Assembly (NCBI GenBank): GCA_023131895.1
Contig: JAGLYZ010000004.1
Coordinates: 29,895-93,894, forward strand
Direction: 5' to 3'
DNA from: Candidatus Parcubacteria bacterium
GTDB taxonomy: Bacteria; Patescibacteriota; Minisyncoccia; Minisyncoccales; JAGMDC01
Length of the DNA stretch: 64,000 nucleotides
Shown here: positions 1 through 64,000 of the stretch, piece after piece
Layout of the letters: each line of letters starts with the position of its first letter
Position numbering within the stretch: position 1 is the stretch's first letter
The notes under the pieces: generated by a model
Databases searched by the model: none
Seen by the model: the letters and a program-made list of their open reading frames with translations, nothing else
Told to the model about the DNA's origin: nothing
Program-made: the position numbers and the translations under genes

Positions 1-8
1 AGCGAAGG

Positions 9-95
9 CGGAGAGGGCGGGATTTGAACCCACAAGCGGCTTTTTACACCGCGAGAGATTAGCAATCTCTTGCCGTACCATTGGGCCACCTCTCC
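9..95 (-). tRNA. tRNA-Ser (anticodon GCU), long variable arm
   Basis: Reverse complement folds as a cloverleaf: acceptor GGAGAGG/CCTCTCC, anticodon stem AGAGA/TCTCT with loop TTGCTAA, variable-arm stem GCGG/CCGC, T-loop TTCAAAT. Confidence 0.9.
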
Positions 96-135
96 TATAC
101 TATAATTCTATCTATAAAATGATGTTTAGTCAATA

Positions 136-804
136 TTATGGTTCTCTTGCCACGGTTATTCCCCAAACCTCTTTGGCGCCAGCAGATTTTAATACTTTAG
201 CGCATTCTTCAAGAGTCGCGCCAGTAGTAAAAACATCGTCAATCAAAAGAATTTTTTTGTTTTTTATTTCTTCAATATTTTTACAAGCAAAAGCGTTTTT
301 AATATTTTCTTTTCTTTGTTTTTTTGACAGTTCTGTTTGTGATTGAGTTTCTTTTATTGTAATTAAACCCTGTCTTGCTAATGGAATTTTTAAAACTTGA
401 GAAAGTTGTTTAGCGATTTCTTCTGATTGGTTAAAGCCGCGCATTTTTATTTTTTTTCTGTCCAAAGGCACTGGCATTAAAACAGGTTCTCCTGATAAAA
501 GAAATCTAATATTGTTTAATAAATAAAAATGAGTTATTATTAAAGAAGCTAATGTTTTTGCTAAGTCCCTGACAAATGGCTTATACTTGAATTGTCTAAT
601 TAGTTTTTTAATAATTTTGTCTTCATAGGAAACAGCGAAAAAGACGCCATTAAGTTTTGCAAGCTTTAAGCAACTGGAATATTCTAAAACATCAATTAAA
701 GATAAGCAATCAGAACAAAGATAATCTCCTTCTTTTCCGCAATTTAAACAAAATTTAGGAAATAGAGCGTCTATTAAAAAACCTTTTATTTTATAAATTT
801 TCAT
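136..804 (-). CDS. comFC: ComF family protein (phosphoribosyltransferase domain, competence-associated)
   Basis: N-terminal double CxxC zinc-finger-like motif (CLNCG...CSDC). C-terminal PRTase signature LLIDDVFTTGATL. Lies beside the type IV pilus genes. Confidence 0.8.
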   Translation of the reverse strand: MKIYKIKGFLIDALFPKFCLNCGKEGDYLCSDCLSLIDVLEYSSCLKLAKLNGVFFAVSYEDKIIKKLIRQFKYKPFVRDLAKTLASLIITHFYLLNNIRFLLSGEPVLMPVPLDRKKIKMRGFNQSEEIAKQLSQVLKIPLARQGLITIKETQSQTELSKKQRKENIKNAFACKNIEEIKNKKILLIDDVFTTGATLEECAKVLKSAGAKEVWGITVAREP

Positions 805-855
805 TTTCTTTTAGATGATGGTATAATAAAAACTGAATTTTAGCAAACTTTGTTT

Positions 856-1965
856 ATGGGTTTATTCAGCGGGAAACAAATTAAAAATTGCCTTGGCGTT
901 GATATTGGAACTAGTTCTATTAAAATCATTGAGCTGTCCAAGCCAAAAGAAAATATAAGATTAGAGAACTACGGCGAAATACCTGTGGAAGGTATTGAAT
1001 TTGATGATTCCAGGATGGATGTCCAAGGCAATAAAAATATTTCTTTTCTTTCTTCTTCAACCAAAGAAGTTTCAAAAGCAATTTCTGTTCTAACAGAAGA
1101 AGCTGGCTTTCGCGCAAAAAAGACTGTATTTTCCATTCCTGATTTTTCTACTTTTTTCACTAGTTTTGATTTGCCGCCCATGAGGGAAAAAGAAATTCCT
1201 GAAGCTATAAAATTTAAAGCAGGAAAATATATTCCTCTACCGCTTTCAGATATGAAAATTGATTGGGCAATTATTGAGGGGACGCCGAGTAAAAAGAAAA
1301 ATCTTTTTAACAAGGAGATAACAGGCACTAAACTGAAAATTCTTTTAGTAACAGTTCCGAATGAAGTAATTTTGAAATATCAAGAGATTGCCAAAATAGC
1401 CGGTTTAGAACTTTTAGCCCTAGAGGCAGAAGTTTTCAGTTTAGTGAGATCATTGATTAAAAAAAATAAAGGAGTTATAATCTTAGTAGATATTGGAGGA
1501 AGAAGCACCACTTGCAGTGTAATTAAGAACGGAGTTTTGCTGTCAAGCCACAGCTTTGATGTTTCCGGCAATGAGCTTACTTATTCTCTTTCCAGATCTT
1601 TGAATATTGATTATAATGAAGCTGAACGGCTTAAGAGAGAAATCGGCATAAGAAAGGGCACCAAAGAGGAAGAGATACTATATCCATTGATTGGTTTAAT
1701 TTTAAAAGAAATTAAAAAACTCTCTGGCTCTTTTTCTCAATCTGGAAATGACAAGGTGTCTAAAATATTTTTAGCTGGCGGAGGAGCTTTAACTCCTGGA
1801 TTGAAAGAATATTTTTCAGAACAGCTGGGGATAAAAACAGTTATTGCCGACCCTTTTGCAAATATTGTCTGCCCTTCTCCATTGACTGAAATTCTTAAAA
1901 AAATGGGGGCGTCTTATGGCATAGCAGTTGGTTCCGCTTTGAAAGGATTAGAAAGTGTTGTATAA
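856..1965 (+). CDS. pilM: Type IV pilus assembly protein PilM (actin-like ATPase fold)
   Basis: GVDIGTSSIKIIEL phosphate-1-like motif, second VDIGGRST motif, FLAGGGA near the C-terminus. First gene of the pil cluster. The ORF track starts at TTG 850; ATG 856 is preferred. Confidence 0.85.
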   Translation: MGLFSGKQIKNCLGVDIGTSSIKIIELSKPKENIRLENYGEIPVEGIEFDDSRMDVQGNKNISFLSSSTKEVSKAISVLTEEAGFRAKKTVFSIPDFSTFFTSFDLPPMREKEIPEAIKFKAGKYIPLPLSDMKIDWAIIEGTPSKKKNLFNKEITGTKLKILLVTVPNEVILKYQEIAKIAGLELLALEAEVFSLVRSLIKKNKGVIILVDIGGRSTTCSVIKNGVLLSSHSFDVSGNELTYSLSRSLNIDYNEAERLKREIGIRKGTKEEEILYPLIGLILKEIKKLSGSFSQSGNDKVSKIFLAGGGALTPGLKEYFSEQLGIKTVIADPFANIVCPSPLTEILKKMGASYGIAVGSALKGLESVV

Positions 1966-2016
1966 TATAGAAGAAAGAGGTAAAATAAAAAAAGAGAAAA
2001 ATTAAAATCAAAAAGC

Positions 2017-2556
2017 ATGGCTTTTAATGTTATTCCAAAAAAAGAAATAGAAAGAAAACCTTGGCTGGATTGGGTTTTTTATTTTTGTTTTATTTTGCTT
2101 ATATTGTCGGTTTTGAGTTATTTTGTTTTGGCATACTCTCTACAAAAAACAGATGAAGCGTTAAACAAAGTAGAAGCAAAAATATCCGAACAGGAGCAAA
2201 GCAAGGAAAACAAAGAGCTTAAAGAAAATCTTCTTGAAAAAGAAAAGAAAATAAATGATTTTTCAAATATACTAAAAGAGCATAGATTATATTCCCAGCT
2301 TTTTAGTTTCATTGAGAGTTTCACCCATCCAGAGGTAGTATTTGCAGGTTTTAATTTTTCCAGCGCAAATTTAATCCTTGCGCTTTCCGGCACAACATCT
2401 AACTTTAAAACATTGGGCGAACAGCTTCTTGTTTTGCAGGCGCAAAGCGATATAAAAAGCGTAGAGCTTTCTAATATATCTTTAATGGAAGACGGAGGCA
2501 TAGATTTTAATTTGGATATTTCTTTAAGTCCTAAAATATTTGATTTGATTAGATAA
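2017..2556 (+). CDS. PilN-like bitopic membrane protein (assignment by position and topology only)
   Basis: Single N-terminal TM helix followed by a coiled-coil-like Lys/Glu-rich segment. Immediately follows pilM. Confidence 0.5.
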   Translation: MAFNVIPKKEIERKPWLDWVFYFCFILLILSVLSYFVLAYSLQKTDEALNKVEAKISEQEQSKENKELKENLLEKEKKINDFSNILKEHRLYSQLFSFIESFTHPEVVFAGFNFSSANLILALSGTTSNFKTLGEQLLVLQAQSDIKSVELSNISLMEDGGIDFNLDISLSPKIFDLIR

Positions 2557-2557
2557 T

Positions 2558-2620
2558 TCACCCTGTTAAATGCTGCTTCGCAGCAATTTTGCCGAAGGCA
2601 AAATTATTTAACAGGGTAAA
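2558..2620 (+). repeat. Palindromic element PE copy 1 (intergenic, pilN-like/pilO-like spacer)
   Basis: TCACCCTGTTAAA ... TTTAACAGGGTA arms enclose hairpins GCTGC-TTC-GCAGC and TTTTGCC-GAA-GGCAAAA. Confidence 0.85.
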
Positions 2621-2625
2621 CAACA

Positions 2626-3204
2626 ATGAAAAGACCTATTATTTTTATAACCATTACATCTTTAATCGTCATTTTACTGGCCTTTTTTGTGCTTTTGCCA
2701 AAATATGAAGAATTAGATGCTAAAGATTATCAACTTGAAGGAAGAAAAGTGGCTCTTGAAAAGATAAATGATTATTTTGAGGATCTTGCTTCTCAAAACA
2801 AAAAATTAGCAGAATACGAAGAATCAATGGCAAAAATTAATTCAGCTTTGCCAGACAAACCTGCCATGCCTTCAGTCCTGAATTTTATTCAAAGGACAGC
2901 TAATGAAAACGGGGTTTCTTTAACATCAGCAGCATTAAGCTCTTCAAGAAAAACAACAAAAACAACAAAGACAGAAGAAACAGGAGCATCAGACATCAAA
3001 GAAAACACATTTTCCATTAGTGTTGCTGGTTCTTATTCTTCTTTTAAAAACTTTCTTTCGGTCTTAGAAAAATCAGCGCGCTTGATTGAGACAGAGACCC
3101 TGACTTTTTTTTCCTTTGGAGGAATGACAATGTATACAGGAATGCCTGATTATTCTTTAGATACTTTTCTTTTTGAGTTACAAATGAAAGTTTATTCTTA
3201 TTAA
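2626..3204 (+). CDS. PilO-like bitopic membrane protein (assignment by position and topology only)
   Basis: N-terminal TM helix, coiled-coil region, position after the pilN-like gene. Confidence 0.45.
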   Translation: MKRPIIFITITSLIVILLAFFVLLPKYEELDAKDYQLEGRKVALEKINDYFEDLASQNKKLAEYEESMAKINSALPDKPAMPSVLNFIQRTANENGVSLTSAALSSSRKTTKTTKTEETGASDIKENTFSISVAGSYSSFKNFLSVLEKSARLIETETLTFFSFGGMTMYTGMPDYSLDTFLFELQMKVYSY

Positions 3205-3212
3205 TTAATATT

Positions 3213-3491
3213 ATGAACCTGAATTTAAACGAAGACAAACAAAAAAGATTAGTGTATTTAATTATAATTCTTATTGTTTTGGTTATAATAGCTTTATTTG
3301 TTTTTAGTAAAAGCTTTTTTGTAAAACAGCCGTCAATCCCTTTAGGTACTAGTTTTGGATTACAAGAAATCAGTATCAATTTTAATATTTTAGAAAATCC
3401 TTTTGTGCAGATGCTTGAACCATTTGAAGAAATTTCTTATCCTTCAGAAGAAATAGAAATAGGCAGAGAAAACCCGTTTATTACATACTAA
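3213..3491 (+). CDS. Small single-pass membrane protein, unknown function
   Basis: ORF with one hydrophobic helix (LVYLIIILIVLVIIALFVF), tightly packed in the pil operon. Confidence 0.35.
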   Translation: MNLNLNEDKQKRLVYLIIILIVLVIIALFVFSKSFFVKQPSIPLGTSFGLQEISINFNILENPFVQMLEPFEEISYPSEEIEIGRENPFITY

Positions 3492-3586
3492 AACATTTTA
3501 ACATTTTAACATTTTAGCATTTAAACATTTCTGATTTCATTTTTTGTTAATATGTTAATATGTTAGTATGTTAATATGTTTAAATG
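3491..3586 (+). repeat. Phased 8-nt repeat array (AACATNNN units, then NNNNATGT units) ending in the pilB start codon
   Basis: Octamers in one register from 3492. ATGs at 3552, 3560, 3568, 3576 and 3584, the last being the pilB start. By-eye alignment shows about 85% identity to the array at 59675-59786. Confidence 0.8.
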
Positions 3587-5311
3587 AGTTTGATAAATCA
3601 GTTAGTAGAAAAAGGTGTCTTAAATAAAAAAGCAGCTGCTTCTTTAAAAAAGGAAATAGAATTATCTGGTAAAAGAGAAGAAGAAATAATTTTACAACAA
3701 GGAATAATTAAGGAAGATGCTTTATTCCAATTAAAAAGCGAGAGTTTGAAGGTTCCTTTAAAAGAAGTTGAGCCATCAGAAGTTCTTTTAGAAGTTTTGA
3801 GATTAATTCCCAGAGATGCTGCTGAGTTTTATCATATGGTTCCTATTAGTAAAAAAGATAGGACATTGGAGATAGGGATGGTTTATCCGGATAATTTAAA
3901 AGCCCAGGAAGCTTTAAAATTTTTAACAAGACGCGAAGGCTATTCTTTCAGAGTTTATCTAATCACTTTATCTAATTTCAGGGAGCTTTTAAAACGATAT
4001 TGGACCCTTAAAAAAGAAGTAAAAAAGGCGCTTACAGAGGTGGAAACAGAAATAGCTGAAGATGAAGTTGAAATTTCTAAGAAAGCGGCTGAATTAGAAA
4101 AGCTGGGAGAAGAGGCTCCTATTTCCAAAATTGTTTCTGTAATTCTAAAACACTCTGTAGACGGGAATGCTTCTGATATCCACATTGAACCAATAAGAGA
4201 ACAGCTGAGAGTAAGGTTTCGTCTTGATGGAATATTGCATTCCTCACTTTTTTTACCTTTAAAAATTCATCCGGCAGTGGTAGCTCGGATTAAGATTTTA
4301 GCAGAGCTAAAAATTGACGAAACTAGGGTTCCTCAAGACGGCAGGATTGGCGCTAAAATTAGCAATAAAGATATTGATTTCAGGGTTTCTACTTTCCCTA
4401 CTATATTGGGCGAGAAAGTAGTGATGAGAGTTCTTGACCCGTCCAAGGGATTAAAAGATTTTAAAAGATTAGGATTAGACGGAAGAAATCTTGAAATTTT
4501 AAACAAAGCAGCTGAAAGACCTTATGGAATGATTTTATCAACTGGGCCTACTGGCTCAGGAAAAAGCACTACATTATATGCTGTTTTACAGATTTTAAAT
4601 AGGGAAGGAGTAAATATTGTTACAATAGAAGATCCAGTGGAGTATTTTATGGAAGGTATTAACCAGTCCCAGACAAAAGAAGAGATTGGCTACGGTTTTG
4701 CTACAGCATTGCGTTCTATTTTAAGGCAGGACCCGGATGTGATTATGGTGGGTGAAATTAGAGATAAAGAGACAGCAGAATTAGCTGTTCATGCTGCTTT
4801 AACCGGGCATATTGTCTTGTCTACCCTTCATACAAATACAGCTGTTGGCGCTATGCCTCGGTTAATTGACTTGGGAATAGAGCCATTTTTACTGCCCCCA
4901 AGCTTAAGCGCAATTTTGGCGCAAAGATTAGTAAGGCGGCTTTGTCCTTTTTGTAAAGAAAAAGTAAAGGCGAATATTAAAGTTAGAGAAAAGATTTTAA
5001 AAGAAATAAATTTTTTGCCAGTTTCTACTAAAGCAGGAATTAAAGTTGATGAACCTATATCTATTTGGCAGGCAAAGGGATGTAAAAAATGCAGGATGCA
5101 GGGATACACTGGAAGGGTTGCTCTTTTTGAAATTTTGGAAATGACTAAAGAGCTTTCAGAAATAGTTTTAAAGGAGCCGTCAGAAAATAATTTCCAAAAA
5201 GAGGCAAAAAGGCAGGGTATGGTTACAATGGCTCAAGACGGCATAATTAAGGTTTTAAATGGAGTTACTTCTATAGAAGAAGTGATTAGGGTTACAAAGG
5301 AAGAAGAATAA
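3584..5311 (+). CDS. pilB: Type IV pilus assembly ATPase PilB (GspE family)
   Basis: Walker A GPTGSGKST, Asp/His boxes, C-terminal tetracysteine (CPFC...CKKC), GSPII_E N-terminal-like domain. Confidence 0.95.
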   Translation: MSLINQLVEKGVLNKKAAASLKKEIELSGKREEEIILQQGIIKEDALFQLKSESLKVPLKEVEPSEVLLEVLRLIPRDAAEFYHMVPISKKDRTLEIGMVYPDNLKAQEALKFLTRREGYSFRVYLITLSNFRELLKRYWTLKKEVKKALTEVETEIAEDEVEISKKAAELEKLGEEAPISKIVSVILKHSVDGNASDIHIEPIREQLRVRFRLDGILHSSLFLPLKIHPAVVARIKILAELKIDETRVPQDGRIGAKISNKDIDFRVSTFPTILGEKVVMRVLDPSKGLKDFKRLGLDGRNLEILNKAAERPYGMILSTGPTGSGKSTTLYAVLQILNREGVNIVTIEDPVEYFMEGINQSQTKEEIGYGFATALRSILRQDPDVIMVGEIRDKETAELAVHAALTGHIVLSTLHTNTAVGAMPRLIDLGIEPFLLPPSLSAILAQRLVRRLCPFCKEKVKANIKVREKILKEINFLPVSTKAGIKVDEPISIWQAKGCKKCRMQGYTGRVALFEILEMTKELSEIVLKEPSENNFQKEAKRQGMVTMAQDGIIKVLNGVTSIEEVIRVTKEEE

Positions 5312-5316
5312 AAATT

Positions 5317-5682
5317 ATGAAAAATATTTTATTAGTTGAAGATGATCCTTTTTTAATAGATATTTATACTACTAAGCTGGAACAGGATGATTTTGCCGTG
5401 CAAGTGGCAAAAAACGGAAAAAAAGCATTTGAATTATTAAAAAAAGAGATTCCAGACATTTTGGTCTTAGACATTGTTTTGCCGCAAGTTGACGGCTGGG
5501 AAGTTTTATCTGAACTTAAAAAAAATGCTCAATGGAAAGCAATACCAGTAATTATTCTTTCTAATCTTGGCCAGAAAGTAGAAGTAAAACGAGGACTGGA
5601 TTTAGGCGTTCAAAAATATCTTATTAAAGCCCATTATACTCCTGCAGAGGTAGTGGAGGAAATTAAAAAAATACTCAAATAA
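5317..5682 (+). CDS. Stand-alone response regulator receiver domain (CheY/PilH-like)
   Basis: 121 aa. ILLVEDD acidic pocket, phospho-acceptor context LVLDIVLP, conserved K in LIKAHY. Confidence 0.85.
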   Translation: MKNILLVEDDPFLIDIYTTKLEQDDFAVQVAKNGKKAFELLKKEIPDILVLDIVLPQVDGWEVLSELKKNAQWKAIPVIILSNLGQKVEVKRGLDLGVQKYLIKAHYTPAEVVEEIKKILK

Positions 5683-5686
5683 AATT

Positions 5687-6754
5687 ATGGCTACTTATCA
5701 AGAACAACTTAATGAACTGCTTCAATTAACGGTTCAAGAACAGGCATCTGACCTCCATCTTTCTGTTGATCACCCTCCAGTTTTAAGAATTAGCGGCCGT
5801 TTAATTCCTTTGACTAAAAAAAGCAAGTTATCAACAACAGATACACAGGGATTGGCTTTAGCTTTAATGACAGAGGAACAGCAGCAAAGATTTTCACAGC
5901 AAAAAGAAATTGATTTTTCCTACCATTTTGAGGATAAAGCCAGATTCAGGGTAAATATCTTTTATCAAAGAGGAAATGTTTCCTGCGCTCTCCGTTTGAT
6001 TCCTTTTAAAATTAGAACTATTGAAGAGCTGGGTTTGCCGCCTATTCTCCATGAATTTACCAAGCAAGTTCAAGGTTTCGTTATTGTTACCGCACCATCA
6101 AGTCATGGCAAGTCCACTACATTAGCTGCTATGATTGACGAAATAAACCATACAAGGACAGACCATATTATTACTATTGAGGATCCTATTGAATATGTTT
6201 TTGATGACGATAAATCAGTGATTGACCAAAGAGAAGTTTATCAAGATACTTTATCATTTGCCAGGGCGCTCCGTTCAACTTTTCGCCAGGATCCGGATGT
6301 GATTATGGTGGGCGAGATGAGGGATCCGGAAACCATAGCTACAGCTATTACTGCTGCAGAAACCGGGCATTTAGTTTTTGCTACTTTGCATACTAATTCT
6401 GCGTCTCAGACAATTCATAGAATTGTTGACAGTTTTACAGCAGAACAACAGGATCAGATTCGAGCCCAGTTATCCGGTTCTTTACTCGGCGTTATCTCGC
6501 AGCGTTTAGTGCCTAGAATTAGAGGCGGTTTGATTCCAGCTTGTGAAATAATGCTTTCCAGCCCGGCAGTGGCTAATTTAATTCGGGAAAACAAAATTCA
6601 TGAACTGCCTTTAGTTATTGAAACAAGCAGAAAGAAAGGAATGGTTTCTTTAAATTACGCTTTAGCCCAATTAGTCCGCAAGAGAGAAGTTGCTTTAAAA
6701 AATGCCTTGACTTATTCTTCAAATCCTGTTGAGCTAAAAAAACTTTTAGACTAA
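5687..6754 (+). CDS. pilT: Twitching-motility / pilus retraction ATPase PilT
   Basis: ASDLHL motif, P-loop APSSHGKST, DPIEY, RQDPDVIMVGEMRD, TGHLVFATLHT. Confidence 0.9.
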   Translation: MATYQEQLNELLQLTVQEQASDLHLSVDHPPVLRISGRLIPLTKKSKLSTTDTQGLALALMTEEQQQRFSQQKEIDFSYHFEDKARFRVNIFYQRGNVSCALRLIPFKIRTIEELGLPPILHEFTKQVQGFVIVTAPSSHGKSTTLAAMIDEINHTRTDHIITIEDPIEYVFDDDKSVIDQREVYQDTLSFARALRSTFRQDPDVIMVGEMRDPETIATAITAAETGHLVFATLHTNSASQTIHRIVDSFTAEQQDQIRAQLSGSLLGVISQRLVPRIRGGLIPACEIMLSSPAVANLIRENKIHELPLVIETSRKKGMVSLNYALAQLVRKREVALKNALTYSSNPVELKKLLD

Positions 6755-6769
6755 ATTAGACATTTTATC

Positions 6770-7984
6770 ATGAAATTTAAATACAAAGCAAGAACAGAAG
6801 AAGGGGAAATGCAAGAGGGTGTTATAGAAGCAAGCTCAAAAGAAAGCGCTTCGGATATCTTAGAAAGCTACAATCTTTTTGTGGTCTCTTTAGTTGAATC
6901 CCAGCTTATTCCTGTTTGGTTAAGGGATATAAAGATTTTTAATATGGTAAGCCAGAAAGATGTAGTGATTTTTTCCAGACAGCTTTCTATGATGTTTGAG
7001 GCAAATGTTCCTTTAATAGAGTCGTTGGAAACATTGGGTTCGCAGCAAAAAAATCCTATTTTTAAAGAAAATGTCTTAGAAATAGCCAAAACAGTAGAGG
7101 GAGGAACATCTTTGTCAGAGGCATTTAGTAAATATCCGGAAGTTTTTTCCCCTTTTTATGTTAATATGATAAAGTCAGGCGAGGCATCAGGAAAGCTTTC
7201 TGAAGTTTTAAAGTATTTAGCAGATCGTTTGGAAAGGCAGTATGAGTTTATGTCAAAAATAAAAGGGGCAATGATTTATCCAATTTTAGTGATATTTGTT
7301 TCTTTTATTGTAATTGGCATAATTGTTTTCTTTGTTATGCCCCAGTTTGCTGGCATATTTGCCGCTTCTGAAAATGAACTGCCTTTATTCACCAAGATAG
7401 TTCTTGGCGCGTCTGAATTTTTAAGGAACTGGATTTTAATCATACTGGTTTTAGTTTTAGGTCTTTTAGGTTTTGCTTTTTTCTATCTCAGGAAAACTAA
7501 GGAAGGCAAGGAGTTTATAGACGAACATATATTAAATATTCCTGTTTTAGGCAATTTTTTGAAAATGTTTTATCTCTCACGTTTTGCCCAGAATCTTTCT
7601 ACTTTAATTGCAGGCGGCCTGCCTATTGCCCAAGCCCTGAGAATCTGCAGTGATATTGTTAATAATAATATCTATAAAGACATTGTTTTAAAGACCCAGG
7701 AAGGAGTTAAGAAAGGAAGAACCATAAACTCTGTTTTAGTCAGGTATCCTGATTATTTTCCGCCTATTTTTACACAGATGGTTGCTACTGGAGAAAAAAC
7801 AGGACAGCTGGAAGACAGCTTGAGCAAGATAGCTATTTTCTTTCAAAAAGAAGTAGAAAGGGCTCTTGATGTTCTTTTAAGCGTTATTGAACCAGTATTG
7901 ATTGTGTTTTTAGCTTTGATCGTAGGAATCATTGCAGCTGCTGTCTTTATCCCTATGTACGACTTCATTGGAACAGCAATGTAA
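6770..7984 (+). CDS. pilC: Type IV pilus platform protein PilC (T2SS F family)
   Basis: Two T2SSF-like repeats, three TM segments, about 400 aa, follows pilB/pilT. Confidence 0.9.
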   Translation: MKFKYKARTEEGEMQEGVIEASSKESASDILESYNLFVVSLVESQLIPVWLRDIKIFNMVSQKDVVIFSRQLSMMFEANVPLIESLETLGSQQKNPIFKENVLEIAKTVEGGTSLSEAFSKYPEVFSPFYVNMIKSGEASGKLSEVLKYLADRLERQYEFMSKIKGAMIYPILVIFVSFIVIGIIVFFVMPQFAGIFAASENELPLFTKIVLGASEFLRNWILIILVLVLGLLGFAFFYLRKTKEGKEFIDEHILNIPVLGNFLKMFYLSRFAQNLSTLIAGGLPIAQALRICSDIVNNNIYKDIVLKTQEGVKKGRTINSVLVRYPDYFPPIFTQMVATGEKTGQLEDSLSKIAIFFQKEVERALDVLLSVIEPVLIVFLALIVGIIAAAVFIPMYDFIGTAM

Positions 7985-8072
7985 AAGTATTTTTTTAAAA
8001 TGCTTTTACCCCCTCAGAGTTTTCCACAGGTACAATTTCCAAAAATGAGTTATAATAAAAAAAGAAAATAAT

Positions 8073-8136
8073 TCACCCTGTTAAATCTTTCCGAAAATTT
8101 CGGAAAGAAAATCAAAGATTTTATTTAACAAGGTAA
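8073..8136 (+). repeat. Palindromic element PE copy 2 (intergenic, upstream of pilin gene; right arm degenerate)
   Basis: TCACCCTGTTAAAT ... ATTTAACAAGGTA with hairpins CTTTCCGAAA-AT-TTCGGAAAG and AAAATC-AAA-GATTTT. Confidence 0.8.
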
Positions 8137-8173
8137 AGGTCGAAAAATTAAAAGCTTTTAATTTAAATTTAAT

Positions 8174-8596
8174 ATGAAAAAATTTACTAAACGAGGTTTT
8201 ACCTTGATTGAACTATTAGTCGTCATCGCTGTTATCGGAATTCTGTCCTCAATCGTGTTGGTCTCCCTATCCGGCGCAAGAGATAAAGGTTATGATGCTC
8301 AAATTAAAGGAGAATTAGGTCAGGTAAGAGCAGATACAGAGATACATTATGATAATGCTGAGAGTTATACAGGATATACAATACCTACAAATTTATTGCC
8401 TCCTGCTTGCAGTGAAGATGGAGCTTATAATGTGGTAGTTTCAGCAGATGGACAGGATTACGCAGCTTGGGGAGATTTATGCTCATCAGCAGTAGATACT
8501 TGTGATTTTTGTATTGATTCTACTGGTGTAGCTTGTACGACTGTTGCAGCATCTCCCCACCCTACTGCTCTAGCTCCTGTTTGTGCTTGTCCATAA
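8174..8596 (+). CDS. Type IV pilin (prepilin-type N-terminal cleavage/methylation domain)
   Basis: Leader MKKFTKRG followed by FTLIELLVVIAVIGIL. C-terminal cysteines. Confidence 0.85.
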   Translation: MKKFTKRGFTLIELLVVIAVIGILSSIVLVSLSGARDKGYDAQIKGELGQVRADTEIHYDNAESYTGYTIPTNLLPPACSEDGAYNVVVSADGQDYAAWGDLCSSAVDTCDFCIDSTGVACTTVAASPHPTALAPVCACP

Positions 8597-8655
8597 TTCA
8601 TAAAGTATTCTTGTTGATTTGTAGAAATTCTTTATTTGTTTTTTGAGATTTATTT

Positions 8656-8698
8656 AAGAAGCTTTACGAAGGACTGTCTTTCGTAAAGCTTCTTTTTT
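8656..8698 (+). terminator. Rho-independent terminator after the first pilin gene
   Basis: 15-bp stem AAGAAGCTTTACGAA/TTCGTAAAGCTTCTT followed by a T-run. Confidence 0.7.
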
Positions 8699-8725
8699 GT
8701 GATATAATTATTAATACTACTACTA

Positions 8726-9190
8726 ATGACAATTAAAAAATACTCTAAACAAGGTTTTACATTGATTGAATTATTAGTAGTTATTGCTGTTATTGGAGTT
8801 CTTACTTCAATGATTTTTTCATTTACCAAGGCAAAAGATAAAGCCAGAAATACAAGAATTGTAATAGCTATCAGAGAAATAAAGCCCATTTTTGAAATGA
8901 TTTATGACGATGATTTTAAATATGATAACATTTGTAATAGTCCTGATATTAGAATAGACATTTCTGGTTATGAGAATGAATTAACCGCTATTAACGATGA
9001 AGTTTCAAAAAATGGTGGTGAAGCAAAATGTTATGCTGATGGAGATAATTACTGCGTATATTCCAAGTTGAATGTTGTAGGCATTGATCCAAGACAATAT
9101 TTTTGTGTTGACAGCACTGGAAATGCAGTCACTACACCTGTTGATCCTGGTATTTTACATTGTAAAGCCGGCAGTTATACCTGTCCGTAA
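8726..9190 (+). CDS. Type IV pilin (second paralog)
   Basis: Leader MTIKKYSKQG followed by FTLIELLVVIAVIGVL. C-terminal Cys pairs. Confidence 0.85.
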   Translation: MTIKKYSKQGFTLIELLVVIAVIGVLTSMIFSFTKAKDKARNTRIVIAIREIKPIFEMIYDDDFKYDNICNSPDIRIDISGYENELTAINDEVSKNGGEAKCYADGDNYCVYSKLNVVGIDPRQYFCVDSTGNAVTTPVDPGILHCKAGSYTCP

Positions 9191-9210
9191 AATTTTTCAG
9201 CAGAAGATCC

Positions 9211-9229
9211 ACGAAGGTCGGGCCTTCGT
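9211..9229. repeat. REP-like hairpin (left of the RAYT gene)
   Basis: ACGAAGG-TCGGG-CCTTCGT, a 7-bp stem. Confidence 0.75.
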
Positions 9230-9238
9230 TTATCTAAA

Positions 9239-9955
9239 ATGCCAACAAGAAAACACAAATTAGCTAATAATGAGATTTATCATATTATTATTAGAGGAGT
9301 AAATGACTCTGAGATTTTTAAAGATATAAATGATTATTATAGAGCAATTTTTTCCATTTACGAATTTAATACTATTAACTCTGTTGATATCAGACAAAAA
9401 AGAGAGCAACGAGCTCTCACAAAGAAAAACATAAACCAAGGTCGGGCCTTCGTTGATAATAGAGACTTGTTAGTAGAGATATTATGTTTTTGTTTTATGC
9501 CGAATCATGTTCATTTATTGCTCAAGCAGATAAAAGATGATGGAATAACTAAATTTATGAGAAAATTGGGTTCAGGTTATGCAAGTTATTTTAACAAAAA
9601 ATACAGTCGAAAAGGTTATCTTTTTCAAGGAAGATTTTTTCCGGTTCATATTAAAACAGACGAACAATTGCAAGTTATTTTTGCTTATATTCACGTTAAT
9701 TCCATATCTTTGATAGAGCCAAAATGGAAAGAAATTGGAATCCAAGATATAGAAAAAGTCATTAGTTTTTTAGAGGATTATAAATGGTCAAGTTATCCTG
9801 ATTATATTGGCAAGAAGAATTTTCCTTCAGTAACCCATAGAAATTTTATGTTAGAAATGATGAATAAAGAAAAAGGTTGCAAAGATTTTATTGAAAATTG
9901 GATTAGGTACAAAAGCAAGATTAAAAAATTGCCAGATATTGTCTTGAAGAGCTAA
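9239..9955 (+). CDS. REP-associated tyrosine transposase-like protein (IS200/IS605 TnpA Y1 family, RAYT-like)
   Basis: HUH motif in MPNHVHLLL. Tyr-containing AYIHVN motif typical of Y1 transposases. Flanked by REP-like hairpins in opposite orientation. Confidence 0.8.
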   Translation: MPTRKHKLANNEIYHIIIRGVNDSEIFKDINDYYRAIFSIYEFNTINSVDIRQKREQRALTKKNINQGRAFVDNRDLLVEILCFCFMPNHVHLLLKQIKDDGITKFMRKLGSGYASYFNKKYSRKGYLFQGRFFPVHIKTDEQLQVIFAYIHVNSISLIEPKWKEIGIQDIEKVISFLEDYKWSSYPDYIGKKNFPSVTHRNFMLEMMNKEKGCKDFIENWIRYKSKIKKLPDIVLKS

Positions 9956-9979
9956 ACGAAGGCCCGACCTTCGTTTAGC
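9951..9979. repeat. REP-like hairpin (right of the RAYT gene, inverted relative to the left copy)
   Basis: GCTAAACGAAGG-CCCGA-CCTTCGTTTAGC, a 12-bp stem overlapping the RAYT stop codon. Confidence 0.75.
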
Positions 9980-10013
9980 TTTGATTTTTAGGATAATTTA
10001 GTATAATAAAATA

Positions 10014-10850
10014 ATGGTAAATATTATTTTTTATATCTTTGTTTTTATTTTTGGTTTAACAGTTGGTTCATTTTTGAATTGTGTTATTTACAGGTTAGAA
10101 AAAAAGGAGAGCGCTTTAAAAGGGCGCTCTTATTGTCCCCATTGCAAGCATCAGCTTGCCTGGTATGATTTAATTCCAGTATTAAGTTTTATAATCCTTA
10201 AAGGCAAATGCCGTTATTGCTATAAAAAGATTTCTCTACAGTATCCATTAGTAGAAATAGCAACAGCAAGTTTATTTACTTTTATTTTTTGGCATTTGAG
10301 CTTTGGATTTGATTTGGAGCAATTTGGAACAATTTGGATTTTGGATTTTCTCGCTCTATTCGCAATTACTAGTTTTTTGATTGTGATTTTCGTCTATGAC
10401 TTAAAGCACTACATTATCCCAGACAAAGTAATTTTTCCTGCTATAGCAATAGTTTTTTTATATAAATTGTTTGAAATTTTGAATTTGGAATTTGTTTCGG
10501 ATTTCGGATTTCGGATTTCGGATTTTAAGCCGTTATTATATTCACTTGGTATAGCATTTGCCGCTTCCGCCTTTTTTTTAACGATTGTCCTTGTCACTCG
10601 CGGCAAGGGTATGGGAATTGGCGATATAAAACTGGCTTTTTTAATGGGTCTTTTGCTCGGCTGGCCAAATATCTTTGTTGCTCTCTTTCTTGCTTTTCTT
10701 ATTGGTGCTATAATAGGGATAGGTTTGATTTTAGCCCGCAAGAAAACTCTGAAATCAGAAGTTCCATTTGGCCCGTTTTTGGTAACTGGGACATTTATAG
10801 CGATGTTCTATGGTAATCAGATAATTGGATGGTATTTGAATTTATTTTAG
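10014..10850 (+). CDS. pilD: Prepilin peptidase / N-methyltransferase PilD (peptidase A24)
   Basis: Zinc-binding CPHC...CRYC, polytopic membrane protein, catalytic Asp contexts (FVYDLKHYIIPD and GMGIGDIKL). Confidence 0.9.
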   Translation: MVNIIFYIFVFIFGLTVGSFLNCVIYRLEKKESALKGRSYCPHCKHQLAWYDLIPVLSFIILKGKCRYCYKKISLQYPLVEIATASLFTFIFWHLSFGFDLEQFGTIWILDFLALFAITSFLIVIFVYDLKHYIIPDKVIFPAIAIVFLYKLFEILNLEFVSDFGFRISDFKPLLYSLGIAFAASAFFLTIVLVTRGKGMGIGDIKLAFLMGLLLGWPNIFVALFLAFLIGAIIGIGLILARKKTLKSEVPFGPFLVTGTFIAMFYGNQIIGWYLNLF

Positions 10851-10928
10851 TAAAATAATAATTTGAAATTTGTCATTTGACATTGATTTGGAATAATTTG
10901 AGATAATTTGAAATAATTTTAAAAGTTT

Positions 10929-11498
10929 ATGTTAAAATGTTATAATGTTAAAATGAATAAGGCAATGACCTTGATTGAAGTTTTGGTTGTTATTGCCATA
11001 ATGCTTATTCTTATGGCAGTAGCAGTATTTGTAAATCCCAGGCCTTCAGTAGAGCTTGATAACGCTGCTCGGCAATTGGTAAGCGACCTCCGCCGCGCCC
11101 AAAACATGGCAATGTCAGCTTCAACTCAAATAGATGGATGGGGTAATGAGATTGTTCCTTGCGGCTATGGAATTTATACTCCAAATACACAGAAATATGT
11201 TATATTTTATAACGAGACAGATTGTTCAAAATTTCAGCACTGGGGAGGACCCAATCCGCCCTGGCAGGGTAGTATAGATTTTGAAACAGTGGATTTTACA
11301 GATGTAGCTCCGGGCATTACAATAACTCAAGGAGTTTCTTTAAGCATTTATTTTATTCCTCCAAGTGGAACTACTTATATTAATGGAGATTATCCACTTA
11401 TTCCTCCTCCACCTTTGCCTTACTTTGAACTTACAGCTTCCGACGGCTCTATTAGAACTGTCACTGTCACTTCAGCCGGGAAGATTGAAATACAGTAA
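10929..11498 (+). CDS. Minor pilin, GspH/FimT-like (start probably ATG 10953)
   Basis: MNKA-MTLIEVLVVIAIM prepilin-type N-terminus. First of four consecutive pilin-like genes. The upstream part of the ORF lies in the 8-nt ATG ladder. Confidence 0.7.
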   Translation: MLKCYNVKMNKAMTLIEVLVVIAIMLILMAVAVFVNPRPSVELDNAARQLVSDLRRAQNMAMSASTQIDGWGNEIVPCGYGIYTPNTQKYVIFYNETDCSKFQHWGGPNPPWQGSIDFETVDFTDVAPGITITQGVSLSIYFIPPSGTTYINGDYPLIPPPPLPYFELTASDGSIRTVTVTSAGKIEIQ

Positions 11499-11536
11499 AT
11501 CATGTTAACATATTAACATACTAATATCTTAATAAT

Positions 11537-11569
11537 ATGCTTAAATGTTTAAATGCTAAAAAGTTAAAA
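11537..11569 (+). repeat. 33-nt direct repeat, left copy (duplicate of the 5' end of the gene at 12232)
   Basis: ATGCTTAAATGTTTAAATGCTAAAAAGTTAAAA versus ATGTTTAAATGTTTAAATGCTAAAAAGTTAAAA at 12232-12264 (one mismatch). Confidence 0.8.
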
Positions 11570-11664
11570 AGGGGACTTGACAAGATTTTTGGATTTGTTA
11601 AGATTAAAGTAGTTAACCCCCCCTGTGCTTATTTTTTATAGGTGCAGGGCTTTTTATTTCTTTT

Positions 11665-12208
11665 ATGGAAAATAGAGTTTTTATTATAATTGACGGAAGT
11701 AATTTCTATCATCGTTTAAAAGAATGAATTAAAACTTACAAATCTTTTAAATTTTGATTATGAAAAATTTACCCAATTTTTAATTAGCAAAAGAAGTTTA
11801 GTTTTAAAGAAATATTATATTGGAGCAATCAAAGAAGAATATAATAATCTCAAAAGTAGAATATTAATGAAAAATCAAAGAAAATTATTAGGCAAGCTCC
11901 AAAAACAAGGATGGGAAATAGGTTTTGGCCATATGTTAAAAACTGATAAATATCACGAAAAAGGAGTTGATGTTTTAATGGCAGTTGACTTATTAGCTGG
12001 GGCATGTGAAAATATATATGATACAGCAATTTTAGTAAGCTCTGACACTGATCTTATCCCAGCAATTGAAAAAGCTCGTTCAATGAAAAAGAAAATAGAA
12101 TATATTGGTTTGTCGCATAAACCTTCTTACGCTTTAATAGCAAATTCAGATATAAGAAAATTACTGATTGAGGACGAGTTGTTAAGGTGTTTCAAAGAAA
12201 CAAAATAA
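11665..12208 (+). pseudogene. NYN/LabA-like (DUF88) domain gene with a +1 frameshift
   Basis: ATG 11665 encodes MENRVFIIIDGSNFYHRLKE then TGA at 11725. Skipping the single T at 11725 continues as ELKLTNLLNFDYEKF...GVDVLMAVDLL...SSDTDLIPAIE into the ORF ending at 12208. Confidence 0.7.
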
Positions 12209-12231
12209 AAATTTAAAAAATAACTGTTTGT

Positions 12232-12879
12232 ATGTTTAAATGTTTAAATGCTAAAAAGTTAAAATGTGAGGGTTTCAGTTTGCTTGAGGTTTTGGTTGCC
12301 ATTACAGTGCTTATTGTTGGCTTGGTTGGTGCCATAGGTTTGATTGTTTATAATGTTTCTATCAGCAGGGCAAGCCCGGAGAAAATTATCGCTGTTAATT
12401 TAGCGCAGGAGGGAATAGAAGTGGTGAGAAACATCCGTGACAGCAACTGGCTGGCAGGTGTGGTTTGGGATCAAGATATTCCTTCTGGCAATTCTATTCC
12501 TATTTTTACAGATAATAATAGAAATGATTGGCCTTCTGACCCAGATAAATGGAGACTTAGTCATATAGGGGCTGCGGAAAGCTGGAAAGAAGATGTTTAC
12601 TATGATGATATTGATAAATTTTATGGCCAGTCAAAAAAGCAAAGCACTAACCCTGCTCAATTTCCAGACGATTGGATTTCAACAATTTTCACTCGTAAGA
12701 TCACTATTACTGAGTTTTTTGTTATTGATGAGAATCCACGTAAGTTCGCTTTTATTAAGATTGTTATGGCTAAGTTTTGGCCAGACCAAGTAAAAGTAAT
12801 TTCCCAAGTTGATTGGACTGACCGCAGCGGGAATTCTCATACCATCATTCTTGAAAACCATTTGTATAATTGGAGATAG
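12232..12879 (+). CDS. Minor pilin, PilV-like
   Basis: ...KLKCEG followed by FSLLEVLVAITVLIVGL. The only in-frame ATG (12232) is the first rung of the 8-nt ATG ladder. Confidence 0.65.
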   Translation: MFKCLNAKKLKCEGFSLLEVLVAITVLIVGLVGAIGLIVYNVSISRASPEKIIAVNLAQEGIEVVRNIRDSNWLAGVVWDQDIPSGNSIPIFTDNNRNDWPSDPDKWRLSHIGAAESWKEDVYYDDIDKFYGQSKKQSTNPAQFPDDWISTIFTRKITITEFFVIDENPRKFAFIKIVMAKFWPDQVKVISQVDWTDRSGNSHTIILENHLYNWR

Positions 12880-12906
12880 TAAATCACATAACACATAACA
12901 CATAAC

Positions 12907-13446
12907 ATGGAACACATAACACATAACAAAAAAGCTTTTACTCTTATTGAAATTCTTGTTGCAGTAACTATTTTTGTATTAGTTGTTGCTGCTGCAATAG
13001 GAATTTTTGTTTCCAGTATGCAAGGCAAGGAGCGAGTTAATCAATTAAAAGAAATAGAAGACAATGCTCGCTATGTAATGGAAATGATGAGCAGGGAAAT
13101 TAGAATGGGTTATGAAATTGCCAGTGATGAAGCAGATACCTTTGATTCAGAAATAGATTTTGTTGATTCTTCAGTTGTTTCAATAAAACTATGCAGAGCA
13201 GACGAAAATGGTAATTGCGATTCAAATGGAGATTATTTAGCAAAAAGAGAAGAAAGCGCTGCTCCTTCAAGTAATCATTTGATCACTTCCAGCAAAGTAA
13301 AAATTACTAATCTTATTTTCTATGTTAATGATTTTGATTTAACTAATAGTCCCCAACCAAGAGTAACTATCTCAATGACTGTTGCTTCAAAAGATGATGC
13401 AGTAAGCATGGATTTCCAGACCACTCTTTCTCCAAGAATATATTAA
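12907..13446 (+). CDS. Minor pilin, PilW-like
   Basis: MEHITHNKKA followed by FTLIEILVAVTIFVLVV. The leader is encoded by CACATAA heptamer repeats. Confidence 0.6.
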   Translation: MEHITHNKKAFTLIEILVAVTIFVLVVAAAIGIFVSSMQGKERVNQLKEIEDNARYVMEMMSREIRMGYEIASDEADTFDSEIDFVDSSVVSIKLCRADENGNCDSNGDYLAKREESAAPSSNHLITSSKVKITNLIFYVNDFDLTNSPQPRVTISMTVASKDDAVSMDFQTTLSPRIY

Positions 13447-13463
13447 TTTTAAACTAATCGCTT

Positions 13464-15137
13464 ATGTATTTTAAAATTTTTCATAATCAAAAAGGACAAA
13501 TCGCCTTATTAATCACCCTCGTCATTTTAGGCGCTATTTTATCCATTGGCGCTGGTTTAACTTTGGTTACTATTAAAGAAATGAGAATGTCAAAGACCAC
13601 AGTAGAATCAATTCAAGCTTTTTTTGTAGCTGATAGCGGAATGGAATATGCTTTGCACGAAACCTATAAAAGAGGAGGCACGCCGCCAACTGGTACTTGT
13701 GATAATATTGGCGAAGGCGAATATTGTCTGGATACTGATGAAGGAATTGAATCTATTGGAACAGTGAAAGGAAAAAGAAGAACTGTTCGGATTATTAATA
13801 ACTGGGCAAAAGTTTATGGAGGGACAGGCGATGATGAGATATCAGAGGCCTTTCGAATTCCTGGTGGAGGATATAGTTTGCTTATGGATACAACATCTTA
13901 TGGACCTCACGCTGCAGCAGGAGATTTTGTTATTGTGGATATAGATGCAGATGGAACACCAGAATTAGGAAAGGCGTTTGGAGGAAATAATAGAGAGACA
14001 ATCTACGAGGCAGTTTCACATAGGTTGCCAAGTGGAGGATATATTATAACCGGCAAAACAAAATCTTATGGTAATGGAGATTATGATATATTTGTACTTA
14101 AATTAGATGCTAATAAAGATCCACTATGGCAAAAGACTTTTGGAGGACCAGATTTTGAGGAAACACTTGACATTAAACTGACTCCGGCCGCTTCAAATGG
14201 AGGGTGTATATTATGGGGTGGAACAAAATCTTATGGCGCCGGAGATGAAGATACTCTTGTCATAAAATTAGATGATAATGGAAACCAGGAATGGGCGTAT
14301 ACTTTTGGAGGAGTAAATTGTGATAGGGGGGGATCAATGGATTTAGCTGGTTCAGGATATATTCTTATGGGCGACACAGAATCATACGGAGAGGGGTATA
14401 AGGATCTTTTTCTTATTAAATTAAATAGTAATGGTATTTTACAATGGGCAAAAACATTTGGATACAGCAACAGAAGTGAATATTGCGCTTCAAATATCAC
14501 AACTTCAGATGGGGGGCAAATAATGAGCACTTATGATATGTATAATCGTGTTGGAGGTTCTTTCAGAAAAATGTGTGGCACTTTAATTAAATTAGATAGT
14601 AGTGGTGATCAAGAGTGGGTAACAAGATGTTTTTCTCCAGGTGGCTGGGGCGGGCTTGGCGGGCCAGAAAAAGCATTAGATGGAGGCTATTTTAGTGTGG
14701 GAAGTTACTACGTAGGTGGTGGCAAATGGCATGGTTTTTTTGTTAAATTTGATGATAATGGAAATGAGCAATGGACAAAATATTTTGCAGGAGGTGGTTC
14801 GGACTCTTTTTCTAATCTTAGTGAAAACTATACTTTAGATAGAGGATATTTTATGGTTGGTAATACCACATCTTGGGGAGCAGGGGGTAAAGATGGCATT
14901 TTTTTGAAGATGTCTAAAGATGGTTTGATATATGATTGTCCGCCTTTTACGAGCGCTGCTGCGCCGATTTGCAGTTCAGTAGGTGCTGTGCCAACCCATG
15001 ACATAACAGGAGACATAATAGTTACTCCCCTTGTTGTTGACGAAACAAACTTTACTTTTGACATAGAAGATGACGTTGTTATAGATTCTTCTAATGTCTG
15101 CACTGGAGCTGGAGCAAAATGGATAGAGATTAGATAA
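13464..15137 (+). CDS. PilX_N-like minor pilin fused to a repeat (beta-propeller-like) domain; candidate pilus tip protein
   Basis: N-terminus GQIALLITLVILGAILSIG resembles the PilX N-terminal domain. Followed by about 8 repeats of about 50 aa (W..tFGG...GGy.l.G.T.SYG.G..D.l.iKld.nG...W). Confidence 0.6.
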   Translation: MYFKIFHNQKGQIALLITLVILGAILSIGAGLTLVTIKEMRMSKTTVESIQAFFVADSGMEYALHETYKRGGTPPTGTCDNIGEGEYCLDTDEGIESIGTVKGKRRTVRIINNWAKVYGGTGDDEISEAFRIPGGGYSLLMDTTSYGPHAAAGDFVIVDIDADGTPELGKAFGGNNRETIYEAVSHRLPSGGYIITGKTKSYGNGDYDIFVLKLDANKDPLWQKTFGGPDFEETLDIKLTPAASNGGCILWGGTKSYGAGDEDTLVIKLDDNGNQEWAYTFGGVNCDRGGSMDLAGSGYILMGDTESYGEGYKDLFLIKLNSNGILQWAKTFGYSNRSEYCASNITTSDGGQIMSTYDMYNRVGGSFRKMCGTLIKLDSSGDQEWVTRCFSPGGWGGLGGPEKALDGGYFSVGSYYVGGGKWHGFFVKFDDNGNEQWTKYFAGGGSDSFSNLSENYTLDRGYFMVGNTTSWGAGGKDGIFLKMSKDGLIYDCPPFTSAAAPICSSVGAVPTHDITGDIIVTPLVVDETNFTFDIEDDVVIDSSNVCTGAGAKWIEIR

Positions 15138-15157
15138 GTAATTGTGCAGAAATTTCA

Positions 15158-15181
15158 CAGGGGCCCGACCCCTGTTTTTTC
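15158..15181 (+). terminator. Rho-independent terminator after the pilus operon
   Basis: CAGGGG-CCCGA-CCCCTG followed by TTTTTT. The loop sequence is the same as in the REP family. Confidence 0.7.
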
Positions 15182-15216
15182 TTTTAAAAAGGGGTTATTT
15201 GAGATATAATTTAATT

Positions 15217-17274
15217 ATGGATAAGAAACAGACAAAAGAAAGAATTGAAAAACTGAAAAAAGTGATACGAGAAGCAAGATATAGCTATCATGTTTTAGAT
15301 AAATCAATAATGTCTGATGCGGCTTTGGATTCTTTAAAGCATGAGCTTTTTGAATTGGAGCAGAAATATCCTGAATTTATTACACAGGATTCTCCAAGCC
15401 AGAGAATAGGCGGGAAGCCATTAGATAAATTTAAAAAAGTGCGTCATACTGTTGCCCAATGGTCTTTTAATGATGTTTTTGATGAAAGCGAACTTAGAAA
15501 TTTTGACAAGAGAATGAAAAAAGAGCTTGGAACGCAAGAAATGAATTATACTGCTGAACTGAAGATTGACGGCATGCATATTATTTTAACTTATGAAAAA
15601 GGCGTTTTGAAAACTGGAGCAACCAGAGGCGACGGCAAAGTCGGTGAGGATGCCACACAAAATCTAAAAACAATTGAATCAATTCCTTTACGGATAAAAG
15701 AAAATATTGATGTGGTTGTTGAAGGAGAGATTTTTATGAGAAAATCAGTTTTTGAAAAGTTGAATAAACAGAGAAAAGAGCGAGGACAGACCTCGTTCGC
15801 TAATCCCAGGAACGCGGCTGCTGGCGCAATTCGCCAGCTTGATTCAAAAATCGTTAAAGAACGCAAGCTTGACTGTTTTATTTACGATTATTCCTGGCCT
15901 GAAAAAGATGTGCCAGAGACCCAAATTCAAGAGCTGAAAAAATTAATGGAGCTTGGTTTTAAGGTAAATAAAAATTTTCATTATTGTAAAAATATAGATG
16001 AAGTAATAAAATTCTGGAAAGATTGGCAGAAAAAAAGAGAATCCAAGGATTTTTGGATAGATGGAATAGTGGTAAAAGTAAATCGCAGGGAATATCAGAA
16101 CAAGCTTGGCTATACAGGCAAGGCGCCTAGATGGGCAATTGCTTTTAAGTGGCCTGGTGAACAGGCAGCAACGATTTTAGAAAAAGTAGTTTTTCAAATT
16201 GGCAGAACAGGCAGGCTTACGCCAGTTGCCTGCCTAAAGCCGGTCAATATTGGCGGAGCCGTTGTTTCCAGGGCAACCCTGCATAATGCTGATGAGATTA
16301 AGCGGCTGGGAGTAAAGACCGGCGATACAGTGATTGTTGAAAAAGCTGGCGATGTTATTCCTCATATTAATAGGTTTTTGCCAGCGCTTAGGCCAAAAGA
16401 TGCTAAAAATATTCAAACTCCGGGTGCCTGCCCTGTTTGCGGTTCAAAAGTAGTTAGGCCGAAAGGAGAGGTAGCGCATTATTGTTCAAACAAAAAATGC
16501 GGAGCCAGGCAAAGAAACAAACTTTCTTGGTTTGCTTCCAAGAAAGCATTTGATATTGAAGGATTAGGGCCAAAAATCATTGACCAGTTAATGGACAAGG
16601 GATTAGTTTCAAACCCTGCTGATTTATTTACATTGAAAAAAGGAGATATAATTCCTTTGGAAAGCTTGCACCGTAAGAAGCCGAAGGCTTTCCTTCGGGG
16701 ATTTGCTGAAAAATCAAGTTCTAATTTAATACAAGCTATTGAGAAAAGCAGGACAATAACTTTGCCAAAGTTTTTGATTTCTCTTGGTATAAAATATATT
16801 GGTGAGGAAACAGCAGAACTTCTTATTCGCAAGATACAAGATACAAGACACAAGATACAAAGCATTAATAATTTAATTGATTTTTTTGAAAGTAAAAATC
16901 AAGAATATTTTGAACAAATTGATGGCATAGGTCCAAAAGCAGCCACAAGTATTAAGAATTGGTTTTCCCAAAAAGAAAACATTCAGCTTTTGCGAGATTT
17001 GTTCAAAGCCGGCGTGAAGATAGAAAAAGAAAAATTAGTAAAAAGCAGTAAATTAACCGGTAGGTCTTTTGTTTTTACCGGAGAATTGAAATCAATGTCC
17101 AGAGACAAAGCAAAAGAAAGAATAAAAGAATCAGGAGGCAAAACGCCTAATTCAATAAGCAGGAATACTGATTTTCTGGTTGTTGGCAAAAGTCCTGGTT
17201 CTAAATATGAAAAAGCAAAAGCATTGGGAATTAATATAATTTTAGAAAAAGAATTTTTAGGAATGATAAAATGA
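15217..17274 (+). CDS. ligA: NAD-dependent DNA ligase LigA
   Basis: Adenylation motif ELKIDG, OB fold, Zn finger CPVCGS...C, HhH repeats, C-terminal BRCT (FVFTGEL). The start is moved to ATG 15217 because the TTG 15142 extension spans the terminator. Confidence 0.95.
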   Translation: MDKKQTKERIEKLKKVIREARYSYHVLDKSIMSDAALDSLKHELFELEQKYPEFITQDSPSQRIGGKPLDKFKKVRHTVAQWSFNDVFDESELRNFDKRMKKELGTQEMNYTAELKIDGMHIILTYEKGVLKTGATRGDGKVGEDATQNLKTIESIPLRIKENIDVVVEGEIFMRKSVFEKLNKQRKERGQTSFANPRNAAAGAIRQLDSKIVKERKLDCFIYDYSWPEKDVPETQIQELKKLMELGFKVNKNFHYCKNIDEVIKFWKDWQKKRESKDFWIDGIVVKVNRREYQNKLGYTGKAPRWAIAFKWPGEQAATILEKVVFQIGRTGRLTPVACLKPVNIGGAVVSRATLHNADEIKRLGVKTGDTVIVEKAGDVIPHINRFLPALRPKDAKNIQTPGACPVCGSKVVRPKGEVAHYCSNKKCGARQRNKLSWFASKKAFDIEGLGPKIIDQLMDKGLVSNPADLFTLKKGDIIPLESLHRKKPKAFLRGFAEKSSSNLIQAIEKSRTITLPKFLISLGIKYIGEETAELLIRKIQDTRHKIQSINNLIDFFESKNQEYFEQIDGIGPKAATSIKNWFSQKENIQLLRDLFKAGVKIEKEKLVKSSKLTGRSFVFTGELKSMSRDKAKERIKESGGKTPNSISRNTDFLVVGKSPGSKYEKAKALGINIILEKEFLGMIK

Positions 17275-18383
17275 CAAAAAGCTTTATTCATCATCTTAAA
17301 AGGTTAGACTGGGTTTTAATTGGCTGTGTTATTCTATTGGTTTTTATCGGGTTTTTGTCTCTTTATAGCTCTTCATTAGGGAAAGATAGCTTTCTTAATT
17401 TCAACAAACAGATTATTTTTTTCAGCATAGGCATACTTTTAATGTTTCTTGTTTCTTTTTTTGATTACAGAGCCATTAAAAACAGCCCTTATTCAATTTT
17501 GATTTTTTATTTCCTATGCTGTTTGGCTTTATTAGGCCTGTTTTTCTTTGCACCGGAAATAAGAGGCAGCAGGGGCTGGTATAAGATTGGAGGAATTTCT
17601 ATTGATCCCATAGAGTTTACCAAGCTTGCTTTAATTATTTTATTGGCAAAGTATTTTTCTATGAGGCATATTGAAATGTATGGCTTGAGGCATATTTTGA
17701 TTTCCAGTGTTTATTTTTTAATTCCATCTGCTTTAATCTTTTTCCAGCCTGATTTGGGATCAATTTTAATTTTGCTTTGTTTATGGGTCGGTGTTTTAGT
17801 TATTTCCGGCATTAAATTAAAACATTTTTTGATTTTAATTTTTTGCGGTATTTTAATTTTTACTTTAAGCTGGTCTTTCTTGCTTAAAGATTATCAAAAG
17901 TCCAGAATTTTAAGCTTTATTCAGCCGCAATTAGAGCCATTAGGTGTTGGCTGGAGCCAGAATCAGTCCAAAATTGCTATTGGCTCTGGCGGTCTTTTTG
18001 GACAGGGCATTGGGCATGGTTCTCAAACCCAATACGGCTTTTTGTCAGAACCGCAAACAGATTTTATTTTTGCTTCTATTGCTGAAGAAATGGGCTTAAT
18101 GGGCGTGGTTACAATATTAATTCTGTTTTTAATAGTTCTTTTTCGTATTTTTAAGATTGCTATAATAAGCTCAAGTAATTTCCAACGGCTTTTTGCTTCA
18201 GGAGTAGGAATTATTTTGATGGCTCAAATTTTTATTAATATTGGCATGAATTTAGGGCTTTTGCCTATTATTGGCATTTCCCTGCCTTTTATTAGTTATG
18301 GCGGCAATAATTTAGTTTTAACTTTTTTAGCTTTAGGAATTCTGCAAAACATATATTCTCAAAGAAAAGAAATGGAGCTTTAA
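17271..18383 (+). CDS. FtsW/RodA/SpoVE family (SEDS) peptidoglycan polymerase
   Basis: About 10 TM helices. Conserved SEPQTDFIFA and LPFISYGG motifs. Overlaps the ligA stop (ATGA). Confidence 0.9.
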   Translation: MTKSFIHHLKRLDWVLIGCVILLVFIGFLSLYSSSLGKDSFLNFNKQIIFFSIGILLMFLVSFFDYRAIKNSPYSILIFYFLCCLALLGLFFFAPEIRGSRGWYKIGGISIDPIEFTKLALIILLAKYFSMRHIEMYGLRHILISSVYFLIPSALIFFQPDLGSILILLCLWVGVLVISGIKLKHFLILIFCGILIFTLSWSFLLKDYQKSRILSFIQPQLEPLGVGWSQNQSKIAIGSGGLFGQGIGHGSQTQYGFLSEPQTDFIFASIAEEMGLMGVVTILILFLIVLFRIFKIAIISSSNFQRLFASGVGIILMAQIFINIGMNLGLLPIIGISLPFISYGGNNLVLTFLALGILQNIYSQRKEMEL

Positions 18384-18413
18384 ATTTTCAAGATAAAATG
18401 ATAAGATAATTAT

Positions 18414-20948
18414 ATGAGTAATAATTCAGAAAAAGAAAAACCAAAAGAAAAAACAGCTGAAATTGGTTATATAAAGCCCAGAGAAATTACTGAAGAAATG
18501 AAGGAATCATATATTGATTATGCTATGTCAGTAATTGTTGCCAGGGCTTTGCCTGATGTTAGAGACGGTTTAAAGCCGGTTCATCGCCGGATTTTGTATG
18601 CAATGTTTGAAGATGGCCTGAAGCATGATGCTAAATTTAGAAAATCAGCTACCGTAGTGGGTTCAGTTTTGGGTCGTTACCATCCTCATGGCGATACTGC
18701 TGTCTATGATTCTTTAGTGCGAATGGCACAGGATTTTTCTTTGAGATATCCTTTGATTAAAGGTCAAGGAAATTTTGGATCAATCGATGGCGATCCAGCG
18801 AGCGCCATGAGATATTCAGAGGCGAAACTTTCCAAAATTGGTGAGGAAACATTAAAAGATATCACTAGAGAGACAGTGGATTTTAGGGATAATTATGACG
18901 GGACCAGGAAAGAACCGACTGTCTTGCCCTCGCCAATGCCCCAGCTTTTATTAAATGGTTCTTTAGGAATCGCAGTTGGCATGATGACTAATATCCCTCC
19001 TCATAATTTGTCAGAAGTGGCAAATGGAGCTATTCATTTAATTGATAATCCAAAGGCAACGACAGAAGACCTTTTTGAATTTATTAAAGGGCCTGATTTT
19101 CCTACTGGCGGCATCATCTATAATAGAAAAGAAATTATCAGCGCTTATTGCCAAGGCAATGGTCCTATAGTAATAAGGGGAAAAACAGAAACATCTGAAG
19201 ATAAAAAAGGCAGGAACAGGATTTTAATTACAGAAATCCCATATCAAGTTCAAAAATCATCTTTGGTAGAACAGTTTGCCAAGCTTGTTCAAGAAAAAAA
19301 AATCACTGGTATTAGAGATATTAGAGACGAATCAGACAGGGAAGGTATGAGAATTGTTATTGAACTTCAGCGCGATGCTTTCCCGCAAAAAATCTTGAAT
19401 CGGCTTTATAAATTTTCCGATCTTCAAAAAACATTTCATCTTAATATGCTTGCTTTGGTAGATGGTATCCAGCCAAAGGTTTTATCACTTTTAGAGGTCT
19501 TAAACTACTTTATAATTCATAGAAAAGAAGTAGTAATCAGAAGAACCAAATATGATTTGCGCAAAGCAGAAGAAAGAGCGCATATTTTGGAAGGCTTGCA
19601 TAAATGTCTGTCAAAGATTGATGAAGTGATTAAGACAATTAAAGCATCGGCTAACCGGGAAGATGCGCTGAAGAATTTAATGAAAAAATTCAAGCTTACT
19701 GAAATTCAGGCAAACGCTATTTTAGAGACAAAGCTTTCTGCCTTAGCAAAGCTGGAAAGAAAGAAAATTGAGGAAGAATTGGCAGAAAAGAAAAGGCTAA
19801 TAAAAGAATTAGAAGCTATTTTAAAAAGCCCGCAAAAAATTAAAGAAGTCATTAAAAAAGAGCTTAGAGAAATTATTGAAAACTTCGGCGATGAAAGAAG
19901 AACCAAGCTTGTTGTCCAGAAAGTCGGCGAAATTGCTGAAGAGGATTTAATTCCGCAGGAAGAAACGATTATTACTTTAACCCAAGGCGGGTATATAAAA
20001 AGAGTGAATCCTAATGTTTATAAGATCCAAAAGAGAGGGGGCAAGGGCATTATGGGGATGAAAACTTTAGGAGAAGATATTGTAGAACATTTCCTTTTTT
20101 GCCAAACCCATGACGAACTTCTTTTCTTTACTGATTCAGGAAAGGTTTTTAAAATTCCTGCTTATGAAGTTCCTGAAGGAACAAGGGTTGCTAAAGGCAG
20201 AGGAATTTTGAATTTTTTAGAGCTTACTCCTCAAGATAAGATATTATCTATTCTTCATTTTAAAAAAAAGGGAGACCAAGAAGATGAAATGAAGTATTTA
20301 GTAATGGCAACGAAAAATGGTATGATAAAGAAAACAGATTTAAGCGAATTTGAAAATGTAAGAAGGTCAGGCTTAATTGCTATTAATCTTAAAAAAGGTG
20401 ATTCGCTTAGAAGTGTAAATAGAACCTCTGGCCATGATGAAATAGCCTTTGTGACCAAAAAAGGACAGTCAATTAGGTTTAAAGAAGATAATGTGCGACC
20501 TATGGGCAGGACAGCTGCTGGGGTGACTGGAATAAGATTAAAGGGGGACGATGAGTTGATTGGAATGGACGTTATTCACCCTGTTAAATTGTCCCGAAAG
20601 TTTTCGGGACACCTCGCAAAGCGAGGATTTAACAGGGTAAAAATTCAAAACTATCTTTTAGTTGTAAGCGAGAACGGATATGGAAAAAGAACTGATTTAA
20701 AAGAATACAGATTACAGACAAGGGGCGGTTCTGGAATAAAGACAGCCAATATTACTGAAAAGACAGGAGATTTGGTTGCCTCTAAGGTTCTTTCTGGAGA
20801 GGAGGAAGATTTAATCGTTATTTCTCGAAAAGGCCAGATTATCAGAACTCCTGTTAATTCTATTTCTATAATCAGCAGGTCAACGCAAGGCGTAAGAATA
20901 ATGCGCTTGGACAAAGGAGATAAGGTGGCATCAGGCGCTTGTATATAA
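18414..20948 (+). CDS. gyrA: DNA gyrase subunit A
   Basis: [16 protein letters not shown], catalytic Tyr context AMRYSEAKL, GyrA-box-like region and C-terminal beta-pinwheel repeats. Confidence 0.97.
20576..20640 (+). repeat. Palindromic element PE copy 3 (in-frame inside the gyrA C-terminal domain)
   Basis: TCACCCTGTTAAAT-GTCCCGAAA-GT-TTTCGGGAC-A-CCTCGC-AAA-GCGAGG-ATTTAACAGGGTAA. Translated as [22 protein letters not shown]. Confidence 0.85.
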
Positions 20949-20966
20949 AATATTTGCTCGGCAATA

Positions 20967-21097
20967 AAGTTTCAAAGTACCGAACCTCAAAATCCCAGCG
21001 AGATTTTGGGTTCTGCGTTCTCGCCTCGCCATTCCGACTCGGTCGGAAACCGTGCTGGCGAGGCTCCGAAAGCTACTTTGAAACCTTATCGCCTCGC
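20967..21097. ncRNA. Candidate structured RNA / cis-regulatory leader (unknown class; strand undetermined)
   Basis: GC-rich island between gyrA and a methyltransferase gene. Closing helix 20967-20979/21074-21087, hairpin 20982-21013, and nested helix 21023-21031/21056-21064 containing hairpin 21032-21048. Confidence 0.4.
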
Positions 21098-21140
21098 TTA
21101 TATTATTAGTATATTCGTAAGCATTCGTAATTCGTAGATT

Positions 21141-21653
21141 ATGAGTTTTCTTAATCCAGAACAAATTATAAAAAATCTTAGATTGCGCAAGGATATGATT
21201 GCCGCGGATTTTGGATGCGGTTCTGGTTCCTGGGTATTGCCTTTAGCTGAAAAACTAGAGGATGGCAAGGTTTATGCCATAGATATATTAGAAGAGCCGT
21301 TATCTGCTCTTCAGAGTAAGGCGAAAGCCAAGAATTTAGATAATATTGAAACAGTTTTAGCTGATATAGAAAAAAACTCTAAACTTGAAGATGGGATTGC
21401 TGATTTGGTTTTGATCACAGACCTTTTATTTGAAGTTGATGATGTTATGGCGGTTTTAGAAGAAGGGAAAAGAGTTCTTAAGAAAGGAGGAAGAATTTTA
21501 GTGGTGGACTGGAAAAAAGATGTTGCTTTAGGTCCAGAACAAGGTCGGGTTTTACCAAGCGAAATTAAAAAAATCGCCAAGGATTTAGGACTGAAATTGG
21601 AGAGGGAATTTGACGCCGGAATTTACCATTTTGCTTTACTATTTGAAAAATAA
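21141..21653 (+). CDS. Class I SAM-dependent methyltransferase
   Basis: Motif I DFGCGSG, acidic motif II YAIDI, motif IV-like LVLITDLL, post-I region. Confidence 0.8.
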   Translation: MSFLNPEQIIKNLRLRKDMIAADFGCGSGSWVLPLAEKLEDGKVYAIDILEEPLSALQSKAKAKNLDNIETVLADIEKNSKLEDGIADLVLITDLLFEVDDVMAVLEEGKRVLKKGGRILVVDWKKDVALGPEQGRVLPSEIKKIAKDLGLKLEREFDAGIYHFALLFEK

Positions 21654-21670
21654 TATAATATTGCTATAAT

Positions 21671-22000
21671 ATGAAAATGAGAAAGTTTCTATTTATGTTA
21701 TCAGTAGGATTAGTTCTTTTTGCGCCAGTAGTGATTCAAGGTATAGAAATAGAAAATCCTTTAGACTGCGCTACTATTGACTGTGTGATTGCTTCTATCG
21801 CTGGTTTTATTTTTATGCTTGCTATAGCGATTGCGCCAATAATGTTTATAATTGCCGGCTTTGCCTTTATCACTGCGGCTGGTGATCCAGTTAAGATTCA
21901 AAAAGCTAAAGATATTGTCCTATGGACAGTTATAGGACTAGCCATTGTTTTAATGGCTTATGGAATAATTAATGTAATTCAGGAGATTTTTATAGAATAA
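21671..22000 (+). CDS. Small secreted two-TM protein, TrbC/VirB2- or T4SS-pilin-like
   Basis: Signal peptide, then two hydrophobic helices around IIAGFAFITAAGDPVKIQKAKD, resembling T4SS pilin families (from memory, not searched). Confidence 0.55.
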   Translation: MKMRKFLFMLSVGLVLFAPVVIQGIEIENPLDCATIDCVIASIAGFIFMLAIAIAPIMFIIAGFAFITAAGDPVKIQKAKDIVLWTVIGLAIVLMAYGIINVIQEIFIE

Positions 22001-22013
22001 TTTTAGCCAATTT

Positions 22014-23084
22014 ATGAAAAAAATATTTATATTAGCGATTATTTTTGTTTTTTTGTTTATTTTTGCAGTATTAATAGAAGCTAAGGATTGTGATTGGAAT
22101 ACTCCTACTTGTGGGGGATGGGCCGGATGTGAAGAAACTAATATTCAAAGCGGGTGTTCAGAGATAGCAGATTGTAGTGTTGGAGAAGGTTTTGGCGGCT
22201 GGGCTTGGCCGAAATGTGATTGTAATCTTAAAACAGAAGGTGAAAGTGATTGTTGGTGCGAGTGTAATGAACAATGCGCAGATGATTGGTGTAAAGGTTT
22301 TGGTAGCGCTAAGGGAATATGCAAAAATGGAATAGGAATTTGTTGTGATGCCACAGAAACAAATTGCGAGATTGATTCAGATGATGAAGATTGTGACGGC
22401 AAATTAAATTGTAACGATAAAGAAGATTGTGAAGGTGAGATTTGTGATACAAATAAAGTATGCAAGAATGGAGCTTGTGTTGAGAGAAAACCAGCTTGTG
22501 GTGTTGATTGCCAGCAGATAACTCAAACTTGTCTTTGCGGCAGTAAAGAAATAAAAGTAGAAAGCGGAGAGTTTTGTTGTATTGCTTTAAGTAAAAAGTA
22601 TGCTTTAAAAACAGATTGCGAGGAACAATGTGAGCCGGTTTGTCCAGAAGATTGTGATAATTTAGCTCCTGCGCCTTGTTATTGCGGTTCAAAATTAATT
22701 GAAGCTGATGAGGAGAAGTATTGTTATAACAACAAAACTTATGCTGATCAAGAAAAGTGTAAAGAAGCTGAGGCAGCGCCGCCAGGACCGCCTCCAGTGG
22801 TAGAACCAGAATGTCCTCCAGGCTCAATTTGCATTGATAATCCTATAACATCAACTAGTTTTGAAGATTTAGTTAATTCTATTGTTAATTTTATTTTTAT
22901 GCTTGCCATAGCGATTGCTCCGATAATGTTTATTATTGCTGGATTTGCTTTTATCACTGCGGCTGGGGACCCAGCAAAAGTCCAGAAAGCAAAAGATATT
23001 GCTTTATGGACAGCAATAGGTTTAATGGTTGTTTTAATGGCTTATGGAATAATCAATGTTATTAAAGAAATTTTCAGCGGATAA
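22014..23084 (+). CDS. Cysteine-rich ectodomain fused to a T4SS-pilin-like C-terminal module
   Basis: Signal peptide, about 250 aa with about 38 Cys, Pro-rich linker APPGPPPVVEPECPPGS, then 62 aa nearly identical to the C-terminus of the 21671 product. Confidence 0.55.
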   Translation: MKKIFILAIIFVFLFIFAVLIEAKDCDWNTPTCGGWAGCEETNIQSGCSEIADCSVGEGFGGWAWPKCDCNLKTEGESDCWCECNEQCADDWCKGFGSAKGICKNGIGICCDATETNCEIDSDDEDCDGKLNCNDKEDCEGEICDTNKVCKNGACVERKPACGVDCQQITQTCLCGSKEIKVESGEFCCIALSKKYALKTDCEEQCEPVCPEDCDNLAPAPCYCGSKLIEADEEKYCYNNKTYADQEKCKEAEAAPPGPPPVVEPECPPGSICIDNPITSTSFEDLVNSIVNFIFMLAIAIAPIMFIIAGFAFITAAGDPAKVQKAKDIALWTAIGLMVVLMAYGIINVIKEIFSG

Positions 23085-23142
23085 AAAAATTAAAAATTTA
23101 CAAAGGTCGAGAATCAAAAATAATCTATAATTAAGAAATTTC

Positions 23143-23469
23143 ATGAAAAAAATCATTTCAGTATTAATTTTAGCAAGTTTGTTAGTTTTACCGTTAGGAA
23201 TTTTGGCGTATACTGAACCAACGCTTCCAAGTACAGAGTTAGATGCTGCTCTTGAAAATATTACGAATTTTCTGTTTTGGCTTTTAATGGCTGTAGCAAT
23301 TATATTTTTAATTGTTGCTGGTATTACTTTTGTTACTGCCCAAGGAGATCCAGAAAAAGTGAAAAAGGCACGCGATTATGTTTTATATGCCTTAATAGGA
23401 GTAGTGATTGGCGTAATGGCTAAAGGACTCACGACTTTTTTATCGAAAATAATTCAGGGAACGGCATAA
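23143..23469 (+). CDS. Small secreted two-TM protein, TrbC/VirB2- or T4SS-pilin-like (third paralog)
   Basis: Signal peptide; IVAGITFVTAQGDPEKVKKARD between two hydrophobic helices. Confidence 0.55.
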   Translation: MKKIISVLILASLLVLPLGILAYTEPTLPSTELDAALENITNFLFWLLMAVAIIFLIVAGITFVTAQGDPEKVKKARDYVLYALIGVVIGVMAKGLTTFLSKIIQGTA

Positions 23470-23485
23470 CTTAAATACTTTATAA

Positions 23486-23528
23486 AATCAACCCATACTG
23501 CTTTTAAAGCAGGAGGGTTGATTTTTTG
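23486..23528 (+). terminator. Rho-independent terminator after the pilin-like trio
   Basis: AATCAACCC ... GGGTTGATT stem with inner CTGCTT/AAGCAG hairpin, followed by a T-run. Confidence 0.6.
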
Positions 23529-23557
23529 TTTAAGTACCGATAGGATAATAAAGAGAT

Positions 23558-23639
23558 GTCCCTGTGACGAAATTGGTATACGTGCAGCGCTTAGGACGCT
23601 GTTCCGAAAGGAGTGCAGGTTCGAGTCCTGCCAGGGACA
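23558..23639 (+). tRNA. tRNA-Leu (anticodon UAG)
   Basis: Acceptor GTCCCTG/CAGGGAC, anticodon stem CAGCG/CGCTG with loop CTTAGGA, long variable arm, T-arm GCAGG-TTCGAGT-CCTGC. Confidence 0.9.
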
Positions 23640-23643
23640 CATC

Positions 23644-23672
23644 AAAAAAAGGAGCTAAGCTCCTTTTTTTTT
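23644..23672. terminator. Bidirectional terminator hairpin (tRNA-Leu / hsp20)
   Basis: A-run, GGAGC-TAA-GCTCC, T-run between convergent genes. Confidence 0.65.
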
Positions 23673-23674
23673 GT

Positions 23675-24214
23675 TTAAGTTTTTATGTTGATTTTTCTTT
23701 TCTTTTTTCTTTGTATTTTTGGTATTCTGATAGTTAAAATTCCTTGTTTCATTACTGCTTCAACATGGGAATTATCCACTTCTTCCTGCAGGATTATTCT
23801 TTTATAAAAAGGTCCCCAATAGCATTCTTGGTAGAAATAGTTTTTTTCTTCATTTTCATCTTCTAGCGGTTTTTCCCTTGTTCCTTCTATGGTTAAAATG
23901 TCATTTTCAATAATAATATCTAAGTTTTCTGGTTTTACGCCGGCAATAGCTGATTGAATCACTAAATCATCTTTAGTTTGAAAAACATCAACTGTTAATT
24001 CGCCTTTTTGTTCAAACCATTTTTCCTTGCTCGCTGAAGCTTTAGCAAGGGAGAGTTTTTCATTTGTTTTTTTATCCTCAACAATGTTTGACTCAATAAC
24101 TTTAATCTTTGATGATTTTTTGGTCTTTATTTTCTTTTTATTCGGCTTTTCTTCTGATTGTTTTTCTGATTCTTCAACTCCAATATTTTGTTTAAGTTTT
24201 TTTAAAAAAGACAT
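23675..24214 (-). CDS. Hsp20/alpha-crystallin family small heat-shock protein with Lys-rich N-terminal extension
   Basis: Alpha-crystallin domain: VDVFQTKDDLVIQSAIAGVKPENLDIIIENDILTIEG...GILTIRIPK. Confidence 0.85.
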   Translation of the reverse strand: MSFLKKLKQNIGVEESEKQSEEKPNKKKIKTKKSSKIKVIESNIVEDKKTNEKLSLAKASASKEKWFEQKGELTVDVFQTKDDLVIQSAIAGVKPENLDIIIENDILTIEGTREKPLEDENEEKNYFYQECYWGPFYKRIILQEEVDNSHVEAVMKQGILTIRIPKIQRKKKRKINIKT

Positions 24215-24218
24215 ATTT

Positions 24219-25010
24219 TTATAATTTACATACGCTTTTCATTTTTTTGAGTTTTTTAAACCCTAAAGAAACAAAAAGAGCAAGCGAAATTAGAATAATA
24301 GTTGGTATTAAAATCTTCAAACTTCCCTCAAACATTATTATAGAATAATTAAATAATCCATGCAATATGCTGGCTATTATCAAGCCGATGAAAAAGAATT
24401 TAAATTTATTTTTTGCTTCATAGATAGATAAGGCTAAGAAATAACCTATTATTCCTGAACACAGGGCATGTAGAAAGACCGGCCCTAAAAATCTAAAAGC
24501 AGTTATTTGCAAGCTTTCTGAAAATTTAATTATTGGAAGCAAATGAGGCTCTAAATACAAAATATTTTCCAAGGCAGCAAAACCCAACCCGGCAATTATC
24601 ATATAAACCATAGCATCTACTGGTTCGTCAAATTCAGGATGATTAAGCACTTTGCATTTTACTACTAAATATTTAAAAAATTCTTCTACAAAACCAATAG
24701 CAATAATATTATATAAAAAGAATATTAAAAGAGCGGAATAGCTTAGGCTTGATGCTTGAAGAAGTCCATATCTAAAAAGGGAGGAAATTTCGCTTGGAGA
24801 CGGAGATGCAGATATTAGCAAGGATATTGAATCAAAACCTTTTTGAAAACAGATTTCTAAACAAACAGCAGGGATAGTAATAAGCGCGCCGTAAATAAAT
24901 ATTTTTAATATCATTCTTTTTGGTTCAGGATGGACATCTTTTCGTAGATAATAAAAAAGCCAGATGATGCTGGGAGCAAGGCCAAAAACTATAAGTAGAA
25001 TATAATTCAT
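24219..25010 (-). CDS. PrsW family intramembrane metalloprotease
   Basis: Polytopic. EExxK motif (VEEFFKYLVV) and H....N motif (LHGLFN). Confidence 0.75.
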   Translation of the reverse strand: MNYILLIVFGLAPSIIWLFYYLRKDVHPEPKRMILKIFIYGALITIPAVCLEICFQKGFDSISLLISASPSPSEISSLFRYGLLQASSLSYSALLIFFLYNIIAIGFVEEFFKYLVVKCKVLNHPEFDEPVDAMVYMIIAGLGFAALENILYLEPHLLPIIKFSESLQITAFRFLGPVFLHALCSGIIGYFLALSIYEAKNKFKFFFIGLIIASILHGLFNYSIIMFEGSLKILIPTIILISLALFVSLGFKKLKKMKSVCKL

Positions 25011-25011
25011 A

Positions 25012-26211
25012 TTAATTTATTCTAAGATTAGCATTAACTTTAATATTTTTCCAATTTTGAGTTTCTTTTTTATGGAAATAAGCAGTTATGCCTATCATCG
25101 CAGCATTGTCAGTGCAGAATTTTTTTGTGGGAGCTAAAAAAACAAATTGGCTGCCAGTCATTGATAATTTCTTTTTAAATTGTTTTTGCAGTTCTTCATT
25201 AGCAGAAACGCCTCCGCCAAGAATAATTGTTCTTACTTTATAATCCTTTGCTGCTTTTATGGTTTTTTTAATTAAAATATCAATTACTGCTTGTTGTATT
25301 TCCTTGCACATTGCTTGAATATATTTTTCTTTTTTTACCCTGTTAAATAAAATCTCTGATTTTCTTTTGCTGGAAGCAAAAGATTTAACAGGGTGAACCG
25401 CATATAAAACAGCGGTTTTTAATCCAGAAAAACTAAAATCATAATCCTTGCTATACATCATCGGTCTAGGTAATTTTACCCTGTTAAATAAAATCTCTGA
25501 TTTTCTTTTGCTGGAAGCAAAAGATTTAACAGGGTGAATTTTAGATTTCCATTGCCGAGCTTGTTCCGCGATGGCTGGACCGCCAGGGTAACTAAGCCCT
25601 AAAATCCGAGCTGTTTTGTCAAAACATTCCCCTGCAGCATCATCTCTTGTTTCTCCGAGAATTTTGTATTTTCCAATATCTTTCATTAAAATCAATTGTG
25701 TATGCCCGCCGCTTACAACTAGGCATATCGCAGGAAATATTTTTTTTGGATTTTGGATTTTGGATTTCTCGCCAATTTGTAGGAGCAAATTGGCGAGAAT
25801 ATGTGCCTCAATATGGTTAACTGGTATAATTTTTAAATTCCATAAACGAGCTAAAGATTTAGCGAAGTTCACACCTGTCCATAAACAAGGTTCCAGGCCA
25901 GGGCCAGTAGTCACAGCAATCAAATCAATTTTCGGTTTTATAAAGTTTTTTATTCCTGCTTTTTTCAAAGCTTTTTTCAACACTGGTAAAAGATTTTTCT
26001 GGTGTTCTCTTTTTGCCATTGCCGGGTACACTCCTCCATATTTTTTGTGAATTTCTATCTGTGATGAAACAAAATTAGAGAGAATTTCTACCCTGTTAAA
26101 TAATTTCGCTTTTGGCGAAATTCCCCGATTTATCGGGGATTTAACAGGGTGAATTTTTAAAATACTAATACAAGTATCATCACAAGATGTTTCAATTGCT
26201 AAGATAATCAT
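25012..26211 (-). CDS. tsaD: tRNA N6-adenosine threonylcarbamoyltransferase TsaD, interrupted in-frame by three palindromic elements
   Basis: IETSCDDT, YGGVYP, HIEAH, VSGGHTQL, DDAAGECFDKTARILGL, PRPM, DFSFSGLKT, GGGVSAN, FCTDNAAMI. Confidence 0.93.
   Translation of the reverse strand: MIILAIETSCDDTCISILKIHPVKSPINRGISPKAKLFNRVEILSNFVSSQIEIHKKYGGVYPAMAKREHQKNLLPVLKKALKKAGIKNFIKPKIDLIAVTTGPGLEPCLWTGVNFAKSLARLWNLKIIPVNHIEAHILANLLLQIGEKSKIQNPKKIFPAICLVVSGGHTQLILMKDIGKYKILGETRDDAAGECFDKTARILGLSYPGGPAIAEQARQWKSKIHPVKSFASSKRKSEILFNRVKLPRPMMYSKDYDFSFSGLKTAVLYAVHPVKSFASSKRKSEILFNRVKKEKYIQAMCKEIQQAVIDILIKKTIKAAKDYKVRTIILGGGVSANEELQKQFKKKLSMTGSQFVFLAPTKKFCTDNAAMIGITAYFHKKETQNWKNIKVNANLRIN
25333..25397 (-). 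repeat. Palindromic element PE copy 4 (in-frame in tsaD)
   Basis: Identical over 65 nt to copy 5. Hairpins AAAATC-TCT-GATTTT and CTTTTGC-TGGAA-GCAAAAG. Read as HPVKSFASSKRKSEILFNRV. Confidence 0.9.
25474..25538 (-). repeat. Palindromic element PE copy 5 (in-frame in tsaD)
   Basis: Identical over 65 nt to copy 4, located 141 nt away. Confidence 0.9.
26088..26153 (-). repeat. Palindromic element PE copy 6 (in-frame in tsaD)
   Basis: Same arms. Hairpins ATTTCGC-TTTTG-GCGAAAT and TCCCCGA-TTTA-TCGGGGA. Read as HPVKSPINRGISPKAKLFNRV. Confidence 0.9.
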
Positions 26212-26270
26212 TACAATATTCTATCATCCGGGTTGATTTTTTACAAATTTTAGGGTAATATTCAAATGAC

Positions 26271-26342
26271 GACCCCATCATCTAGTGGTTAGGATATCAG
26301 GTTTTCATCCTGAAAACCGGAGTTCGACTCTCCGTGGGGTCG
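26271..26342 (+). tRNA. tRNA-Glu (anticodon UUC)
   Basis: Acceptor GACCCCA/TGGGGTC, anticodon stem TCAGG/CCTGA with loop TTTTCAT, T-arm CGGAG-TTCGACT-CTCCG. Confidence 0.9.
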
Positions 26343-26346
26343 CTAT

Positions 26347-28524
26347 TTATTCCAAATGAATTGTTTCTCTGAATTGTTTTAATCGCTCTAATAAAAAGGG
26401 GTAGTTTTTTAATTCTGGGTCTTGCTCTAATAATTCCTTAGCAGTTTGTCTGGTTTTTTCAACTAATGAGATGTCTTTAAAAGAATTCATTATTAAATCT
26501 GGAATTCCCCATTGTCTGGCTCCGGAAAAATTTCCTGGTCCTCTGATTTTTAGATCCTTTTCAGCTAATTCAAAACCATTTTCAGAAGAAATAAGAGCTT
26601 TTAACCGCTGATGTGTTTTTTTAGCAGGGGAATCAGTGAAAAGAAAACAATATGACTGATATTTTGATCTGCCAACTCTTCCTCTAAATTGATGAAGTTG
26701 AGCCAAGCCAAATCTTTCTGCGCCTTCAATAAGCATTACTGTAGCGTTGGGTATATCAATACCTACTTCAATAACTGATGTAGAAACTAAAACATCTGTT
26801 TTTTTATTTTTGAAACCTTGCATAATTCTTTCTTTTTCTTTTGGCGTCATTTTTCCGTGAAGCATTGATAGTTTTAATTTAGGGAAAATCTCTTTTGATA
26901 ATCTTTCATATTCTTCTTTGACAGCTTTCACTTCTGTCCAACCAGAAATCTCATCTTTTGTGATTTCAGTTTTTCCAGATTCAATTCTGGGGTATATTAT
27001 AAAAATCTGCCTTCCTTTTTTAACTTCTTTTTTAATAAAATCGTATGTTTTTTCTCTTTCTGCCGGTGGAATTACTTTTGTAATTATTTTTTTTCTTCCT
27101 TTTGGAAGCTCGTCTATCAAAGACAAGTCAAGATCGCCATAAATAGTTAGTGCTAAACTGCGGGGGATAGGAGTAGCAGTCATAGAAAGAAGATGCGGAA
27201 GAGGGGACTGTCCCTCCACTGTTCCTTTCCTGTCCCTTGTTAATTTAGCGCGTTGTTCTACTCCGAATCTATGCTGTTCATCTAAAATTACAAGCGCTAA
27301 TCCCGATGGGCCGGGACCAAACTTTACTTTATCCTGAATTAAAGCATGAGTGCCAATAAGAATATTTATCTCACCCATAGATGTTTTTTCTAAAAGCTTA
27401 TTGCGGGAAATTTCTATTGTTTCTTCTTTTAGTTTTTTGGAAATAAACTTATCTTCTTTTCCTGTTAAAAGTCCTATATTGATATTGAAATCTTTAAATC
27501 GTGAACTCACTTCTTTAAAATGCTGCTTGGCTAAAATTTCAGTTGGAGCCATGAAAGCAACTTGATAACCGGCTTTGATAATTTCTAATCCAGCTATTAA
27601 AGCAACGATTGTTTTTCCAGAACCAACATCTCCTTCTAAAAGTCGATTCATCGGCCGAGGTTTTTCCAAATCTTTTAAAATCTGCCAAGTAGATTTTTTT
27701 TGGGCATCAGTTAGTTTAAAAGAAAAAGTTTTTACAAATTTCTTCACTAATTCAATATCCATTGGAATAGCAATAGCTTTTTCTTTGTTTAATTTCATTC
27801 TTGCCCGTAAGACAGCTAATTCAATTAGGAATAATTCTTCAAATGAGAATCTCTTTTGAGCTTTTTCTGCCAATGTTATTGAATCAGGAAAGTGAATCTG
27901 CCAGATAGCTTTTTCTATTGATAAAAGTTTTTCTTTCTGGATAATTTCTTTTGGTATAATTTCTGGAATTCTGTTTTTGAAGCTCATCAAAAGAGGTTTT
28001 ATAATATAGCGAAGCCATCTTGAAGAAAGTCCTTCTGTTTCCGGATAAACAGGCACAATTCTTCCAGTATGTATTAAATTCGTTTGGGTTTTGTAATTTG
28101 TGATTTTTTCATATGCAGGATTAGAAAGATGCAGCCCATCGTCTCCAATTGTTATTTTGCCAGCTAAACAAACATTGTCTTTTGGTTTTAAAGTTTTTGT
28201 TAAATATGGCTGGTTGAACCAAACTACTTTTATGGCTCCTGTTTTGTCTTGAACAACAGCTTTGGTTAAAATCATTTTTCTTTTCCATGTTCTACTGTCT
28301 TTTATTTCTAATATTTCGCCCAAGATGCAGCAGTTTTCGTTTGCCTTTACTTTTGAGATAGGAATTATATTAGAAAAATCCTCATAACGGTGAGGAAAAT
28401 GATATAAAATGTCTCGGACGGTTTTAATCCCCAATTTCTTCAGTTTTTTTTGAAAAACCACACCAATCCGCGCAATTTGTTCAATTGGAGTTGATAAATC
28501 CATTGCCATTGCCATTGTCTTCAT
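26347..28524 (-). CDS. recG: ATP-dependent DNA helicase RecG
   Basis: Wedge/OB N-terminal domain, Walker A GDVGSGKT, DEQHRFG, TATPIPRS, helicase C-terminal motifs QLHQFRGRVGR. The exact start among several N-terminal Met codons is uncertain. Confidence 0.92.
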   Translation of the reverse strand: MKTMAMAMDLSTPIEQIARIGVVFQKKLKKLGIKTVRDILYHFPHRYEDFSNIIPISKVKANENCCILGEILEIKDSRTWKRKMILTKAVVQDKTGAIKVVWFNQPYLTKTLKPKDNVCLAGKITIGDDGLHLSNPAYEKITNYKTQTNLIHTGRIVPVYPETEGLSSRWLRYIIKPLLMSFKNRIPEIIPKEIIQKEKLLSIEKAIWQIHFPDSITLAEKAQKRFSFEELFLIELAVLRARMKLNKEKAIAIPMDIELVKKFVKTFSFKLTDAQKKSTWQILKDLEKPRPMNRLLEGDVGSGKTIVALIAGLEIIKAGYQVAFMAPTEILAKQHFKEVSSRFKDFNINIGLLTGKEDKFISKKLKEETIEISRNKLLEKTSMGEINILIGTHALIQDKVKFGPGPSGLALVILDEQHRFGVEQRAKLTRDRKGTVEGQSPLPHLLSMTATPIPRSLALTIYGDLDLSLIDELPKGRKKIITKVIPPAEREKTYDFIKKEVKKGRQIFIIYPRIESGKTEITKDEISGWTEVKAVKEEYERLSKEIFPKLKLSMLHGKMTPKEKERIMQGFKNKKTDVLVSTSVIEVGIDIPNATVMLIEGAERFGLAQLHQFRGRVGRSKYQSYCFLFTDSPAKKTHQRLKALISSENGFELAEKDLKIRGPGNFSGARQWGIPDLIMNSFKDISLVEKTRQTAKELLEQDPELKNYPFLLERLKQFRETIHLE

Positions 28525-28571
28525 CTTATATTATTATAAAGTAATTAACAATAAAAGTTTTATTTAAAAAT

Positions 28572-29282
28572 ATGTTTATAATTTTTACTGATTTGGACGG
28601 GACTTTGCTTGATGATAATTATTCATATAAACCAGCATTCACGGTTTTGAATAGTTTGAAAAAAAGAAAAGTGCCTATAATTTTTTGTTCCGCTAAAACA
28701 AAAGCAGAGCAGATTTTTTTTCAAAAAAAGATGGGAATAAGCCATCCCTTTATTGTTGAAAACGGTTCAGCTATTTATATTCCTAAAGCATATTTTAAAA
28801 AATTTAAGAAAACAAAGATTGTTTTAGATAATAAGTCTGATAAAATAAGAGAAGAGATTAAAAAGCTTCAAAAAAAATATCAGATAAAGTCCTTTTACGA
28901 TATAACTGAAGAAGAGATTTCCAAAATAACAGGGCTTGATTTAAAAAAGGCAAAATTGGCAAAATTGGCAAAGATCAGGGAATTTGGAGAAACAATAATT
29001 GAGGCAGATAAACAAGCTTTAAAAGAATTAAAAAAGAAATTTAATGTTGTGAGCGGAGGCAGATTTATTCAGGTTTTTGGCAAAAAAGCAGATAAAGGAA
29101 AAGCCGTAAGAATGCTCACTAAATTATATAAGGATGAGTTTGATAATGTGATAACCATAGGCATTGGAAATTCAGAAAACGACAAGCCGATGTTAAAAAA
29201 TGTAGATACGCCTGTTTTAGTTAAACATGGCCCTAAGGACTGGGCTGAATTTATTAAAAACTTTGTTTTGAAATATGAATAA
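28572..29282 (+). CDS. HAD-IIB hydrolase, mannosyl-3-phosphoglycerate phosphatase-like
   Basis: FTDLDGTLLD motif I, CSAKT motif II, PFIVENGSAIY, GNSENDKPM motif IV; resembles the YedP/MPGP family. Confidence 0.7.
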   Translation: MFIIFTDLDGTLLDDNYSYKPAFTVLNSLKKRKVPIIFCSAKTKAEQIFFQKKMGISHPFIVENGSAIYIPKAYFKKFKKTKIVLDNKSDKIREEIKKLQKKYQIKSFYDITEEEISKITGLDLKKAKLAKLAKIREFGETIIEADKQALKELKKKFNVVSGGRFIQVFGKKADKGKAVRMLTKLYKDEFDNVITIGIGNSENDKPMLKNVDTPVLVKHGPKDWAEFIKNFVLKYE

Positions 29283-31821
29283 TAAAATTTTTTTAGTTCC
29301 TCATACTCATTACGATGCTGTTTGGGTTTTTACCAGAGAGGATTATTTCCATATCAATATAGATATTATTCTTAAAAAAGTTGTTGAGCTAATCAAAAAA
29401 AAGAAAGATTACAGGTTTTTGATAGAGCAGACATATCTTTTAGAAGAAGTGAAAAAACATTATCCAGAGTTTTTTAGGGAGATTAGAAAATATGTCCAGC
29501 AGGGAAAGATTGAAATTGCAGACGGAGAATATTTAATGGCTGATACAATGCTTCCCCAAGGAGAGACATTGATTAGGGAAATAATGGTTGGCAAACAGTT
29601 TGTTAAAAAGGAATTTGATAAAGATGTGGAAGTAATGTGGCAGGCAGACAGTTTTGGCTTGAATGCCCAGCTTCCTCAAATATACAAAAAGTCTGGTTAT
29701 AAATATTTAGCTTTCAGGCGCGGTTCTTTCAAAAACAAGCCGTCAGAGTTTATCTGGCAGGCATTAGATGGAACAGGAATTATTTCTCATTTTATGCCAT
29801 TAGGTTACAGGGCTGGTCTGAATCTTGTGAATCTTGATAAGAGTTATGAAAAGCTTAAAAAACTATCTGCTACAAACAATATATTAATGCCTTCTGGAAG
29901 CGGGGTGACAATGCCTCAAGAAAAAACAATGAGGGCAGTGAGGAGTTGGAACAAAGACCATAACTCTAAAATGATAATTGCCTTGCCATCAGAATTTTTC
30001 AAAAGTTTAAATAAAGATATTAAAAAATTACCAATTAGAAAAGGGGAAATGTATTCAGGAAGGCATTCTCGTGTTTTCCCGAGCACTTCGTCAAGCAGGA
30101 TATGGCTTAAAATAAATTTAAGAGAATGTGAAAATAAACTAATTGCCTTTGAGAAATTCGATTTAATTAATTCTCTTTTTAGAAATAATTACTTTGAAGA
30201 AATCAATGGTTGCTGGAAAAGGGTTTTATTTTTAGCTTTTCACGATGTTGTTCCTGGGACAGGAATTGATGCTGGATACAATGAGGCAAGAGATGATATT
30301 GAGTTTTTAAATGAGAAACTTCCTAATTTAATTTCTGATGTTCTAGATTCAATTATTGCTAAAGATGCCAATAATGAGGATTACGGTGATATTGCAGTTT
30401 TTAATTCTTTATCCTGGGATGTTTCTAACTGGGCAGAAGTTATTTTAAATTTTAAACAAGGAAAAGTTTTGAAAATAAATGGAGTAAGAAGCGGAAAAGA
30501 GGAAAAGGAAGTTGAAATTATAGAATTATCAAAGCATCAAGATGGATCTTTTAAAAAAGTGAAAATAGGCTTTATCGCTGATGTTCCGGCAACAGGGTAT
30601 AAAGTATATAAGATTATCACAAACAAGCCAAAAACAATTAAAGATTCTTTTTTACAACAGAAAGATGATTCAATTGAAAATAAGTTTTTTAAACTTCAGT
30701 TTTCTAAAGAAAACGGACTTATAAAAGTTTTTAAACAAGGCAAGCAGATATGCCAAGGAAATGAAATAGTTATTGACGATGAAGCAGGGGATTTATACAC
30801 CCATAAAGAAAGTTTTGATTTCCCCCTAAAAACAGAAAGCGGACAAGGATTGAAATACGGCGCTTTTAAGCTCAAAAAGCTTTGGGTTGACAGCTCTTGT
30901 TTAAGAAAAATTATTAATATAGAGACTGATTATTATTCTTTAAAATGGCCATACAGATTAATAGACAGCTTAAAGCCAATAATTTGGAGATATCCTTTTA
31001 TAAAATTCAAAAAACAGATAATTGTCTATAAAGACATTCCAAGAATTGACTTTGCTATCAGGATTGAAAATAATCATCCAAAAATAAGATTAAGAGTAAA
31101 GCTTGACACTGATATAAATAAATCAGATTATACTTGCGACAGCCAATTCGGTATAGTAAAGAGAAAGACAAACCAGTATTTTTTAAAGAAAAAGGGCTGG
31201 TCAGAAAATCCATCAGGTTTGTTCCCTTGTTTGAGATGGTTTGATTATAGTAATAACAAAAAAGGTATAACTATTATAAATAAAGGTAATTCTGAAAGCG
31301 AGATAAGAGATAAAAGCATGTATTTAACATTATTAAGGTCAATAGATATGCTTTCTTGCGATGGCAGGGCAGGCCCTATAATTCCGGTTTCTGACGCTAG
31401 AGAATTAAAACATTATACTTTTCAGTATTCTATTTATCCTCATTCTCAAGACTGGAAAAAAGCAAAATCTTGGAAGCATGGTTATGAATTTAATAATTGT
31501 TTAGTTTCGTTTCAAACAGAAGGAAAGAAAAGATATAGGCCTAAAAATTCATTTTTAAAAATTAAACCTGATAATATTATAGTAAGCGCTTTGAAAAAAG
31601 CAGAAGATGATAAAGATATAATTGTTCGGTTTTATGAGGTATCTGGTAAAAACACAAAAGCATTAATAACTATATTTAAAAAAATAAAAGATGTGAAGGC
31701 AGTTAATTTAATGGAAAAGGAGAAGAAAGAATTGAATAAAAAAATTACTTTCAACGAAGGCAATATCAAGCTTGAAATTAAGCCGTTTGAAATTATCACT
31801 TTAAAAATAACTTTATTTTAA
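29275..31821 (+). CDS. Glycoside hydrolase family 38 alpha-mannosidase (MngB-like)
   Basis: N-terminal VPHTHYDAVW metal-binding motif, WQADSFG, about 850 aa multi-domain architecture typical of GH38. Confidence 0.8.
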   Translation: MNNKIFLVPHTHYDAVWVFTREDYFHINIDIILKKVVELIKKKKDYRFLIEQTYLLEEVKKHYPEFFREIRKYVQQGKIEIADGEYLMADTMLPQGETLIREIMVGKQFVKKEFDKDVEVMWQADSFGLNAQLPQIYKKSGYKYLAFRRGSFKNKPSEFIWQALDGTGIISHFMPLGYRAGLNLVNLDKSYEKLKKLSATNNILMPSGSGVTMPQEKTMRAVRSWNKDHNSKMIIALPSEFFKSLNKDIKKLPIRKGEMYSGRHSRVFPSTSSSRIWLKINLRECENKLIAFEKFDLINSLFRNNYFEEINGCWKRVLFLAFHDVVPGTGIDAGYNEARDDIEFLNEKLPNLISDVLDSIIAKDANNEDYGDIAVFNSLSWDVSNWAEVILNFKQGKVLKINGVRSGKEEKEVEIIELSKHQDGSFKKVKIGFIADVPATGYKVYKIITNKPKTIKDSFLQQKDDSIENKFFKLQFSKENGLIKVFKQGKQICQGNEIVIDDEAGDLYTHKESFDFPLKTESGQGLKYGAFKLKKLWVDSSCLRKIINIETDYYSLKWPYRLIDSLKPIIWRYPFIKFKKQIIVYKDIPRIDFAIRIENNHPKIRLRVKLDTDINKSDYTCDSQFGIVKRKTNQYFLKKKGWSENPSGLFPCLRWFDYSNNKKGITIINKGNSESEIRDKSMYLTLLRSIDMLSCDGRAGPIIPVSDARELKHYTFQYSIYPHSQDWKKAKSWKHGYEFNNCLVSFQTEGKKRYRPKNSFLKIKPDNIIVSALKKAEDDKDIIVRFYEVSGKNTKALITIFKKIKDVKAVNLMEKEKKELNKKITFNEGNIKLEIKPFEIITLKITLF

Positions 31822-31829
31822 GAAAAATT

Positions 31830-32177
31830 ATGGAAAATAAAAACAATAGAAAACCCTGGGGTTCTTTTGAAATCATAAAACAAGGCAAAGGTTATAAAAT
31901 TAAAAAATTGATGGTCCTGTCAGGTAAAAGATTAAGCTTGCAAAAACACAATAAAAGAAAAGAACATTGGGTGGTTGTCAGGGGGACAGCTAAGGTTGTT
32001 GTTGGAGAAAAAGAATTTATTTTAAAGCAAGGCGAGCATTGCTTTATAGATATAAAAGAAAAACATCGTTTGGAAAATCCTGGAGAATCAGTGCTTGAAG
32101 TTATTGAAATTCAAATAGGAGATTATTTAGGAGAAGATGATATAGAACGTCTTGAAGACGACTTCAATAGGGCATAA
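31830..32177 (+). CDS. Cupin domain protein, mannose-6-phosphate isomerase type II C-terminal-like
   Basis: PWGSFE...LSLQKHNKRKEHWVVVRGTAKV...H.LENPG pattern of type II PMI cupins. Confidence 0.7.
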   Translation: MENKNNRKPWGSFEIIKQGKGYKIKKLMVLSGKRLSLQKHNKRKEHWVVVRGTAKVVVGEKEFILKQGEHCFIDIKEKHRLENPGESVLEVIEIQIGDYLGEDDIERLEDDFNRA

Positions 32178-32324
32178 AAATATAATATATTTAAATAAAC
32201 AAAACTGTGAAAAAATTTACAAAAATCTGGAATTTTCCTGCGAAAAATTCCCAAATTCTTTTTTTTTGAAAAAACTTCAGATAAGCACATATGTTAGGCG
32301 ACATATTTTTTAGATATAATTAAA

Positions 32325-32855
32325 ATGAATAAAGAAATAATTTTTTTTGATGGTGATGGCACACTCTAGTATCCAGAATCAACTAAGTATATAGAAAAGC
32401 CACATTGGATATACTTGAAGAGTAAAAATGTAGATGATCATTACAAATATTTAGTTATGATACCAACAGTGATTTCTACTTTGAAAAAACTAAAGAAAGT
32501 GGGGATTCTTATCGTATTACTTTCAACACATCCACACCCACCAAAAGAAGCTGATTCTATAATCAATCATAAGGTAAAGCATTTCAAGTTAGATGAACTT
32601 TTTGATGAGATTCATGCGACCAAAGAATATCATGGTTCAAAAGGAGAATTTATTGTAAAAATATTAAAAGAACGCGGAATATCAAAAAGCAAAGCTCTAA
32701 TGGTTGGTGATCATTATTATTGGGATTATGAACCAGCAAGAAATGTAGGTGTGGATGCATTGCTGATTGAATCAGAATATATGAAGAAGTTTATTCAAAG
32801 TAGAAGAATAAAAAGAACGATCAAAAAATTATCAGATATATTTAATTATATTTAA
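32325..32855 (+). pseudogene. HAD-family hydrolase gene with an in-frame TAG (likely TGG to TAG) in motif I
   Basis: ATG 32325 encodes MNKEIIFFDGDGTL then TAG at 32367, then continues in the same frame (YPESTKYIEKPHWIY...) into ORF 32415-32855 with MVGDHYYWDYEPARNVG. Confidence 0.6.
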
Positions 32856-33277
32856 AAAATACGCTTCGGGGTCGTTGCACTTGATTTTCTTCCGCTATCG
32901 CTACATAACACAAGTATATCTGGCTCGCTCCTGCCGTTGCTCGACCCATATTTGCCTCCATAGATTGAAATGATAATATGGAATGGAGGCAAACATCAGA
33001 TATGCTGATACATTATATATCATAAAGTTTTGATAATTGAGAGAATAGCAAAAAGGTTTTCTTTTACCTTTTAAAAGGTAAAAGAAATGGTGCGCGAAGC
33101 ATGTCGTTAGTTTCGTTCAAAATAAGTTCGGATTTAATTAAACAACCATACCAAAAAATCGCCTTATGGCGATTTTTTTAGTGCACTATATTAAAGATAG
33201 TTAGAACATTTTTCGCTCGCTTCGCTGATGCCTCGGCGAAGCGGGCCGTCTGCGGCGGCGATGAAGCCCCCAAAAAT

Positions 33278-33303
33278 TCAGAGCGGCTTCGCCGCGTTCT
33301 TTA
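33278..33303. repeat. 26-bp inverted repeat, left copy
   Basis: TCAGAGCGGCTTCGCCGCGTTCTTTA is the exact reverse complement of 34137-34162. Contains hairpin GCGGC-TTC-GCCGC. Confidence 0.85.
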
Positions 33304-33372
33304 ACAATTTCAAGTTTTTCTTTGGCGGCAAATTCTAAAAAAGAAAAAAGCGGGCGAGGTTATCGCACCAAA

Positions 33373-34038
33373 TCAATCAATTAATATAAAACATCTACCA
33401 TAGATAGATCTAGTTTCATCTGAAAATGTTAAATTTTTGGGGCAACAAGCAAAATAACATTTTTTCTCTCCAGCAGTTGGTCCCAATTCGCAACCAAGCG
33501 GTCTCCATTCACAATTTGGAGTCTCTTCGCAGGGAAAATGTGAGCGTTCAGATGCTGAAACAATATCCTTTCCCACATTACACTTATCCATAATGGCTTC
33601 TGGCTTTCCTTTTAACTCGCAACAATCAAAATAACAAGTCCAGTTCCATTGTGAAACAAATTTCTCTATTTTCAGTCCTTCTTCTACAGCGGAGGCCTTA
33701 ACAAATTTACAATTGCAATTAGTAAAATCAAAATCTTTATATTTTTGCCATTCCTTGTACCAAATATTTTCTTTTCTCACCTCTTTTGAGATCATTATTT
33801 GAATGAAATCTTTCAATCTGTTTCCGCACAATTTCTTTTGTTCTTCTTGGTTGCCGGGAGGGCCTTCTTCATCACCGGCACCCATTCCAAAGTAAATATT
33901 ATGACAATCTAACTTTTCCACTTGCGAAGATTTAGATATGTCCTCTGGTTCTGTTTCTCTTTTTTCCCCACCGCCAGCGATGACGATAATGGTGATTAGA
34001 ACAATTATTCCACCAATAATTAGAATTACTTTTTTCAT
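33373..34038 (-). CDS. Secreted/membrane-anchored cysteine-rich protein, unknown function
   Basis: N-terminal hydrophobic helix, then a domain with about 16 Cys including CC and CxC pairs. No recognisable family. Confidence 0.6.
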   Translation of the reverse strand: MKKVILIIGGIIVLITIIVIAGGGEKRETEPEDISKSSQVEKLDCHNIYFGMGAGDEEGPPGNQEEQKKLCGNRLKDFIQIMISKEVRKENIWYKEWQKYKDFDFTNCNCKFVKASAVEEGLKIEKFVSQWNWTCYFDCCELKGKPEAIMDKCNVGKDIVSASERSHFPCEETPNCEWRPLGCELGPTAGEKKCYFACCPKNLTFSDETRSIYGRCFILID

Positions 34039-34136
34039 ATTTTTGAAAGTTAAAATGAATAAAACTTATGTAAATTTTCTTTTATTAAAATGTGGTTCGA
34101 GCCGATATTTTTTACAGGTTCTTTAGTAGTTTTTAA

Positions 34137-34162
34137 TAAAGAACGCGGCGAAGCCGCTCTGA
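34137..34162. repeat. 26-bp inverted repeat, right copy
   Basis: TAAAGAACGCGGCGAAGCCGCTCTGA. Lies 11 nt from the 3' end of tRNA-Leu(GAG). Confidence 0.85.
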
Positions 34163-34173
34163 CTTTTTCTCGG

Positions 34174-34262
34174 TGGTGCGGACGAAGGGACTCGAACCCT
34201 TATGGAGAAAAATCTCCCAGGAGCCTCAGTCCTGTGCGTCTAGCCAATTGCGCCACGTCCGC
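34174..34262 (-). tRNA. tRNA-Leu (anticodon GAG), CCA encoded
   Basis: Acceptor GCGGACG/CGTCCGC, anticodon stem CAGGA/TCCTG with loop CTGAGGC, variable-arm stem GGAGA/TCTCC, T-arm AAGGG-TTCGAGT-CCCTT, 3' ACCA. Confidence 0.9.
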
Positions 34263-34883
34263 TTATTTGTTTTCTTTGTCCGTTGGAGTTTCAGAAGAAA
34301 CGGATTTCTTTTCTTCTATTTTTTCTTCATTGCTTTCTGTGGTTTCAGCAACAGCTGGTTTTTTTTCTGTTTCTTTCCCCTCTACTTTTTGTTCTGGTTC
34401 CGGTTTTGATTCTGGTTCAATTTTAGGTTCCAGCCCAGATTCTTCTGGGCGAGGCTCGCTCCCTTCGGGAGCAGCTGGAGTTGCTGTGACATCAGGAAGG
34501 CCTTTTCTTTTTAAACGTGCCTTTCTACCTTTTGCTTCTCTTAAATAAAATAGTTTTGCTCTTCTTACTTTTCCTCTTTTAGTTATCTCTATTTTTTGAA
34601 TAAGAGGTGAATTGATAGGAAGAATTTTTTCTACTCCAATACCAGCAATAATTTTTCTTACAGTTATAGTAGCATTTATCCCTTTTCCATGTTTTCTAGC
34701 TAAGACCAAGCCTTCAAATACTTGAATTTTTTCTTTGTCTTTTTCCGCACTTTTTGTCTTTTTGCTTTTCACGCCAGATATTGCTGGAATTATCTGATGA
34801 ATGCGAACAGTATCACCAGGCCTGATATCTGGCAGGCCCTTTCTTAATTGCGACTTATTAAATTGTTCAACGATATTTGACAT
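34263..34883 (-). CDS. rplS: 50S ribosomal protein L19 with internal insertion and long Glu/Lys/Pro-rich C-terminal tail
   Basis: LPDIRPGDTVRIH, FEGLVLARKHGKG, ATITVRKI, GVEKILPINSP, RAKLFYLR. Confidence 0.9.
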   Translation of the reverse strand: MSNIVEQFNKSQLRKGLPDIRPGDTVRIHQIIPAISGVKSKKTKSAEKDKEKIQVFEGLVLARKHGKGINATITVRKIIAGIGVEKILPINSPLIQKIEITKRGKVRRAKLFYLREAKGRKARLKRKGLPDVTATPAAPEGSEPRPEESGLEPKIEPESKPEPEQKVEGKETEKKPAVAETTESNEEKIEEKKSVSSETPTDKENK

Positions 34884-34893
34884 ACTAATAAAA

Positions 34894-35526
34894 TTATTTT
34901 AACGTTTTTATTACTTTTTTCAAGTCCACTGACAATTCTGAACTAAACTTTTTTCTCTCTCCATTCGGTAATTTTATGGTTAGTTCGTGGGCGTGTAGAA
35001 ATTGTCGTTTTAATCCTTTTGGACAGGGCTGATTTTTAAAACCGTATAATTTATCTCCAGCAATAGGATGTCCTAAAGCTGCAAAATGGCATCTGATTTG
35101 ATGTTTTCTGCCAGTTTTTGGCTCTGCTTCTATTAAAGAATACTCCTTAAATCTCTCTAAAATCCTATATTCTGTTATTGCTTTTCTTAATCCTTTTCTT
35201 TTTGCATCTGGCTCATTTGGTAAATATGTTTTTTGTTTTTTTCTATTTTTTAGAGACCGTCCTATTAAAGTTTCGATTTTACCTTTTACGGAGGACGGGC
35301 CTCCGGAGACTAATGCAAGATATTTTTTAATTACCGTTCTATTCTTAAACTGTTTTTGAAAAAAATCAAGAGCTTTGCTGTTCTTAGCTATTAACAAAAT
35401 TCCAGATGTATCTTTATCTAAACGGTGGATTCTCTTTTCAAAATCGTCAGAATTTATTCCTGCTGGCTTATCAATCACTAATAAATCATCATCTTGATAA
35501 ATAATTTTTAGCTTTTCTTTTTTCAT
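34894..35526 (-). CDS. RluA family pseudouridine synthase
   Basis: VIDKPAG, catalytic HRLDKDTSGILLIAK, KKYLALV, GRKHQIR, FLHAHEL. Confidence 0.85.
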   Translation of the reverse strand: MKKEKLKIIYQDDDLLVIDKPAGINSDDFEKRIHRLDKDTSGILLIAKNSKALDFFQKQFKNRTVIKKYLALVSGGPSSVKGKIETLIGRSLKNRKKQKTYLPNEPDAKRKGLRKAITEYRILERFKEYSLIEAEPKTGRKHQIRCHFAALGHPIAGDKLYGFKNQPCPKGLKRQFLHAHELTIKLPNGERKKFSSELSVDLKKVIKTLK

Positions 35527-35534
35527 CTTTTCTG

Positions 35535-35608
35535 TGGACGATGCAGGACTCGAACCTGCGGCCTTTTCGATGTCACCGAAACGCTCTAGCCAACTGAGCT
35601 AATCGTCC
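35535..35608 (-). tRNA. tRNA-Val (anticodon GAC)
   Basis: Acceptor GGACGAT/ATCGTCC, D-arm GCTC-AGTTGGCTA-GAGC, anticodon stem TTTCG/CGAAA with loop GTGACAT, T-arm GCAGG-TTCGAGT-CCTGC. Confidence 0.9.
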
Positions 35609-35610
35609 AT

Positions 35611-35686
35611 TGGTGGGCGTGGCAGGACTCGAACCTGCGAACCTAACGCTTATAAGACGTTTGCTCTACCACTGAGCTACACGCCC
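35611..35686 (-). tRNA. tRNA-Ile (anticodon UAU), CCA encoded
   Basis: Acceptor GGGCGTG/CACGCCC, D-arm GCTC-AGTGGTA-GAGC, anticodon stem AACGT/GCGTT with loop CTTATAA, T-arm GCAGG-TTCGAGT-CCTGC. The variable region appears to be 6 nt. Confidence 0.75.
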
Positions 35687-35693
35687 AATTTAA

Positions 35694-36368
35694 TTATATA
35701 TTTTTACTTAAATAATAATCACTGATAGATTTCAATCCCATAAGTATTTTTTCCGTCAGCCTCGCATCCCCAATTTTCACATTACAAGTACCATGACCAA
35801 AACTTCCTTTATGATTTATACTCGCCTTATCTGTTTTTTTGATATAGGGTTTATTAAATTGGGAAATGGGAATATTTAAAATTTCTGACCAAAATTTTAT
35901 TTCTTTAGCAATATTCATATCTTTATATAAATGAAGATGAACCTTAAGTTTCTCCTTAGGTACCTTTAAACTTTTTATTAGCCAATCCATAAAAAATTTT
36001 ATAATTGAGGGATCTGTATTTGATACAGAAAGACGACACATACCAACTTTTGCTCCTTCTCCCCAATAAAGAAATAAACCGGCAAGATATAATTCTCGTT
36101 TATCAAAGGGAAAAATAATTCTTTTTTGTTCTTTACAAAATTTATTTAACCTTTCTTCTTTCTTTTTTCTTTTTGTTTCTCGGCATTTTTCAATTCTCTG
36201 CTCATTCCAGTCACGAAGTTCCCTTATTCTTTTTTTAGATAAAGGGTAATCTTTAAGCCAAGCACTCAAAGTACTTTTACTTACTTTTAATATCTTTTTG
36301 ATTTGGCTATAACTCATTCCTTGTTTTCTTAGAGTTAAGGCCATTTGATGATCTTTAAACTTAGCCAT
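35694..36368 (-). CDS. HTH domain protein with a LAGLIDADG-like motif (possible free-standing homing endonuclease)
   Basis: N-terminal HTH-like QGMSYSQIKKILKVSKSTLSAWL. YLAGLFLYWGEGAK resembles the LAGLIDADG/GEG motif. Sits between a tRNA gene and a duplicated tRNA 5' stub. Confidence 0.5.
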   Translation of the reverse strand: MAKFKDHQMALTLRKQGMSYSQIKKILKVSKSTLSAWLKDYPLSKKRIRELRDWNEQRIEKCRETKRKKKEERLNKFCKEQKRIIFPFDKRELYLAGLFLYWGEGAKVGMCRLSVSNTDPSIIKFFMDWLIKSLKVPKEKLKVHLHLYKDMNIAKEIKFWSEILNIPISQFNKPYIKKTDKASINHKGSFGHGTCNVKIGDARLTEKILMGLKSISDYYLSKNI

Positions 36369-36463
36369 AATCGAACCATTAAACTATTTAATATCAATAC
36401 TAATTCATTAGTTCATTTTAACAAAAATATTATTAAAGAGCAAATAGTAAATATATCTTTTTT

Positions 36464-36479
36464 ATTGAGCTATACGCCC
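36464..36479 (-). other. 16-nt tRNA 5' fragment (stub)
   Basis: Minus strand reads GGGCGTATAGCTCAAT versus GGGCGTGTAGCTCAGT at the 5' end of tRNA-Ile(UAU). Similarity stops after about 16 nt. Confidence 0.6.
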
Positions 36480-36481
36480 GG

Positions 36482-38344
36482 TTACTTCTTCTTTTTGGTT
36501 TTTGCTTTCTTGATTTTGACCAAACTTTCAAATTCTTCTCTTTCAATTGTTTCTTTTTTGATTAATGTTTTAGCAATTTTTTCTAAAAGTTTTTTGTTTC
36601 TGCTTAAAAGCTTCTTTGCGGTAGATTCTGCGTCTTTAATAAACTTTGCTATTTCTTTATCAATTTTAGCAGCTATCTTTTCAGAGTAATTTCTTTGTTC
36701 AGAAATTTCTCTTCCTAAAAAGACCAACTCTTCTTTTTCGCCAAAAGAAATAGGTCCCAGAGGCGACATTCCGTATTCTTTTACCAGCTTTCTGGCTAAA
36801 TCTGATGCTCTCTCCAAGTCATTTGCCGCGCCGGTAGACATTTCTTTGAATTTTAATTTTTCTGCGCAATAGCCGCCAAGCAAAACCGCCATTTCAGCCA
36901 AGAATTCTGATTTAGTTTTCAATCGTTTCTCTTCAGCAGGAACTTTTAGGGTATAGCCAGCTGCCATTCCACGAGCCACAATAGAAACCTTTCTCACTGG
37001 TTCAGTGTTAGGGATTAAAGCAGATACAAGCGCGTGTCCGGCTTCGTGATAAGCAGCCATCTTTTTTTCTTTTGCTGATAAAATATGTGATTTTCTTTCC
37101 GGGCCTAACAAAACTTTTTCAATTGAGTCCAAAAATTCTTCTTGGAAAACCTGATGCTTGTTTTTTCGAGCAGCCAAAATAGCTGCTTCATTAACCACAT
37201 TAGCTAAATCAGCGCCAGAAAATCCTGGTGTTCTTTCTGCCACTTCTCGCATGTTTATATTCAAAGCTAATGGCTTGCCTCGACAATGAATTTTTAGAAT
37301 TTCTTCCCGGTCACTGATATCAGGTAAATCTAAAACCACTTTTCTGTCAAATCTACCCGGCCGTAAGAGAGCGGGATCAAGGACATCCCCGCGATTTGTA
37401 GCTGACAGAACTATAGTTTTAGAATCTCTTTCAAATCCGTCCATTTCTACCAGAATTTGGTTCAGGGTTTGTTCTCTTTCGTCATGGCCGCCGCCAATTC
37501 CAGCTCCTCTTACTCTGCCAATAGCATCAAGTTCATCAATAAAAATAATGGATGTACCTGCTTTTTTAGCTGTAGCAAAAAGATCCCTGACTCGCGCTGA
37601 ACCAACACCGACAAACATTTCAACAAATTCTGAGCCAGAGACCGAAAAGAACGGGACATTAGCTTCTCCAGCCACTGCTCTTGCCAAGAGGGTTTTGCCT
37701 ACGCCAGCCGGACCTAAAAGCAGGACTCCTCTGGGTATTCTTGCTCCCATATCTAAATATTTCTTTGGATTTTTTAAAAAACCGACAATTTCCTGCAGTT
37801 CCTGCTTTGCTTCTTTTAAGCCAGCTACATCTTTAAAAGTAATTTTTTCTTTGCCATGGCCTTCAGCTCCGAAAAGCCGGGCTTTAGCTTTTCCAAAATC
37901 AAATGCCTGCATAGCTCCTGTTTTTGCCTGGCGAAAAATCAACCAAAAAAATAAAAGAAAAAACAATAAAGGCAAAATAAGAATAGAAATCGGGCCAAGC
38001 CAAAATAAGAATCCTCCTTCTTTTTTTACTGCAATATTTGCTTTATTAATTTTTTCTTCGCTTAATCCGTAATTTAGTAAAGTATCGCTGAGAGCTATTT
38101 CAGTTTCTTTTCTTGTTTCTGCTTTTGCATTATCGAGATAAGTGATAGAGATTTCGTTTCCAGAAACAATAATTTCTGCGATTTTTTCATCGCCTATGTC
38201 TTTTACTAATTGCGTTAAAGAAATTTCTGTTTTTTCTTCAAACGGCTGGGAGAACAAAGCAAAAATTGCGGAAATAGTCAGAAAAATAAGGAAAATAAAT
38301 AATATATTTTTAGATATATTTTTAATATTTTTAGCTTTTGCCAT
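36482..38344 (-). CDS. ftsH: ATP-dependent zinc metalloprotease FtsH
   Basis: Two N-terminal TM helices, Walker A GPAGVGKT, Walker B IIFIDELD, SRH region, HEAGHA zinc site. Confidence 0.97.
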   Translation of the reverse strand: MAKAKNIKNISKNILFIFLIFLTISAIFALFSQPFEEKTEISLTQLVKDIGDEKIAEIIVSGNEISITYLDNAKAETRKETEIALSDTLLNYGLSEEKINKANIAVKKEGGFLFWLGPISILILPLLFFLLFFWLIFRQAKTGAMQAFDFGKAKARLFGAEGHGKEKITFKDVAGLKEAKQELQEIVGFLKNPKKYLDMGARIPRGVLLLGPAGVGKTLLARAVAGEANVPFFSVSGSEFVEMFVGVGSARVRDLFATAKKAGTSIIFIDELDAIGRVRGAGIGGGHDEREQTLNQILVEMDGFERDSKTIVLSATNRGDVLDPALLRPGRFDRKVVLDLPDISDREEILKIHCRGKPLALNINMREVAERTPGFSGADLANVVNEAAILAARKNKHQVFQEEFLDSIEKVLLGPERKSHILSAKEKKMAAYHEAGHALVSALIPNTEPVRKVSIVARGMAAGYTLKVPAEEKRLKTKSEFLAEMAVLLGGYCAEKLKFKEMSTGAANDLERASDLARKLVKEYGMSPLGPISFGEKEELVFLGREISEQRNYSEKIAAKIDKEIAKFIKDAESTAKKLLSRNKKLLEKIAKTLIKKETIEREEFESLVKIKKAKTKKKK

Positions 38345-38345
38345 G

Positions 38346-39425
38346 TTATTTAATTAAACTTAATGTCATTTTATGCTCTTTTGAATCCAGGGACAGGATT
38401 TTAAATTCATAGTCTTTTCCTATTTTTATTTTCTCTTCCATTTTTTCATTAGTGCCGAATTCAGAGATATGACAGAGACCTTGAATTTTTGTTTTTTCAA
38501 TCTGGACAAAGGCCCCAAAATCATTTAGCTTTGCCACTTTTCCTTTTATCGTATCGCCCTTTTTATATTCTTTTTCAATATCCTGCCACGGATCTTTTTT
38601 TAGGGCTTTCAAAGAAAGAAAAATTTTATTATCAGCAATATTAACAATTTTCGCTTTTATTTTTTCTCCTGTTTTTACTATTTCTGAAGGATGTTTTACT
38701 ATTTGCCAGTCAAGTTCAGAAATATGGCAAAGTCCTTCTAAATATTTTTCCGTTTTATTTTCAACGGCTGGGAATTTAATAAATGCTCCAAAATCAGTAA
38801 TTTTAGTGATTTCTCCTTCAATGATATCTCCAGCCTTATAATTTTTTAAGTATTCCTTAATACTTTCTATTTCGCCGGCTTTTTCAGAAAGAACTAATTT
38901 TTCTCCGCTTAGGTCTAGATTAATTATTTTTACTTCTATTTCTTGGCTGATAAATTTTTGAAGCTCCCTTACTATTTGCGACCTGTCTTCTCCTTCTATA
39001 TGCGGATAGTGCTGTGAAGAAAGCTGGGAGACCGGTAAAAAGGCAGGTATGCCAAAGATATCTGTTAATAACCCTCCTTTATTAGCGCCGGTAATTTTTA
39101 CTTTTATAATTTCTTCTTTTTCTTTTATGTCTCTGAGTTTTTTCCAATTTATTTCTCTGCTGGCTTCAGAGACAGAAAGTTCAATATAGCCGTCTTCGTT
39201 TTCTAACCCAATTATCTTAGCAGAAATATTATCTCCGATTTTTGCATCTTTAAGAATATTTTTAGCTTCTTGGAATTCTTTGCCAAAAATTATTCCTGTT
39301 CCAGTTGGCCCTAAATCAATAAAAATACTGGAACGGTCAATACCGACCACTTTTCCATCAATAATTTCTCCAGTTCTTGGAGGTTTTATTTCATCATCTT
39401 TAGTTGCTAAAAAAGTATTTTTCAT
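38346..39425 (-). CDS. rpsA: 30S ribosomal protein S1 (four S1 domains)
   Basis: Repeated S1/OB motifs (G.i..G.V......g.fi.l...g....G..his.l). Confidence 0.85.
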   Translation of the reverse strand: MKNTFLATKDDEIKPPRTGEIIDGKVVGIDRSSIFIDLGPTGTGIIFGKEFQEAKNILKDAKIGDNISAKIIGLENEDGYIELSVSEASREINWKKLRDIKEKEEIIKVKITGANKGGLLTDIFGIPAFLPVSQLSSQHYPHIEGEDRSQIVRELQKFISQEIEVKIINLDLSGEKLVLSEKAGEIESIKEYLKNYKAGDIIEGEITKITDFGAFIKFPAVENKTEKYLEGLCHISELDWQIVKHPSEIVKTGEKIKAKIVNIADNKIFLSLKALKKDPWQDIEKEYKKGDTIKGKVAKLNDFGAFVQIEKTKIQGLCHISEFGTNEKMEEKIKIGKDYEFKILSLDSKEHKMTLSLIK

Positions 39426-39516
39426 ATTTCAAATTTAATATTACATTATTTTTTTATTTTTTACAAGAGATGGGCTTAATATTGAGTTTCAAATTTGTTT
39501 ATGCTAAACTGAAAAT

Positions 39517-40095
39517 ATGAACATAACTTGGTTTGGACAATCTTGTTTCCAAATAATTACTCAAAAGAATAAGGATAGTTCTGTGAAAATAGTCATTGAT
39601 CCTTTTGGAAAAGATACTGGCTTGACAATGCCTAAATTAGAGGCAGATATTTTGCTGCTTACAAGCAAGGATTATGATTTAGGCAGGATTAAGAACAGCG
39701 ATTATTTTTTAATTAATGAGCCGGGAGAATATGATGTCCAAGATGTTTTTGTCCAAGGAATAGAAATAGAATCAAACATCTTTGTTATTGAAATAGAAGG
39801 AATGCGGCTTTGCCATTTAGGATGTGTTCAGCAAAAAGAGCTGCAAAACGGACAAGTAGAAAAAATTGGCGACATTGATATTTTAATGGTTTCAGTCGGT
39901 GAAGATGTTCAAACCGCTTCAAAAATTATCAGCCAGATAGAGCCGAAGATTATTATTCCTATGCGTTATCATAATAAAATAGATGATTTTTTGAAAATAA
40001 TGGGTGGAAAATCAATTGAACCGCAAGCTAAGCTGTCTATCAAAAAAAAGGATTTGCCAAAACAAGGAAGGGGAATAGTGCTTTTAAAAATATAA
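39517..40095 (+). CDS. MBL-fold metal-dependent hydrolase (UPF0173-like)
   Basis: ITWFGQSCFQI...VIDPF N-terminus and overall size typical of this family. The canonical HxHxDH motif was not clearly seen. Confidence 0.65.
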   Translation: MNITWFGQSCFQIITQKNKDSSVKIVIDPFGKDTGLTMPKLEADILLLTSKDYDLGRIKNSDYFLINEPGEYDVQDVFVQGIEIESNIFVIEIEGMRLCHLGCVQQKELQNGQVEKIGDIDILMVSVGEDVQTASKIISQIEPKIIIPMRYHNKIDDFLKIMGGKSIEPQAKLSIKKKDLPKQGRGIVLLKI

Positions 40096-40280
40096 TGACT
40101 GTTTTTAAAAAAATCAAAGATCAACCAGAATATGTAAGGAAAGCTATCTTCTGGATTGTGATAATGATTTTAGCTATAAGTTTATTTTTCATATGGCTGA
40201 AGATTGCTGATCAAAGAATAGAAAGTTTTAAAAATCAAGGATCCCTGCAAAATGTTGTTGACAAATTTCCAGAGATGTAA
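40095..40280 (+). CDS. Small single-pass membrane protein
   Basis: 61 aa with one TM helix (IFWIVIMILAISLFFIWL). Start overlaps the upstream stop (ATAATG). Confidence 0.35.
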   Translation: MTVFKKIKDQPEYVRKAIFWIVIMILAISLFFIWLKIADQRIESFKNQGSLQNVVDKFPEM

Positions 40281-40420
40281 TATACTACAATTATTCGCAG
40301 TTTAATAATATTTTATTAGAAGTAACTTTTTTACTTTGATTGCTTCTTTTTTTTAAAATTTCAAGATTATTCTCAACCCTAAAAATCTAAGATTAGGGTA
40401 ATTTTTGTTTATAATTTATT

Positions 40421-43400
40421 ATGGAAGAGATAAAAATTAAAAATTTTGGAAAATCAAAAGTTAATCTGCCTCTGTTTTATCTCTTAAATGTCCAAAAAGA
40501 AAATTGGCAGCAATTTTGGGATAATGATTTAAAAGAGCTGTTTTCCGAGATTTCTCCGATTAAAGACCATACTGGCAAAGAATTGGAGCTTTGGTTTTCA
40601 GATTATAAATTGTCAAAATCCAAATACAAAAATGACTTAGAGGCAAAGCAGAATAACGATTCTTATGAAGTTTCTCTTAGGGTAAAGACAAGATTGGTCA
40701 ATCTTAAAACAAAAGAAACTAAGGAGCAAGAGGTCTTTTTAGCTGATTTTCCATTAATGTCAGAAAGAGGAACTTTTATTGTTAATGGGGTTGAAAGAGT
40801 AGTTATTTCACAGCTTATTCGGTCCCCAGGCGCTTTTTTCACCAGTAAGATAGTAAATAGTAAAAACTATTTTGGAGCAAAAATTATTCCTAATAGAGGA
40901 GCCTGGCTTGAGTTTGAAACAGAGTCATCCGGCCTTATAGGCATCAAGATTGACAGGAGAAGAAAAGTGCCAGCCACTACTTTATTAAGAGCGTTTGGTT
41001 TGAGCGAAGATGAAGATATAATAAAGGCGTTTAAAGATATTGATAACGGCAAGATTAAGTATATTGAAAAAACTCTAGCTAAAGACAGCGCTAAAAACCA
41101 AACAGAGGCAATAGTTGAGGTTTATCAAAGATTAAGGCCTGGTGATTTAGCAAGCCCTGATTCAGCAAAAGAATTGATTGAAAATATGTTTTTCAATTTT
41201 GATAGGTATGATTTATCAAAGGTAGGACGTTGGAAAACCTTGGAGCGTCTGCCAGAATTAAAAAAAGAGAAAAACAAGCAGGATATTAAAATAGAAGACA
41301 GAGTTCTTCATCTTGAGGATATTATCGCAGTAATAAGAGAAATTATCCGTTTGAATAATGATCCAGAAGCTCAGCCAGACCAAATTGATCATTTAGGGAA
41401 CAGGAGGGTGCGAACCATAAATGAATTGCTTCAAAACCGTTTAAGGGTTGGCATGATGAGAATGGAAAGAATTATAAAAGACAGGATGTCAACCTTGGAA
41501 ATTTCTGAGATGATGCCTGTACAGCTTATAAATCCAAAGCCTTTTATCGCAGTAGTAAAAGAATTTTTCTCTTCCAGCCAATTTTCCCAATTTATGGACA
41601 ATGAAAATCCTTTAGCTGAACTTGAACATAAACGGACTTTAACTGCCACAGGTCCGGGCGGGCTTACTCGGGAAAGGGCTGGTTTTGATGTTCGGGATGT
41701 TCAGCCGTCCCACTATGGAAGGATTTGCCCTATTCAGACCCCAGAGGGCGCTAACATTGGATTGGTAAGTCATTTGGCCAGTTATGCTAGAATTAATCCT
41801 TATGGTTTTCTTGAGACCCCTTATTATAAAGTAAAGAAAGGCAAGGTTACTTCAGAGCTTCATTATCTTACGGCTTATGAAGAGGAAAAATTTAATATTG
41901 CTCATGCCGGAGTGCCTATTGGCGAAAATGCTATGATTACGTCTCAAGTGGTTGAGGCAAGAATTCTCGGGCTTCCAGGCGAAATACAAAGAGAGAGAAT
42001 TGACTTTATTGATGTTTCTCCTCAGCAGTCTATTTCTATTGCTACTTCTCTTATTCCCTTTTTACAAAATAATGATGCCAATCGAGCCTTAATGGGATCT
42101 AATATGCAGAGGCAGTCAGTCCCTTTAGTCAAGCCGGAAGTGCCTTTGGTGTCCACTGGTATTGAAGAGAAAATAGCTAAAGATTCCGGCCAGGCAGTAG
42201 TCACCAATGAAAAAGGAGTAGTTACAGAAGTAGATTCTGACCATATAATAGTAAAAGAGAAAAACAGAACCAAAAAAGAATATAATCTGCGAACATTTAT
42301 CAGGACTAATCAATATACTTGTTTGCATCAGAAACCAATTGTTAAAAAAGGCCAAACAGTAAAAGCAGGGGATGTTTTAGCTGACGGCGGATCTATTGAT
42401 AGAGGCCATTTAGCATTAGGCCAAAATGTTTTAGTTGCTTTTATGCCATGGAGAGGAGGTAATTATGAGGATGCTATTATTATTTCAGAAAAGTTAGTAA
42501 AAGATGATTGTTATACTTCTATTCATATTGAGAGCTTTACTTGTGATGTAAGAGAAACAAAGCTTGGCCCTGAAATTACTACTTCTGATATTCCTAATGT
42601 CAGCTTGGAGAAATTAAAGGATTTAGACGAAGAAGGAATTATTAGAACCGGGGCTGATGTAGCGCCTAATGATATTTTGGTTGGAAAAATTTCTCCAAAA
42701 GGAGAAGCAGATTTAACGCCGGAAGAAAGATTACTGAGGGCAATTTTTGGAGAAAAAGCAAAAGAAGTGAAAGATAGTTCTTTGCGGATGGAGCATGGCA
42801 AGAAAGGGAGAGTAGTTGGAGTGAAAATTTTTGACAGGGAAAAAGGAGATAAGCTGGAGCCCGGAGTGATAAGGAGAATTCAGGTAGAGGTTGCGGAAAT
42901 TAGAAAGATTGGAGCAGGAGATAAGCTTTCCGGCAGGCATGGAAACAAAGGAGTGATTTCCAAAGTTTTGCCGGAAGAAGAAATGCCTTTTTTAAAAGAT
43001 GGGACTCCTATTGATGTAATTTTAAACCCTTTGGGCGTTGCTTCCAGAAAAAACATCGGACAGATTCTTGAAACCCATTTGGGTTTTGCCGCCAAGAAGC
43101 TGGGTTATGTAGCAGCTACTCCTTCTTTAAGCGGAGCTAATGAACAGGATATTAAGAGAGAGCTTAATAGCGCTGGTCTTTCAGAAGACGGAAAAGTTGA
43201 GTTGTTTGACGGAAGAACAGGCCTTGCTTTTCCAGAAAATATTACTGTTGGATATTCATATTTAATGAAGTTAATTCATATGGTTGAAGATAAAATCCAT
43301 ATGCGTTCTATCGGTCCTTATTCTTTAATCACACAGCAGCCATTAGGGGGAAAGGCCCAGTTTGGCGGACAGAGATTTGGAGAAATGGAAGTTTGGGCGT

Positions 43401-43618
43401 TGGAAGGATTTGGCGCTGCGCATACCCTGCAGGAGATGTTGACTATAAAATCAGATGATGTTATTGGCAGGGCGACTACTTATGAAGCAATTTTAAAAGG
43501 AGAAAAAATTAGAAATCCTAATATTCCTGCTTCTTTTAATCTATTAGTTTTAGAATTGAAATCATTAGGGCTTAACATAGAACAAAAAGAAAAACCACAG
43601 GAAGAAAATAAAAATTAA
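40421..43618 (+). CDS. rpoB: DNA-directed RNA polymerase subunit beta
   Basis: GTFIVNGVERVVISQL, NPLAELEHKRTLTATGPGGL, GRICPIQTPEGANIGL, NRALMGSNMQRQ, GNKGVISKV, GGQRFGEMEVWALE. Confidence 0.98.
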   Translation: MEEIKIKNFGKSKVNLPLFYLLNVQKENWQQFWDNDLKELFSEISPIKDHTGKELELWFSDYKLSKSKYKNDLEAKQNNDSYEVSLRVKTRLVNLKTKETKEQEVFLADFPLMSERGTFIVNGVERVVISQLIRSPGAFFTSKIVNSKNYFGAKIIPNRGAWLEFETESSGLIGIKIDRRRKVPATTLLRAFGLSEDEDIIKAFKDIDNGKIKYIEKTLAKDSAKNQTEAIVEVYQRLRPGDLASPDSAKELIENMFFNFDRYDLSKVGRWKTLERLPELKKEKNKQDIKIEDRVLHLEDIIAVIREIIRLNNDPEAQPDQIDHLGNRRVRTINELLQNRLRVGMMRMERIIKDRMSTLEISEMMPVQLINPKPFIAVVKEFFSSSQFSQFMDNENPLAELEHKRTLTATGPGGLTRERAGFDVRDVQPSHYGRICPIQTPEGANIGLVSHLASYARINPYGFLETPYYKVKKGKVTSELHYLTAYEEEKFNIAHAGVPIGENAMITSQVVEARILGLPGEIQRERIDFIDVSPQQSISIATSLIPFLQNNDANRALMGSNMQRQSVPLVKPEVPLVSTGIEEKIAKDSGQAVVTNEKGVVTEVDSDHIIVKEKNRTKKEYNLRTFIRTNQYTCLHQKPIVKKGQTVKAGDVLADGGSIDRGHLALGQNVLVAFMPWRGGNYEDAIIISEKLVKDDCYTSIHIESFTCDVRETKLGPEITTSDIPNVSLEKLKDLDEEGIIRTGADVAPNDILVGKISPKGEADLTPEERLLRAIFGEKAKEVKDSSLRMEHGKKGRVVGVKIFDREKGDKLEPGVIRRIQVEVAEIRKIGAGDKLSGRHGNKGVISKVLPEEEMPFLKDGTPIDVILNPLGVASRKNIGQILETHLGFAAKKLGYVAATPSLSGANEQDIKRELNSAGLSEDGKVELFDGRTGLAFPENITVGYSYLMKLIHMVEDKIHMRSIGPYSLITQQPLGGKAQFGGQRFGEMEVWALEGFGAAHTLQEMLTIKSDDVIGRATTYEAILKGEKIRNPNIPASFNLLVLELKSLGLNIEQKEKPQEENKN

Positions 43619-43629
43619 ACATTTTATCT

Positions 43630-46600
43630 ATGAGAGTTGCAGATCTTGAATCAATTATAATAAAACTTGCTTCGCCAGAAGATATTTTGAGCTGGTCGCA
43701 TGGCGAAGTAGTTAAACCGGAGACTATTAATTACCGGACACAAAGAGCTGAGAAAGACGGTCTTTTTTGCGAAAAGATTTTTGGTCCGCAAAAAGATTAC
43801 GAATGTTATTGCGGCAAGTATAAAAGAATTCGCTATAAAGGGGTGGTTTGTGATAAATGCGGGGTAGAAGTGACAAAATCGTCAGTTAGAAGAGAGAGAA
43901 TGGGGCATATAAGCTTAGCTTGCCCGGTTTCCCATATTTGGTTTTTAAGAGGAGTTCCTTCTAGAATAGGGGCAGTTTTAGATGTTCCTGTCCAGCAATT
44001 AGAAAAAGTAATTTATTTCGCTTCTTATATTATTACTGAAGTTGACGAGCAGGGCAAAAAGAAAATATTAGAAGAAATTGACAAGGAATACCAGCAAAAG
44101 TTAAAAGTGAAAAGTGAAAAGTTAAAAGTTGACAAAGAGGGATTGAAAGCGTCAAGAAACAAGGCGAGAGAGGAGGTTTTAGGGTTGAAACCATTGAAAA
44201 TTATCTCTGAACTTGATTATCATAGCTTTTCTTTGAAATACGGAGAGATTTTTAAGGCTGGCACTGGCGCGGAAACATTGAGAAAGATTTTTGAAAAGAT
44301 TGATTTAAAGAAAATGGTGAAAGAATTAGAGAAAGAATATAGAGCAGGAGCAAGCAGTTCTAATGAAGAAACGGATAATCCGAAAGAGAAAACAGAAAGT
44401 TCATTAGTTATACGGAGAAAATTTCTAAGGCGGTTAAGAATAATCCAAAAAATGGCGGAGGCGGATGTCCGTCCAGAGTGGATGTTGCTGACTACTATTC
44501 CTGTCTTGCCTCCTGATTTAAGGCCAATGGTTCAATTAGACGGAGGAAGATACGCTTCTTCTGATTTAAACGACCTTTACAGAAGAGTAATCAATAGAAA
44601 TAATCGGTTAAAATATCTTTTAGAAATTAACGCGCCGGAAGTTATTGTTAGGAACGAAAAAAGAATGCTCCAAGAAGCAGTAGACGCTTTGATAGATAAT
44701 ACTATGAGAAAAGGAACAATGACTCAAGCTACTACTGGCGGACAGCGGCTTTTGAAATCATTAGCTGATATGCTTAAAGGAAAGCAGGGCAGATTTAGGC
44801 AGAATCTTTTAGGTAAGAGAGTGGATTATTCCGGCCGGTCAGTGATTGTAGTTGGAGCTGATTTAAAGCTTAATCAATGCGGTCTTCCTAAAAAAATGGC
44901 TTTAGAGCTTTTTAAACCATTTGTTATCAAAGGTATCTTAGACAAGGAATTGGCTTACAATGTGAGAGGCGCTACACGGCTTATTGAAGATGAAATAGAT
45001 GATATTTGGGCTATTTTAGAGGATGTTGTTAAGGGCAAGTTGGTTTTGTTAAACAGGGCGCCTACTCTGCACCGTTTAGGCGTTCAGGCGTTTCAGCCAA
45101 TTCTTATTGAAGGAGATGCAATTAGAGTTCATCCTTTAGTTTGTTCTGCCTTTAACGCTGATTTTGACGGTGATCAAATGGCTGTTCATCTGCCGCTTTC
45201 AGATGAAGCTCAAAAAGAAGCAAAACAGTTAATGCTTTCCACTGTTAATTTATTAAAGCCAGCCACTGGGACTGCGGTTGTCAGTCCAAGCAAGGATATT
45301 GTTTTAGGATGTTACTGGATTACTAGAATAAAAGAAGGCGTTTTAGGCGAGGGTAAAATATTTGGTTCAAAGAATGAAGCAATTTTGGCTAAGGATACAG
45401 GATTAGTGGACTTAAGGGCAAAGATTAAAGTGAGATTCAAAGAAGGAAAAATAGTTGAAACATCAGTAGGAAGAATTCTTTTTAATATAACACTTCCTAA
45501 CAGTTATTCTTTTGTTAATGAGCAAATAAAATCAAAGAAATTGGAAAAAATAGTAAATGAAGTTATTGAAGATTACGATAATGAAGTTGCTTGGCATTGT
45601 CTTGATAAAATCAAGGATTTAGGTTTTGAGTACTCAACTTTATCTGGTATTACTTGGGGGATGGATGATTTAGTTGTTCCAAAAGAAAAGCCAAGGCTAA
45701 TGGAACAAGCGGAAAGAGATGTTGAGGCAATATATAAAAATTATAAAAAAGGATTGTTATCTAAGGAAGAAAAAATATCTAAGACCATTGAGGTTTGGCA
45801 GAAAATTAAATCTCAAATAGAAAAGTTGGTTCCAGATGCCTTGCCTCCTTTAGGTTCGGTTTTCTCTATTGTTGATTCTGGAGCAAGAGGTTCCTGGGCA
45901 CAGCCGGTTCAAATGTCTGGCATGATAGGATTGGTTATTAATCCAGTTGGTCAAATTATTGAATTACCGGTAAAGGGTTCTTATAAGGAAGGACTTAATG
46001 CTTTAGAGTATTTTATTTCTACCCATGGAGCAAGAAAAGGAACTACAGATACTGCTTTACGGACTTCTACTGCTGGTTATCTCACAAGGAGATTAATTGA
46101 TGTGGCGCATGAAATGATTATTACAGAGGAAGATTGCAAGGATAAGACCGGAATTATGGTTTATAAAAAAGACGCTGATGATTCTAGCCAGGATTTCTAT
46201 TTCAAACTTGTAAGCAAAGTAGCCCTGGAAGATGTTAAGAGTAAAAACAAAATTCTTGTGAAAACAGGAGAAATTATTAACCAGGAACAAGCAAGGGCGA
46301 TTGTTGATGCTGACATTCAAGAGTTGAGAGTCCGTTCTCCAATGAGTTGTAATACTAAAAGAGGAATATGCAGGAAATGTTATGGTTGGGAGCTTGGTTC
46401 AAATAAGTTGGTTCAATTAGGTATGGCAGTTGGCATTGTAGCTGCGCAAGCCATTGGAGAACCAGGAACACAGCTTACTTTGAGAACTTTCCATACAGGC
46501 GGAGTAGCAAGCGCTGGTGATATCACTCAAGGTTTGCCAAGAGTAGAAGAAATTTTTGAATGCAGGATTCCGTCAGGAAAAGCAATAATCTCTTCAGTAG

Positions 46601-47226
46601 ATGGGACAATAGAAGCAATTAAAGATGGAGTAATAAAAGTAAAAAGTAAAAATGAAAAAGTAAAAACAAAGAAGAAAGAGATTGTTGAATTTCAAGTTCC
46701 TGAAAAAAGAGCATACTGGGTAAAGGCTGGAGAAGAGATTAAAAAGGGCCAGCAGTTTTGCGAAGGGAATTTAGATTTAAAAGAATTATTTAAATTAATT
46801 GGAACAGAAGAAACCCAACGTTATATTGTGAAAGAAATCCAAAACATTTATGCTTCTCAAGGAGCGGTTATTCATGATAAGCATATTGAGGTAATTGTTC
46901 GCCAGATGTTTTCTAGGGTAAAAATTAAGGACGCGGGAGACAGTTTCTTATTTAAAGGAGAAATTTTAGAGCAGGCAAAGATAACTGAAGAAAATGCCCG
47001 GCTTAAAAAAGAAGGAAAAAAACTAATTAAGACAGAGCAAACCCTATTAGGAATTTCAAAGGTATCTTTGACAACAGATAGTTTCTTGTCTGCCGCTTCT
47101 TTCCAGGAGACATCACGGATTTTGATTAAGGCATCTTTAGAAGGAAAAGAAGATAAATTAAGAGGATTGAAAGAAAATGTCATTATCGGCAAACTCATCC
47201 CAGCCGGCACCGGTTTCAAAAAGTAA
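43630..47226 (+). CDS. rpoC: DNA-directed RNA polymerase subunit beta'
   Basis: Zn finger CYCGKYKR...CDKCG, RFRQNLLGKRVDYSGRSVIVVG, catalytic NADFDGDQMAVH, GEPGTQLTLRTFHTGG. Confidence 0.98.
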   Translation: MRVADLESIIIKLASPEDILSWSHGEVVKPETINYRTQRAEKDGLFCEKIFGPQKDYECYCGKYKRIRYKGVVCDKCGVEVTKSSVRRERMGHISLACPVSHIWFLRGVPSRIGAVLDVPVQQLEKVIYFASYIITEVDEQGKKKILEEIDKEYQQKLKVKSEKLKVDKEGLKASRNKAREEVLGLKPLKIISELDYHSFSLKYGEIFKAGTGAETLRKIFEKIDLKKMVKELEKEYRAGASSSNEETDNPKEKTESSLVIRRKFLRRLRIIQKMAEADVRPEWMLLTTIPVLPPDLRPMVQLDGGRYASSDLNDLYRRVINRNNRLKYLLEINAPEVIVRNEKRMLQEAVDALIDNTMRKGTMTQATTGGQRLLKSLADMLKGKQGRFRQNLLGKRVDYSGRSVIVVGADLKLNQCGLPKKMALELFKPFVIKGILDKELAYNVRGATRLIEDEIDDIWAILEDVVKGKLVLLNRAPTLHRLGVQAFQPILIEGDAIRVHPLVCSAFNADFDGDQMAVHLPLSDEAQKEAKQLMLSTVNLLKPATGTAVVSPSKDIVLGCYWITRIKEGVLGEGKIFGSKNEAILAKDTGLVDLRAKIKVRFKEGKIVETSVGRILFNITLPNSYSFVNEQIKSKKLEKIVNEVIEDYDNEVAWHCLDKIKDLGFEYSTLSGITWGMDDLVVPKEKPRLMEQAERDVEAIYKNYKKGLLSKEEKISKTIEVWQKIKSQIEKLVPDALPPLGSVFSIVDSGARGSWAQPVQMSGMIGLVINPVGQIIELPVKGSYKEGLNALEYFISTHGARKGTTDTALRTSTAGYLTRRLIDVAHEMIITEEDCKDKTGIMVYKKDADDSSQDFYFKLVSKVALEDVKSKNKILVKTGEIINQEQARAIVDADIQELRVRSPMSCNTKRGICRKCYGWELGSNKLVQLGMAVGIVAAQAIGEPGTQLTLRTFHTGGVASAGDITQGLPRVEEIFECRIPSGKAIISSVDGTIEAIKDGVIKVKSKNEKVKTKKKEIVEFQVPEKRAYWVKAGEEIKKGQQFCEGNLDLKELFKLIGTEETQRYIVKEIQNIYASQGAVIHDKHIEVIVRQMFSRVKIKDAGDSFLFKGEILEQAKITEENARLKKEGKKLIKTEQTLLGISKVSLTTDSFLSAASFQETSRILIKASLEGKEDKLRGLKENVIIGKLIPAGTGFKK

Positions 47227-47323
47227 CTGTTTAGTACTACTTTGTTATGGATTTTATTCTTGATAAAAACGGCTATAGATCTGGCTGTTTTTTTGTAGAA
47301 ATCGGGTTTTTGTGATAGAATAA

Positions 47324-47403
47324 AACATATAAACATACTAACATATAAACATACTAACATATAAACGAATGCTTAAATGTTAAAATGTTTGAATGTTTAG
47401 ATG
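47324..47403 (+). repeat. Phased 8-nt repeat array (5 x AACATNNN then 5 x NNNNNATG) ending in the ftsK start codon
   Basis: Ten octamers in a single register. ATGs at 47369, 47377, 47385, 47393 and 47401, the last being the ftsK start. Confidence 0.85.
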
Positions 47404-49620
47404 ATATTGGTGGCTAAGAAAAAGAAAAACAAGAAGAATAAAAAAAATATAACCAGAAAAAAAGAGAGAAAACCTCTTTTTCACCTTGATTTGTTAGAAG
47501 ACACAAAGAGAAAAATTTATGGCGTCTTAATGTTTTTAGGCGCAATTATTATTTCTCTTTCTTTTTTTAACTTATTTGGCAGAGCTGGCCAGATTTTTAT
47601 GGATTTTTCTGACTCGTTGATTGGAAAGGCGCTTTTTATTCTGCCTTTGCTTTTTATTTTAGGAGGAGTAGTTTTCTTTAGCCAGAAATATGAGCCAGAA
47701 ATAAAAAAGAATAAATTAGCTATATTTTTTGGAATTATTGTTTTGGTCTTAGGCGTATCTGGAATTTTAGGCATTACAAGCATAGATGAAGAAATAAAGC
47801 AGGGCGGATGGCTTGGTTATTTAATATCTTTTCCTTTAATCAAGGCATTTGGGACTTTGGGCGCTAGTATTGTGTTTATAACAGTAATTATTATCGGCGG
47901 CTTAATTCTTTGGCAGATTAGCCCAAAGCCGTTGAAAAAAGAAGAACCCGCCTTTGCTAAAGCTCCGGCGGGCAAGGAAAAGCCTTCATTCGCGCCCACC
48001 TTTGCTAAAGCTACGGTGAGTGAAAAAGAAAAACCGATAATTAGCGATATTTTAAAGAAAAAAGAAATTAAACTTGAATCTGCGATAGAGAAAGAAAAAG
48101 AGGAGACATCGTCCATTTTTAAATTAAAAACAAAACCGCTTACTATTTTTTCAGGAGAGGACTATCAGCCGTTGCCATTGGATTTGCTGGCAAAAGATCA
48201 GGGCTCTCCTACTTCTGGAGATACTAAAATAAATGCAGCTATAATTCAGAGAACTCTTCAAAATTTTGATATTCCAGTAGAAATGGCGGAAGTAAATATT
48301 GGACCAACAGTTACACAGTATACTTTTAAGCCCGCAGAAGGAGTAAAACTCTCAAAAATTACTTCTTTGAATAATGATTTATCATTAGCTTTAGCCGCTC
48401 ATCCTATTAGGATTGAAGCCCCTGTTCCTGGCAGGTCATTAGTAGGAGTTGAAATACCTAACAAAGGCAGAGCCAGGGTTGGCTTAAGAAACCTATTAGA
48501 GCAGCCGGAATTCCAGAATTCTCCTTCTAAACTTACTTTTCCTTTAGGAAGAGATGTAGCCGGCAATCCTGTTTTTGGCGATTTAAGCAAAATGCCGCAT
48601 CTTTTAGTGGCTGGAAGCACTGGCAGTGGGAAAACCATTTGTCTTAATAATATTATTGCAAGCTTGCTTTATAGAAATTCTTCAGAGAGTTTAAGATTTA
48701 TTTTAGTTGATCCCAAAAGAGTAGAATTTTCTATTTACAATGGTTTGCCGCATTTACTGTCTTCAGTGATCCTAACCCCGCAGAAAACAATCAATGTTTT
48801 AAAATGGTTGATTACAGAAATGGAAAGAAGATTTGACGTGCTATCTGAAGCCAAGACAAAAAATATAGCCGGCTATAATGAGATTGCAGCTGGAACTCAG
48901 AAAATAAATGGAGAAGCATTAGAGCCATTGCCTTATATTGTTTTGATTATTGATGAATTAGCTGATGTTATGGCTGCTCGCGGCAGAGAGGTTGAGGCAG
49001 GTATTGTCCGCTTGGCGCAGATGTCTCGCGCAGTAGGAATTCATTTAATTCTAGCTACTCAAAGGCCTTCAGTAGAAGTAATTACAGGACTTATCAAAGC
49101 AAATATTACAAGCAGAATCGCTTTTCAGGTTGCTTCTCAGATTGATTCTCGAACTATTTTAGATATGGCTGGCGCAGAAAAGCTTTTAGGTTTGGGAGAT
49201 ATGCTGTTTATTTCTGCAGAAGTTGCGAAACCGAAAAGAATCCAATGCGCTTATGTTTCAGAAAAAGAGATGAAGAATGTAACTAATTGGCTGAAAAAAT
49301 CAGAAGTTCCGTCAAAAGAAATTTCAGAGGAAAAAGAAAAAATAGATAAAGAAATCTCAAATTCAGTCAGTTCCATAGAAGAAGCATTGGAAAAAGAAGA
49401 GAGTTTTTATGATGAAGATCCGCTTTACGAGGAAGCGAAAAGAATCATCATTGAATCAAAAAAAGCGTCTGCTTCTCTGCTGCAAAGAAGATTGCGGCTT
49501 GGATATGCCCGGGCTGCCCGTTTGATAGATACATTAGAGGAAAGAGGAATAGTTGGTCCGTCAGACGGAGCAAAACCAAGAGAAGTTTATATTATTGAAG
49601 AAAACGAAGAAAAGATATAG
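47401..49620 (+). CDS. ftsK: DNA translocase FtsK/SpoIIIE
   Basis: N-terminal TM helices, low-complexity linker, motor domain with Walker A GSTGSGKT, Walker B IVLIIDELAD, C-terminal gamma winged-helix (LLQRRLRLGYARAARLID). Confidence 0.93.
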   Translation: MILVAKKKKNKKNKKNITRKKERKPLFHLDLLEDTKRKIYGVLMFLGAIIISLSFFNLFGRAGQIFMDFSDSLIGKALFILPLLFILGGVVFFSQKYEPEIKKNKLAIFFGIIVLVLGVSGILGITSIDEEIKQGGWLGYLISFPLIKAFGTLGASIVFITVIIIGGLILWQISPKPLKKEEPAFAKAPAGKEKPSFAPTFAKATVSEKEKPIISDILKKKEIKLESAIEKEKEETSSIFKLKTKPLTIFSGEDYQPLPLDLLAKDQGSPTSGDTKINAAIIQRTLQNFDIPVEMAEVNIGPTVTQYTFKPAEGVKLSKITSLNNDLSLALAAHPIRIEAPVPGRSLVGVEIPNKGRARVGLRNLLEQPEFQNSPSKLTFPLGRDVAGNPVFGDLSKMPHLLVAGSTGSGKTICLNNIIASLLYRNSSESLRFILVDPKRVEFSIYNGLPHLLSSVILTPQKTINVLKWLITEMERRFDVLSEAKTKNIAGYNEIAAGTQKINGEALEPLPYIVLIIDELADVMAARGREVEAGIVRLAQMSRAVGIHLILATQRPSVEVITGLIKANITSRIAFQVASQIDSRTILDMAGAEKLLGLGDMLFISAEVAKPKRIQCAYVSEKEMKNVTNWLKKSEVPSKEISEEKEKIDKEISNSVSSIEEALEKEESFYDEDPLYEEAKRIIIESKKASASLLQRRLRLGYARAARLIDTLEERGIVGPSDGAKPREVYIIEENEEKI

Positions 49621-49631
49621 AATAAAAGAAT

Positions 49632-50624
49632 ATGAAGAAAAAAGAAGAAAAAAAACCAAATACTGATTTAACTGAAGCAGTTGATGAGATTAAACAGCGC
49701 TTTGGCGAGGGTGCTATTATGAAATTAAAAGATGTGCAGGCAGTAGATGTAGATGTTATCCCTACTGGTTCAATTTCTGTAGATATGGCTTTAGGTGTAG
49801 GCGGTGTTCCGCGAGGAAGAGTAATTGAAATTTATGGCGGTGAGGCAACTGGGAAAACCACTTTGGCGTTGCATATTTTAGCTGAAGCTCAAAAAAAAGG
49901 AGGGATAGGCGCTTTTATTGATGCTGAACATGCTATGGATCCTGATTATGCTAAAAAAATTGGTGTAAATATTGATGAACTTTTAATTTCCCAGCCTGAT
50001 TCTGGAGAGCAGGCGCTTCAAATTGTAGAAACATTAGTGAGATCAGGAACTGTTGATGTGATTGTTATTGATTCAGTTGCCGCTTTAACTCCCAAAACAG
50101 AAATTGCTGGTGAAATGGGTGAGTTTCAGATTGGTCTTCAAGCCCGTCTGATGTCGCAAGCGCTTCGAAAGTTGTCAGGGATTATTTCCAAAACAAAAAC
50201 TGTTGTTATTTTCTTAAACCAGACCAGAATGAAAATCGGTATCAGCTGGGGCAACCCAGAAACCACGCCGGGCGGTTTGGCTTTGAAGTTTTATTCTTCT
50301 GTAAGAATAAACTTAAAAAGAATTGCCCAGATAAAACAAAAAGATGAAATTGTCGGCTCTCGAATTAGAGCGAAAATAGTTAAAAATAAAGTAGCCGCTC
50401 CATTTAAAACAGTTGAATTTGACATTTATTATGCTGAAGGAATTTCCAGGGCATCAGATTTAATAAACGCTGGCTTAAAAGAAGAAATTATTAAGAAAAG
50501 CGGAAATACTTATAGTTTTGAGAATACTAAACTTGGCGTAGGCACAGAAGCAGTTAGAAATTTTTTAAAGGAAAATTCAGATGTAGCCTCAAAAATAGAA
50601 AAAGCAATTATTAAAAATCAATAA
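49632..50624 (+). CDS. recA: Recombinase RecA
   Basis: [56 protein letters not shown]. Confidence 0.98.
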
Positions 50625-50671
50625 AAAGGTCGGAGCAACATTATTTATATTCTAATCTATATTCTATTTCT

Positions 50672-50767
50672 ATGAACTTAAATAAAACAATATCTACAAG
50701 ATCAGGGTCTGTAATTATTATTTTAGTTTTTCTTATTGCTGTTAGCGTGATTTTATCTTACCAATAA
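50672..50767 (+). CDS. Possible 31-aa membrane peptide (below the ORF-track cutoff)
   Basis: ATG...TAA ORF encoding MNLNKTISTRSGSVIIILVFLIAVSVILSYQ, followed directly by a terminator. No other support. Confidence 0.25.
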   Translation: MNLNKTISTRSGSVIIILVFLIAVSVILSYQ

Positions 50768-50770
50768 ACT

Positions 50771-50803
50771 AAAAAAACTGCGGCTAAGCCGCAGTTTTTT
50801 TTG
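50771..50803. terminator. Bidirectional terminator (recA side / rpsR side)
   Basis: A-run, CTGCGG-CTAAG-CCGCAG, T-run between convergent genes. Confidence 0.7.
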
Positions 50804-50819
50804 CGTGGCGATATAACAA

Positions 50820-51017
50820 TTATTTTTCAGTAGCAGATAATAATCCCAAATGGCGGGCTCTTTTGACTGCTCGTGATAGTTTTCTTTGATGCATGGCGCA
50901 AAGCCCTGTTTTTTTTCGAGGTCTTATTTTGCCCAAACCAGAAATAAACCTACGGAGAATTTCTGTCTCCTTAAAATCTATTTCTTTCCTGTTTTTTTTA
51001 CAAAAATAACAATCCAT
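50820..51017 (-). CDS. rpsR: 30S ribosomal protein S18
   Basis: CYFC...IDFK....LRRFIS..GKI.PR..TG.C..HQRKL..A+KRAR. Confidence 0.9.
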   Translation of the reverse strand: MDCYFCKKNRKEIDFKETEILRRFISGLGKIRPRKKTGLCAMHQRKLSRAVKRARHLGLLSATEK

Positions 51018-51020
51018 GTT

Positions 51021-51952
<932 letters not shown>

Positions 51953-51990
51953 AGTTATAAAACAGGCATATCATATCATTCCAGAGCGAA

Positions 51991-53682
51991 TTAGTCAACT
52001 TCTATAATGACAGGGAGAACCATAGGACGTCTTTGAGTTTTGTGGAATAAAAATTTACCGATTTTATTTCTAACTTCTTCTTTAATGTTGGTCCAGTTGA
52101 TTGTTTTTTCCGAAGCAATAGCTTTGTTTATAATGCCTATGACCTGCTTTCTGGTCGCAGCGAGCAATGGTTTTGATTCCCTTAAATAAACAAAGCCTCT
52201 TGATATAATATCTGGAGAACCTTTAACTTTTCCGGTCTTTTTATCAACTATTGCCACAATAACAAACATTCCGTCTTCAGCTAAAACCCGCCTGTCTCTC
52301 AAAACAATTTCACCTACGTCGCCTACGCCTAAACCGTCAACCATTATGTAATTTGACGGAACAGTTTTTTTCTCAATATAAATTTTTTCCCTGCTTAGGT
52401 TAATTATTTGGCCGTTTTCAGCTATAACTATGTTTTTCTCTGGAATACCCAAAGAATAAGCAATTTGAGCATGATTAACCAGCATTGAGTATTGTCCGTG
52501 GATAGGCATAAAAAACTTTGGCCTCATAATTTCAATCATTTCTTTTAATTCTTCCTGCTGGGCATGGCCTCCTGCATGAATATCCATCATTTTATAATGA
52601 AAGACCTTTACTCCTTGCCTTAGAATATTGTCTTTAATAAATTGAACTGTTCTCTCATTTCCAGGTATAACCGAAGATGAAAGGATTACTGAATCTCCTT
52701 TTTTAAATCTTAAAAATTGATAGTCATTATTGCTTATTCTTGTTAACATTGAGGATTCTTCGCCTTGGGCGCCGGTACAAAGAAAAGTTATTTGAGAATC
52801 ATGCAGGTTTTTCATTTCTTTTGCAGATATAAGAGTTCCTTTTTTTGCTTTAATATATCCTAATATTTTACAAATTTCTACATTAGTTTTCATTGAATAT
52901 CCTTCTACGACCACTTTTCTATTGTATTTTTCTGACAAAGTAATTATTTGCTGGATTCTGTTGATTAAAGACGCAAAAGTAGCAACAATAATTCTTCCTT
53001 TGACCTTAATAAAGATTTTTTCTAAGTTCCTTTGGATGTCTTGCTCTGAAAGAGAATGGTTTTCTTCTTCAGATCCAGTTGAATCAGACATTAATAATAA
53101 AATTTTTCTTTGAGAGAGTTCTTTTAGTTTTCTAAAATCAGTAGGCAGCTCATTTACTGGCGCATTATCAAATTTAAAATCAGAAGTATGCAAGATATTT
53201 CCTACTGGGGTTTGAATAAATAATCCTAAGTTGTCTGGAATATTATGGTTCATTCTAAAAAATTCAATTTTAAAAACACCAAGACTTATTCTTGAACCGT
53301 TTTTTACTTCTTGTATATTTAATCTTGGCTGGCTTGGAAAATCATCCTGTCTTTTTAAAATAATTCCTTTGGTTAAAGCAGAGGCAAACATTGGCGGATT
53401 TCCGATTTTTTCAATAAAATATGGGATAGCGCCAATATGGTCATAATGACCATGAGTGAAGACAACTCCTAAGATATTTTTTTCTTTGCCCTTGAGATAG
53501 CCAATGTTGGGAATAATATAATCAATGCCGTGCATATCTTCTTCCGGCATTCTAAAACCCATATCAATAATCAAAATCTGGTCATTGTATTCCATGACCA
53601 TCATATTTCTTCCAACTTCGCCAAGTCCCCCTAAGGGGATAATGCGAAGATTGTTATATTTTTGTTGTTGAGAATTATACAT
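51991..53682 (-). CDS. rnj: Ribonuclease J (beta-CASP metallo-beta-lactamase RNase)
   Basis: GGLGEVGRNM, THGHYDHIG, beta-CASP region, HGQY..L..HA, C-terminal domain. Confidence 0.9.
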   Translation of the reverse strand: MYNSQQQKYNNLRIIPLGGLGEVGRNMMVMEYNDQILIIDMGFRMPEEDMHGIDYIIPNIGYLKGKEKNILGVVFTHGHYDHIGAIPYFIEKIGNPPMFASALTKGIILKRQDDFPSQPRLNIQEVKNGSRISLGVFKIEFFRMNHNIPDNLGLFIQTPVGNILHTSDFKFDNAPVNELPTDFRKLKELSQRKILLLMSDSTGSEEENHSLSEQDIQRNLEKIFIKVKGRIIVATFASLINRIQQIITLSEKYNRKVVVEGYSMKTNVEICKILGYIKAKKGTLISAKEMKNLHDSQITFLCTGAQGEESSMLTRISNNDYQFLRFKKGDSVILSSSVIPGNERTVQFIKDNILRQGVKVFHYKMMDIHAGGHAQQEELKEMIEIMRPKFFMPIHGQYSMLVNHAQIAYSLGIPEKNIVIAENGQIINLSREKIYIEKKTVPSNYIMVDGLGVGDVGEIVLRDRRVLAEDGMFVIVAIVDKKTGKVKGSPDIISRGFVYLRESKPLLAATRKQVIGIINKAIASEKTINWTNIKEEVRNKIGKFLFHKTQRRPMVLPVIIEVD

Positions 53683-53703
53683 ACTTAAAATTTAGTTTGT
53701 TAG

Positions 53704-53786
53704 TGCGGGCGAGAGGATTTGCACCTCTACAACCTTTCGGATACAACGTTCTGAACGTTGCGCGTCTTCTGTTCCGCCACGCCCGC
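53704..53786 (-). tRNA. tRNA-Leu (anticodon CAG) with non-canonical D- and T-loops
   Basis: Acceptor GCGGGCG/CGCCCGC, anticodon stem CAACG/CGTTG with loop TTCAGAA, long variable region, T-arm AGAGG-TGCAAAT-CCTCT. D-loop GAACAGAAGA lacks GG. Confidence 0.7.
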
Positions 53787-53879
53787 CAATTGACTTTTTT
53801 TATTTTAATGTTAAACTATTATTAGTTCCCGATAAGGAAACAATCTTGTCGGCGTAAAAGTGAATATAGGAGGTATCAA

Positions 53880-54110
53880 ATGATATGGAGAGAGGTTACA
53901 AAAGAGGAATATGAAGAAGCATTTCAGCGAATATATCAGGACGTCAGAGATTTAATAGAGAAGATAGAGCACGATCCTGATTTAGATTACGAGAAAGGAT
54001 TTATTGAGTGGAAACAAGAAATCATAAGATATCAGATACTTCATCCATTAGCGAAGATTGAGGATGTGCTGAATACTGAAATTGAAAAATTAAGAAAGAA
54101 AAAAATTTAG
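53880..54110 (+). CDS. Hypothetical 76-aa acidic protein
   Basis: ORF preceded by a strong Shine-Dalgarno sequence (TAGGAGGT, 6 nt before the ATG). Confidence 0.4.
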   Translation: MIWREVTKEEYEEAFQRIYQDVRDLIEKIEHDPDLDYEKGFIEWKQEIIRYQILHPLAKIEDVLNTEIEKLRKKKI

Positions 54111-54129
54111 GAGGCAAAGTAGAGAAAAA

Positions 54130-54342
54130 ATGGAAATAAAAGAACCATTAAAAGCTGGGTTGATAGGAGTGATAATAGGAGCTGCATTGAGCGGAATGAT
54201 AAATTATTTCGTGATTGGCATGCCAGTGAACCTTTTAGCCACAGGAGTTAACAATGGAATTTCCGGTCTTATCTCTGGCTTTATGGGAGGTTTCATGGGG
54301 GTGATATTTTTTATTAAAAAACTAAATAATACAAATCAGTGA
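54130..54342 (+). CDS. Hypothetical Gly-rich two-TM membrane protein
   Basis: ORF preceded by AGGAGG. Two Gly-rich hydrophobic helices. Confidence 0.4.
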   Translation: MEIKEPLKAGLIGVIIGAALSGMINYFVIGMPVNLLATGVNNGISGLISGFMGGFMGVIFFIKKLNNTNQ

Positions 54343-54415
54343 AATTGAATACACAAACCCAATTTTTTTGATATTCCTACAAAGGAAAATAAACATTTCT
54401 ATGTAGGGATTTTTT

Positions 54416-55042
54416 TTATTCTTCTTTCAAAAAATCTAAATTTTTTGGCATTTTCTTTAAAGGTTTTTCAAAGCGCAGTTTTGGGACTTTTTTATAGTTT
54501 TTGTTTTTTATCCAGCCGGTTTTAGTATAAAAATAACCGGCGCCTCCCATTTTTCCTAATTCATCATAAATATTTTTATTTTTTATAGAAACCCAATTCG
54601 CGATTTTCAACTCTTTTTTTAATGGGTTGATAGTTATGGCAGCATATTTTGGCGGAAAAATTACGCATTCTCCTTTTTTTGCTTCAACAACAACAATGTC
54701 TTCAATAATCTTTCCTTTTGTTTTTTGCATTAAAAAAATTGCTTTTCCATCAAGTACAATATATAACTCTTGGAAATTTTTTGAGTTCATATTGCCTTTA
54801 GTCCTTACAAACTCTTTGCCCAGCATTCTTGCAGGAATAATCGTAATATCATATCTTAACCCTGTTAAATGCCGCTTTGCGGCACCCCGCCTTTTATGTA
54901 AAGGCTGGGTATTTAACAGGGTAAATTCTCCTTTATGTTTTATACCGCGATGCATATAATAAAGCTCAAGATTTGGTGCTGTTTTTACCCATTTCTGGTC
55001 ATAAAGAACTTTTTTCATGTCATTTAAATATCTTATTTCCAT
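54416..55042 (-). CDS. Cupin-type glucose-6-phosphate isomerase-like protein (metal ligands substituted), with in-frame palindromic element
   Basis: LGKEFVRTKGNMNSKNFQELYIVLDGKAIFLMQ and VIFPPKYAAITIN align by eye with the archaeal cupin PGI blocks GKEFFFTKGHFH...EVY and PPYWAHRTVN. Confidence 0.65.
   Translation of the reverse strand: MEIRYLNDMKKVLYDQKWVKTAPNLELYYMHRGIKHKGEFTLLNTQPLHKRRGAAKRHLTGLRYDITIIPARMLGKEFVRTKGNMNSKNFQELYIVLDGKAIFLMQKTKGKIIEDIVVVEAKKGECVIFPPKYAAITINPLKKELKIANWVSIKNKNIYDELGKMGGAGYFYTKTGWIKNKNYKKVPKLRFEKPLKKMPKNLDFLKEE
54857..54925. repeat. Palindromic element PE copy 7 (in-frame in the cupin gene, in a different reading frame of the arms)
   Basis: AACCCTGTTAAAT-GCCGC-TTT-GCGGC-A-CCCGCCTTT-TATGT-AAAGGCTGGG-T-ATTTAACAGGGTAAA. 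Read on the minus strand as TLLNTQPLHKRRGAAKRHLTGL. Confidence 0.85.
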
Positions 55043-57054
55043 GTTTTTTTTGTCTTAATATACCAGTTTTCAACTTCATTAAATCTTTTTGATGGTTCGG
55101 CAATTATGCCTTGCTCAACCCCTTTTATTTCTTTAGAAATAAAATAAAGATAATTCGGGCTGTATAAGAAAACGCATGGAGCGTCGCTGATTAAAATTTC
55201 CTGAAATTTTTCTAACTTTTCTTTTCTTAATTCAAAATCTTGAGTTTGTCTCGCATCTTCTAATAACTTGTCTGTTTTTTTGTTTTCATACATAGCTAAA
55301 TTTAATCCAGGATGTATTTTTTGCAAAGAATGCCAGAAAGGATAAGGGTCAGGAATAATAGCCAATACTTCTCCAAAGAGCAAGGAATCATATTTTCTTG
55401 GTTTTATAAAATTATTTTGAATATCAGAAATAGAATGGCTTTGAATTTCAAGCTCTACTCCGATTTCTCTCCACTGTTCTTTTAATAATTCAGCCACTTT
55501 TTTAAAAACAGGGTTTTCAACTATTGATAAGGAAAATTTTAATTGTATATTTTTATAAGGGTCTCCAAAACAAAGCTCATTAAGCTTGTCTCTTGTTGTT
55601 TTCCCGACTGTTCCAGTCCCTTTAGCATATCCCCAAGGATCAAGGATTTCTTCTTTATATTTTTCTTGAAATCTGATTACTGCCGCTTTTGTTTTTGAAC
55701 CGAAATAACCAGTTATTTTTCCTTCTGGATATATTTCCGGTCCTACAATATCGGGATCAGCCAGGCATTTCTGGAGCTCTTCTACTTCTTTTCCTTTTGA
55801 GCCAGTTGTTAATCTGCTTTTAAATGTGAAAGCCAGTTCTTTTTTAACAGTTTTTTCTCTTAATCCGCTTTCTGTTTCTTTAAAGCTGTTTTTATCTAAT
55901 ATTTCCTTTGCTTTTTCCAAATCATACTCGTATATTTCAGCAGGTAATTCATAATTAAAAATTTCAGAGAGAATAGGCGATGATATTACCTGTCCTTGTC
56001 CCAATAAAGCTTTTTCAATGATTTCTTGCTTATTAGTTCCGTAATTCAGCGCTTTTCTTATATCTTTATCATCTAATATGTCTGATTCATTAGGATTGAA
56101 GAACACAGCAAAATATCTTGGCAGAACAAAGTTGTATTCAGAAAAAGAGCCCTCAAAAAGATTTTTATTTTCAAAAGAAGCTAAAGAAAATCCTTTGATT
56201 TTATTCTGTTTGGCAGCTTTGATAAGCGCTTCTTCGTTCTCAAAGAAATAAAAAATAATTTTAGAAATATAAGGTTTGTTATCAAAATAATCAGGATCTC
56301 TTTCCAATGTTAATGACTTTACAATACTTAGCTTTTTATACGGGTCTATTTCTTTTTGATCCAGCTTTTTTAGTTCATAAGGACCGCAGCTTATTGGATG
56401 AAGATTGTAATAAGTTTGTGAGAAATTTTCAGGAGAAATATCCTGCCAGATATGCGCAGGCAGAATTTTTAAAGTTAACCGTTCTAAAAAGCCGCTGTAT
56501 GGCTTGTTAAGTTTAAATTTAATGGCATTATCTGATATTTTTTCTACTTCTACGCCCAACCAGTTAGTCCGGAGATCGCTTTTGTAATCAGAGTTTTGAA
56601 TTGTTTTGATAGTAAAGACAATATCATCAGCAGAAAATTTTTCTCCATCTGACCAAACAATGTTTTCTTTTAAGTAAAAAATATATGTCCTGCCTTCGTC
56701 TTCTGATTTGTAATCTTTGGCAAAATCTGGAATAATTTCACCTTTATTATTGTATTTCATTAATCCAGAAAACAACAATTCTGTTAAATCCCTGTCCACA
56801 TCATTTGAAGTAGCATAAATAGGATTAATATATCTTGGCTGTCCGACAATTCCTTCAATATAAGTTCCTCCATTTTTAGGAACGATTTCAGTATTTTTGT
56901 AATACGAATTTGTTGCAAGGAATAAAGAAGAGAAAAGGAACAAAACAAAAAAAACAAGAAACCATTTTTTCTCTTTTTTGTTTAAGATTTTAAACAATTG
57001 TTTCCATTGGCCCAATGAAGGCCATTTTTGATTAGAGAGCTTTGGAAAATGCAT
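55033..57054 (-). CDS. ABC transporter substrate-binding protein, family 5 (peptide/nickel type), with embedded peptidoglycan-binding-like module
   Basis: N-terminal TM anchor, SBP_bac_5-like body, and segment GSKGKEVEELQKCL...GYFGSKTKAAVIRFQEKY resembling PG_binding_1. The start is moved to ATG 57054 to avoid overlap with secG. Confidence 0.8.
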   Translation of the reverse strand: MHFPKLSNQKWPSLGQWKQLFKILNKKEKKWFLVFFVLFLFSSLFLATNSYYKNTEIVPKNGGTYIEGIVGQPRYINPIYATSNDVDRDLTELLFSGLMKYNNKGEIIPDFAKDYKSEDEGRTYIFYLKENIVWSDGEKFSADDIVFTIKTIQNSDYKSDLRTNWLGVEVEKISDNAIKFKLNKPYSGFLERLTLKILPAHIWQDISPENFSQTYYNLHPISCGPYELKKLDQKEIDPYKKLSIVKSLTLERDPDYFDNKPYISKIIFYFFENEEALIKAAKQNKIKGFSLASFENKNLFEGSFSEYNFVLPRYFAVFFNPNESDILDDKDIRKALNYGTNKQEIIEKALLGQGQVISSPILSEIFNYELPAEIYEYDLEKAKEILDKNSFKETESGLREKTVKKELAFTFKSRLTTGSKGKEVEELQKCLADPDIVGPEIYPEGKITGYFGSKTKAAVIRFQEKYKEEILDPWGYAKGTGTVGKTTRDKLNELCFGDPYKNIQLKFSLSIVENPVFKKVAELLKEQWREIGVELEIQSHSISDIQNNFIKPRKYDSLLFGEVLAIIPDPYPFWHSLQKIHPGLNLAMYENKKTDKLLEDARQTQDFELRKEKLEKFQEILISDAPCVFLYSPNYLYFISKEIKGVEQGIIAEPSKRFNEVENWYIKTKKTWK

Positions 57055-57056
57055 TA

Positions 57057-57296
57057 TTATTGAAGACCAAGGGTTAAAAGAGATAACCCGATAAAAACTA
57101 TTCCTAAAATGATAGTAGCCCAAAATATTTTTTGCTGTATTCCTCGTCTAGTAGCGTAGAATCCTCCGCCTTCGCCTCCTCCTCCGCCTCCGCCTCCAAA
57201 AGCAGAGCCAAGAGCAGTGCCTCTTTGCTGGAAAAGGATAAGGACAATCAAGAGGACAGCAACAGCGATTTGTATATAAGAAATTAATTCTTGCAT
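57057..57296 (-). CDS. secG: Preprotein translocase subunit SecG
   Basis: 79 aa, two TM helices, LFQQ....LGSAFGGGG motif. Confidence 0.8.
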   Translation of the reverse strand: MQELISYIQIAVAVLLIVLILFQQRGTALGSAFGGGGGGGGEGGGFYATRRGIQQKIFWATIILGIVFIGLSLLTLGLQ

Positions 57297-57301
57297 GTTT
57301 A

Positions 57302-57667
57302 TTATTCTATGATCACTTTCTTTTTAGGAAAGAATTTAGGAATTATAATATTTATTGTCCAGACAATAAGCGTTGTCCAGAAAAGCGGCGCAATGCCTTG
57401 AATATCAATTTCTACAAACAAAACATCTATTACCCAGATAATACCCATATTAATTACCAAGCTAAATAATCCAAGGGTGAGTATCCGCAAAGGCAGAGCA
57501 ATAAGATTTAAAATTGGTTTAATAAAATAATTTATCAGACCTAAGATTAAACCAGCCAAAATAAAAATTTGCCAGGAATCTATAATTTCTACGCCAGAAA
57601 CAAATTGCGCAGCCAGCCAAATTCCTATTATCCCGGCAATAATTTTCAGAACGAGTTCTTTAAACAC
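57302..57667 (-). CDS. Phage holin family 4 / YvlD-like 4-TM membrane protein
   Basis: 121 aa, four TM helices, pattern LINYFIKPIL..IALPLRILTLGLFSLVIN typical of this family. Confidence 0.7.
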   Translation of the reverse strand: MFKELVLKIIAGIIGIWLAAQFVSGVEIIDSWQIFILAGLILGLINYFIKPILNLIALPLRILTLGLFSLVINMGIIWVIDVLFVEIDIQGIAPLFWTTLIVWTINIIIPKFFPKKKVIIE

Positions 57668-57712
57668 TGTAATTATAATATCAGAAAATAATATAAAAGT
57701 AAAGCCTTGTAG

Positions 57713-59119
57713 CTATTCAAGATAATTCTTTTCAAACCACCAGGTTAGGATTTTTTGGACATCATCTTTGAGGTCGTCGGATTTTAAAAGAACAATTATA
57801 ATATTGTGCGAAGTGTTGTCTGGCAATGGCAATTCAAATATAAATATGCCGGTATATTTTGATTCTATAATAAATCCGGTTTTGCCGCCTAAAAAGTCCT
57901 TGCTTTCCGGAAAAATATTTTTGTTATGCAAATCTTCAAAATGAACTGTTCCAAAATCCTCTATTGTTTCTCCTTTGCTGATTTTCAAAAGAGGAGGCCT
58001 GGTATTGAAAATATATTGGCTCAAATAGAAAAGATCTTGTGCAGTAGAAACGTTTTTTTCGCTTAAGCCGCTCGGGTCGTCGTAAAAAGTATTTTTCATG
58101 CCAATCATTTTTGTTTTTTCATTCATTAATCTTATTGTTTTTTCTCTTCCTGAAAAGCGGGTTAAAATTTCAGCAGCGTCATTAGATGATTGAGTTAAAA
58201 GAGGATGAAGGAGTTCAACTAAATTGTATTTTTTTCCAGCTTCTAATCCTGGCGTAGAGCCATATGCTTTTAACATTTCTTTTGTAACCCAGATTGATTT
58301 TCTTAAATCATTATTCTCAATAGCAGCTATGGCAGTCATTAGTTTAGTTAAAGAAGCTATGGGCATTATTTTTTCAGGATTTTTTTCAGCCAAAATATAA
58401 TAATTATCAAGGTCGGCAATTAAATAAGATTCAGCAGATATTTCAGAAATAACGAAGGTCGGGCCTTCGTTGGCTAACGAAGGCCCGACCTTCGTTAGCT
58501 TGTCAATTATTAAAACAGGCATTTCTATCTCTGCAGCATTATAAATGTATTCTGCATCTTCATTAGAGAATCTAACACAACCGCCAGTATAATTGAATTC
58601 AGTTGATTGGCCATTGGAATAATACGGTTCTCCGTGAATATAGTATTTACCGTAAAAATTAATGCTCCATGGCATATAAACATGAGCAATATTGGAAAAA
58701 GCAGTTTTGTGTCCGGAAATCACTTTATAAAGACCCGAAGGAACTCCTCCCCAAAATTCAGGATCTCCTTTGGCTAAAATAGGAAGTTCTTTTTCTAATG
58801 CGCCATTTTTATAAATTTGAGCTTTCATTTCTGAAAGATTAATTTCTAAAAAATCTGTTTTTTTAGAAATAAATTCCTGCCTTTTTTCAAAACCAAAATC
58901 TTTTAATTGTTTTAGTTTTATTTCTTTTTGCTTGAGTCCTTGAAGCGTATCAGCGCTGAGAATAGTCTGATTACTTTTAGTCTCTACAAAAATTTCATTG
59001 CCAGGCATTATAAAAATTAAAAAAGCAAAAAGCCCGATTAAAAGGGCTAAAAAAATAATAGATATGCAGTTTTTTTTCAGTTTAGAACTAATCATCAGTT
59101 TATCCCGCACCTTTTTCAA
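57713..59119 (-). CDS. Fusion of an L,D-transpeptidase (YkuD) domain and a D-alanyl-D-alanine carboxypeptidase (peptidase S11) domain
   Basis: YkuD catalytic block YIHGEP...TGGCVRF. S11 SxxK motif PIASLTKLMT plus SSND (SxN). REP pair in-frame between the domains. Confidence 0.8.
   Translation of the reverse strand: MKKVRDKLMISSKLKKNCISIIFLALLIGLFAFLIFIMPGNEIFVETKSNQTILSADTLQGLKQKEIKLKQLKDFGFEKRQEFISKKTDFLEINLSEMKAQIYKNGALEKELPILAKGDPEFWGGVPSGLYKVISGHKTAFSNIAHVYMPWSINFYGKYYIHGEPYYSNGQSTEFNYTGGCVRFSNEDAEYIYNAAEIEMPVLIIDKLTKVGPSLANEGPTFVISEISAESYLIADLDNYYILAEKNPEKIMPIASLTKLMTAIAAIENNDLRKSIWVTKEMLKAYGSTPGLEAGKKYNLVELLHPLLTQSSNDAAEILTRFSGREKTIRLMNEKTKMIGMKNTFYDDPSGLSEKNVSTAQDLFYLSQYIFNTRPPLLKISKGETIEDFGTVHFEDLHNKNIFPESKDFLGGKTGFIIESKYTGIFIFELPLPDNTSHNIIIVLLKSDDLKDDVQKILTWWFEKNYLE
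58451..58497. repeat. Inverted pair of REP-like hairpins inside a CDS
   Basis: AACGAAGG-TCGGG-CCTTCGTT GGC TAACGAAGG-CCCGA-CCTTCGTTA. Translated (minus strand) within KLTKVGPSLANEGPTFVI. Confidence 0.85.
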
Positions 59120-59135
59120 AGAAAAGGTGCGGGAT

Positions 59136-59594
59136 TTATCCGGCTATTTCTATTGAATCTATGTAATATTTGTCTAATGTTAGAATTTTAGTTATAGTGA
59201 TTATTTCAACTATTTCATAGCCCTCGTTTTCTTCTTGAATTTTTACAGAAGACCTGTAGGCTTTGTCGCTTATTTTTTCAGTTTTTAATATTTCAAAACT
59301 TTTGAAATTATTTATAAGCAGGAATTTTCCCTGGTTTTTTTGCTCAACTGCATTTTCTGTAAGATAAACCATGGCTTGATTTTCATTTTTTTCAATTCTA
59401 TACTGCATAAACTGGTCCACTAAATTTTCTGCCGAGCCTTGTTCTATTGTTTCTTTAAGAGAAGGAATTTCTTTTTCTGATATTTTATGGTACTGCCAGC
59501 TTAGAATTGCAATGCCTGAAAAAGCTACTAAAAAAGCGAAAATTAAAACAAACAAAGAGGAATTTTTTATTTTTTCTAATTTATTGCCTTCCAT
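59136..59594 (-). CDS. Hypothetical membrane-anchored protein
   Basis: N-terminal TM helix; no recognisable motif. Confidence 0.45.
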   Translation of the reverse strand: MEGNKLEKIKNSSLFVLIFAFLVAFSGIAILSWQYHKISEKEIPSLKETIEQGSAENLVDQFMQYRIEKNENQAMVYLTENAVEQKNQGKFLLINNFKSFEILKTEKISDKAYRSSVKIQEENEGYEIVEIITITKILTLDKYYIDSIEIAG

Positions 59595-59674
59595 ATTATA
59601 TTAGAATATCACAATAATTATTTTCTGGCAATGTTGACAAAAATTTTGTTTTGTTTAAGATAGAGAAGTGATTA

Positions 59675-59786
59675 CAACATCTTAACATTTTAACATTCAA
59701 ACATCTTAACATTTCTGATTTTATCTTTTGTTAATATGTTAGCATGTTAGTATGCTTAAATGTTATTATGTTAAAATGATTTTATG
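59675..59786 (+). repeat. Phased 8-nt repeat array ending in the groES start codon (homologous to 3491-3586)
   Basis: AACATNNN x5, conserved core TTCTGATTTTATCTTTTG, then ATGs at 59736, 59744, 59752, 59760, 59768, 59776 and 59784, the last being the groES start. Confidence 0.85.
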
Positions 59787-60077
59787 ACTATCCAGCCATT
59801 AACCGATCATATTCTTATTGAGCCGATGAAAAAGGAAGAAAAAACCAAGGCCGGTATTTTGCTTCCAGAAACAGCAGATAAAGAAAGTCCTGAACAAGGA
59901 AAGGTTATTGCTGTTGGTCCTGGCAAAAAAAACAATTCTGGCAATATAGTTCCCATAACAGGGATTAAGCCAGGAGACAGGGTTTTGTTTACAAAATACG
60001 GACCAAATGAAATAAAAATAGATGACAAAGAATATTTAATCGCTAAAGAAGAAGACATACTTGCAATTTTAGAATAA
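59784..60077 (+). CDS. groES: Co-chaperonin GroES
   Basis: IQPLTDHILIEP, mobile-loop-like TKAGILLPE, GKVIAVGPG, GDRVLFTKY. Confidence 0.95.
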   Translation: MTIQPLTDHILIEPMKKEEKTKAGILLPETADKESPEQGKVIAVGPGKKNNSGNIVPITGIKPGDRVLFTKYGPNEIKIDDKEYLIAKEEDILAILE

Positions 60078-60085
60078 ATTTATAG

Positions 60086-61897
<1,812 letters not shown>

Positions 61898-62050
61898 ATA
61901 ACCTGATTGAGTATTATTAATCCTCAATCAGGAATTTCTAATTTCTAATTTCTAAACAAATCCTCTGGCTTTGCCAAATTTGGCATGGCCAGATAATTTC
62001 TAAACAAATTCTAAAATTCCAAACAAAACCCAAATTACAAAAAAAACTCA

Positions 62051-62075
62051 AAAAACTCGGCATCGCCGAGTTTTT
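62051..62075. terminator. Hairpin with flanking A/T runs (bidirectional terminator-like)
   Basis: AAAAACTCGGC-ATC-GCCGAGTTTTT. Confidence 0.6.
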
Positions 62076-62232
62076 GGGTTATAACACATATACCACGGCC
62101 GTTGTATATGTGTTATGTTTTTAGTAATGTTATTAGCAAGATAACTCGCAGAGCGATTTTTTTTGACAAAAGGGTTAAATTTTAATATAATTAGCTAAGA
62201 AAGGTCGTAATTAACACCTAAAATTTAATACA

Positions 62233-62790
62233 ATGACTACTATTCAAATAATTATTTTAATAGTCGCTGTCGGAATTACTCTTTGGCTGATTATCACTTA
62301 TAATGGTTTGATTAAGTTGAGAACTAGGTCAAAAGAGGCATGGTCAGACATTGATGTTCAGTTAAAAAGAAGATATAATTTAATTCCTAATTTAGTTGAA
62401 ACAGTTAAGGGATATGCAACGCATGAAAGGGAACTTTTTCAAAAGGTTACAGAAGCCAGAACTCAAGCAATGGGCGCTACTGGCATAAAAGAAAAAGGCC
62501 AAGCGGAAAATATGCTTAGCGATACCCTGAAATCACTTTTTGCTGTGGCTGAAAACTATCCGCAATTGCGCGCTTCAGAAAATTTTGTGGAATTACAAAG
62601 AGAACTGCGCGACACTGAAGACAAAATTCAGGCGTCTAGAAGATTTTACAACACCAATGTCCGCGATTTGAATATTAAGATTCAAAGTTTTCCTGTTAAT
62701 CTTATCGCTAAAAAGTTCGGTTTTATCAAAATGGATTTCTTTGAGATAGAGGAAGCTGCTGCTCGCGAACCAGTGAAAGTGAATTTCTAA
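62233..62790 (+). CDS. lemA: LemA family protein
   Basis: N-terminal TM helix, YNGLI.LR, QLKRRYNLIPNLV, AENYPQLRASENF. Confidence 0.9.
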   Translation: MTTIQIIILIVAVGITLWLIITYNGLIKLRTRSKEAWSDIDVQLKRRYNLIPNLVETVKGYATHERELFQKVTEARTQAMGATGIKEKGQAENMLSDTLKSLFAVAENYPQLRASENFVELQRELRDTEDKIQASRRFYNTNVRDLNIKIQSFPVNLIAKKFGFIKMDFFEIEEAAAREPVKVNF

Positions 62791-63692
62791 TGCCAACATT
62801 ATATACTCAAGCCGAATCAAATACTCGGAAAACTTGGCTGTTAATGACAGGATTTTTCATTTTTATCATAGCTGTTGGCTGGTTTTTTAGCTTTTTGCTG
62901 GATACCAGCATCATTTTAATAATCGCTGTTGCTTTAAGCGTCTTAATGAGTTTTGGGTCCTATTGGTATTCTGATAAGCTTGTTTTAAGAATGTGCCGTG
63001 CCAAGCCGATTGAAAAAAGAGATAATCCTGAACTTTTTCGCCTTGTAGAAAATCTTTGCATTACTGCCGGCCTTCCATTGCCTAAAATTTTTATAATTCA
63101 GGAATCCCAGCCAAATGCTTTTGCCACTGGCAGGGATGCTGAACATGCTGTTGTCGCAGTAACTGCAGGACTTTTAGAAAAATTGGAAAGAGCAGAATTA
63201 GAAGGCGTGATTGCGCATGAACTTTCCCATATTGGAAATAAGGATATGCTTTTACAAACAGTGATTGTGGTTTTAGTTGGTGTTGTTGCAATGCTTTCAA
63301 ATATGTTCTTGCGCATTACTTTTTGGGGCGGCGGACGGCGCGATTCCCAAGGTTCTAGCGGCGCAATCCTATTAGTCCTAGGAATTTTAGCAGCGATTTT
63401 AGCGCCTATTGCCGCTTCTTTAATACGGCTGTCAATTTCCAGAAAAAGGGAATTTTTGGCTGATGCCAGCGGCGCTTTGCTCACCCGTTATCCAGAAGGT
63501 TTGGCGCGTGCTTTGGAAAAGATTTCTGCTGACTCAAACCCTATGCGAACAGCTAATAATTCTACTGCTCATCTCTTTATCTCAAATCCTTTTAAGGGAG
63601 AGCAAAGAAAAAGCTGGTTTACTAAATTATTTATGACCCATCCGCCTATGGAGGAACGGATAGCAAACCTCCGCGGAATGAAAATAAAATAA
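62790..63692 (+). CDS. htpX: M48 family zinc metalloprotease HtpX-like
   Basis: HELSHIGNKD (HExxH), four TM helices, REFLADASGA, THPPMEERI. Overlaps the lemA stop by 1 nt. Confidence 0.9.
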   Translation: MPTLYTQAESNTRKTWLLMTGFFIFIIAVGWFFSFLLDTSIILIIAVALSVLMSFGSYWYSDKLVLRMCRAKPIEKRDNPELFRLVENLCITAGLPLPKIFIIQESQPNAFATGRDAEHAVVAVTAGLLEKLERAELEGVIAHELSHIGNKDMLLQTVIVVLVGVVAMLSNMFLRITFWGGGRRDSQGSSGAILLVLGILAAILAPIAASLIRLSISRKREFLADASGALLTRYPEGLARALEKISADSNPMRTANNSTAHLFISNPFKGEQRKSWFTKLFMTHPPMEERIANLRGMKIK

Positions 63693-63729
63693 AGGTCGTT
63701 TGATAATTAAAATTATAAAATTAAGAATT

Positions 63730-64000
63730 ATGGAAAAATTAAATCCTAAAGTAGTTTGGATATTCTTTGTTCGATTTTTGTTTGCAGGATTGTTTATTGC
63801 TATTATTTTTTTCTGGATGTGGATTCCATTGATATTGGCAGGGGGAATACTATCCGGTAAAGTTTTTCTTTTTCCTGTTGCTGTTTTTATGTTCTATGTT
63901 CTTTTCTGCTATGCTTGGGCAAAGCTCACTTATCGTTTCTGGCTTTACGATATTACTGAAGACACGTTTAAAATGGAGCATGGAGTAATCTGGAAAAGAT
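63730..64000 (+). CDS. Membrane protein with bacterial PH (YdbS/YdbT-like) domain; 5' part only, truncated by the window end
   Basis: Two TM helices followed by YRFWLYDITEDTFKMEHGVIWKR, typical of the bPH_2 N-terminus. Confidence 0.55.
   Translation, partial: MEKLNPKVVWIFFVRFLFAGLFIAIIFFWMWIPLILAGGILSGKVFLFPVAVFMFYVLFCYAWAKLTYRFWLYDITEDTFKMEHGVIWKR

Follow-up and report, generated by a model that had tools for sequence, protein, structure and literature searches.

The islet beside tRNA-Leu(GAG)

The inverted repeat described here lies in a strain-specific islet of about 2.1 kb, at positions 32178 to 34262 of the 64-kb stretch of Parcubacteria DNA that was analysed (the window). The islet was delimited by synteny with relatives and is bordered by a cupin/mannose-6-phosphate isomerase gene (31830-32177) and by rplS (34263-34883). 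In the relatives the synteny is kept on both sides of the islet, with no homology between. In three of them (L016, L017 and L018) the order is rplS, tRNA-Leu(GAG), one bidirectional terminator and the cupin gene, without the Cys-rich gene and without the HAD gene of the window, and a fourth (L019) has a different insert at the same site.

The tRNA-Leu(GAG) gene (34174-34262, minus strand), which has an encoded CCA and begins right after the rplS stop, is 59-66% identical to its counterparts in L016, L017 and L019, while those are 80-98% alike, and by this measure of sequence identity it is a xenolog of the relatives' tRNA at the same position. An earlier note on this DNA had proposed an accessory islet at a tRNA, and the comparison agrees with it, given that L016-L018 lack the insert, L019 carries another one and the tRNA itself is a xenolog.

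The left part of the islet contains, as had been claimed, a pseudogene and some 500 nt without ORFs. The pseudogene, of a HAD-family hydrolase (32325-32855, plus strand), has one nonsense codon, a TAG at 32367-32369 which is TGG in a 99.4%-identical strain (L002), and the HAD gene is absent from L016-L019. It is followed by about 500 nt without ORFs of at least 60 aa, in which the stretch 32856-33182 showed no detectable relative and no coding remnant. The islet carries polymorphisms between strains, while the arms of the inverted repeat stay identical.

The gene and regions between the arms

The 885-bp span from arm to arm encloses the entire 221-aa Cys-rich ORF (33373-34038, minus strand, by ORF calling) together with its 98-nt upstream region, in agreement with the first description of the segment, and the spacer between the arms, which carries this cargo, is 833 nt long. 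The protein is predicted to be secreted and has an N-terminal membrane anchor or signal, followed by two Cys-rich modules (aa ~41-149 and ~145-221) and the C-terminal end YGRCFILID. It gave no match in Pfam or NCBIfam; its family is small (34 clusters), the two modules are also found apart, and the loci of its homologues (L004-L006) hold neither the repeat nor comparable inverted repeats.

The upstream region, P (34039-34136, minus strand), was defined by sequence comparison with the contig L024 and with L025-L030. Its distal part, P1 (34087-34136), adjoins the repeat wherever it was seen, and its proximal part, P2 (34039-34086), has homologues in L024 and in L025-L030, where they are the native sequence upstream of a 2-hydroxyacid dehydrogenase (2-HADH) gene. 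The 48 nt closest to the Cys-rich ORF are thus shared, as a conserved stretch, with the upstream sequence of a gene unrelated to it. A sigma-70 scan upstream of the ORF, inside the segment, where the earlier note had put a putative promoter, returned no consensus promoter, and the P motif has a single occurrence in the window. The 3' region, Q' (33304-33372, minus strand, also from sequence comparison), is likewise composite: the part at 33304-33336 has homologues in two 3' flanks, that of the dehydrogenase gene in L024 and that of an HNH-type gene in the contig L021, and the part at 33337-33372, which includes a small hairpin and a T run, is a short 3' tail that belongs to the Cys-rich gene itself. 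The idea that P2 and Q' are general expression signals of the genome was rejected, as each occurs once in the window.

The inverted arms

The 26-mer TCAGAGCGGCTTCGCCGCGTTCTTTA stands at 33278-33303 (plus strand) and at 34137-34162 (minus strand) with 0 mismatches between the arms, so that the exact reverse complementarity reported for these two stretches is confirmed. With up to 3 mismatches allowed, it has two matches in the 64-kb window, both of them the arms, and in 100 shuffled-sequence controls it had 0, which rules out a chance origin of the repeat. The arms, hereafter copies of module H (the left on the plus strand, the right on the minus strand), were delimited by repeat search and terminator scan, in the case of the left arm also by folding, and they can be extended to 32 nt (33272-33303 and 34137-34168) with one mismatch. 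In L002 they match at 32/32 positions, because an A replaces the C at window position 34163.

What the earlier note had missed is that each arm is a small GC hairpin, GCGGC-TTC-GCCGC, flanked by A and T tracts, the layout of the module being A5-N-TCAGA-GCGGC-TTC-GCCGC-GTTCTTTA. H is thus a short, GC-rich imperfect palindrome, AGAGCGGC-TTC-GCCGCGTTCT, with a 2-nt bulge, and its symmetry consists of a 5-bp stem, a 3-nt loop and a bulged 3-bp extension. Both arms were called terminator-like on both strands in the terminator scan (5 GC pairs, a loop of 3 and at least 5 T in 8). The 5-bp GC stem folds, the U tracts are short or interrupted, the predicted terminator strength is modest and the folding z-scores are unremarkable. 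The left arm lies 69 nt beyond the stop of the Cys-rich ORF, and the right arm, which directly abuts region P, lies 11 nt beyond the 3' end of the tRNA, the distance first given for it; both positions fit terminators.

The search for further copies had a divided outcome, with none in the rest of the window and copies in two contigs from other genomes, L021 and L024. An nhmmer search over 250 kb of Parcubacteria DNA found no H beyond the window pair (none in the ~190 kb outside the window). The exact 21-mer of H, searched in one genome per species, gave single chance matches in GC-rich taxa only, viral contigs gave nothing relevant, and phage and plasmid collections gave a tRNA match only. No Rfam family was found for H, S, P or Q of the window, L021 and L024 at gathering or E-value thresholds. 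Membership of H in a GC-rich repeat family across the window was also rejected, as no further member was found among 34 GC-rich segments, and a weak similarity of 17 nt (15848-15864), which falls within the DNA ligase gene, was attributed to chance.

Modules outside the left arm

Just outside the left arm lies module S (33183-33277, plus strand), which is 91-97% identical to its copies in L024 and L021. This hairpin-rich module of ~66-95 nt is always next to H on one side, occurs at one end of the cassette only and has no further copies in 250 kb. The changes in its hairpin, CGCCGYC-TGC-GGCGGYG, are G.U-compatible on the plus strand, and the predicted fold of S with H gives plausible three hairpins, but with no compensatory changes and with weak z-scores. 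A 31-nt GC mini-hairpin (33216-33246) has been inserted into S in the window lineage only, and a copy of it with 87-90% identity is found in the relative L016, upstream of a HisKA gene. A canonical bidirectional terminator, T2 (33153-33179; AAAAAA-TCGCC-TTAT-GGCGA-TTTTTTT), lies just outside S, and L021 has an analogous hairpin at the same position.

Recurrence of the modules in other genomes

A metagenome scan recovered H in two more low-GC Parcubacteria contigs, L021 and L024, in other neighbourhoods, where it is accompanied by modules S, P and Q at 86-100% identity and by different ORFs. The order in L024 is tRNA-Cys, tRNA-Leu(TAA), S, H, P, 2-HADH and Q', and that in L021 is PAP2, T2, S, H and Q, followed by the HNH-type gene on the opposite strand. 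Between the window and L021, S-H-Q is 93% identical over 76 nt; between the window and L024, H-P (H included) is 86-91% identical over 117-145 nt and S is 91-97% identical; and Q of L021 matches that of L024 at 94% over 51 nt. H itself is identical at 25-26 of 26 positions among the genomes, while the flanking modules differ by 5-14%. The homology breaks exactly at both edges of H, with the junctions S/H/Q, S/H/P and tRNA/H/P, and H is in this way the point at which the flanks have been reshuffled.

The origin of part of these flanks can be traced, since P2 and Q' also surround the 2-HADH gene in L025-L030, L052 and L054, all of them without H. P2 and the first part of Q' are thus sequences that natively flank the dehydrogenase gene, and the Cys-rich ORF occupies a reused frame. 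Signs of mobility of the 2-HADH unit are that it is 89% identical between contigs in which IF-2 is 63% and RbfA 52% identical, and that it is found next to tRNA genes in four contexts.

The frame was found in three genomes only, and the presence of both arms was demonstrated only for the window strain and its near-identical sisters. In L021 there is no H within the 41 nt upstream of the P remnant, and the L024 contig ends ~20 nt short of the expected second copy (H'), at the same base as its NCBI copy.

A proposed exchangeable cassette bounded by hairpins

The interpretation that we favour, to which we give an even chance, is that the H copies bound a non-autonomous cassette that travels horizontally and swaps its cargo, and that they now act as terminators. 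As other bacteria have different genes within the same non-coding frame, these comparisons of sequence point to a portable, exchangeable gene slot rather than to an on/off switch. The arms are two copies of one discrete GC-rich hairpin module of 26-32 nt, placed at the ends of a single-gene expression cassette of ~0.9 kb, which on the minus strand reads H, P, ORF, Q', H' and then S', and which lies within a horizontally acquired islet beside tRNA-Leu(GAG) in this Parcubacteria (CPR) genome. H may be a recombination-prone terminator hairpin that travels horizontally, and its inverted pair may form the boundaries of the exchangeable cassette in a manner similar to terminal inverted repeats. The ancestral repeat may even have been a longer S-H unit at both sides, from which S has since been lost on the tRNA side.

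The most likely cellular role of the arms is that of intrinsic terminators or insulators. The right arm would end the rluA-rplS-tRNA-Leu transcript, and the left arm that of the Cys-rich gene and, from the other side, transcripts from S or from the HAD gene. The cassette is unlikely to be a programmed on/off inversion switch, and it could move by transposition in trans, by single-strand recombination directed by hairpins, or by uptake of DNA followed by RecA recombination.

The suggestion, already made in the earlier note, that the repeats are the ends of a non-autonomous mobile cassette is therefore upheld in part. The 26-mer and its flanks do recur in two Parcubacteria contigs with other neighbourhoods and other ORFs; on the other hand, there is no target-site duplication and no cognate transposase, and the window strain is the one in which both arms were seen. 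No direct repeat of 2-12 nt flanks the arms, whose flanking sequences (...CCCCC/AAAAAT and CTTTTT/CTCGG) are inverted and not direct, AAAAAT and CTTTTT being part of the inverted repeat. We know of no transposase with matching ends.

Alternative explanations

The best surviving alternative, which we consider possible but unlikely, is that the segment between the H copies has been inverted, now or formerly, by recombination at H, either in a rare RecA event between the 32-bp repeats or through a programmed flip by a recombinase encoded elsewhere. The window and L021 (S/H/Q) and L024 (S/H/P) would then be two isomers relative to a fixed S side, and L021 would later have lost H' and the adjacent part of P1, its orientation being thereby locked. 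The S/H/P junction of L024 is exactly that predicted for a flipped window (S, H and the inner flank of the right arm), and in L021 both H' and the half of P1 nearest to H are missing, as if from one deletion. The arms have also stayed identical (26/26, and 32/32 in L002) in an islet that is polymorphic between strains, and H is far better conserved across genomes (25-26/26) than the modules that flank it (5-14% divergence). Inversion could, in addition, have consequences for expression, as no sigma-70 promoter was detected inside the segment, so that the gene could rely on read-through from rplS and tRNA-Leu, in which case its orientation would matter.

However, a single orientation was found in three independent assemblies from different samples (the NCBI MAG, ERZ23498665 and ERZ23498525), no serine or tyrosine recombinase was found within 10 kb on either side or among essentially all window ORFs of at least 120 aa, and the conserved upstream region travels with the gene. 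L024 shows one H, its contig stopping ~20 nt before the expected second, and an ancestral S-H unit at both ends followed by differential loss gives the same pattern of junctions. The invertible segment offered as an option at first reading is accordingly not borne out by the assemblies or by the recombinase search, even though L024 nonetheless has the flip-type junction.

One other explanation, which we regard as improbable, is that H belongs to a population of REP/REPIN-like single-strand hairpins handled by an HUH Y1 (RAYT-like) transposase, e.g., that encoded at 9239-9955, and that the arms are such elements at the two ends of the gene. The window does encode a Y1_Tnp protein (Pfam E 8e-11), whose best NCBIfam match, below the curated cut-off, is the REP-associated tyrosine transposase family (4.8e-11), and the Y1 gene lies between 32-nt inverted GC hairpins 714 nt apart, a geometry like that at H. 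The hairpin family flanking the Y1 gene has 6 members, an inverted doublet included, against 0.06 expected, and another GC mini-hairpin, that inserted into S, recurs in L016. Against this, the hairpin of the Y1 gene, ACGAAGG-N5-CCTTCGT, is unlike H, which is low-copy (2 in 64 kb, 0 in ~190 kb of further Parcubacteria DNA), and the cargo-carrying spacer of 833 nt is unlike that of REPIN doublets. The junctions of H with P1 and of Q with H' have each been inherited intact in two genomes, which argues that the arms are not independent insertions. As an observation in its own right, the window holds an apparent RAYT/REP-like system in a CPR genome, with a hairpin doublet that is inserted in frame in a cell-wall enzyme gene.

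The favoured cassette and the Y1 enzyme could also be combined in a more ambitious proposal, which we regard as about equally improbable: the H-bounded frames may constitute a new class of hairpin-bounded, cargo-swapping CPR cassettes. An HUH Y1 (RAYT-like) enzyme would recognise the inverted terminator hairpins in single-stranded form and so move or flip the conserved promoter and 3' scaffold that lies between them, and this scaffold would be loaded anew with different ORFs. Such Y1-moved frames would be, if this is true, a minimal gene-exchange system for organisms with genomes of ~1 Mb.

It is slightly less probable still that the arms are ordinary terminators and nothing more, without mobility or any further role, and that a single bidirectional terminator came to stand on either side of the gene through local inverted duplication or gene conversion. 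The terminator-like calls on both strands, the position of the arms at the 3' ends of transcription units and the bidirectional terminator that the relatives have at the same place after tRNA-Leu are all consistent with this. It does not account for the same 26-mer with its flanks in other organisms, neighbourhoods and ORF settings, nor for flank homology that stops exactly at the edges of H, and the remaining terminators of the window and of the relatives all differ from H in sequence.

Lastly, the repeats might be decayed attachment sites left behind by an integrative element that targeted the tRNA, as could be suggested by an islet that abuts a tRNA 3' end and by L019, in which the 3' end of tRNA-Leu is directly duplicated at the same hotspot. 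This is very improbable and largely refuted: one chance 10-mer aside, no stretch of at least 9 nt from the tRNA 3' end is directly repeated in 31800-34173, no integrase is encoded within 10 kb on either side, and the repeats are inverted and not derived from the tRNA.

Significance for CPR genomes

The CPR, or Patescibacteria, have tiny genomes with few recognised mobile elements, so that the exchange of their accessory genes is poorly understood. A set of non-coding modules of ~300 nt that is 86-100% conserved between different Parcubacteria, next to tRNA genes and with three unrelated ORFs, is of interest in this context. If the pattern holds in more genomes, it will define a simple portable gene slot, by which accessory genes could be located in CPR metagenomes, and provide a candidate site of recombination; if it fails, the locus is a horizontally acquired islet with a gene between two copies of one terminator.

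Comparison with known systems

The readings as integron, Xer/dif or DGR systems were set aside because their defining features are missing. For example, the ends of H (AAAGAAC and GTTCTTT) do not fit the attC boxes RYYYAAC...GTTRRRY, the repeats are inverted, and the window encodes no integrase.

In invertons, such as fimS, the Hin/Gin systems and the invertible promoters of Bacteroides, inverted repeats of 10-40 bp surround a segment of less than 1 kb, as they do at H, where the alternative junction is seen in another genome (L024). Unlike these systems, H has no recombinase gene nearby, its two copies enclose a complete gene together with the region upstream of it, and all assemblies present one orientation. 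Phage morons are genes with their own promoter and terminator dropped between other genes, and the cassette resembles them in being a self-contained expression unit between conserved genes. Its arms resemble bidirectional terminators, as their GC stems have A and T tracts on the two sides and are found where convergent or tandem units end. The difference from both is that the two identical inverted copies of H are base-conserved across distant genomes and are breakpoints of module exchange.

RAYT loci have short GC-rich imperfect palindromes at gene 3' ends, in inverted pairs around a single gene (PMC5581495, PMC3337134). H is also such a palindrome, and its inverted pair brackets a single gene; in this case, however, the gene between the arms is a cargo and not the transposase, and the RAYT-like gene of the window is flanked by another hairpin. 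The two copies of H contrast with the tens to hundreds of REP/REPIN elements, and its 833-nt spacer with the few tens of nucleotides in a REPIN.

Mobile insertion cassettes (MICs), such as MIC231 of Bacillus cereus, and MITEs with passenger genes depend on a transposase in trans (PMC6542083; Chen et al. 1999, as cited there). The H cassette is likewise a short element with inverted-repeat ends, a passenger gene, no transposase inside and differing genomic contexts (L021 and L024, in each of which one end was seen). It departs from them in lacking a target-site duplication and in its low copy number, and the 64-kb window holds a single pair of H and no cognate IS that shares its ends. Hairpins of terminator type form the ends of the cassette, only one of which has the extra module S, and different cargo ORFs occupy a conserved frame of putative promoter and 3' sequences.

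The pdif modules of Acinetobacter plasmids are single-gene modules between inversely oriented 28-bp XerC/XerD sites, Xer/dif-type sites being composed of two half-sites of ~11 bp around a central region of 6-8 nt. Unlike these, H has a 5-bp GC stem and a 3-nt loop, it is chromosomal and belongs to a CPR bacterium, and the window has no Xer gene. The likeness lies in the architecture, i.e., small modules with varying cargo between inversely oriented sites of ~28 bp, placed in different backbones, with the flanks exchanged exactly at the sites.

The inverted repeat and the gene it encloses

The sequence TCAGAGCGGCTTCGCCGCGTTCTTTA occurs at 33278-33303 on the forward strand and at 34137-34162 on the reverse strand, which confirms the perfect 26-bp inverted repeat described in the earlier note. 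A repeat finder extends it to two arms of 32 nt (33272-33303 and 34137-34168) with 833 nt between them and a single mismatch, which is gone in L002, a 99.4%-identical strain where the repeat is 32/32. The arms are the only matches to the 26-mer in the window, even at three mismatches, and none arose in 100 dinucleotide-preserving shuffles of the window. Each arm forms its own hairpin (GCGGC-TTC-GCCGC, with an AGA/TCT extension across a 2-nt bulge), with A5 on one flank and a T-rich run on the opposite one, and both scored as terminators on both strands in a terminator scan. Given their inverted placement, the same face of each arm is turned inward, and the better T run (GCCGC-TCTGAATTTTT) is directed outward at both ends of the segment.

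As had also been claimed, the segment encloses the whole gene of a 221-aa Cys-rich protein (33373-34038, reverse strand) together with its 98-nt upstream region, and the right 26-nt repeat lies 11 nt from the 3' end of tRNA-Leu(GAG) (34174-34262, reverse strand), which encodes its CCA end. The protein combines a hydrophobic anchor at its N-terminus with two modules rich in Cys, and no family in Pfam or NCBIfam matches it; an exhaustive profile-free search of 1.8 billion representatives gave only 34 clusters of homologues, and the C-terminal module (ending YGRCFxLID) often stands alone in proteins of about 100 aa. The hairpin, hereafter H, is absent around these homologues, whose contexts are unrelated.

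An acquired islet beside tRNA-Leu

By exact protein look-up, the window belongs to contig DAOVNT010000001.1 (266 kb) of GCA_030630045.1, and the nearest proteins to its rplS product are from Candidatus Parcubacteria. To the left of the segment lie a cupin/mannose-6-phosphate isomerase gene (31830-32177, forward strand), preceded by a GH38 mannosidase, and a HAD hydrolase gene (32325-32855, forward strand), followed by about 500 nt without ORFs. The pseudogene reported there is real and very recent, the HAD gene having been disrupted by one TGG-to-TAG substitution at 32367-32369; L002 has TGG, and its 176-aa product is intact. The two strains differ at six positions in 31800-34900, five of them in non-coding parts of the islet. 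Beyond tRNA-Leu follow, all on the reverse strand, rplS, a rluA-type pseudouridine synthase, tRNA-Val and tRNA-Ile, a 224-aa HTH protein and FtsH.

Synteny on both sides is kept in three relatives, and everything between is absent there: in L016 (whose rplS product is 75% identical), L017 and L018, rplS and tRNA-Leu(GAG) are followed by a single canonical bidirectional terminator and the cupin-gene stop. In a fourth relative, L019, this spot is occupied by a rubrerythrin/EncFtn-like gene; there (8403-8900 of that contig) the tRNA-Leu 3' end is directly duplicated ahead of that gene (two copies of caagtcccgccctgggcacatc, 81 nt apart), resembling an integration scar. The tRNA-Leu(GAG) of the window shares only 59-66% identity with its counterparts in L016, L017 and L019, against 80-98% among these three, and this tRNA gene was replaced along with the islet. 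Given the conserved flanks, the missing interior and the divergent tRNA, the replaced segment is placed at 32178-34262. The locus is a horizontally acquired islet, and the description of it as accessory stands.

The neighbouring tRNA genes offer two further observations. The 224-aa protein (35694-36368, reverse strand) carries an HTH at its N-terminus (HTH_23/HTH_7, with weak matches to transposase HTHs) and, as recognised by eye, a LAGLIDADG-like stretch (LAGLFLYWGEGAK); its gene, between FtsH and tRNA-Ile/tRNA-Val, is missing at that position in L016, L017 and L019, and thus represents a second small insertion beside tRNA genes. The tRNA-Ile (35611-35686, reverse strand) has the anticodon TAT, an uncommon bacterial means of reading AUA, and is conserved in the window organism, L002, L016, L017 and L019.

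The hairpin and its modules in other genomes

Searched exactly in one genome per species, the 21-nt core of H matched nine times, singly and always in GC-rich taxa; these matches were rejected as chance, and viral contigs gave none. When metagenomes were scanned with the loop left free, four matches emerged, two of them in low-GC Parcubacteria contigs, L021 (Ga0315289_10096191) and L024 (BBPD01007082.1), and the alignments mark these as real relatives of the window H. The 26-mer has no further copy in the window, and H does recur elsewhere.

The similarity reaches far past H and is modular. Module S (33183-33277) always stands on one side of H; module P (34136 down to 34039) is the upstream region of the Cys-rich gene, with a distal P1 and a proximal P2; and module Q (33304-33336) lies between the left arm and the gene's own 3' tail. 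With primes for modules read on the opposite strand, the window (reverse strand) reads tRNA-Leu(GAG), H, P1-P2, Cys-rich ORF, Q', H', S' and T2', where T2 is a bidirectional terminator (33153-33179) just outside S. L024 reads tRNA-Cys, tRNA-Leu(TAA), S, H, P1-P2, a 2-hydroxyacid dehydrogenase ORF, Q' and the contig end, and L021 (reverse strand) reads partial P1/P2, an HNH-type ORF, Q', H', S', a T2-like hairpin and the end of a PAP2 gene. Identity to the window is 93% over 76 nt for S-H-Q in L021, and 86-91% over 117-145 nt for H-P and 91-97% for S in L024; Q is 94% identical over 51 nt between L021 and L024, and H is identical at 25-26 of 26 positions across all three. Both edges of H are exact end points of homology, at the junctions S|H|Q (window, L021), S|H|P (L024) and tRNA|H|P (window).

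Within S, a 31-nt GC mini-hairpin (CTCGCYTCGCTGAWGCYWCGGCGAAGCGGGC, 33216-33246) is inserted in this lineage only, and an 87-90%-identical copy lies at 942-972 of L016, in a diverged S-like stretch upstream of a histidine kinase gene.

A gene frame with different cargo

In the Wildermuthbacteria-type contigs L025-L030, where H, S and P1 are absent, the 2-hydroxyacid dehydrogenase gene likewise has the P2 motif upstream (some 50 nt preceding the ATG) and, right after its stop, the initial 20 nt or so of Q' (AGAATTTGCCGCC); the Q' motif lies 3' of this gene in L052 and L054 as well. Each motif occurs once in the window, and so they are not general signals of its genome. They flank the Cys-rich ORF in the window, with 43 nt of the ORF's own 3' tail including a small hairpin, and the HNH-type ORF in L021; their presence around Cys-rich, HNH-type and dehydrogenase ORFs shows one frame reused by unrelated ORFs. 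The conservation of P2 suggests that the expression signals lie in it.

The frame derives from the dehydrogenase gene unit, which itself appears to be horizontally mobile. Many CPR lineages (L024/L051, L025-L031, L052-L054) share the 2-hydroxyacid (D-lactate) dehydrogenase gene at 74-95% identity, the unit is 89% identical between L051 and L054, against 63% for IF-2 and 52% for RbfA, and it adjoins tRNA genes in each of the four different contexts seen.

Origin of the arrangement

Each arm is a copy of one conserved hairpin module bounding an exchangeable gene frame common to different Parcubacteria. The best explanation, of which we are about half persuaded, is a non-autonomous, mobile and exchangeable cassette whose ends double as terminators, the case being made from three genomes. 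Absence from the site in close relatives, presence elsewhere in other organisms and conserved non-coding ends with variable cargo fit a small cassette that would travel horizontally with the H hairpins as its boundaries. A terminator role for the arms is most likely, as predicted from where they sit: the right one follows the rluA-rplS-tRNA-Leu unit, in place of the relatives' different terminators, and the left one follows the Cys-rich ORF, its other side facing S and the HAD gene. The mobile cassette proposed in the earlier note is partly supported, in so far as H and its flanking modules occur elsewhere with other cargo. Two features speak against a transposon with terminal inverted repeats: S stands at one end only, and the arms have no target-site duplication, the flanking AAAAAT/CTTTTT belonging to the inverted repeat itself. 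If S-H originally stood at both ends, as inverted repeats of about 95 nt, and there was later loss on the 5' side, all three arrangements would be accounted for, as would the break of the L024 contig just before the expected H'.

A serious rival, possible but held tentatively, is inversion at H in evolutionary time, through RecA acting on the 32-bp repeats or through an unknown recombinase. The S|H|P junction of L024 is exactly what a flip between the arms would produce from the window, and at its P end L021 is missing H' together with the H-proximal half of P1, as a single deletion would give. An active switch is a different matter: the same orientation appears in the NCBI MAG and in two assemblies from ENA, made from other samples, and Pfam scans of essentially all window ORFs of at least 120 aa gave no serine or tyrosine recombinase, so that the invertible segment that had been suggested is not supported as an active switch. 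Within the segment, a simple sigma-70 scan detected no promoter ahead of the ORF, leaving the premise of an inside promoter unproven.

It is doubtful that the arms are REP-like elements served by a Y1 enzyme, given that H is low-copy and its sequence is unlike the hairpin family around the Y1 gene of the window, to which it does not belong. Plain duplication of terminators is improbable. Finally, a tRNA-island remnant is barely credible: the tRNA 3' end is not directly repeated in the islet, and there is no integrase within 10 kb of the locus.

A Y1 transposase gene and its hairpins

The ORF at 9239-9955 (forward strand), in a type IV pilus cluster, encodes an IS200-like Y1 (HUH) transposase (Pfam E 8e-11), whose best NCBIfam match, under the curated cut-off, is the REP-associated tyrosine transposase (RAYT) family. 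It lies between 32-nt inverted REP-like GC hairpins (9204-9235 and 9950-9981, 714 nt apart). Their family, ACGAAGG-N5-CCTTCGT (ACGAAGG-TCGGG-CCTTCGT around the gene), has six copies in the window against 0.06 expected, with further sites at 8656-8694, 9435-9453 and 58450-58497; one copy falls within the Y1 ORF, and that at 58450-58497 is a perfect inverted doublet, in frame in the YkuD/Peptidase_S11 linker of a 468-aa ORF (57713-59119). Another inverted sequence, a 74-nt imperfect palindrome (61942-62015; its 42-nt arms overlap and are 76% complementary), is situated between the chaperonin and LemA genes.

Comparison with known systems

A gene bracketed by inverted hairpins is the classical RAYT arrangement (PMC5581495, PMC3337134), which the Y1 gene reproduces, and the geometry is the same as that of the H arms around the Cys-rich gene. 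The enzyme makes hairpin-directed single-strand DNA transactions plausible in this genome; a literature search found no paper linking RAYTs or REPINs with Patescibacteria. As a whole, the H-bounded cassette resembles mobile insertion cassettes (MICs) and MITEs, or the pdif modules of Acinetobacter plasmids, and H itself resembles a REP hairpin.

Follow-up and report, generated by a model that had tools for sequence, protein, structure and literature searches.

To our knowledge, Rickettsia palindromic elements (RPEs) are confined to the genus Rickettsia. These repeats of ~100-150 bp have been reported from Rickettsia, and each of their families has a conserved peptide (PMC10969869). They lie in frame in unrelated genes, housekeeping genes included, and are translated at positions compatible with the protein fold (PMC10969869). 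Bacterial MITEs, such as Correia elements, ERIC and Nezha, are also occasionally fused in frame to ORFs (PMC10969869). The REP, BIME and REPIN repeats are very short, multi-copy hairpins that leave no target duplication and are presumably handled as folded single strands; REPs are characterized by a conserved hairpin with a 4-nt tag, an extragenic location and a position flanking their own RAYT. Palindrome-associated elements derived from IS200/IS605 have subterminal hairpins that are conserved in sequence, and their target is one-sided. Elements of the piggyBac type target TTAA, which is duplicated on both sides, and have the ends CCC...GGG.

Here we describe a family of palindromic elements found in a 64-kb stretch of DNA from a bacterium of the candidate phyla radiation (CPR), referred to as the window, in which one copy interrupts a PGI-like cupin gene. 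We consider it probable, at roughly 70%, that the element is small non-autonomous palindromic mobile DNA, in which a pair of inverted 12-nt arms, invariant and complementary to each other, brackets two hairpins whose sequence is free. Among the known systems it resembles RPEs in its apparent in-frame translation: in-frame translated insertions were found in the PGI-like, TsaD (three) and GyrA ORFs of the window and in 18 ORFs elsewhere. By their published description (PMC10969869), RPEs would nevertheless be set apart by size, architecture, target and host range, since the present copies measure 46-83 nt (mostly 55-58 nt), are conserved in their arms alone with an interior of two free-sequence hairpins, target the centre of TTAA and occur in several phyla.

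The remaining systems each share part of this profile. The family has the brevity, copy number, hairpin character and lack of target duplication of REP-type repeats, and a RAYT-like gene is present in the window; however, its hairpins vary while a 12-nt outer stem is conserved, and copies lie inside genes. As in MITEs, terminal inverted repeats (perfect in 13 of the 14 arms of the window and in all database copies of the exact-arm scan) bound a non-coding, dispersed unit, but a target-site duplication, a conserved interior and, among the few unpaired arms in ~0.93 Mb of loci, a recognisable parent IS with the same ends, all of them usual in MITEs, were not found. The likeness to the IS200/IS605-derived elements consists in the lack of duplication, a short specific site, a folded single strand and asymmetric ends, whereas in the present family the constraint extends to both flanks (TT and AA) and the hairpin sequences differ between copies. 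The TTAA target and the CCC...GGG ends recall piggyBac, yet the flanks are TTY-A / T-RAA, the core plus 2 nt is added, and no intact TTAA pair results. DNA uptake sequences (DUS/USS), family-specific short motifs that are enriched mainly as single copies, were rejected because the arms occur almost only in pairs around two hairpins (151 pairs versus 21 single arms) and in several phyla. Integron attC core sites (GTTRRRY/RYYYAAC) and the XerD arm of dif (TGTTAAAT) show some similarity, but were dropped on account of misfits in motif order and context.

An insertion in a PGI-like cupin gene

The features of the locus are as follows.

54416-55042, minus strand: cupin GPI-like host gene, 208 aa; PF06560, E 3.9e-26, 91.9 bits against a cut-off of 20.7
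54858-54923, minus strand: inserted unit of 66 nt, core plus one base per side; predicted translation FTLLNTQPLHKRRGAAKRHLTG (22 aa)
54859-54870: left arm ACCCTGTTAAAT, from the 12-nt arm search
54871-54883: inner hairpin GCCGC-TTT-GCGGC (plus strand), from the fold; GCCGCAAAGCGGC on the gene strand, encoding AAKR
54884-54910: second inner hairpin ACCCCGCCTTT-TATG-TAAAGGCTGGGT (plus strand), 27 nt with one internal mismatch, from the fold
54911-54922: right arm ATTTAACAGGGT, from the 12-nt arm search

A sequence-only reading of this locus had described a palindromic element within the minus-strand gene, just upstream of the first conserved cupin block, and suggested a comparison with PGI homologs that lack the segment. 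The ORF call proved right, and the letters at 54856-54925 agree on direct reading with that description, the element core lying at 54859-54922. On the minus strand these letters run TTT-ACCCTGTTAAAT-ACCCAGCCTTTACATAAAAGGCGGGGT-GCCGCAAAGCGGC-ATTTAACAGGGT-TAA, and the codons TTT ACC CTG TTA AAT ... CAT TTA ACA GGG TTA give F-TLLNTQPLHKRRGAAKRHLTG-L, which reads F-TLLN...HLTG-L. The location was confirmed as well: the insert directly precedes the block LRYDITIIP...GKEF, and the Pfam match starts at residue 58, right after it. In ~20 close PGI-like homologs the region is uninterrupted, with KKKGE followed by LRYDITIIP, and the only homologs carrying the segment are an identical NCBI protein and the 81%-identical P0002. 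Together with a locus that is empty (L122) where its ortholog is filled (L121), this identifies the segment as a true insertion.

In alignment with PDB entries 1j3p and 1qxj, TKGHxH is replaced by TKGNMN and WAHRT by YAAIT in the protein of the window, so that the metal-binding His/His/Glu/His of the archaeal enzymes, as in Pyrococcus PGI, is not matched. The AlphaFold model of the protein (pLDDT 41) is too poor for placing the insert.

Copies in the window and architecture of the element

With up to one mismatch allowed, 0.45 occurrences of the arm 12-mer would be expected in the window; there are 14, a number reached in 0 of 100 shuffles. These arms form seven elements, starting at 2560, 8075, 20578, 25337, 25478, 26090 and 54859 and having six different interiors; a covariance model search of the window returned the same seven and none besides. 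The six copies outside the PGI-like gene are listed below.

2560-2617: intergenic copy, 58 nt; fills the gap between an ORF (2017-2556) and a pilO-like gene (2626-3204)
8075-8134: intergenic copy, 60 nt, with one arm mismatch; between pilC (6770-7984) and a pilin gene (8174-8596)
20578-20638, plus strand: gyrA copy, 61 nt, in frame in gyrA (18414-20948); predicted to add 21 residues
25337-25394, minus strand: tsaD site 3 copy, 58 nt, in frame; core the same as at site 2, flanks unrelated
25478-25535, minus strand: tsaD site 2 copy, 58 nt, in frame
26090-26150, minus strand: tsaD site 1 copy, 61 nt, in frame in tsaD (25012-26211)

The arms ACCCTGTTAAAT and ATTTAACAGGGT are present in every copy and enclose two hairpins with zero unpaired junction bases, so that either strand, folded as single-stranded DNA, forms a three-way junction. 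Z-scores of these folds range from -7.8 to -11.9, and the two strands of the PGI copy fold alike. The interior is almost free in sequence: 127 distinct interiors were found among 133 copies (window and at least 120 database loci), with a median of 77% of interior bases paired (CG 862, AT 651, GT 40). In a model-based alignment of 150 hits, which was fitted to its model and includes both strands of many copies, 98.5% of cells pair, compared with 77.4% after shuffling and 32-49% with slid partners, and both sides have changed in 665 cells versus 154 in shuffles. All four Watson-Crick types occur at 14 of the 14 hairpin pairs of this alignment; its 12 arm pairs are almost invariant.

Two features favour a DNA-level palindrome over an RNA gene: G.U pairs are rare (40 of 1553), and one strand folds as well as the other. 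A search of Rfam 15 at gathering scores returned tRNAs only, and the E-value mode gave only sub-threshold chance matches, leaving the element without a family.

Distribution across phyla

An exact-arm scan of one genome per species yielded more than 120 loci among the matches listed. Besides the seven copies of the window, the family comprises more than 130 copies in other genomes among these matches. Most of the listed loci belong to Patescibacteria of many classes; the other groups represented among them are Omnitrophota (several contigs per MAG), WOR-3, Bacteroidota, Cloacimonadota, Spirochaetales and Desulfobacterota. The Desulfobacterota loci come in part from a Desulfatiglandales contig of 4.1 Mb and from a single-cell genome. 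Copies outside CPR are mostly 46-52 nt long and their hairpins are lineage-specific; in WOR-3 the interior is unstructured. The scan admitted exact arms only, and this ascertainment accounts in part for their invariance across phyla. Another PGI homolog carries a sister family, whose arms are ACCCCGTTAGAAAA. A phage as vector was rejected, as 2.9 million viral contigs contained a single match.

The family is apparently undescribed. The full 12-nt arm was not found in the literature searched in a relevant context, ATTTAACAGGGT being contained in one unrelated paper, and a MITE, RAYT or REPIN in combination with CPR was likewise not found there.

Insertion at the centre of TTAA and turnover of copies

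The syntenic empty ortholog L122 reads GGCGAA followed by TTAAGATATG / TTAAGATATGAT, while the window and L121 read GAATT-T-core-T-AAGA and are exactly 66 nt longer. Alignment of filled and empty sites shows that these 66 nt split an ancestral GAA-TTA-AGA, with GAATT before them and AAGA after. For tsaD site 1, the corresponding comparison of P0122, which is filled, with P0123, which is empty, gives a gain of 63 nt (61+2). The added unit is therefore the core plus one base per side, placed in the middle of TTAA without target duplication; a single empty site supports this target cleanly, and two more are compatible with it. No direct repeat flanking the element was found in filled versus empty sites, the TTY and RAA flanks being inverted; models of TA, TT, TTA or TTAA duplication were rejected, as none matches both the 66-nt gain and the flanks.

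The flanks of the 133 copies agree with this target: on the left, 83% have T at position -3, 82% have T at -2 and 77% have Y at -1, and the right side is the mirror image. A adjoins the core in only 16% of flanks. The commonest end bases, T...G or its strand-flipped form C...A, account for 72 of the 133 copies against 16 with Watson-Crick combinations, which indicates asymmetric ends.

Presence and absence of the element vary among orthologs of PGI, TsaD and GyrA. The gyrA copy has no counterpart in L075, whose GyrA ortholog is 71% identical; this copy falls in a C-terminal-domain loop that is variable. CPR TsaD proteins range from 344 to 487 aa, and each of the three tsaD sites of the window is occupied, empty or decayed depending on the relative. 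Interiors at one site differ as well. Site 3 is filled both in the window and in the 76%-identical P0122, with different interiors, each of which matches another copy within its own tsaD gene exactly. The inner hairpin of the PGI copy at 54871-54883 has the same letters in L121 and recurs as a module in other genomes; the second hairpin is replaced in L121 by AATTCCGC-TTTT-AGCGGAATT, so that one hairpin is common and the other is not. These differences fit recombination between copies, with the arms as homology, or repeated insertion at a few permissive sites.

Orthologous tsaD copies at sites 1 and 2 are identical at 59/61, 57/58 and 58/58 positions (58/58 and 57/58 for the site 2 copies of L204 and L205), while in the same comparisons identity is 78-80% over the remainder of tsaD and 61-65% at third codon positions. 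Directly beyond the core, the bases vary among these copies. Neutral decay of a tolerated insert does not predict orthologous copies that are 97-100% identical; either they are refreshed, by conversion, re-insertion or homing-like spread, or their structure is under selection.

This conservation, far above that of the host gene, is also what a functional structured nucleic-acid signal kept by host selection, for example a DNA- or RNA-binding or processing site, would produce, and such a signal would suit the strong covariation and the arms shared across phyla in the exact-arm scan. It would further suit Saccharibacteria-like loci, in which the element sits inside a longer repeated leader unit directly 5' of the start codons of unrelated genes. 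On this view, intragenic copies would be retained for what they do and not simply for being harmless. We nevertheless regard this explanation as unlikely. The scarcity of G.U pairs, the equally good folds of both strands and the lack of an Rfam match speak against an RNA signal; the element occurs in both orientations, close orthologs differ in carrying it, and coding sequence is depleted of copies. Its spacing to neighbouring starts and stops is variable, and a terminator or Shine-Dalgarno role was rejected on the same ground.

Candidate mobilisers

For small non-autonomous mobile DNA, which remains our preferred reading, an enzyme acting in trans would be required, and the arms may be its recognition site. 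Because insertion leaves no duplication, the termini are asymmetric (5'-T...G-3'), the fold is strong and conservation is limited to the arms and the fold, we are inclined towards a single-strand, structure-guided reaction, possibly of the HUH type or similar, on the folded element. If the arms and the fold alone were needed, many hairpin variants could coexist, and recombination between copies through the arms could swap their interiors. No longer element bounded by the same arms (arm pairs more than ~140 nt apart) was found among the few unpaired arms in ~0.93 Mb of loci. One candidate gene lies in the window.

9239-9955: RAYT-like Y1 transposase gene; Y1_Tnp Pfam match, E 8.4e-11, with HUH and Y motifs

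A Pfam scan of the window proteins other than rpoB/rpoC and a few small ORFs gave no further transposase. A REP/REPIN-type element moved by this transposase would account for a hairpin without target duplication and with asymmetric ends, and the best NCBIfam match of the protein is indeed REP-associated tyrosine transposase, although at a score of 42.7, below the cut-off of 80. The surroundings of the gene argue otherwise. Its flanks carry another kind of hairpin, GAAGG-TCGGG-CCTTC (GAAGGTCGGGCCTTC), in inverted orientation, and ~35 of 51 RAYT homolog loci have a like flanking hairpin with a variable stem and a conserved CCCG loop. Around homologs that are 55-67% identical, only 4 elements with ACCCTGTTAAAT were found in 590 kb of loci, compared with 7 in the 64-kb window, and three-way-junction repeats of any arm sequence are rare in those loci. 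The RAYT-like gene is thus flanked by repeats other than the present ones, and in the loci of this RAYT clade the element is rare. We therefore rejected this transposase as the leading idea for a mobiliser and hold its involvement to be very unlikely.

Reading frames of intragenic copies

Copies were counted as intragenic where an open frame of at least 110 codons runs through the copy with at least 25 codons on each side, a definition that tsaD site 1 just misses. By this measure, 23 of 135 copies are intragenic. About 18% of copies lie inside ORFs, while 90% of the window is coding and 640 of its 738 TTAA sites are in coding sequence; this indicates that most coding insertions are purged. 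The majority of surviving copies lie between genes or at gene 3' ends, the TAA of the arm serving in the latter case as the stop: 20-25 copies end genes in this manner, as ...HPVK-stop or ...(S/L)PC-stop. An intragenic copy survives only if its length and frame leave the ORF open and it falls in a variable surface loop, and such copies are predicted to be translated as 20-22 extra residues.

Arm-to-arm length is 1 mod 3 in 22 of the 23 intragenic copies, whereas non-coding copies are distributed 45/34/33 over 1, 0 and 2 mod 3. When the unit N+core+N was removed virtually, 22 copies were open both with and without it, and 6 were closed with the element and open once it was removed, giving at most 5 candidate gene-breaking insertions. 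An apparent out-of-frame insertion at L033 was rejected, being two adjacent genes that share a frame by chance.

The sequence-only reading had noted that the PGI copy is decoded in another frame than the tsaD and gyrA copies, and had proposed that the element is open in two of its three frames, that only these two are observed, and that insertions in the stop-containing frame are purged. The difference in decoding is borne out by the translations: the gyrA and three tsaD copies read CAC CCT GTT AAA ... TTT AAC AGG GTA, or (I/V)-HPVK...FNRV-(K/E), with the first core base at codon position 2, and the PGI copy reads TLLN with that base at position 1. The second point holds for the 12-nt arms and fails for the inserted unit. 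At the right junction of the TLLN frame, GGG-T-R-A, a canonical purine creates TAA or TGA, so that the canonical element is open in one frame per strand only. The four good TLLN-frame copies (PGI in the window, its ortholog L121, L034 and L040) all have a non-canonical T after the core, giving GGG-TTA or GGG-TTT. The PGI copy is, on this reading of the codons, a survivor in the rarer frame that the T after the core made possible.

The tally of coding copies by frame that had been suggested agrees with selection on the frame. Across the 135 copies of the window and the database loci, the 23 intragenic ones are read as HPVK in 19-20 cases and as TLLN in 3-4, and the TGT-TAA / ATT-TAA frame is never used; two frames are indeed the only ones seen, although used very unequally. 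The stop at the TLLN right junction explains this 19:4 skew; the 639 genic TTAA sites of the window (347 TTA-Axx, 284 xTT-AAx, 8 xxT-TAA) would predict ~55:45. As for purging from the stop frame, selection for open frames is evident; however, xxT-TAA is itself a stop codon, and with 8 of 639 sites this frame is barely available as a target within genes. The copies that do use it stand at the ends of genes, with the stop provided by the arm. The selection argument of the earlier reading is otherwise essentially right.

Of 13 informative intragenic copies, 11 have the T...G strand antisense, compared with only 26 of 44 intergenic copies; this bias was rejected as a sign of a strand-specific RNA, as AAA-TAA stops arise when an AATT-type hairpin follows the left arm. 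The frame data are the pattern expected if intragenic copies are translated rather than removed from RNA. That the element is spliced out like an intron, or that the host genes are pseudogenes in which frame is irrelevant, is hardly credible: a processing signal might conceivably reside in the strong fold, but in-frame copies are strongly enriched, none contains a stop, a T stands exactly where the canonical base would make one, and apart from the insert the host genes, some of them essential, are intact and conserved.

Implications

A bolder possibility, which we hold to be rather doubtful, is that the element is an actively maintained, structure-defined unit, a 12-bp stem closing a three-way junction, kept by a homing- or conversion-type drive at permissive TTAA sites or by a host function. 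Active maintenance would explain why tsaD copies are 97-100% identical despite ~37% diverged synonymous sites, and why the same 12-nt arms are found from Patescibacteria to Desulfobacterota and Bacteroidota. If true, no smaller self-contained substrate would be known for a mobilisation system that spans phyla, and the element might serve as a marker of DNA exchange between episymbionts and hosts.

Irrespective of the means of maintenance, selfish DNA in protein-coding genes, best known from Rickettsia, would extend to CPR and several other phyla in a smaller and differently built form. For annotation, inserts of 20-22 residues would inflate and diversify the proteins of streamlined genomes, break domain matches and create apparently novel sequence. 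The invariant arms, the covarying free hairpins and the duplication-free insertion at the centre of TTAA point to a mobilisation chemistry without an assigned enzyme, and orthologous copies conserved far beyond their host gene pose a question that population metagenomics can address.

Palindromic repeats and a transposase-like gene

Besides the element, the window holds a second, distinct family of palindromic repeats, (A)ACGAAGG-TCGGG-CCTTCGT(T), whose copies lie in and around two genes:

9213-9227, repeat copy
9239-9955 (+), RAYT-like Y1 (HUH) transposase gene, in the middle of a type IV pilus gene cluster
9437-9451, partial repeat copy
9958-9972, repeat copy
57713-59119 (-), YkuD + Peptidase_S11 gene
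58450-58497, inverted doublet of the repeat

The RAYT-like gene is bracketed by two copies of this repeat in inverted orientation, the same layout as that of a REPtron, and contains a further partial copy in its interior. In the metagenomic loci that encode RAYT homologs (L123-L202), inverted hairpins are usually present on both sides of the gene, with variable stems and a conserved loop, CCCG(A/T/C). Literature searches found no REP-RAYT system in CPR bacteria. The (A)ACGAAGG-TCGGG-CCTTCGT(T) repeat also occurs within a coding sequence, as an in-frame 48-nt inverted doublet located in the linker between the YkuD and Peptidase_S11 domains, where it is translated as LTKVGPSLANEGPTFV.

Two other features of the window were recorded. 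A 224-aa protein (35694-36368, minus strand) carries an N-terminal HTH_23/HTH_7 domain, a helix-turn-helix of resolvase or transposase type, and its gene adjoins two tRNA genes at 35535-35686. The longest inverted repeat, at 61942-62015, has overlapping 40-nt arms that are 75% complementary; it is sited between groEL and the LemA gene and bears no relation to the element.

Variants and genomic settings of the element

Copies of the element from WOR-3 and Stahlbacteria have the same 12-nt arms, but the 39-41 nt between them form no hairpins and are conserved from locus to locus (L030, L043, L057, L063 with three copies, L071 and L074). A tandem arrangement was found in database locus L005 (2047-2165), in which two copies stand head to tail, separated by 2 nt at GGGTgtCCCTGTTAAAT.

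Loci that are GC-richer and Saccharibacteria-like carry the element within a longer repeated unit with the order TAAAGGGCTT-[covarying hairpin]-ACAAACCTTT-[element]-GCTGAATTTTAT...AAAATTCGC-ATG (L054, L079, L082, L089, L107 at 2599-2687 and 3064-3127, and L108). The start codons directly downstream belong to unrelated genes, among them rpsO and an NYN-domain gene, and the unit resembles a portable cassette, either a promoter or a leader.

Inserts in TsaD and PGI-like proteins

CPR TsaD proteins range from 344 to 487 aa, a spread due to inserts at several recurrent loops (alignment A3, homologs P0122-P0235). Low-complexity peptides are present in many of the inserts of this alignment, for example SNFQFSIFNFQ, KSKIQNPK and IPNSKFQI; these peptides appear to be translated from a further repeated DNA element.

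Two other PGI-like genes, L207 (protein P0050) and L206 (P0120), carry palindromic inserts other than the element. One of them has, close to the C-terminus, a sister element whose arms are ACCCCGTTAGAAAA/TTTTCTAACGGGGT and which is translated as NPVRK...FSNGV; in the other, an unrelated insert of 30 aa with two hairpins occupies the same loop as the element copy in the window's PGI-like gene.

The protein encoded by that window gene (54416-55042, minus strand) has Asn/Asn/Ala at the metal-binding His/His/His positions of archaeal cupin PGIs, reading TKGNMNSK and YAAIT where the archaeal enzymes have TKGHxH and WAHRT. This substitution is common to most of its close CPR homologs, and TKGHxH is kept in a minority of PGI-like homologs. 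The PGI-like protein may lack metal-dependent isomerase activity.

What the first reader, a model, noticed from the sequence alone, without database searches (positions are those of the whole stretch)
58451..58497. Back-to-back REP pair translated in-frame between two catalytic domains of a cell-wall enzyme
AACGAAGGTCGGGCCTTCGTT-GGC-TAACGAAGGCCCGACCTTCGTTA is a head-to-head pair of the hairpins that flank the RAYT gene. It lies in the linker between the YkuD (L,D-transpeptidase) and S11 (DD-carboxypeptidase) domains and is read as TKVGPSLANEGPTFV. This is a second, unrelated repeat family that has entered a coding region without breaking it. It could also mark a recombination-mediated fusion point of two formerly separate genes.
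Basis: partly seen in the sequence, partly recalled or inferred. Interest (0 to 1): 0.6.

Follow-up and report, generated by a model that had tools for sequence, protein, structure and literature searches.

The report
Translated REP hairpin pair replacing enzyme linker
A 48-base perfect palindrome, built from two copies of the hairpin that flanks this genome's REP-associated transposase gene, has taken the place of the conserved linker between the two catalytic domains of an old, widespread cell-wall enzyme; the gene is unbroken, and other hairpins of this class are read in frame in the same group of bacteria.

Summary
Window 58450-58497 is a perfect 48-nt palindrome made of two inverted 21-nt REP hairpins separated by GGCT. 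Its arms are identical to the hairpins flanking the RAYT-like Y1 transposase gene at 9239-9955. It is read in frame as LTKVGPSLANEGPTFV between the YkuD and Peptidase_S11 domains of the gene at 57713-59095 (-).

The fusion-scar idea is wrong. All 120 listed homologues (of 3662 hits) carry both domains, joined by a length-constrained linker with a conserved motif.

The REP pair is not a net insertion. Sixteen codons of REP DNA replace 14-15 ancestral codons, and all five conserved linker residues are lost. A 99.6 % identical strain carries the same element, with 13 synonymous against 5 non-synonymous differences in the gene.

Two deeper orthologue lineages carry different REP hairpins in the same linker. 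One is a doublet with the same boundaries and spacer. A fourth lineage has a 60-nt hairpin-bearing insertion there.

In 26 of 35 related transposase genes, the lineage-specific flanking hairpin also sits in frame inside the transposase ORF. A REP-like hairpin also replaces a loop of the window's RluA gene.

Intragenic REPs and Rickettsia RPEs are prior art, so this is a new variant of a known kind. How the DNA was acquired is unresolved.

The parts
58450..58497 (.). REP doublet (REPIN-like): perfect 48-nt palindrome with 22-bp arms and loop GGCT. It is translated on the - strand as (L)TKVGPSLANEGPTFV(I).
58451..58471 (+). Left REP hairpin AACGAAGG-TCGGG-CCTTCGTT
58476..58496 (-). Right REP hairpin, the reverse complement of the left one; on the + strand it reads AACGAAGG-CCCGA-CCTTCGTT. 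With its flanks it reads GCTAACGAAGG...CCTTCGTTAGC, like the RAYT 3' REP.
57713..59095 (-). Host gene: membrane-anchored bifunctional L,D-transpeptidase (YkuD) and DD-carboxypeptidase/endopeptidase (Peptidase_S11), 460 aa. All invariant family residues are retained.
9239..9955 (+). RAYT-like Y1/HUH transposase gene (238 aa), with HUH motif PNHVHLL and the YIHVNS tyrosine motif
9210..9230 (+). 5' flanking REP of the RAYT gene (1 mismatch)
9434..9454 (+). REP copy inside the RAYT ORF, in frame (NQGRAFV), in the family's variable loop. One mismatch breaks one stem pair.
9955..9975 (-). 3' flanking REP of the RAYT gene, inverted relative to the 5' copy. The extended palindrome is AGCTAAACGAAGG-CCCGA-CCTTCGTTTAGCT (9950-9980).
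35286..35308 (-). Diverged REP-class hairpin CGGAGG-CCCGT-CCTCCG inside the RluA pseudouridine synthase gene (34894-35526, -). It reads SGGPSSV and replaces the canonical VGNLKNKE loop at equal length.

Best explanation
The element is a REP doublet (a REPIN in the sense of Bertels and Rainey) of the REP family that belongs to this genome's own RAYT-like Y1 transposase. It was acquired secondarily, in the window's lineage only, inside the linker-coding segment of a much older YkuD-S11 fusion gene. Forty-eight nt (16 codons) of REP DNA now occupy the place of 14-15 ancestral linker codons. Domain spacing is therefore kept: 17 residues between IIDK and (S/P)E, against 15-16 in close relatives. 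Half of the six strand-and-frame combinations of the palindrome have no stop codon, and one frame gives the same peptide on either strand. The result is a Gly/Pro-rich, probably flexible tether in an enzyme that is still under purifying selection. The hairpin is most likely a tolerated passenger that survives because this linker is one of the few permissive sites in a gene-dense genome. Shown here: identity of the arms to the RAYT-flanking REPs, the in-frame reading, the replacement, the lineage specificity, and intact catalytic motifs. Inferred: mobilisation by the RAYT on single-stranded DNA (by analogy with E. coli TnpA-REP and IS200/IS605, from my own knowledge), and loss of the old linker either in the same event or by a later deletion selected for linker length.
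For: Both arms match the REP consensus with 0 mismatches, and REPs flank the Y1_Tnp gene in inverted orientation. The YkuD-S11 architecture is present in all 120 listed homologues of 3662 hits. The codon alignment shows the flanks GAC AAG / ATT TCT GAA conserved, while the 14-15 AT-rich ancestral codons are absent. Linker length is constrained (16 aa in 89 of 116) and has a conserved motif: D in 99, Y in 102, Y in 100, F in 84 and P in 103 of 116 sequences. All five are lost in the window. The tree places WIN+P0001 as sister to the canonical-linker lineages P0002, P0003, P0004 and P0006 with bootstrap 0.985. A second strain (L003, 99.6 % nt identity) has the identical element, with 13 synonymous against 5 non-synonymous differences in the gene. 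All invariant family residues are present by construction, since the window protein is the first row of alignment A3. The AF2 model has pLDDT 89 with both domains confident and the REP-encoded linker as low-confidence coil (blocks 56 and 76). In the canonical-linker homologue P0002 the same blocks score 76 and 92. Prior art for intragenic REP dimers lying in linkers or loops is PMC3733652.
Against: A plain insertion should lengthen the linker by 16 aa, and it does not. No known Y1 transposase mechanism replaces target DNA. Two other orthologue lineages have REP hairpins in the same linker. L101 has identical boundaries, the same GGCT spacer and the same length but a different REP sequence. That is hard to reconcile with random insertion plus independent deletions, and it hints at targeting, at selection, or at a templated patch mechanism. 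No dispersed intergenic REP copies were seen in about 69 kb of this genome, so it is unproven that this REP family is actively mobile. The RAYT scores below the NCBIfam RAYT cut-off (42.7 against 80 bits). There is no transcript or peptide evidence.
Confidence: 0.62

Rival explanations
1. Length-preserving patch conversion. The REP sequences are not inserted. They are copied over existing coding DNA by a templated process, such as RAYT-primed or microhomology-mediated template switching to a REP donor. This overwrites a loop or linker with about the same number of bases and keeps all copies in a genome matched to the RAYT's cognate hairpin.
For: Lengths are about equal at three kinds of site: the LDT-S11 linker (48 nt for 42-45), the RluA loop (8 aa for 8 aa), and the L100 and L101 linkers (16-17 aa). 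REPs inside RAYT ORFs co-vary with the flanking REPs in 26 of 35 lineages, against 1 of 35 for the rest of the ORF and 10 % for mismatched pairs. The WIN and L101 doublets differ by the same two stem positions in all four arms. The L101 core equals the REP core of the RAYTs in L057 and L071. There is no recombination tract in the flanking codons.
Against: No such mechanism is known for Y1 transposases. Selection on linker and loop length could by itself filter ordinary insertion-plus-deletion products. L102 shows a pure +60-nt insertion in the same linker. The RAYT loop varies in length between lineages. The RluA hairpin in the window is not matched to the current REP (4 differences).
Confidence: 0.22
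2. The hairpin is kept for a nucleic-acid function inside the gene. It could act as an mRNA pause or attenuator between the two domains, aiding co-translational folding or partial termination to give an LDT-only product, or as a RAYT or host-factor binding site. The recurrence in several lineages would then reflect selection.
For: Hairpins were acquired in the same linker in 3-4 lineages. The mRNA hairpin is very stable (-41.7 kcal/mol). The terminator scan flags it on the coding strand, with a 20-bp stem and the tail TATTTCTGAA. The hairpin is preserved while the peptide is not: WIN and L101 share about 70 % of nucleotides but encode different peptides.
Against: The T-rich tail is not conserved in L101 (ATTCCAGAA) or L100. 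Most orthologues (about 112 of 116) manage without any hairpin. A truncated transcript would lack a stop codon. No Rfam family matches. Arms that are perfect copies of the REP master are what a recent copy would show, with no selection needed.
Confidence: 0.12
3. One reading: the REP pair marks the recombination junction at which separate LDT and S11 genes were fused.
For: Only its position, exactly between the two Pfam domains.
Against: The fusion is ancient and widespread, and it exists without REPs in the nearest relatives and in about 112 of 116 aligned homologues. Synteny is conserved on both sides.
Confidence: 0.02
4. Artefact or pseudogene: an assembly error at a palindrome, or a gene that is decaying after disruption.
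For: The source is a MAG. All five conserved linker residues are lost, and the AF2 confidence of the linker is lower.
Against: Two different assemblies of two strains carry it identically. The ORF is intact, the catalytic residues are invariant, and synonymous differences outnumber non-synonymous ones 13 to 5.
Confidence: 0.03

Closest known systems
REPINs / REP doublets mobilised by RAYTs (Nunvar 2010, PMC2817692; Bertels and Rainey 2011, PMC3116915)
   Same: There are two REP hairpins in inverted orientation that fold into one long hairpin. The sequence is identical to the hairpins flanking a single Y1/HUH transposase gene. Those flanking hairpins are inverted relative to each other.
   Different: The element is intragenic and translated; in P. 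fluorescens only 14 of 1067 REP 16-mers overlap genes. The spacer is only 4 nt. No dispersed extragenic population was seen in about 69 kb. The host is a Parcubacteria (CPR) genome. The RAYT is divergent (below the NCBIfam cut-off) and carries a third REP copy inside its own ORF.
Intragenic GTAG/CGTC REPs (Di Nocera et al. 2013, PMC3733652)
   Same: REPs and REP dimers lie entirely within ORFs of known proteins and encode extra residues. The authors proposed that they sit in flexible linkers or loops. They reported cases in pseudouridine synthase and DNA ligase genes, and cases at about the same site in recB of two Xanthomonas species.
   Different: The REP here has no GTAG or CGTC tag. It replaces, rather than adds to, a conserved-length linker. 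The phylum is different. There is recurrence at one orthologous linker in 3-4 lineages, each with a lineage-specific REP sequence.
Rickettsia palindromic elements (RPEs), as reviewed in PMC10969869
   Same: Selfish palindromic DNA inserted in frame into many protein-coding genes, apparently without destroying function.
   Different: RPEs are about 100-150 bp, add a peptide segment, have no known RAYT partner, and are unrelated in sequence.
IS200/IS605 (TnpA Y1 transposase with subterminal hairpins)
   Same: The same transposase superfamily (Pfam Y1_Tnp), with hairpin ends recognised as single-stranded DNA. This comparison rests on my own knowledge.
   Different: In IS200/IS605 the end hairpins are in direct, not inverted, orientation and differ from each other. 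Here the flanking hairpins are identical and inverted, with a further copy inside the ORF.

Membership tests
REPIN (REP doublet forming a hairpin) | [quoted passage not shown] | tested here: met
   22-bp arms and a 4-nt loop; -29 kcal/mol as DNA, z = -11.6
REPIN (REP doublet forming a hairpin) | REP identical to, or in the same family as, the REPs flanking a RAYT gene in the same genome | tested here: met
   0 mismatches to the 3' flank REP of the Y1_Tnp gene at 9239-9955
REPIN (REP doublet forming a hairpin) | Extragenic location | tested here: not met
   Lies inside an intact 460-aa ORF and is read in frame
REPIN (REP doublet forming a hairpin) | Over-represented, dispersed population of copies in the genome | tested here: inconclusive
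   There are five copies in 64 kb (3 at the RAYT, 2 here) plus one diverged copy in rluA. The rest of the genome (GCA_030630045.1) is not in the searchable collection; a 19-mer scan of species-representative genomes gave only 8 hits, 7 of them in unrelated, non-Patescibacteria genomes and most likely chance matches.
RAYT (REP-associated tyrosine transposase) | IS200-like Y1/HUH transposase domain with HUH and catalytic Tyr motifs | tested here: met
   Pfam Y1_Tnp 8.4e-11. PNHVHLL and YIHVN are invariant across homologues.
RAYT (REP-associated tyrosine transposase) | [quoted passage not shown] | tested here: met
   9210-9230 (+) and 9955-9975 (-). The same holds in most of the 46 distinct related loci examined.
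RAYT (REP-associated tyrosine transposase) | Scores above the curated NCBIfam REP_Tyr_transpos cut-off | tested here: not met
   42.7 bits against a cut-off of 80. This is a divergent branch; no PDB relative is found by sequence.
RAYT (REP-associated tyrosine transposase) | Single copy per genome, vertically inherited | not testable with these tools
   Only one contig region is available. The genomic context differs between related genomes.
GTAG/CGTC-tagged REPs | GTAG or CGTC tetranucleotide at one end of the palindrome | tested here: not met
   The ends read (AG)CTAA(A)CGAAGG...CCTTCG(T)TTAG(CT)
Rickettsia palindromic elements | Element of about 100-150 bp belonging to the RPE sequence families | tested here: not met
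   The element is 48 nt and the host is a CPR genome. No comparison with RPE sequences was run. The behaviour (in frame inside genes) is alike.
YkuD-Peptidase_S11 bifunctional enzyme | Both catalytic domains in one polypeptide with the family's invariant residues | tested here: met
   Pfam 1.7e-12 and 3.3e-28. H154, C173, S303-S304, K405 and G407 are invariant in 116 sequences including the window.

The most novel reading that the evidence does not exclude
In Parcubacteria, the RAYT-REP system behaves as a coding-compatible hairpin module. A lineage-specific REP is a built-in, in-frame part of the RAYT gene itself. Copies overwrite loops and linkers of conserved housekeeping proteins (the LDT-S11 linker, the RluA loop, possibly LigA) at preserved length. 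They stay matched to the RAYT's cognate hairpin through a RAYT-dependent copy-over mechanism that differs from insertional transposition.
Probability: 0.2. Interest if true: 0.85.

Novelty: new variant of a known kind. Interest (0 to 1): 0.6.

Why it matters
REPs are by definition extragenic, and REPIN-RAYT systems have been studied almost only in Proteobacteria.

This work found three things:
- A divergent RAYT family is common in CPR bacteria.
- That family keeps a copy of its own hairpin in frame inside the transposase gene.
- Its hairpins repeatedly end up translated inside essential enzymes, replacing a conserved linker without changing its length.

This gives natural experiments on how much sequence a structured inter-domain linker needs. 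It also suggests that in genomes with almost no intergenic space, selfish palindromes persist by becoming protein-coding.

It poses a concrete mechanistic question that RAYT biochemistry could answer: insertion plus deletion, or templated overwriting? The peptidoglycan enzyme is also of interest in itself. It joins a DD-carboxypeptidase, which makes tetrapeptide donors, to the L,D-transpeptidase that uses them (this last point is my own knowledge).

Tried and rejected
- **Fusion scar:** rejected on the architecture census and the tree.
- **Recombination tract shared by WIN and L101 around the linker:** none found. In the 30 flanking codons on each side WIN stays closer to L001 and L004 (0.87 and 0.87 upstream; 0.93 and 0.82 downstream) than to L101 (0.80; 0.67).
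- **REP 19-mer scan of 185,579 species-representative genomes:** 8 hits. Seven lie in unrelated, non-Patescibacteria genomes and are most likely chance matches. One is an intergenic hairpin in another Paceibacterota genome. The source genome is not in that collection.
- **Rfam at a permissive threshold:** only noise.
- **PDB sequence search with the RAYT:** nothing.
- **Intrinsic terminator reading:** the pattern matches in the window, but the tail is not conserved in L100 or L101.
- **Extra dispersed REP copies within ±6 kb of 36 related RAYT loci:** rare. The triad at the RAYT dominates.
- **REP of the relative genome (L015 type) in its LDT locus L004:** absent.
- **AF2 comparison of the two linkers:** lower confidence for the REP-encoded one. 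The alignment is dominated by canonical linkers, so this is weak evidence.
- **Formal covariation count on REP stems:** not run, because the hairpins were selected for pairing. The matched-versus-mismatched locus control was used instead.
- **Target motif shared by the two junctions of the ancestral linker:** nothing convincing, by eye only.
Full report
**1. Observation**

The sequence at 58451-58497 is as reported. The exact element is the 48-nt perfect palindrome 58450-58497: TAACGAAGGTCGGGCCTTCGTT-GGCT-AACGAAGGCCCGACCTTCGTTA. It has 22-bp arms and a 4-nt loop. The two 21-nt halves are each a small hairpin (8-bp stem, 5-nt loop) and are exact reverse complements of each other.

- The 21-mer occurs at five sites in the window, against 0.01 matches expected by chance: 9210, 9434, 9955, 58451 and 58476.
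- The element folds at -29 kcal/mol as DNA (z = -11.6) and -41.7 kcal/mol as mRNA (z = -10.4).
- Its GC content is 56 %, in a gene of 32 %.

The three distal copies surround and lie within ORF 9239-9955. This ORF is an IS200-like Y1/HUH transposase (Pfam Y1_Tnp, 8.4e-11). Its flanking hairpins are inverted relative to each other, which is the RAYT hallmark (PMC2817692).

The window comes from GCA_030630045.1, contig DAOVNT010000001.1, a Parcubacteria MAG.

**2. Host gene**

ORF 57713-59119 (-) encodes an N-terminal membrane helix, a YkuD L,D-transpeptidase domain (residues 90-204) and a Peptidase_S11 DD-carboxypeptidase/endopeptidase domain (226-422). Homologues start at MISSK. A 14-bp hairpin also occupies 59102-59135, so the real start is probably the ATG at 59095. 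The palindrome runs from the second base of codon 208 to the first base of codon 224 and is read as LTKVGPSLANEGPTFVI.

**3. Not a fusion scar**

A search of 5.8 billion proteins gave 3662 hits, and all 120 listed have both domains. In 116 aligned homologues the segment between IIDK and PE(I/L)SA is 16 aa in 89 sequences and 15-19 aa in 115. It carries a conserved motif, K-E-x-D-x-Y-x-Y ... F-P-E, with D in 99, Y in 102, Y in 100, F in 84 and P in 103 of 116 sequences.

The closest relatives without the REP pair are P0002, P0003, P0004 and P0006 (78-80 % overall identity, 81-85 % outside the linker). They have this canonical linker, the same fusion and the same gene neighbourhood: groES/groEL, a 152-aa gene, this gene, a holin-like gene, secG and an SBP_bac_5 gene.

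**4. Replacement, not insertion**

In the codon alignment the flanks are conserved: ATT GAC AAG | ... | ATT TCT GAA ATA. The 14-15 AT-rich ancestral codons (GAA AAT GAT GGC TAT AAA TAT AAT TCT TGG AAT AAT AAA ACA) are absent. Sixteen REP codons stand in their place. All five conserved linker residues are lost.

AlphaFold2 models both domains confidently (mean pLDDT 89). The REP-encoded segment is coil with low confidence: the 10-residue blocks score 56 and 76, and residues 208-210 are below 50. In the canonical homologue P0002 the same blocks score 76 and 92. The alignment favours the canonical linker, so this comparison is weak.

**5. The gene is alive**

An independent metagenome scaffold (L003, ENA) is 99.6 % identical over the 5.7 kb that align and carries the identical palindrome. 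Within the gene the two strains differ at 13 synonymous and 5 non-synonymous codons. This divergence is later than the acquisition, and it points to purifying selection, on small numbers. All residues invariant in the family are present.

**6. Why the frame survives**

The element is 48 nt long, a multiple of three. On the coding strand two of the three frames have no stop codon. On the other strand one frame is open, and it gives the same peptide, because the DNA is a palindrome. Reading through is therefore not improbable once the element sits in a tolerant place.

**7. Recurrence in orthologues**

Only three lineages among 116 homologues have fully non-canonical, Gly/Pro-rich linkers: WIN/P0001, P0009 and P0010. 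Their DNA:

- **L101 (P0010)** has AACGGAAG-ACGGG-CTTCCGTT GGCT TACGGAAG-CCCGT-CTTCCGTT. This is a REP doublet with the same boundaries, the same GGCT spacer and the same 17-codon length as the window. Its stem differs at two positions, changed consistently in all four arms, and its loop is different.
- **L100 (P0009)** has a single 12-bp-stem hairpin, AATTGTGGGAGG-CCCGG-CCTCCCACAATT, in a 16-aa linker.
- The L101 core CGGAAGCCCGTCTTCCG is the REP core associated with the RAYT genes of L057 and L071. The L100 core matches the REP of L038 except for the loop.
- **A fourth lineage, L102 (P0005),** has a 60-nt pure insertion in the same linker. It contains the hairpin TTCACGGC-TAC-GCCGTGAA and is flanked by the direct repeat AAATAT.

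A neighbour-joining tree built without the linker columns puts WIN+P0001 with the canonical-linker sequences P0002, P0003, P0004 and P0006 (bootstrap 0.985). P0007 and P0008, also canonical, branch next, and P0009 and P0010 lie outside them.

The 30 codons on either side of the linker show no WIN-L101 recombination tract. The canonical linker is ancestral, so at least three separate acquisitions are the simplest reading. Either the site is a strong filter (only here, and only at this length, is such DNA tolerated), or the process is targeted or templated.

**8. The REP family and its transposase**

The RAYT-like protein has 1751 relatives, mostly from CPR metagenomes, at 54-68 % identity among those examined. 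It scores below the NCBIfam RAYT cut-off (42.7 against 80 bits).

In four loci examined first, and then in 53 parsed loci, the hairpin that flanks the gene is lineage-specific. Stems include GAGAA, GGAGG, CGAGG, GGAAG, GAAGG, AGAGA and AGACG, and loops are CCCGN or CWG. The same hairpin recurs inside the ORF at nt 185-215, in frame, in the family's variable loop about 20 aa before the HUH motif.

As a control, 35 non-redundant loci were compared:

| Comparison | Loci sharing at least 12 nt |
|---|---|
| Own flanks against own loop | 26 of 35 (median match 19 nt) |
| Own flanks against the rest of the ORF (five times longer) | 1 of 35 |
| Mismatched flank/loop pairs | 10 % |

In most related loci these three copies were the only ones within ±6 kb. 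I found no mention of an ORF-internal REP, or of RAYTs in CPR bacteria, in the papers searched.

**9. A third coding site in the window**

At 35286-35308 the RluA pseudouridine synthase gene reads TCC GGA GGC CCG TCC TCC GTA (SGGPSSV). This is the hairpin CGGAGG-CCCGT-CCTCCG. It differs from the current REP by one compensated stem pair and the last loop base.

It occupies the loop that is VGNLKNKE in most homologues, at equal length. Four other lineages have G(S/G/K)P(S/P)S at this position. In one of them (L103) the DNA is GGAAG-TCCGT-CTTCC, a compensatory variant.

A hairpin with the REP stem but a CTTT loop also lies in the LigA gene at 16681-16698. This was not followed up.

**10. What is known**

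- REPs are overwhelmingly extragenic: 14 of 1067 16-mers overlap genes in P. fluorescens (PMC3116915).
- Di Nocera et al. 2013 (PMC3733652) catalogued REPs and REP dimers inside ORFs in several phyla. These include pseudouridine synthase, DNA ligase and repair genes, and about the same site of recB in two Xanthomonas species. They suggested that such REPs sit in linkers or loops.
- Rickettsia RPEs are the classic in-frame palindromic insertions (PMC10969869).

The core phenomenon is therefore known. Four things are new here:
- the host group (CPR) and a divergent RAYT branch;
- the length-preserving replacement of a conserved, motif-bearing linker;
- repeated acquisition at one orthologous linker with lineage-matched REPs;
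- the REP copy built into the RAYT ORF.

**11. Mechanism and verdict**

- **Best supported (0.62):** a RAYT-family REP doublet acquired secondarily in a permissive linker and now translated as a flexible tether. The ancestral linker was lost in the same event or soon after, under selection for spacing.
- **Main rival (0.22):** a templated, length-preserving overwrite that keeps a genome's REPs in concert.
- **Functional mRNA hairpin (pause or attenuator), 0.12:** the terminator-like match is not conserved.
- **Fusion scar (0.02) and artefact or pseudogene (0.03):** effectively excluded.

The novelty is a new variant of a known kind. Interest is about 0.6, mostly because of the recurrence, the replacement and the RAYT-internal hairpin.

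Noticed in passing
window 9434-9454; loci L015-L099 (about nt 185-215 of each RAYT ORF): The lineage-specific REP hairpin that flanks CPR RAYT-like genes is also present in frame inside the RAYT ORF, in a variable loop before the HUH motif. This holds in 26 of 35 non-redundant loci, and the internal copy co-varies with the flanks. I did not find it described in the papers searched.
   Followed up: yes
window 35286-35308 (RluA gene 34894-35526, - strand); L103 116-823: A REP-class hairpin (CGGAGG-CCCGT-CCTCCG, read SGGPSSV) replaces the canonical VGNLKNKE loop of a pseudouridine synthase at equal length. Several orthologue lineages have G(S/G/K)P(S/P)S there. One of them, checked at the DNA level, is a compensatory hairpin variant.
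   Followed up: yes
L101 2462-2509; L100 10603-10631; L102 about 4900-4960: Orthologues of the LDT-S11 gene in three other lineages carry other GC-rich palindromes in the same linker: a REP doublet, a REP singlet, and a 60-nt insertion flanked by the direct repeat AAATAT.
   Followed up: yes
window 16681-16698 (LigA ORF 15217-17274, +): The hairpin CCGAAGG-CTTT-CCTTCGG has the REP stem but a different loop. It lies inside NAD-dependent DNA ligase, read KKPKAFLRG, between the zinc-finger and HhH domains. It may be another REP-derived segment.
   Followed up: partly
window 3473-3596, 10928-10956, 11536-11569, 12223-12267, 47323-47404, 59665-59784: Arrays of ATGTTAA/TTAACAT-like units with an 8-nt period lie in intergenic regions, including just upstream of groES. 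They may be a promoter or regulator-binding array.
   Followed up: no
window 2557, 8104, 20627, 25323-25397, 25474-25538, 26085, 54856: A second repeat family built around TACCCTGTTAAAT, with adjoining variable GC-rich hairpins. Two of its 65-nt copies are identical, and some copies lie in long ORFs (read ..HPVK..).
   Followed up: no
window 59102-59135: A 14-bp-stem hairpin (ATCCCGCACCTTTT-TCAAAG-AAAAGGTGCGGGAT) lies between the upstream 152-aa gene and the ATG at 59095. The ORF list's TTG start at 59119 lies inside this hairpin, which suggests it is not the true start.
   Followed up: partly
window 60078-60260; L001, L003 versus L004, L100: The groES-groEL spacer is about 180 nt in the window, L003 and L001, but 2-3 nt in L004 and L100. 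This is a lineage-specific insertion, and the window's local GC there is about 0.48.
   Followed up: no
L102 4172-4300: P0005 has a 43-aa N-terminal extension. Its DNA contains a long-range inverted repeat (AACCCCGTTAGAAAA ... TTTTCTAACGGGGT), so it may be a MITE-like insertion or a mis-called start.
   Followed up: no
window 57713-59095 versus L003: Sixteen of the 18 differing codons between the two strains cluster in codons 279-367 of the S11 domain. This suggests a short recombination tract between strains.
   Followed up: no
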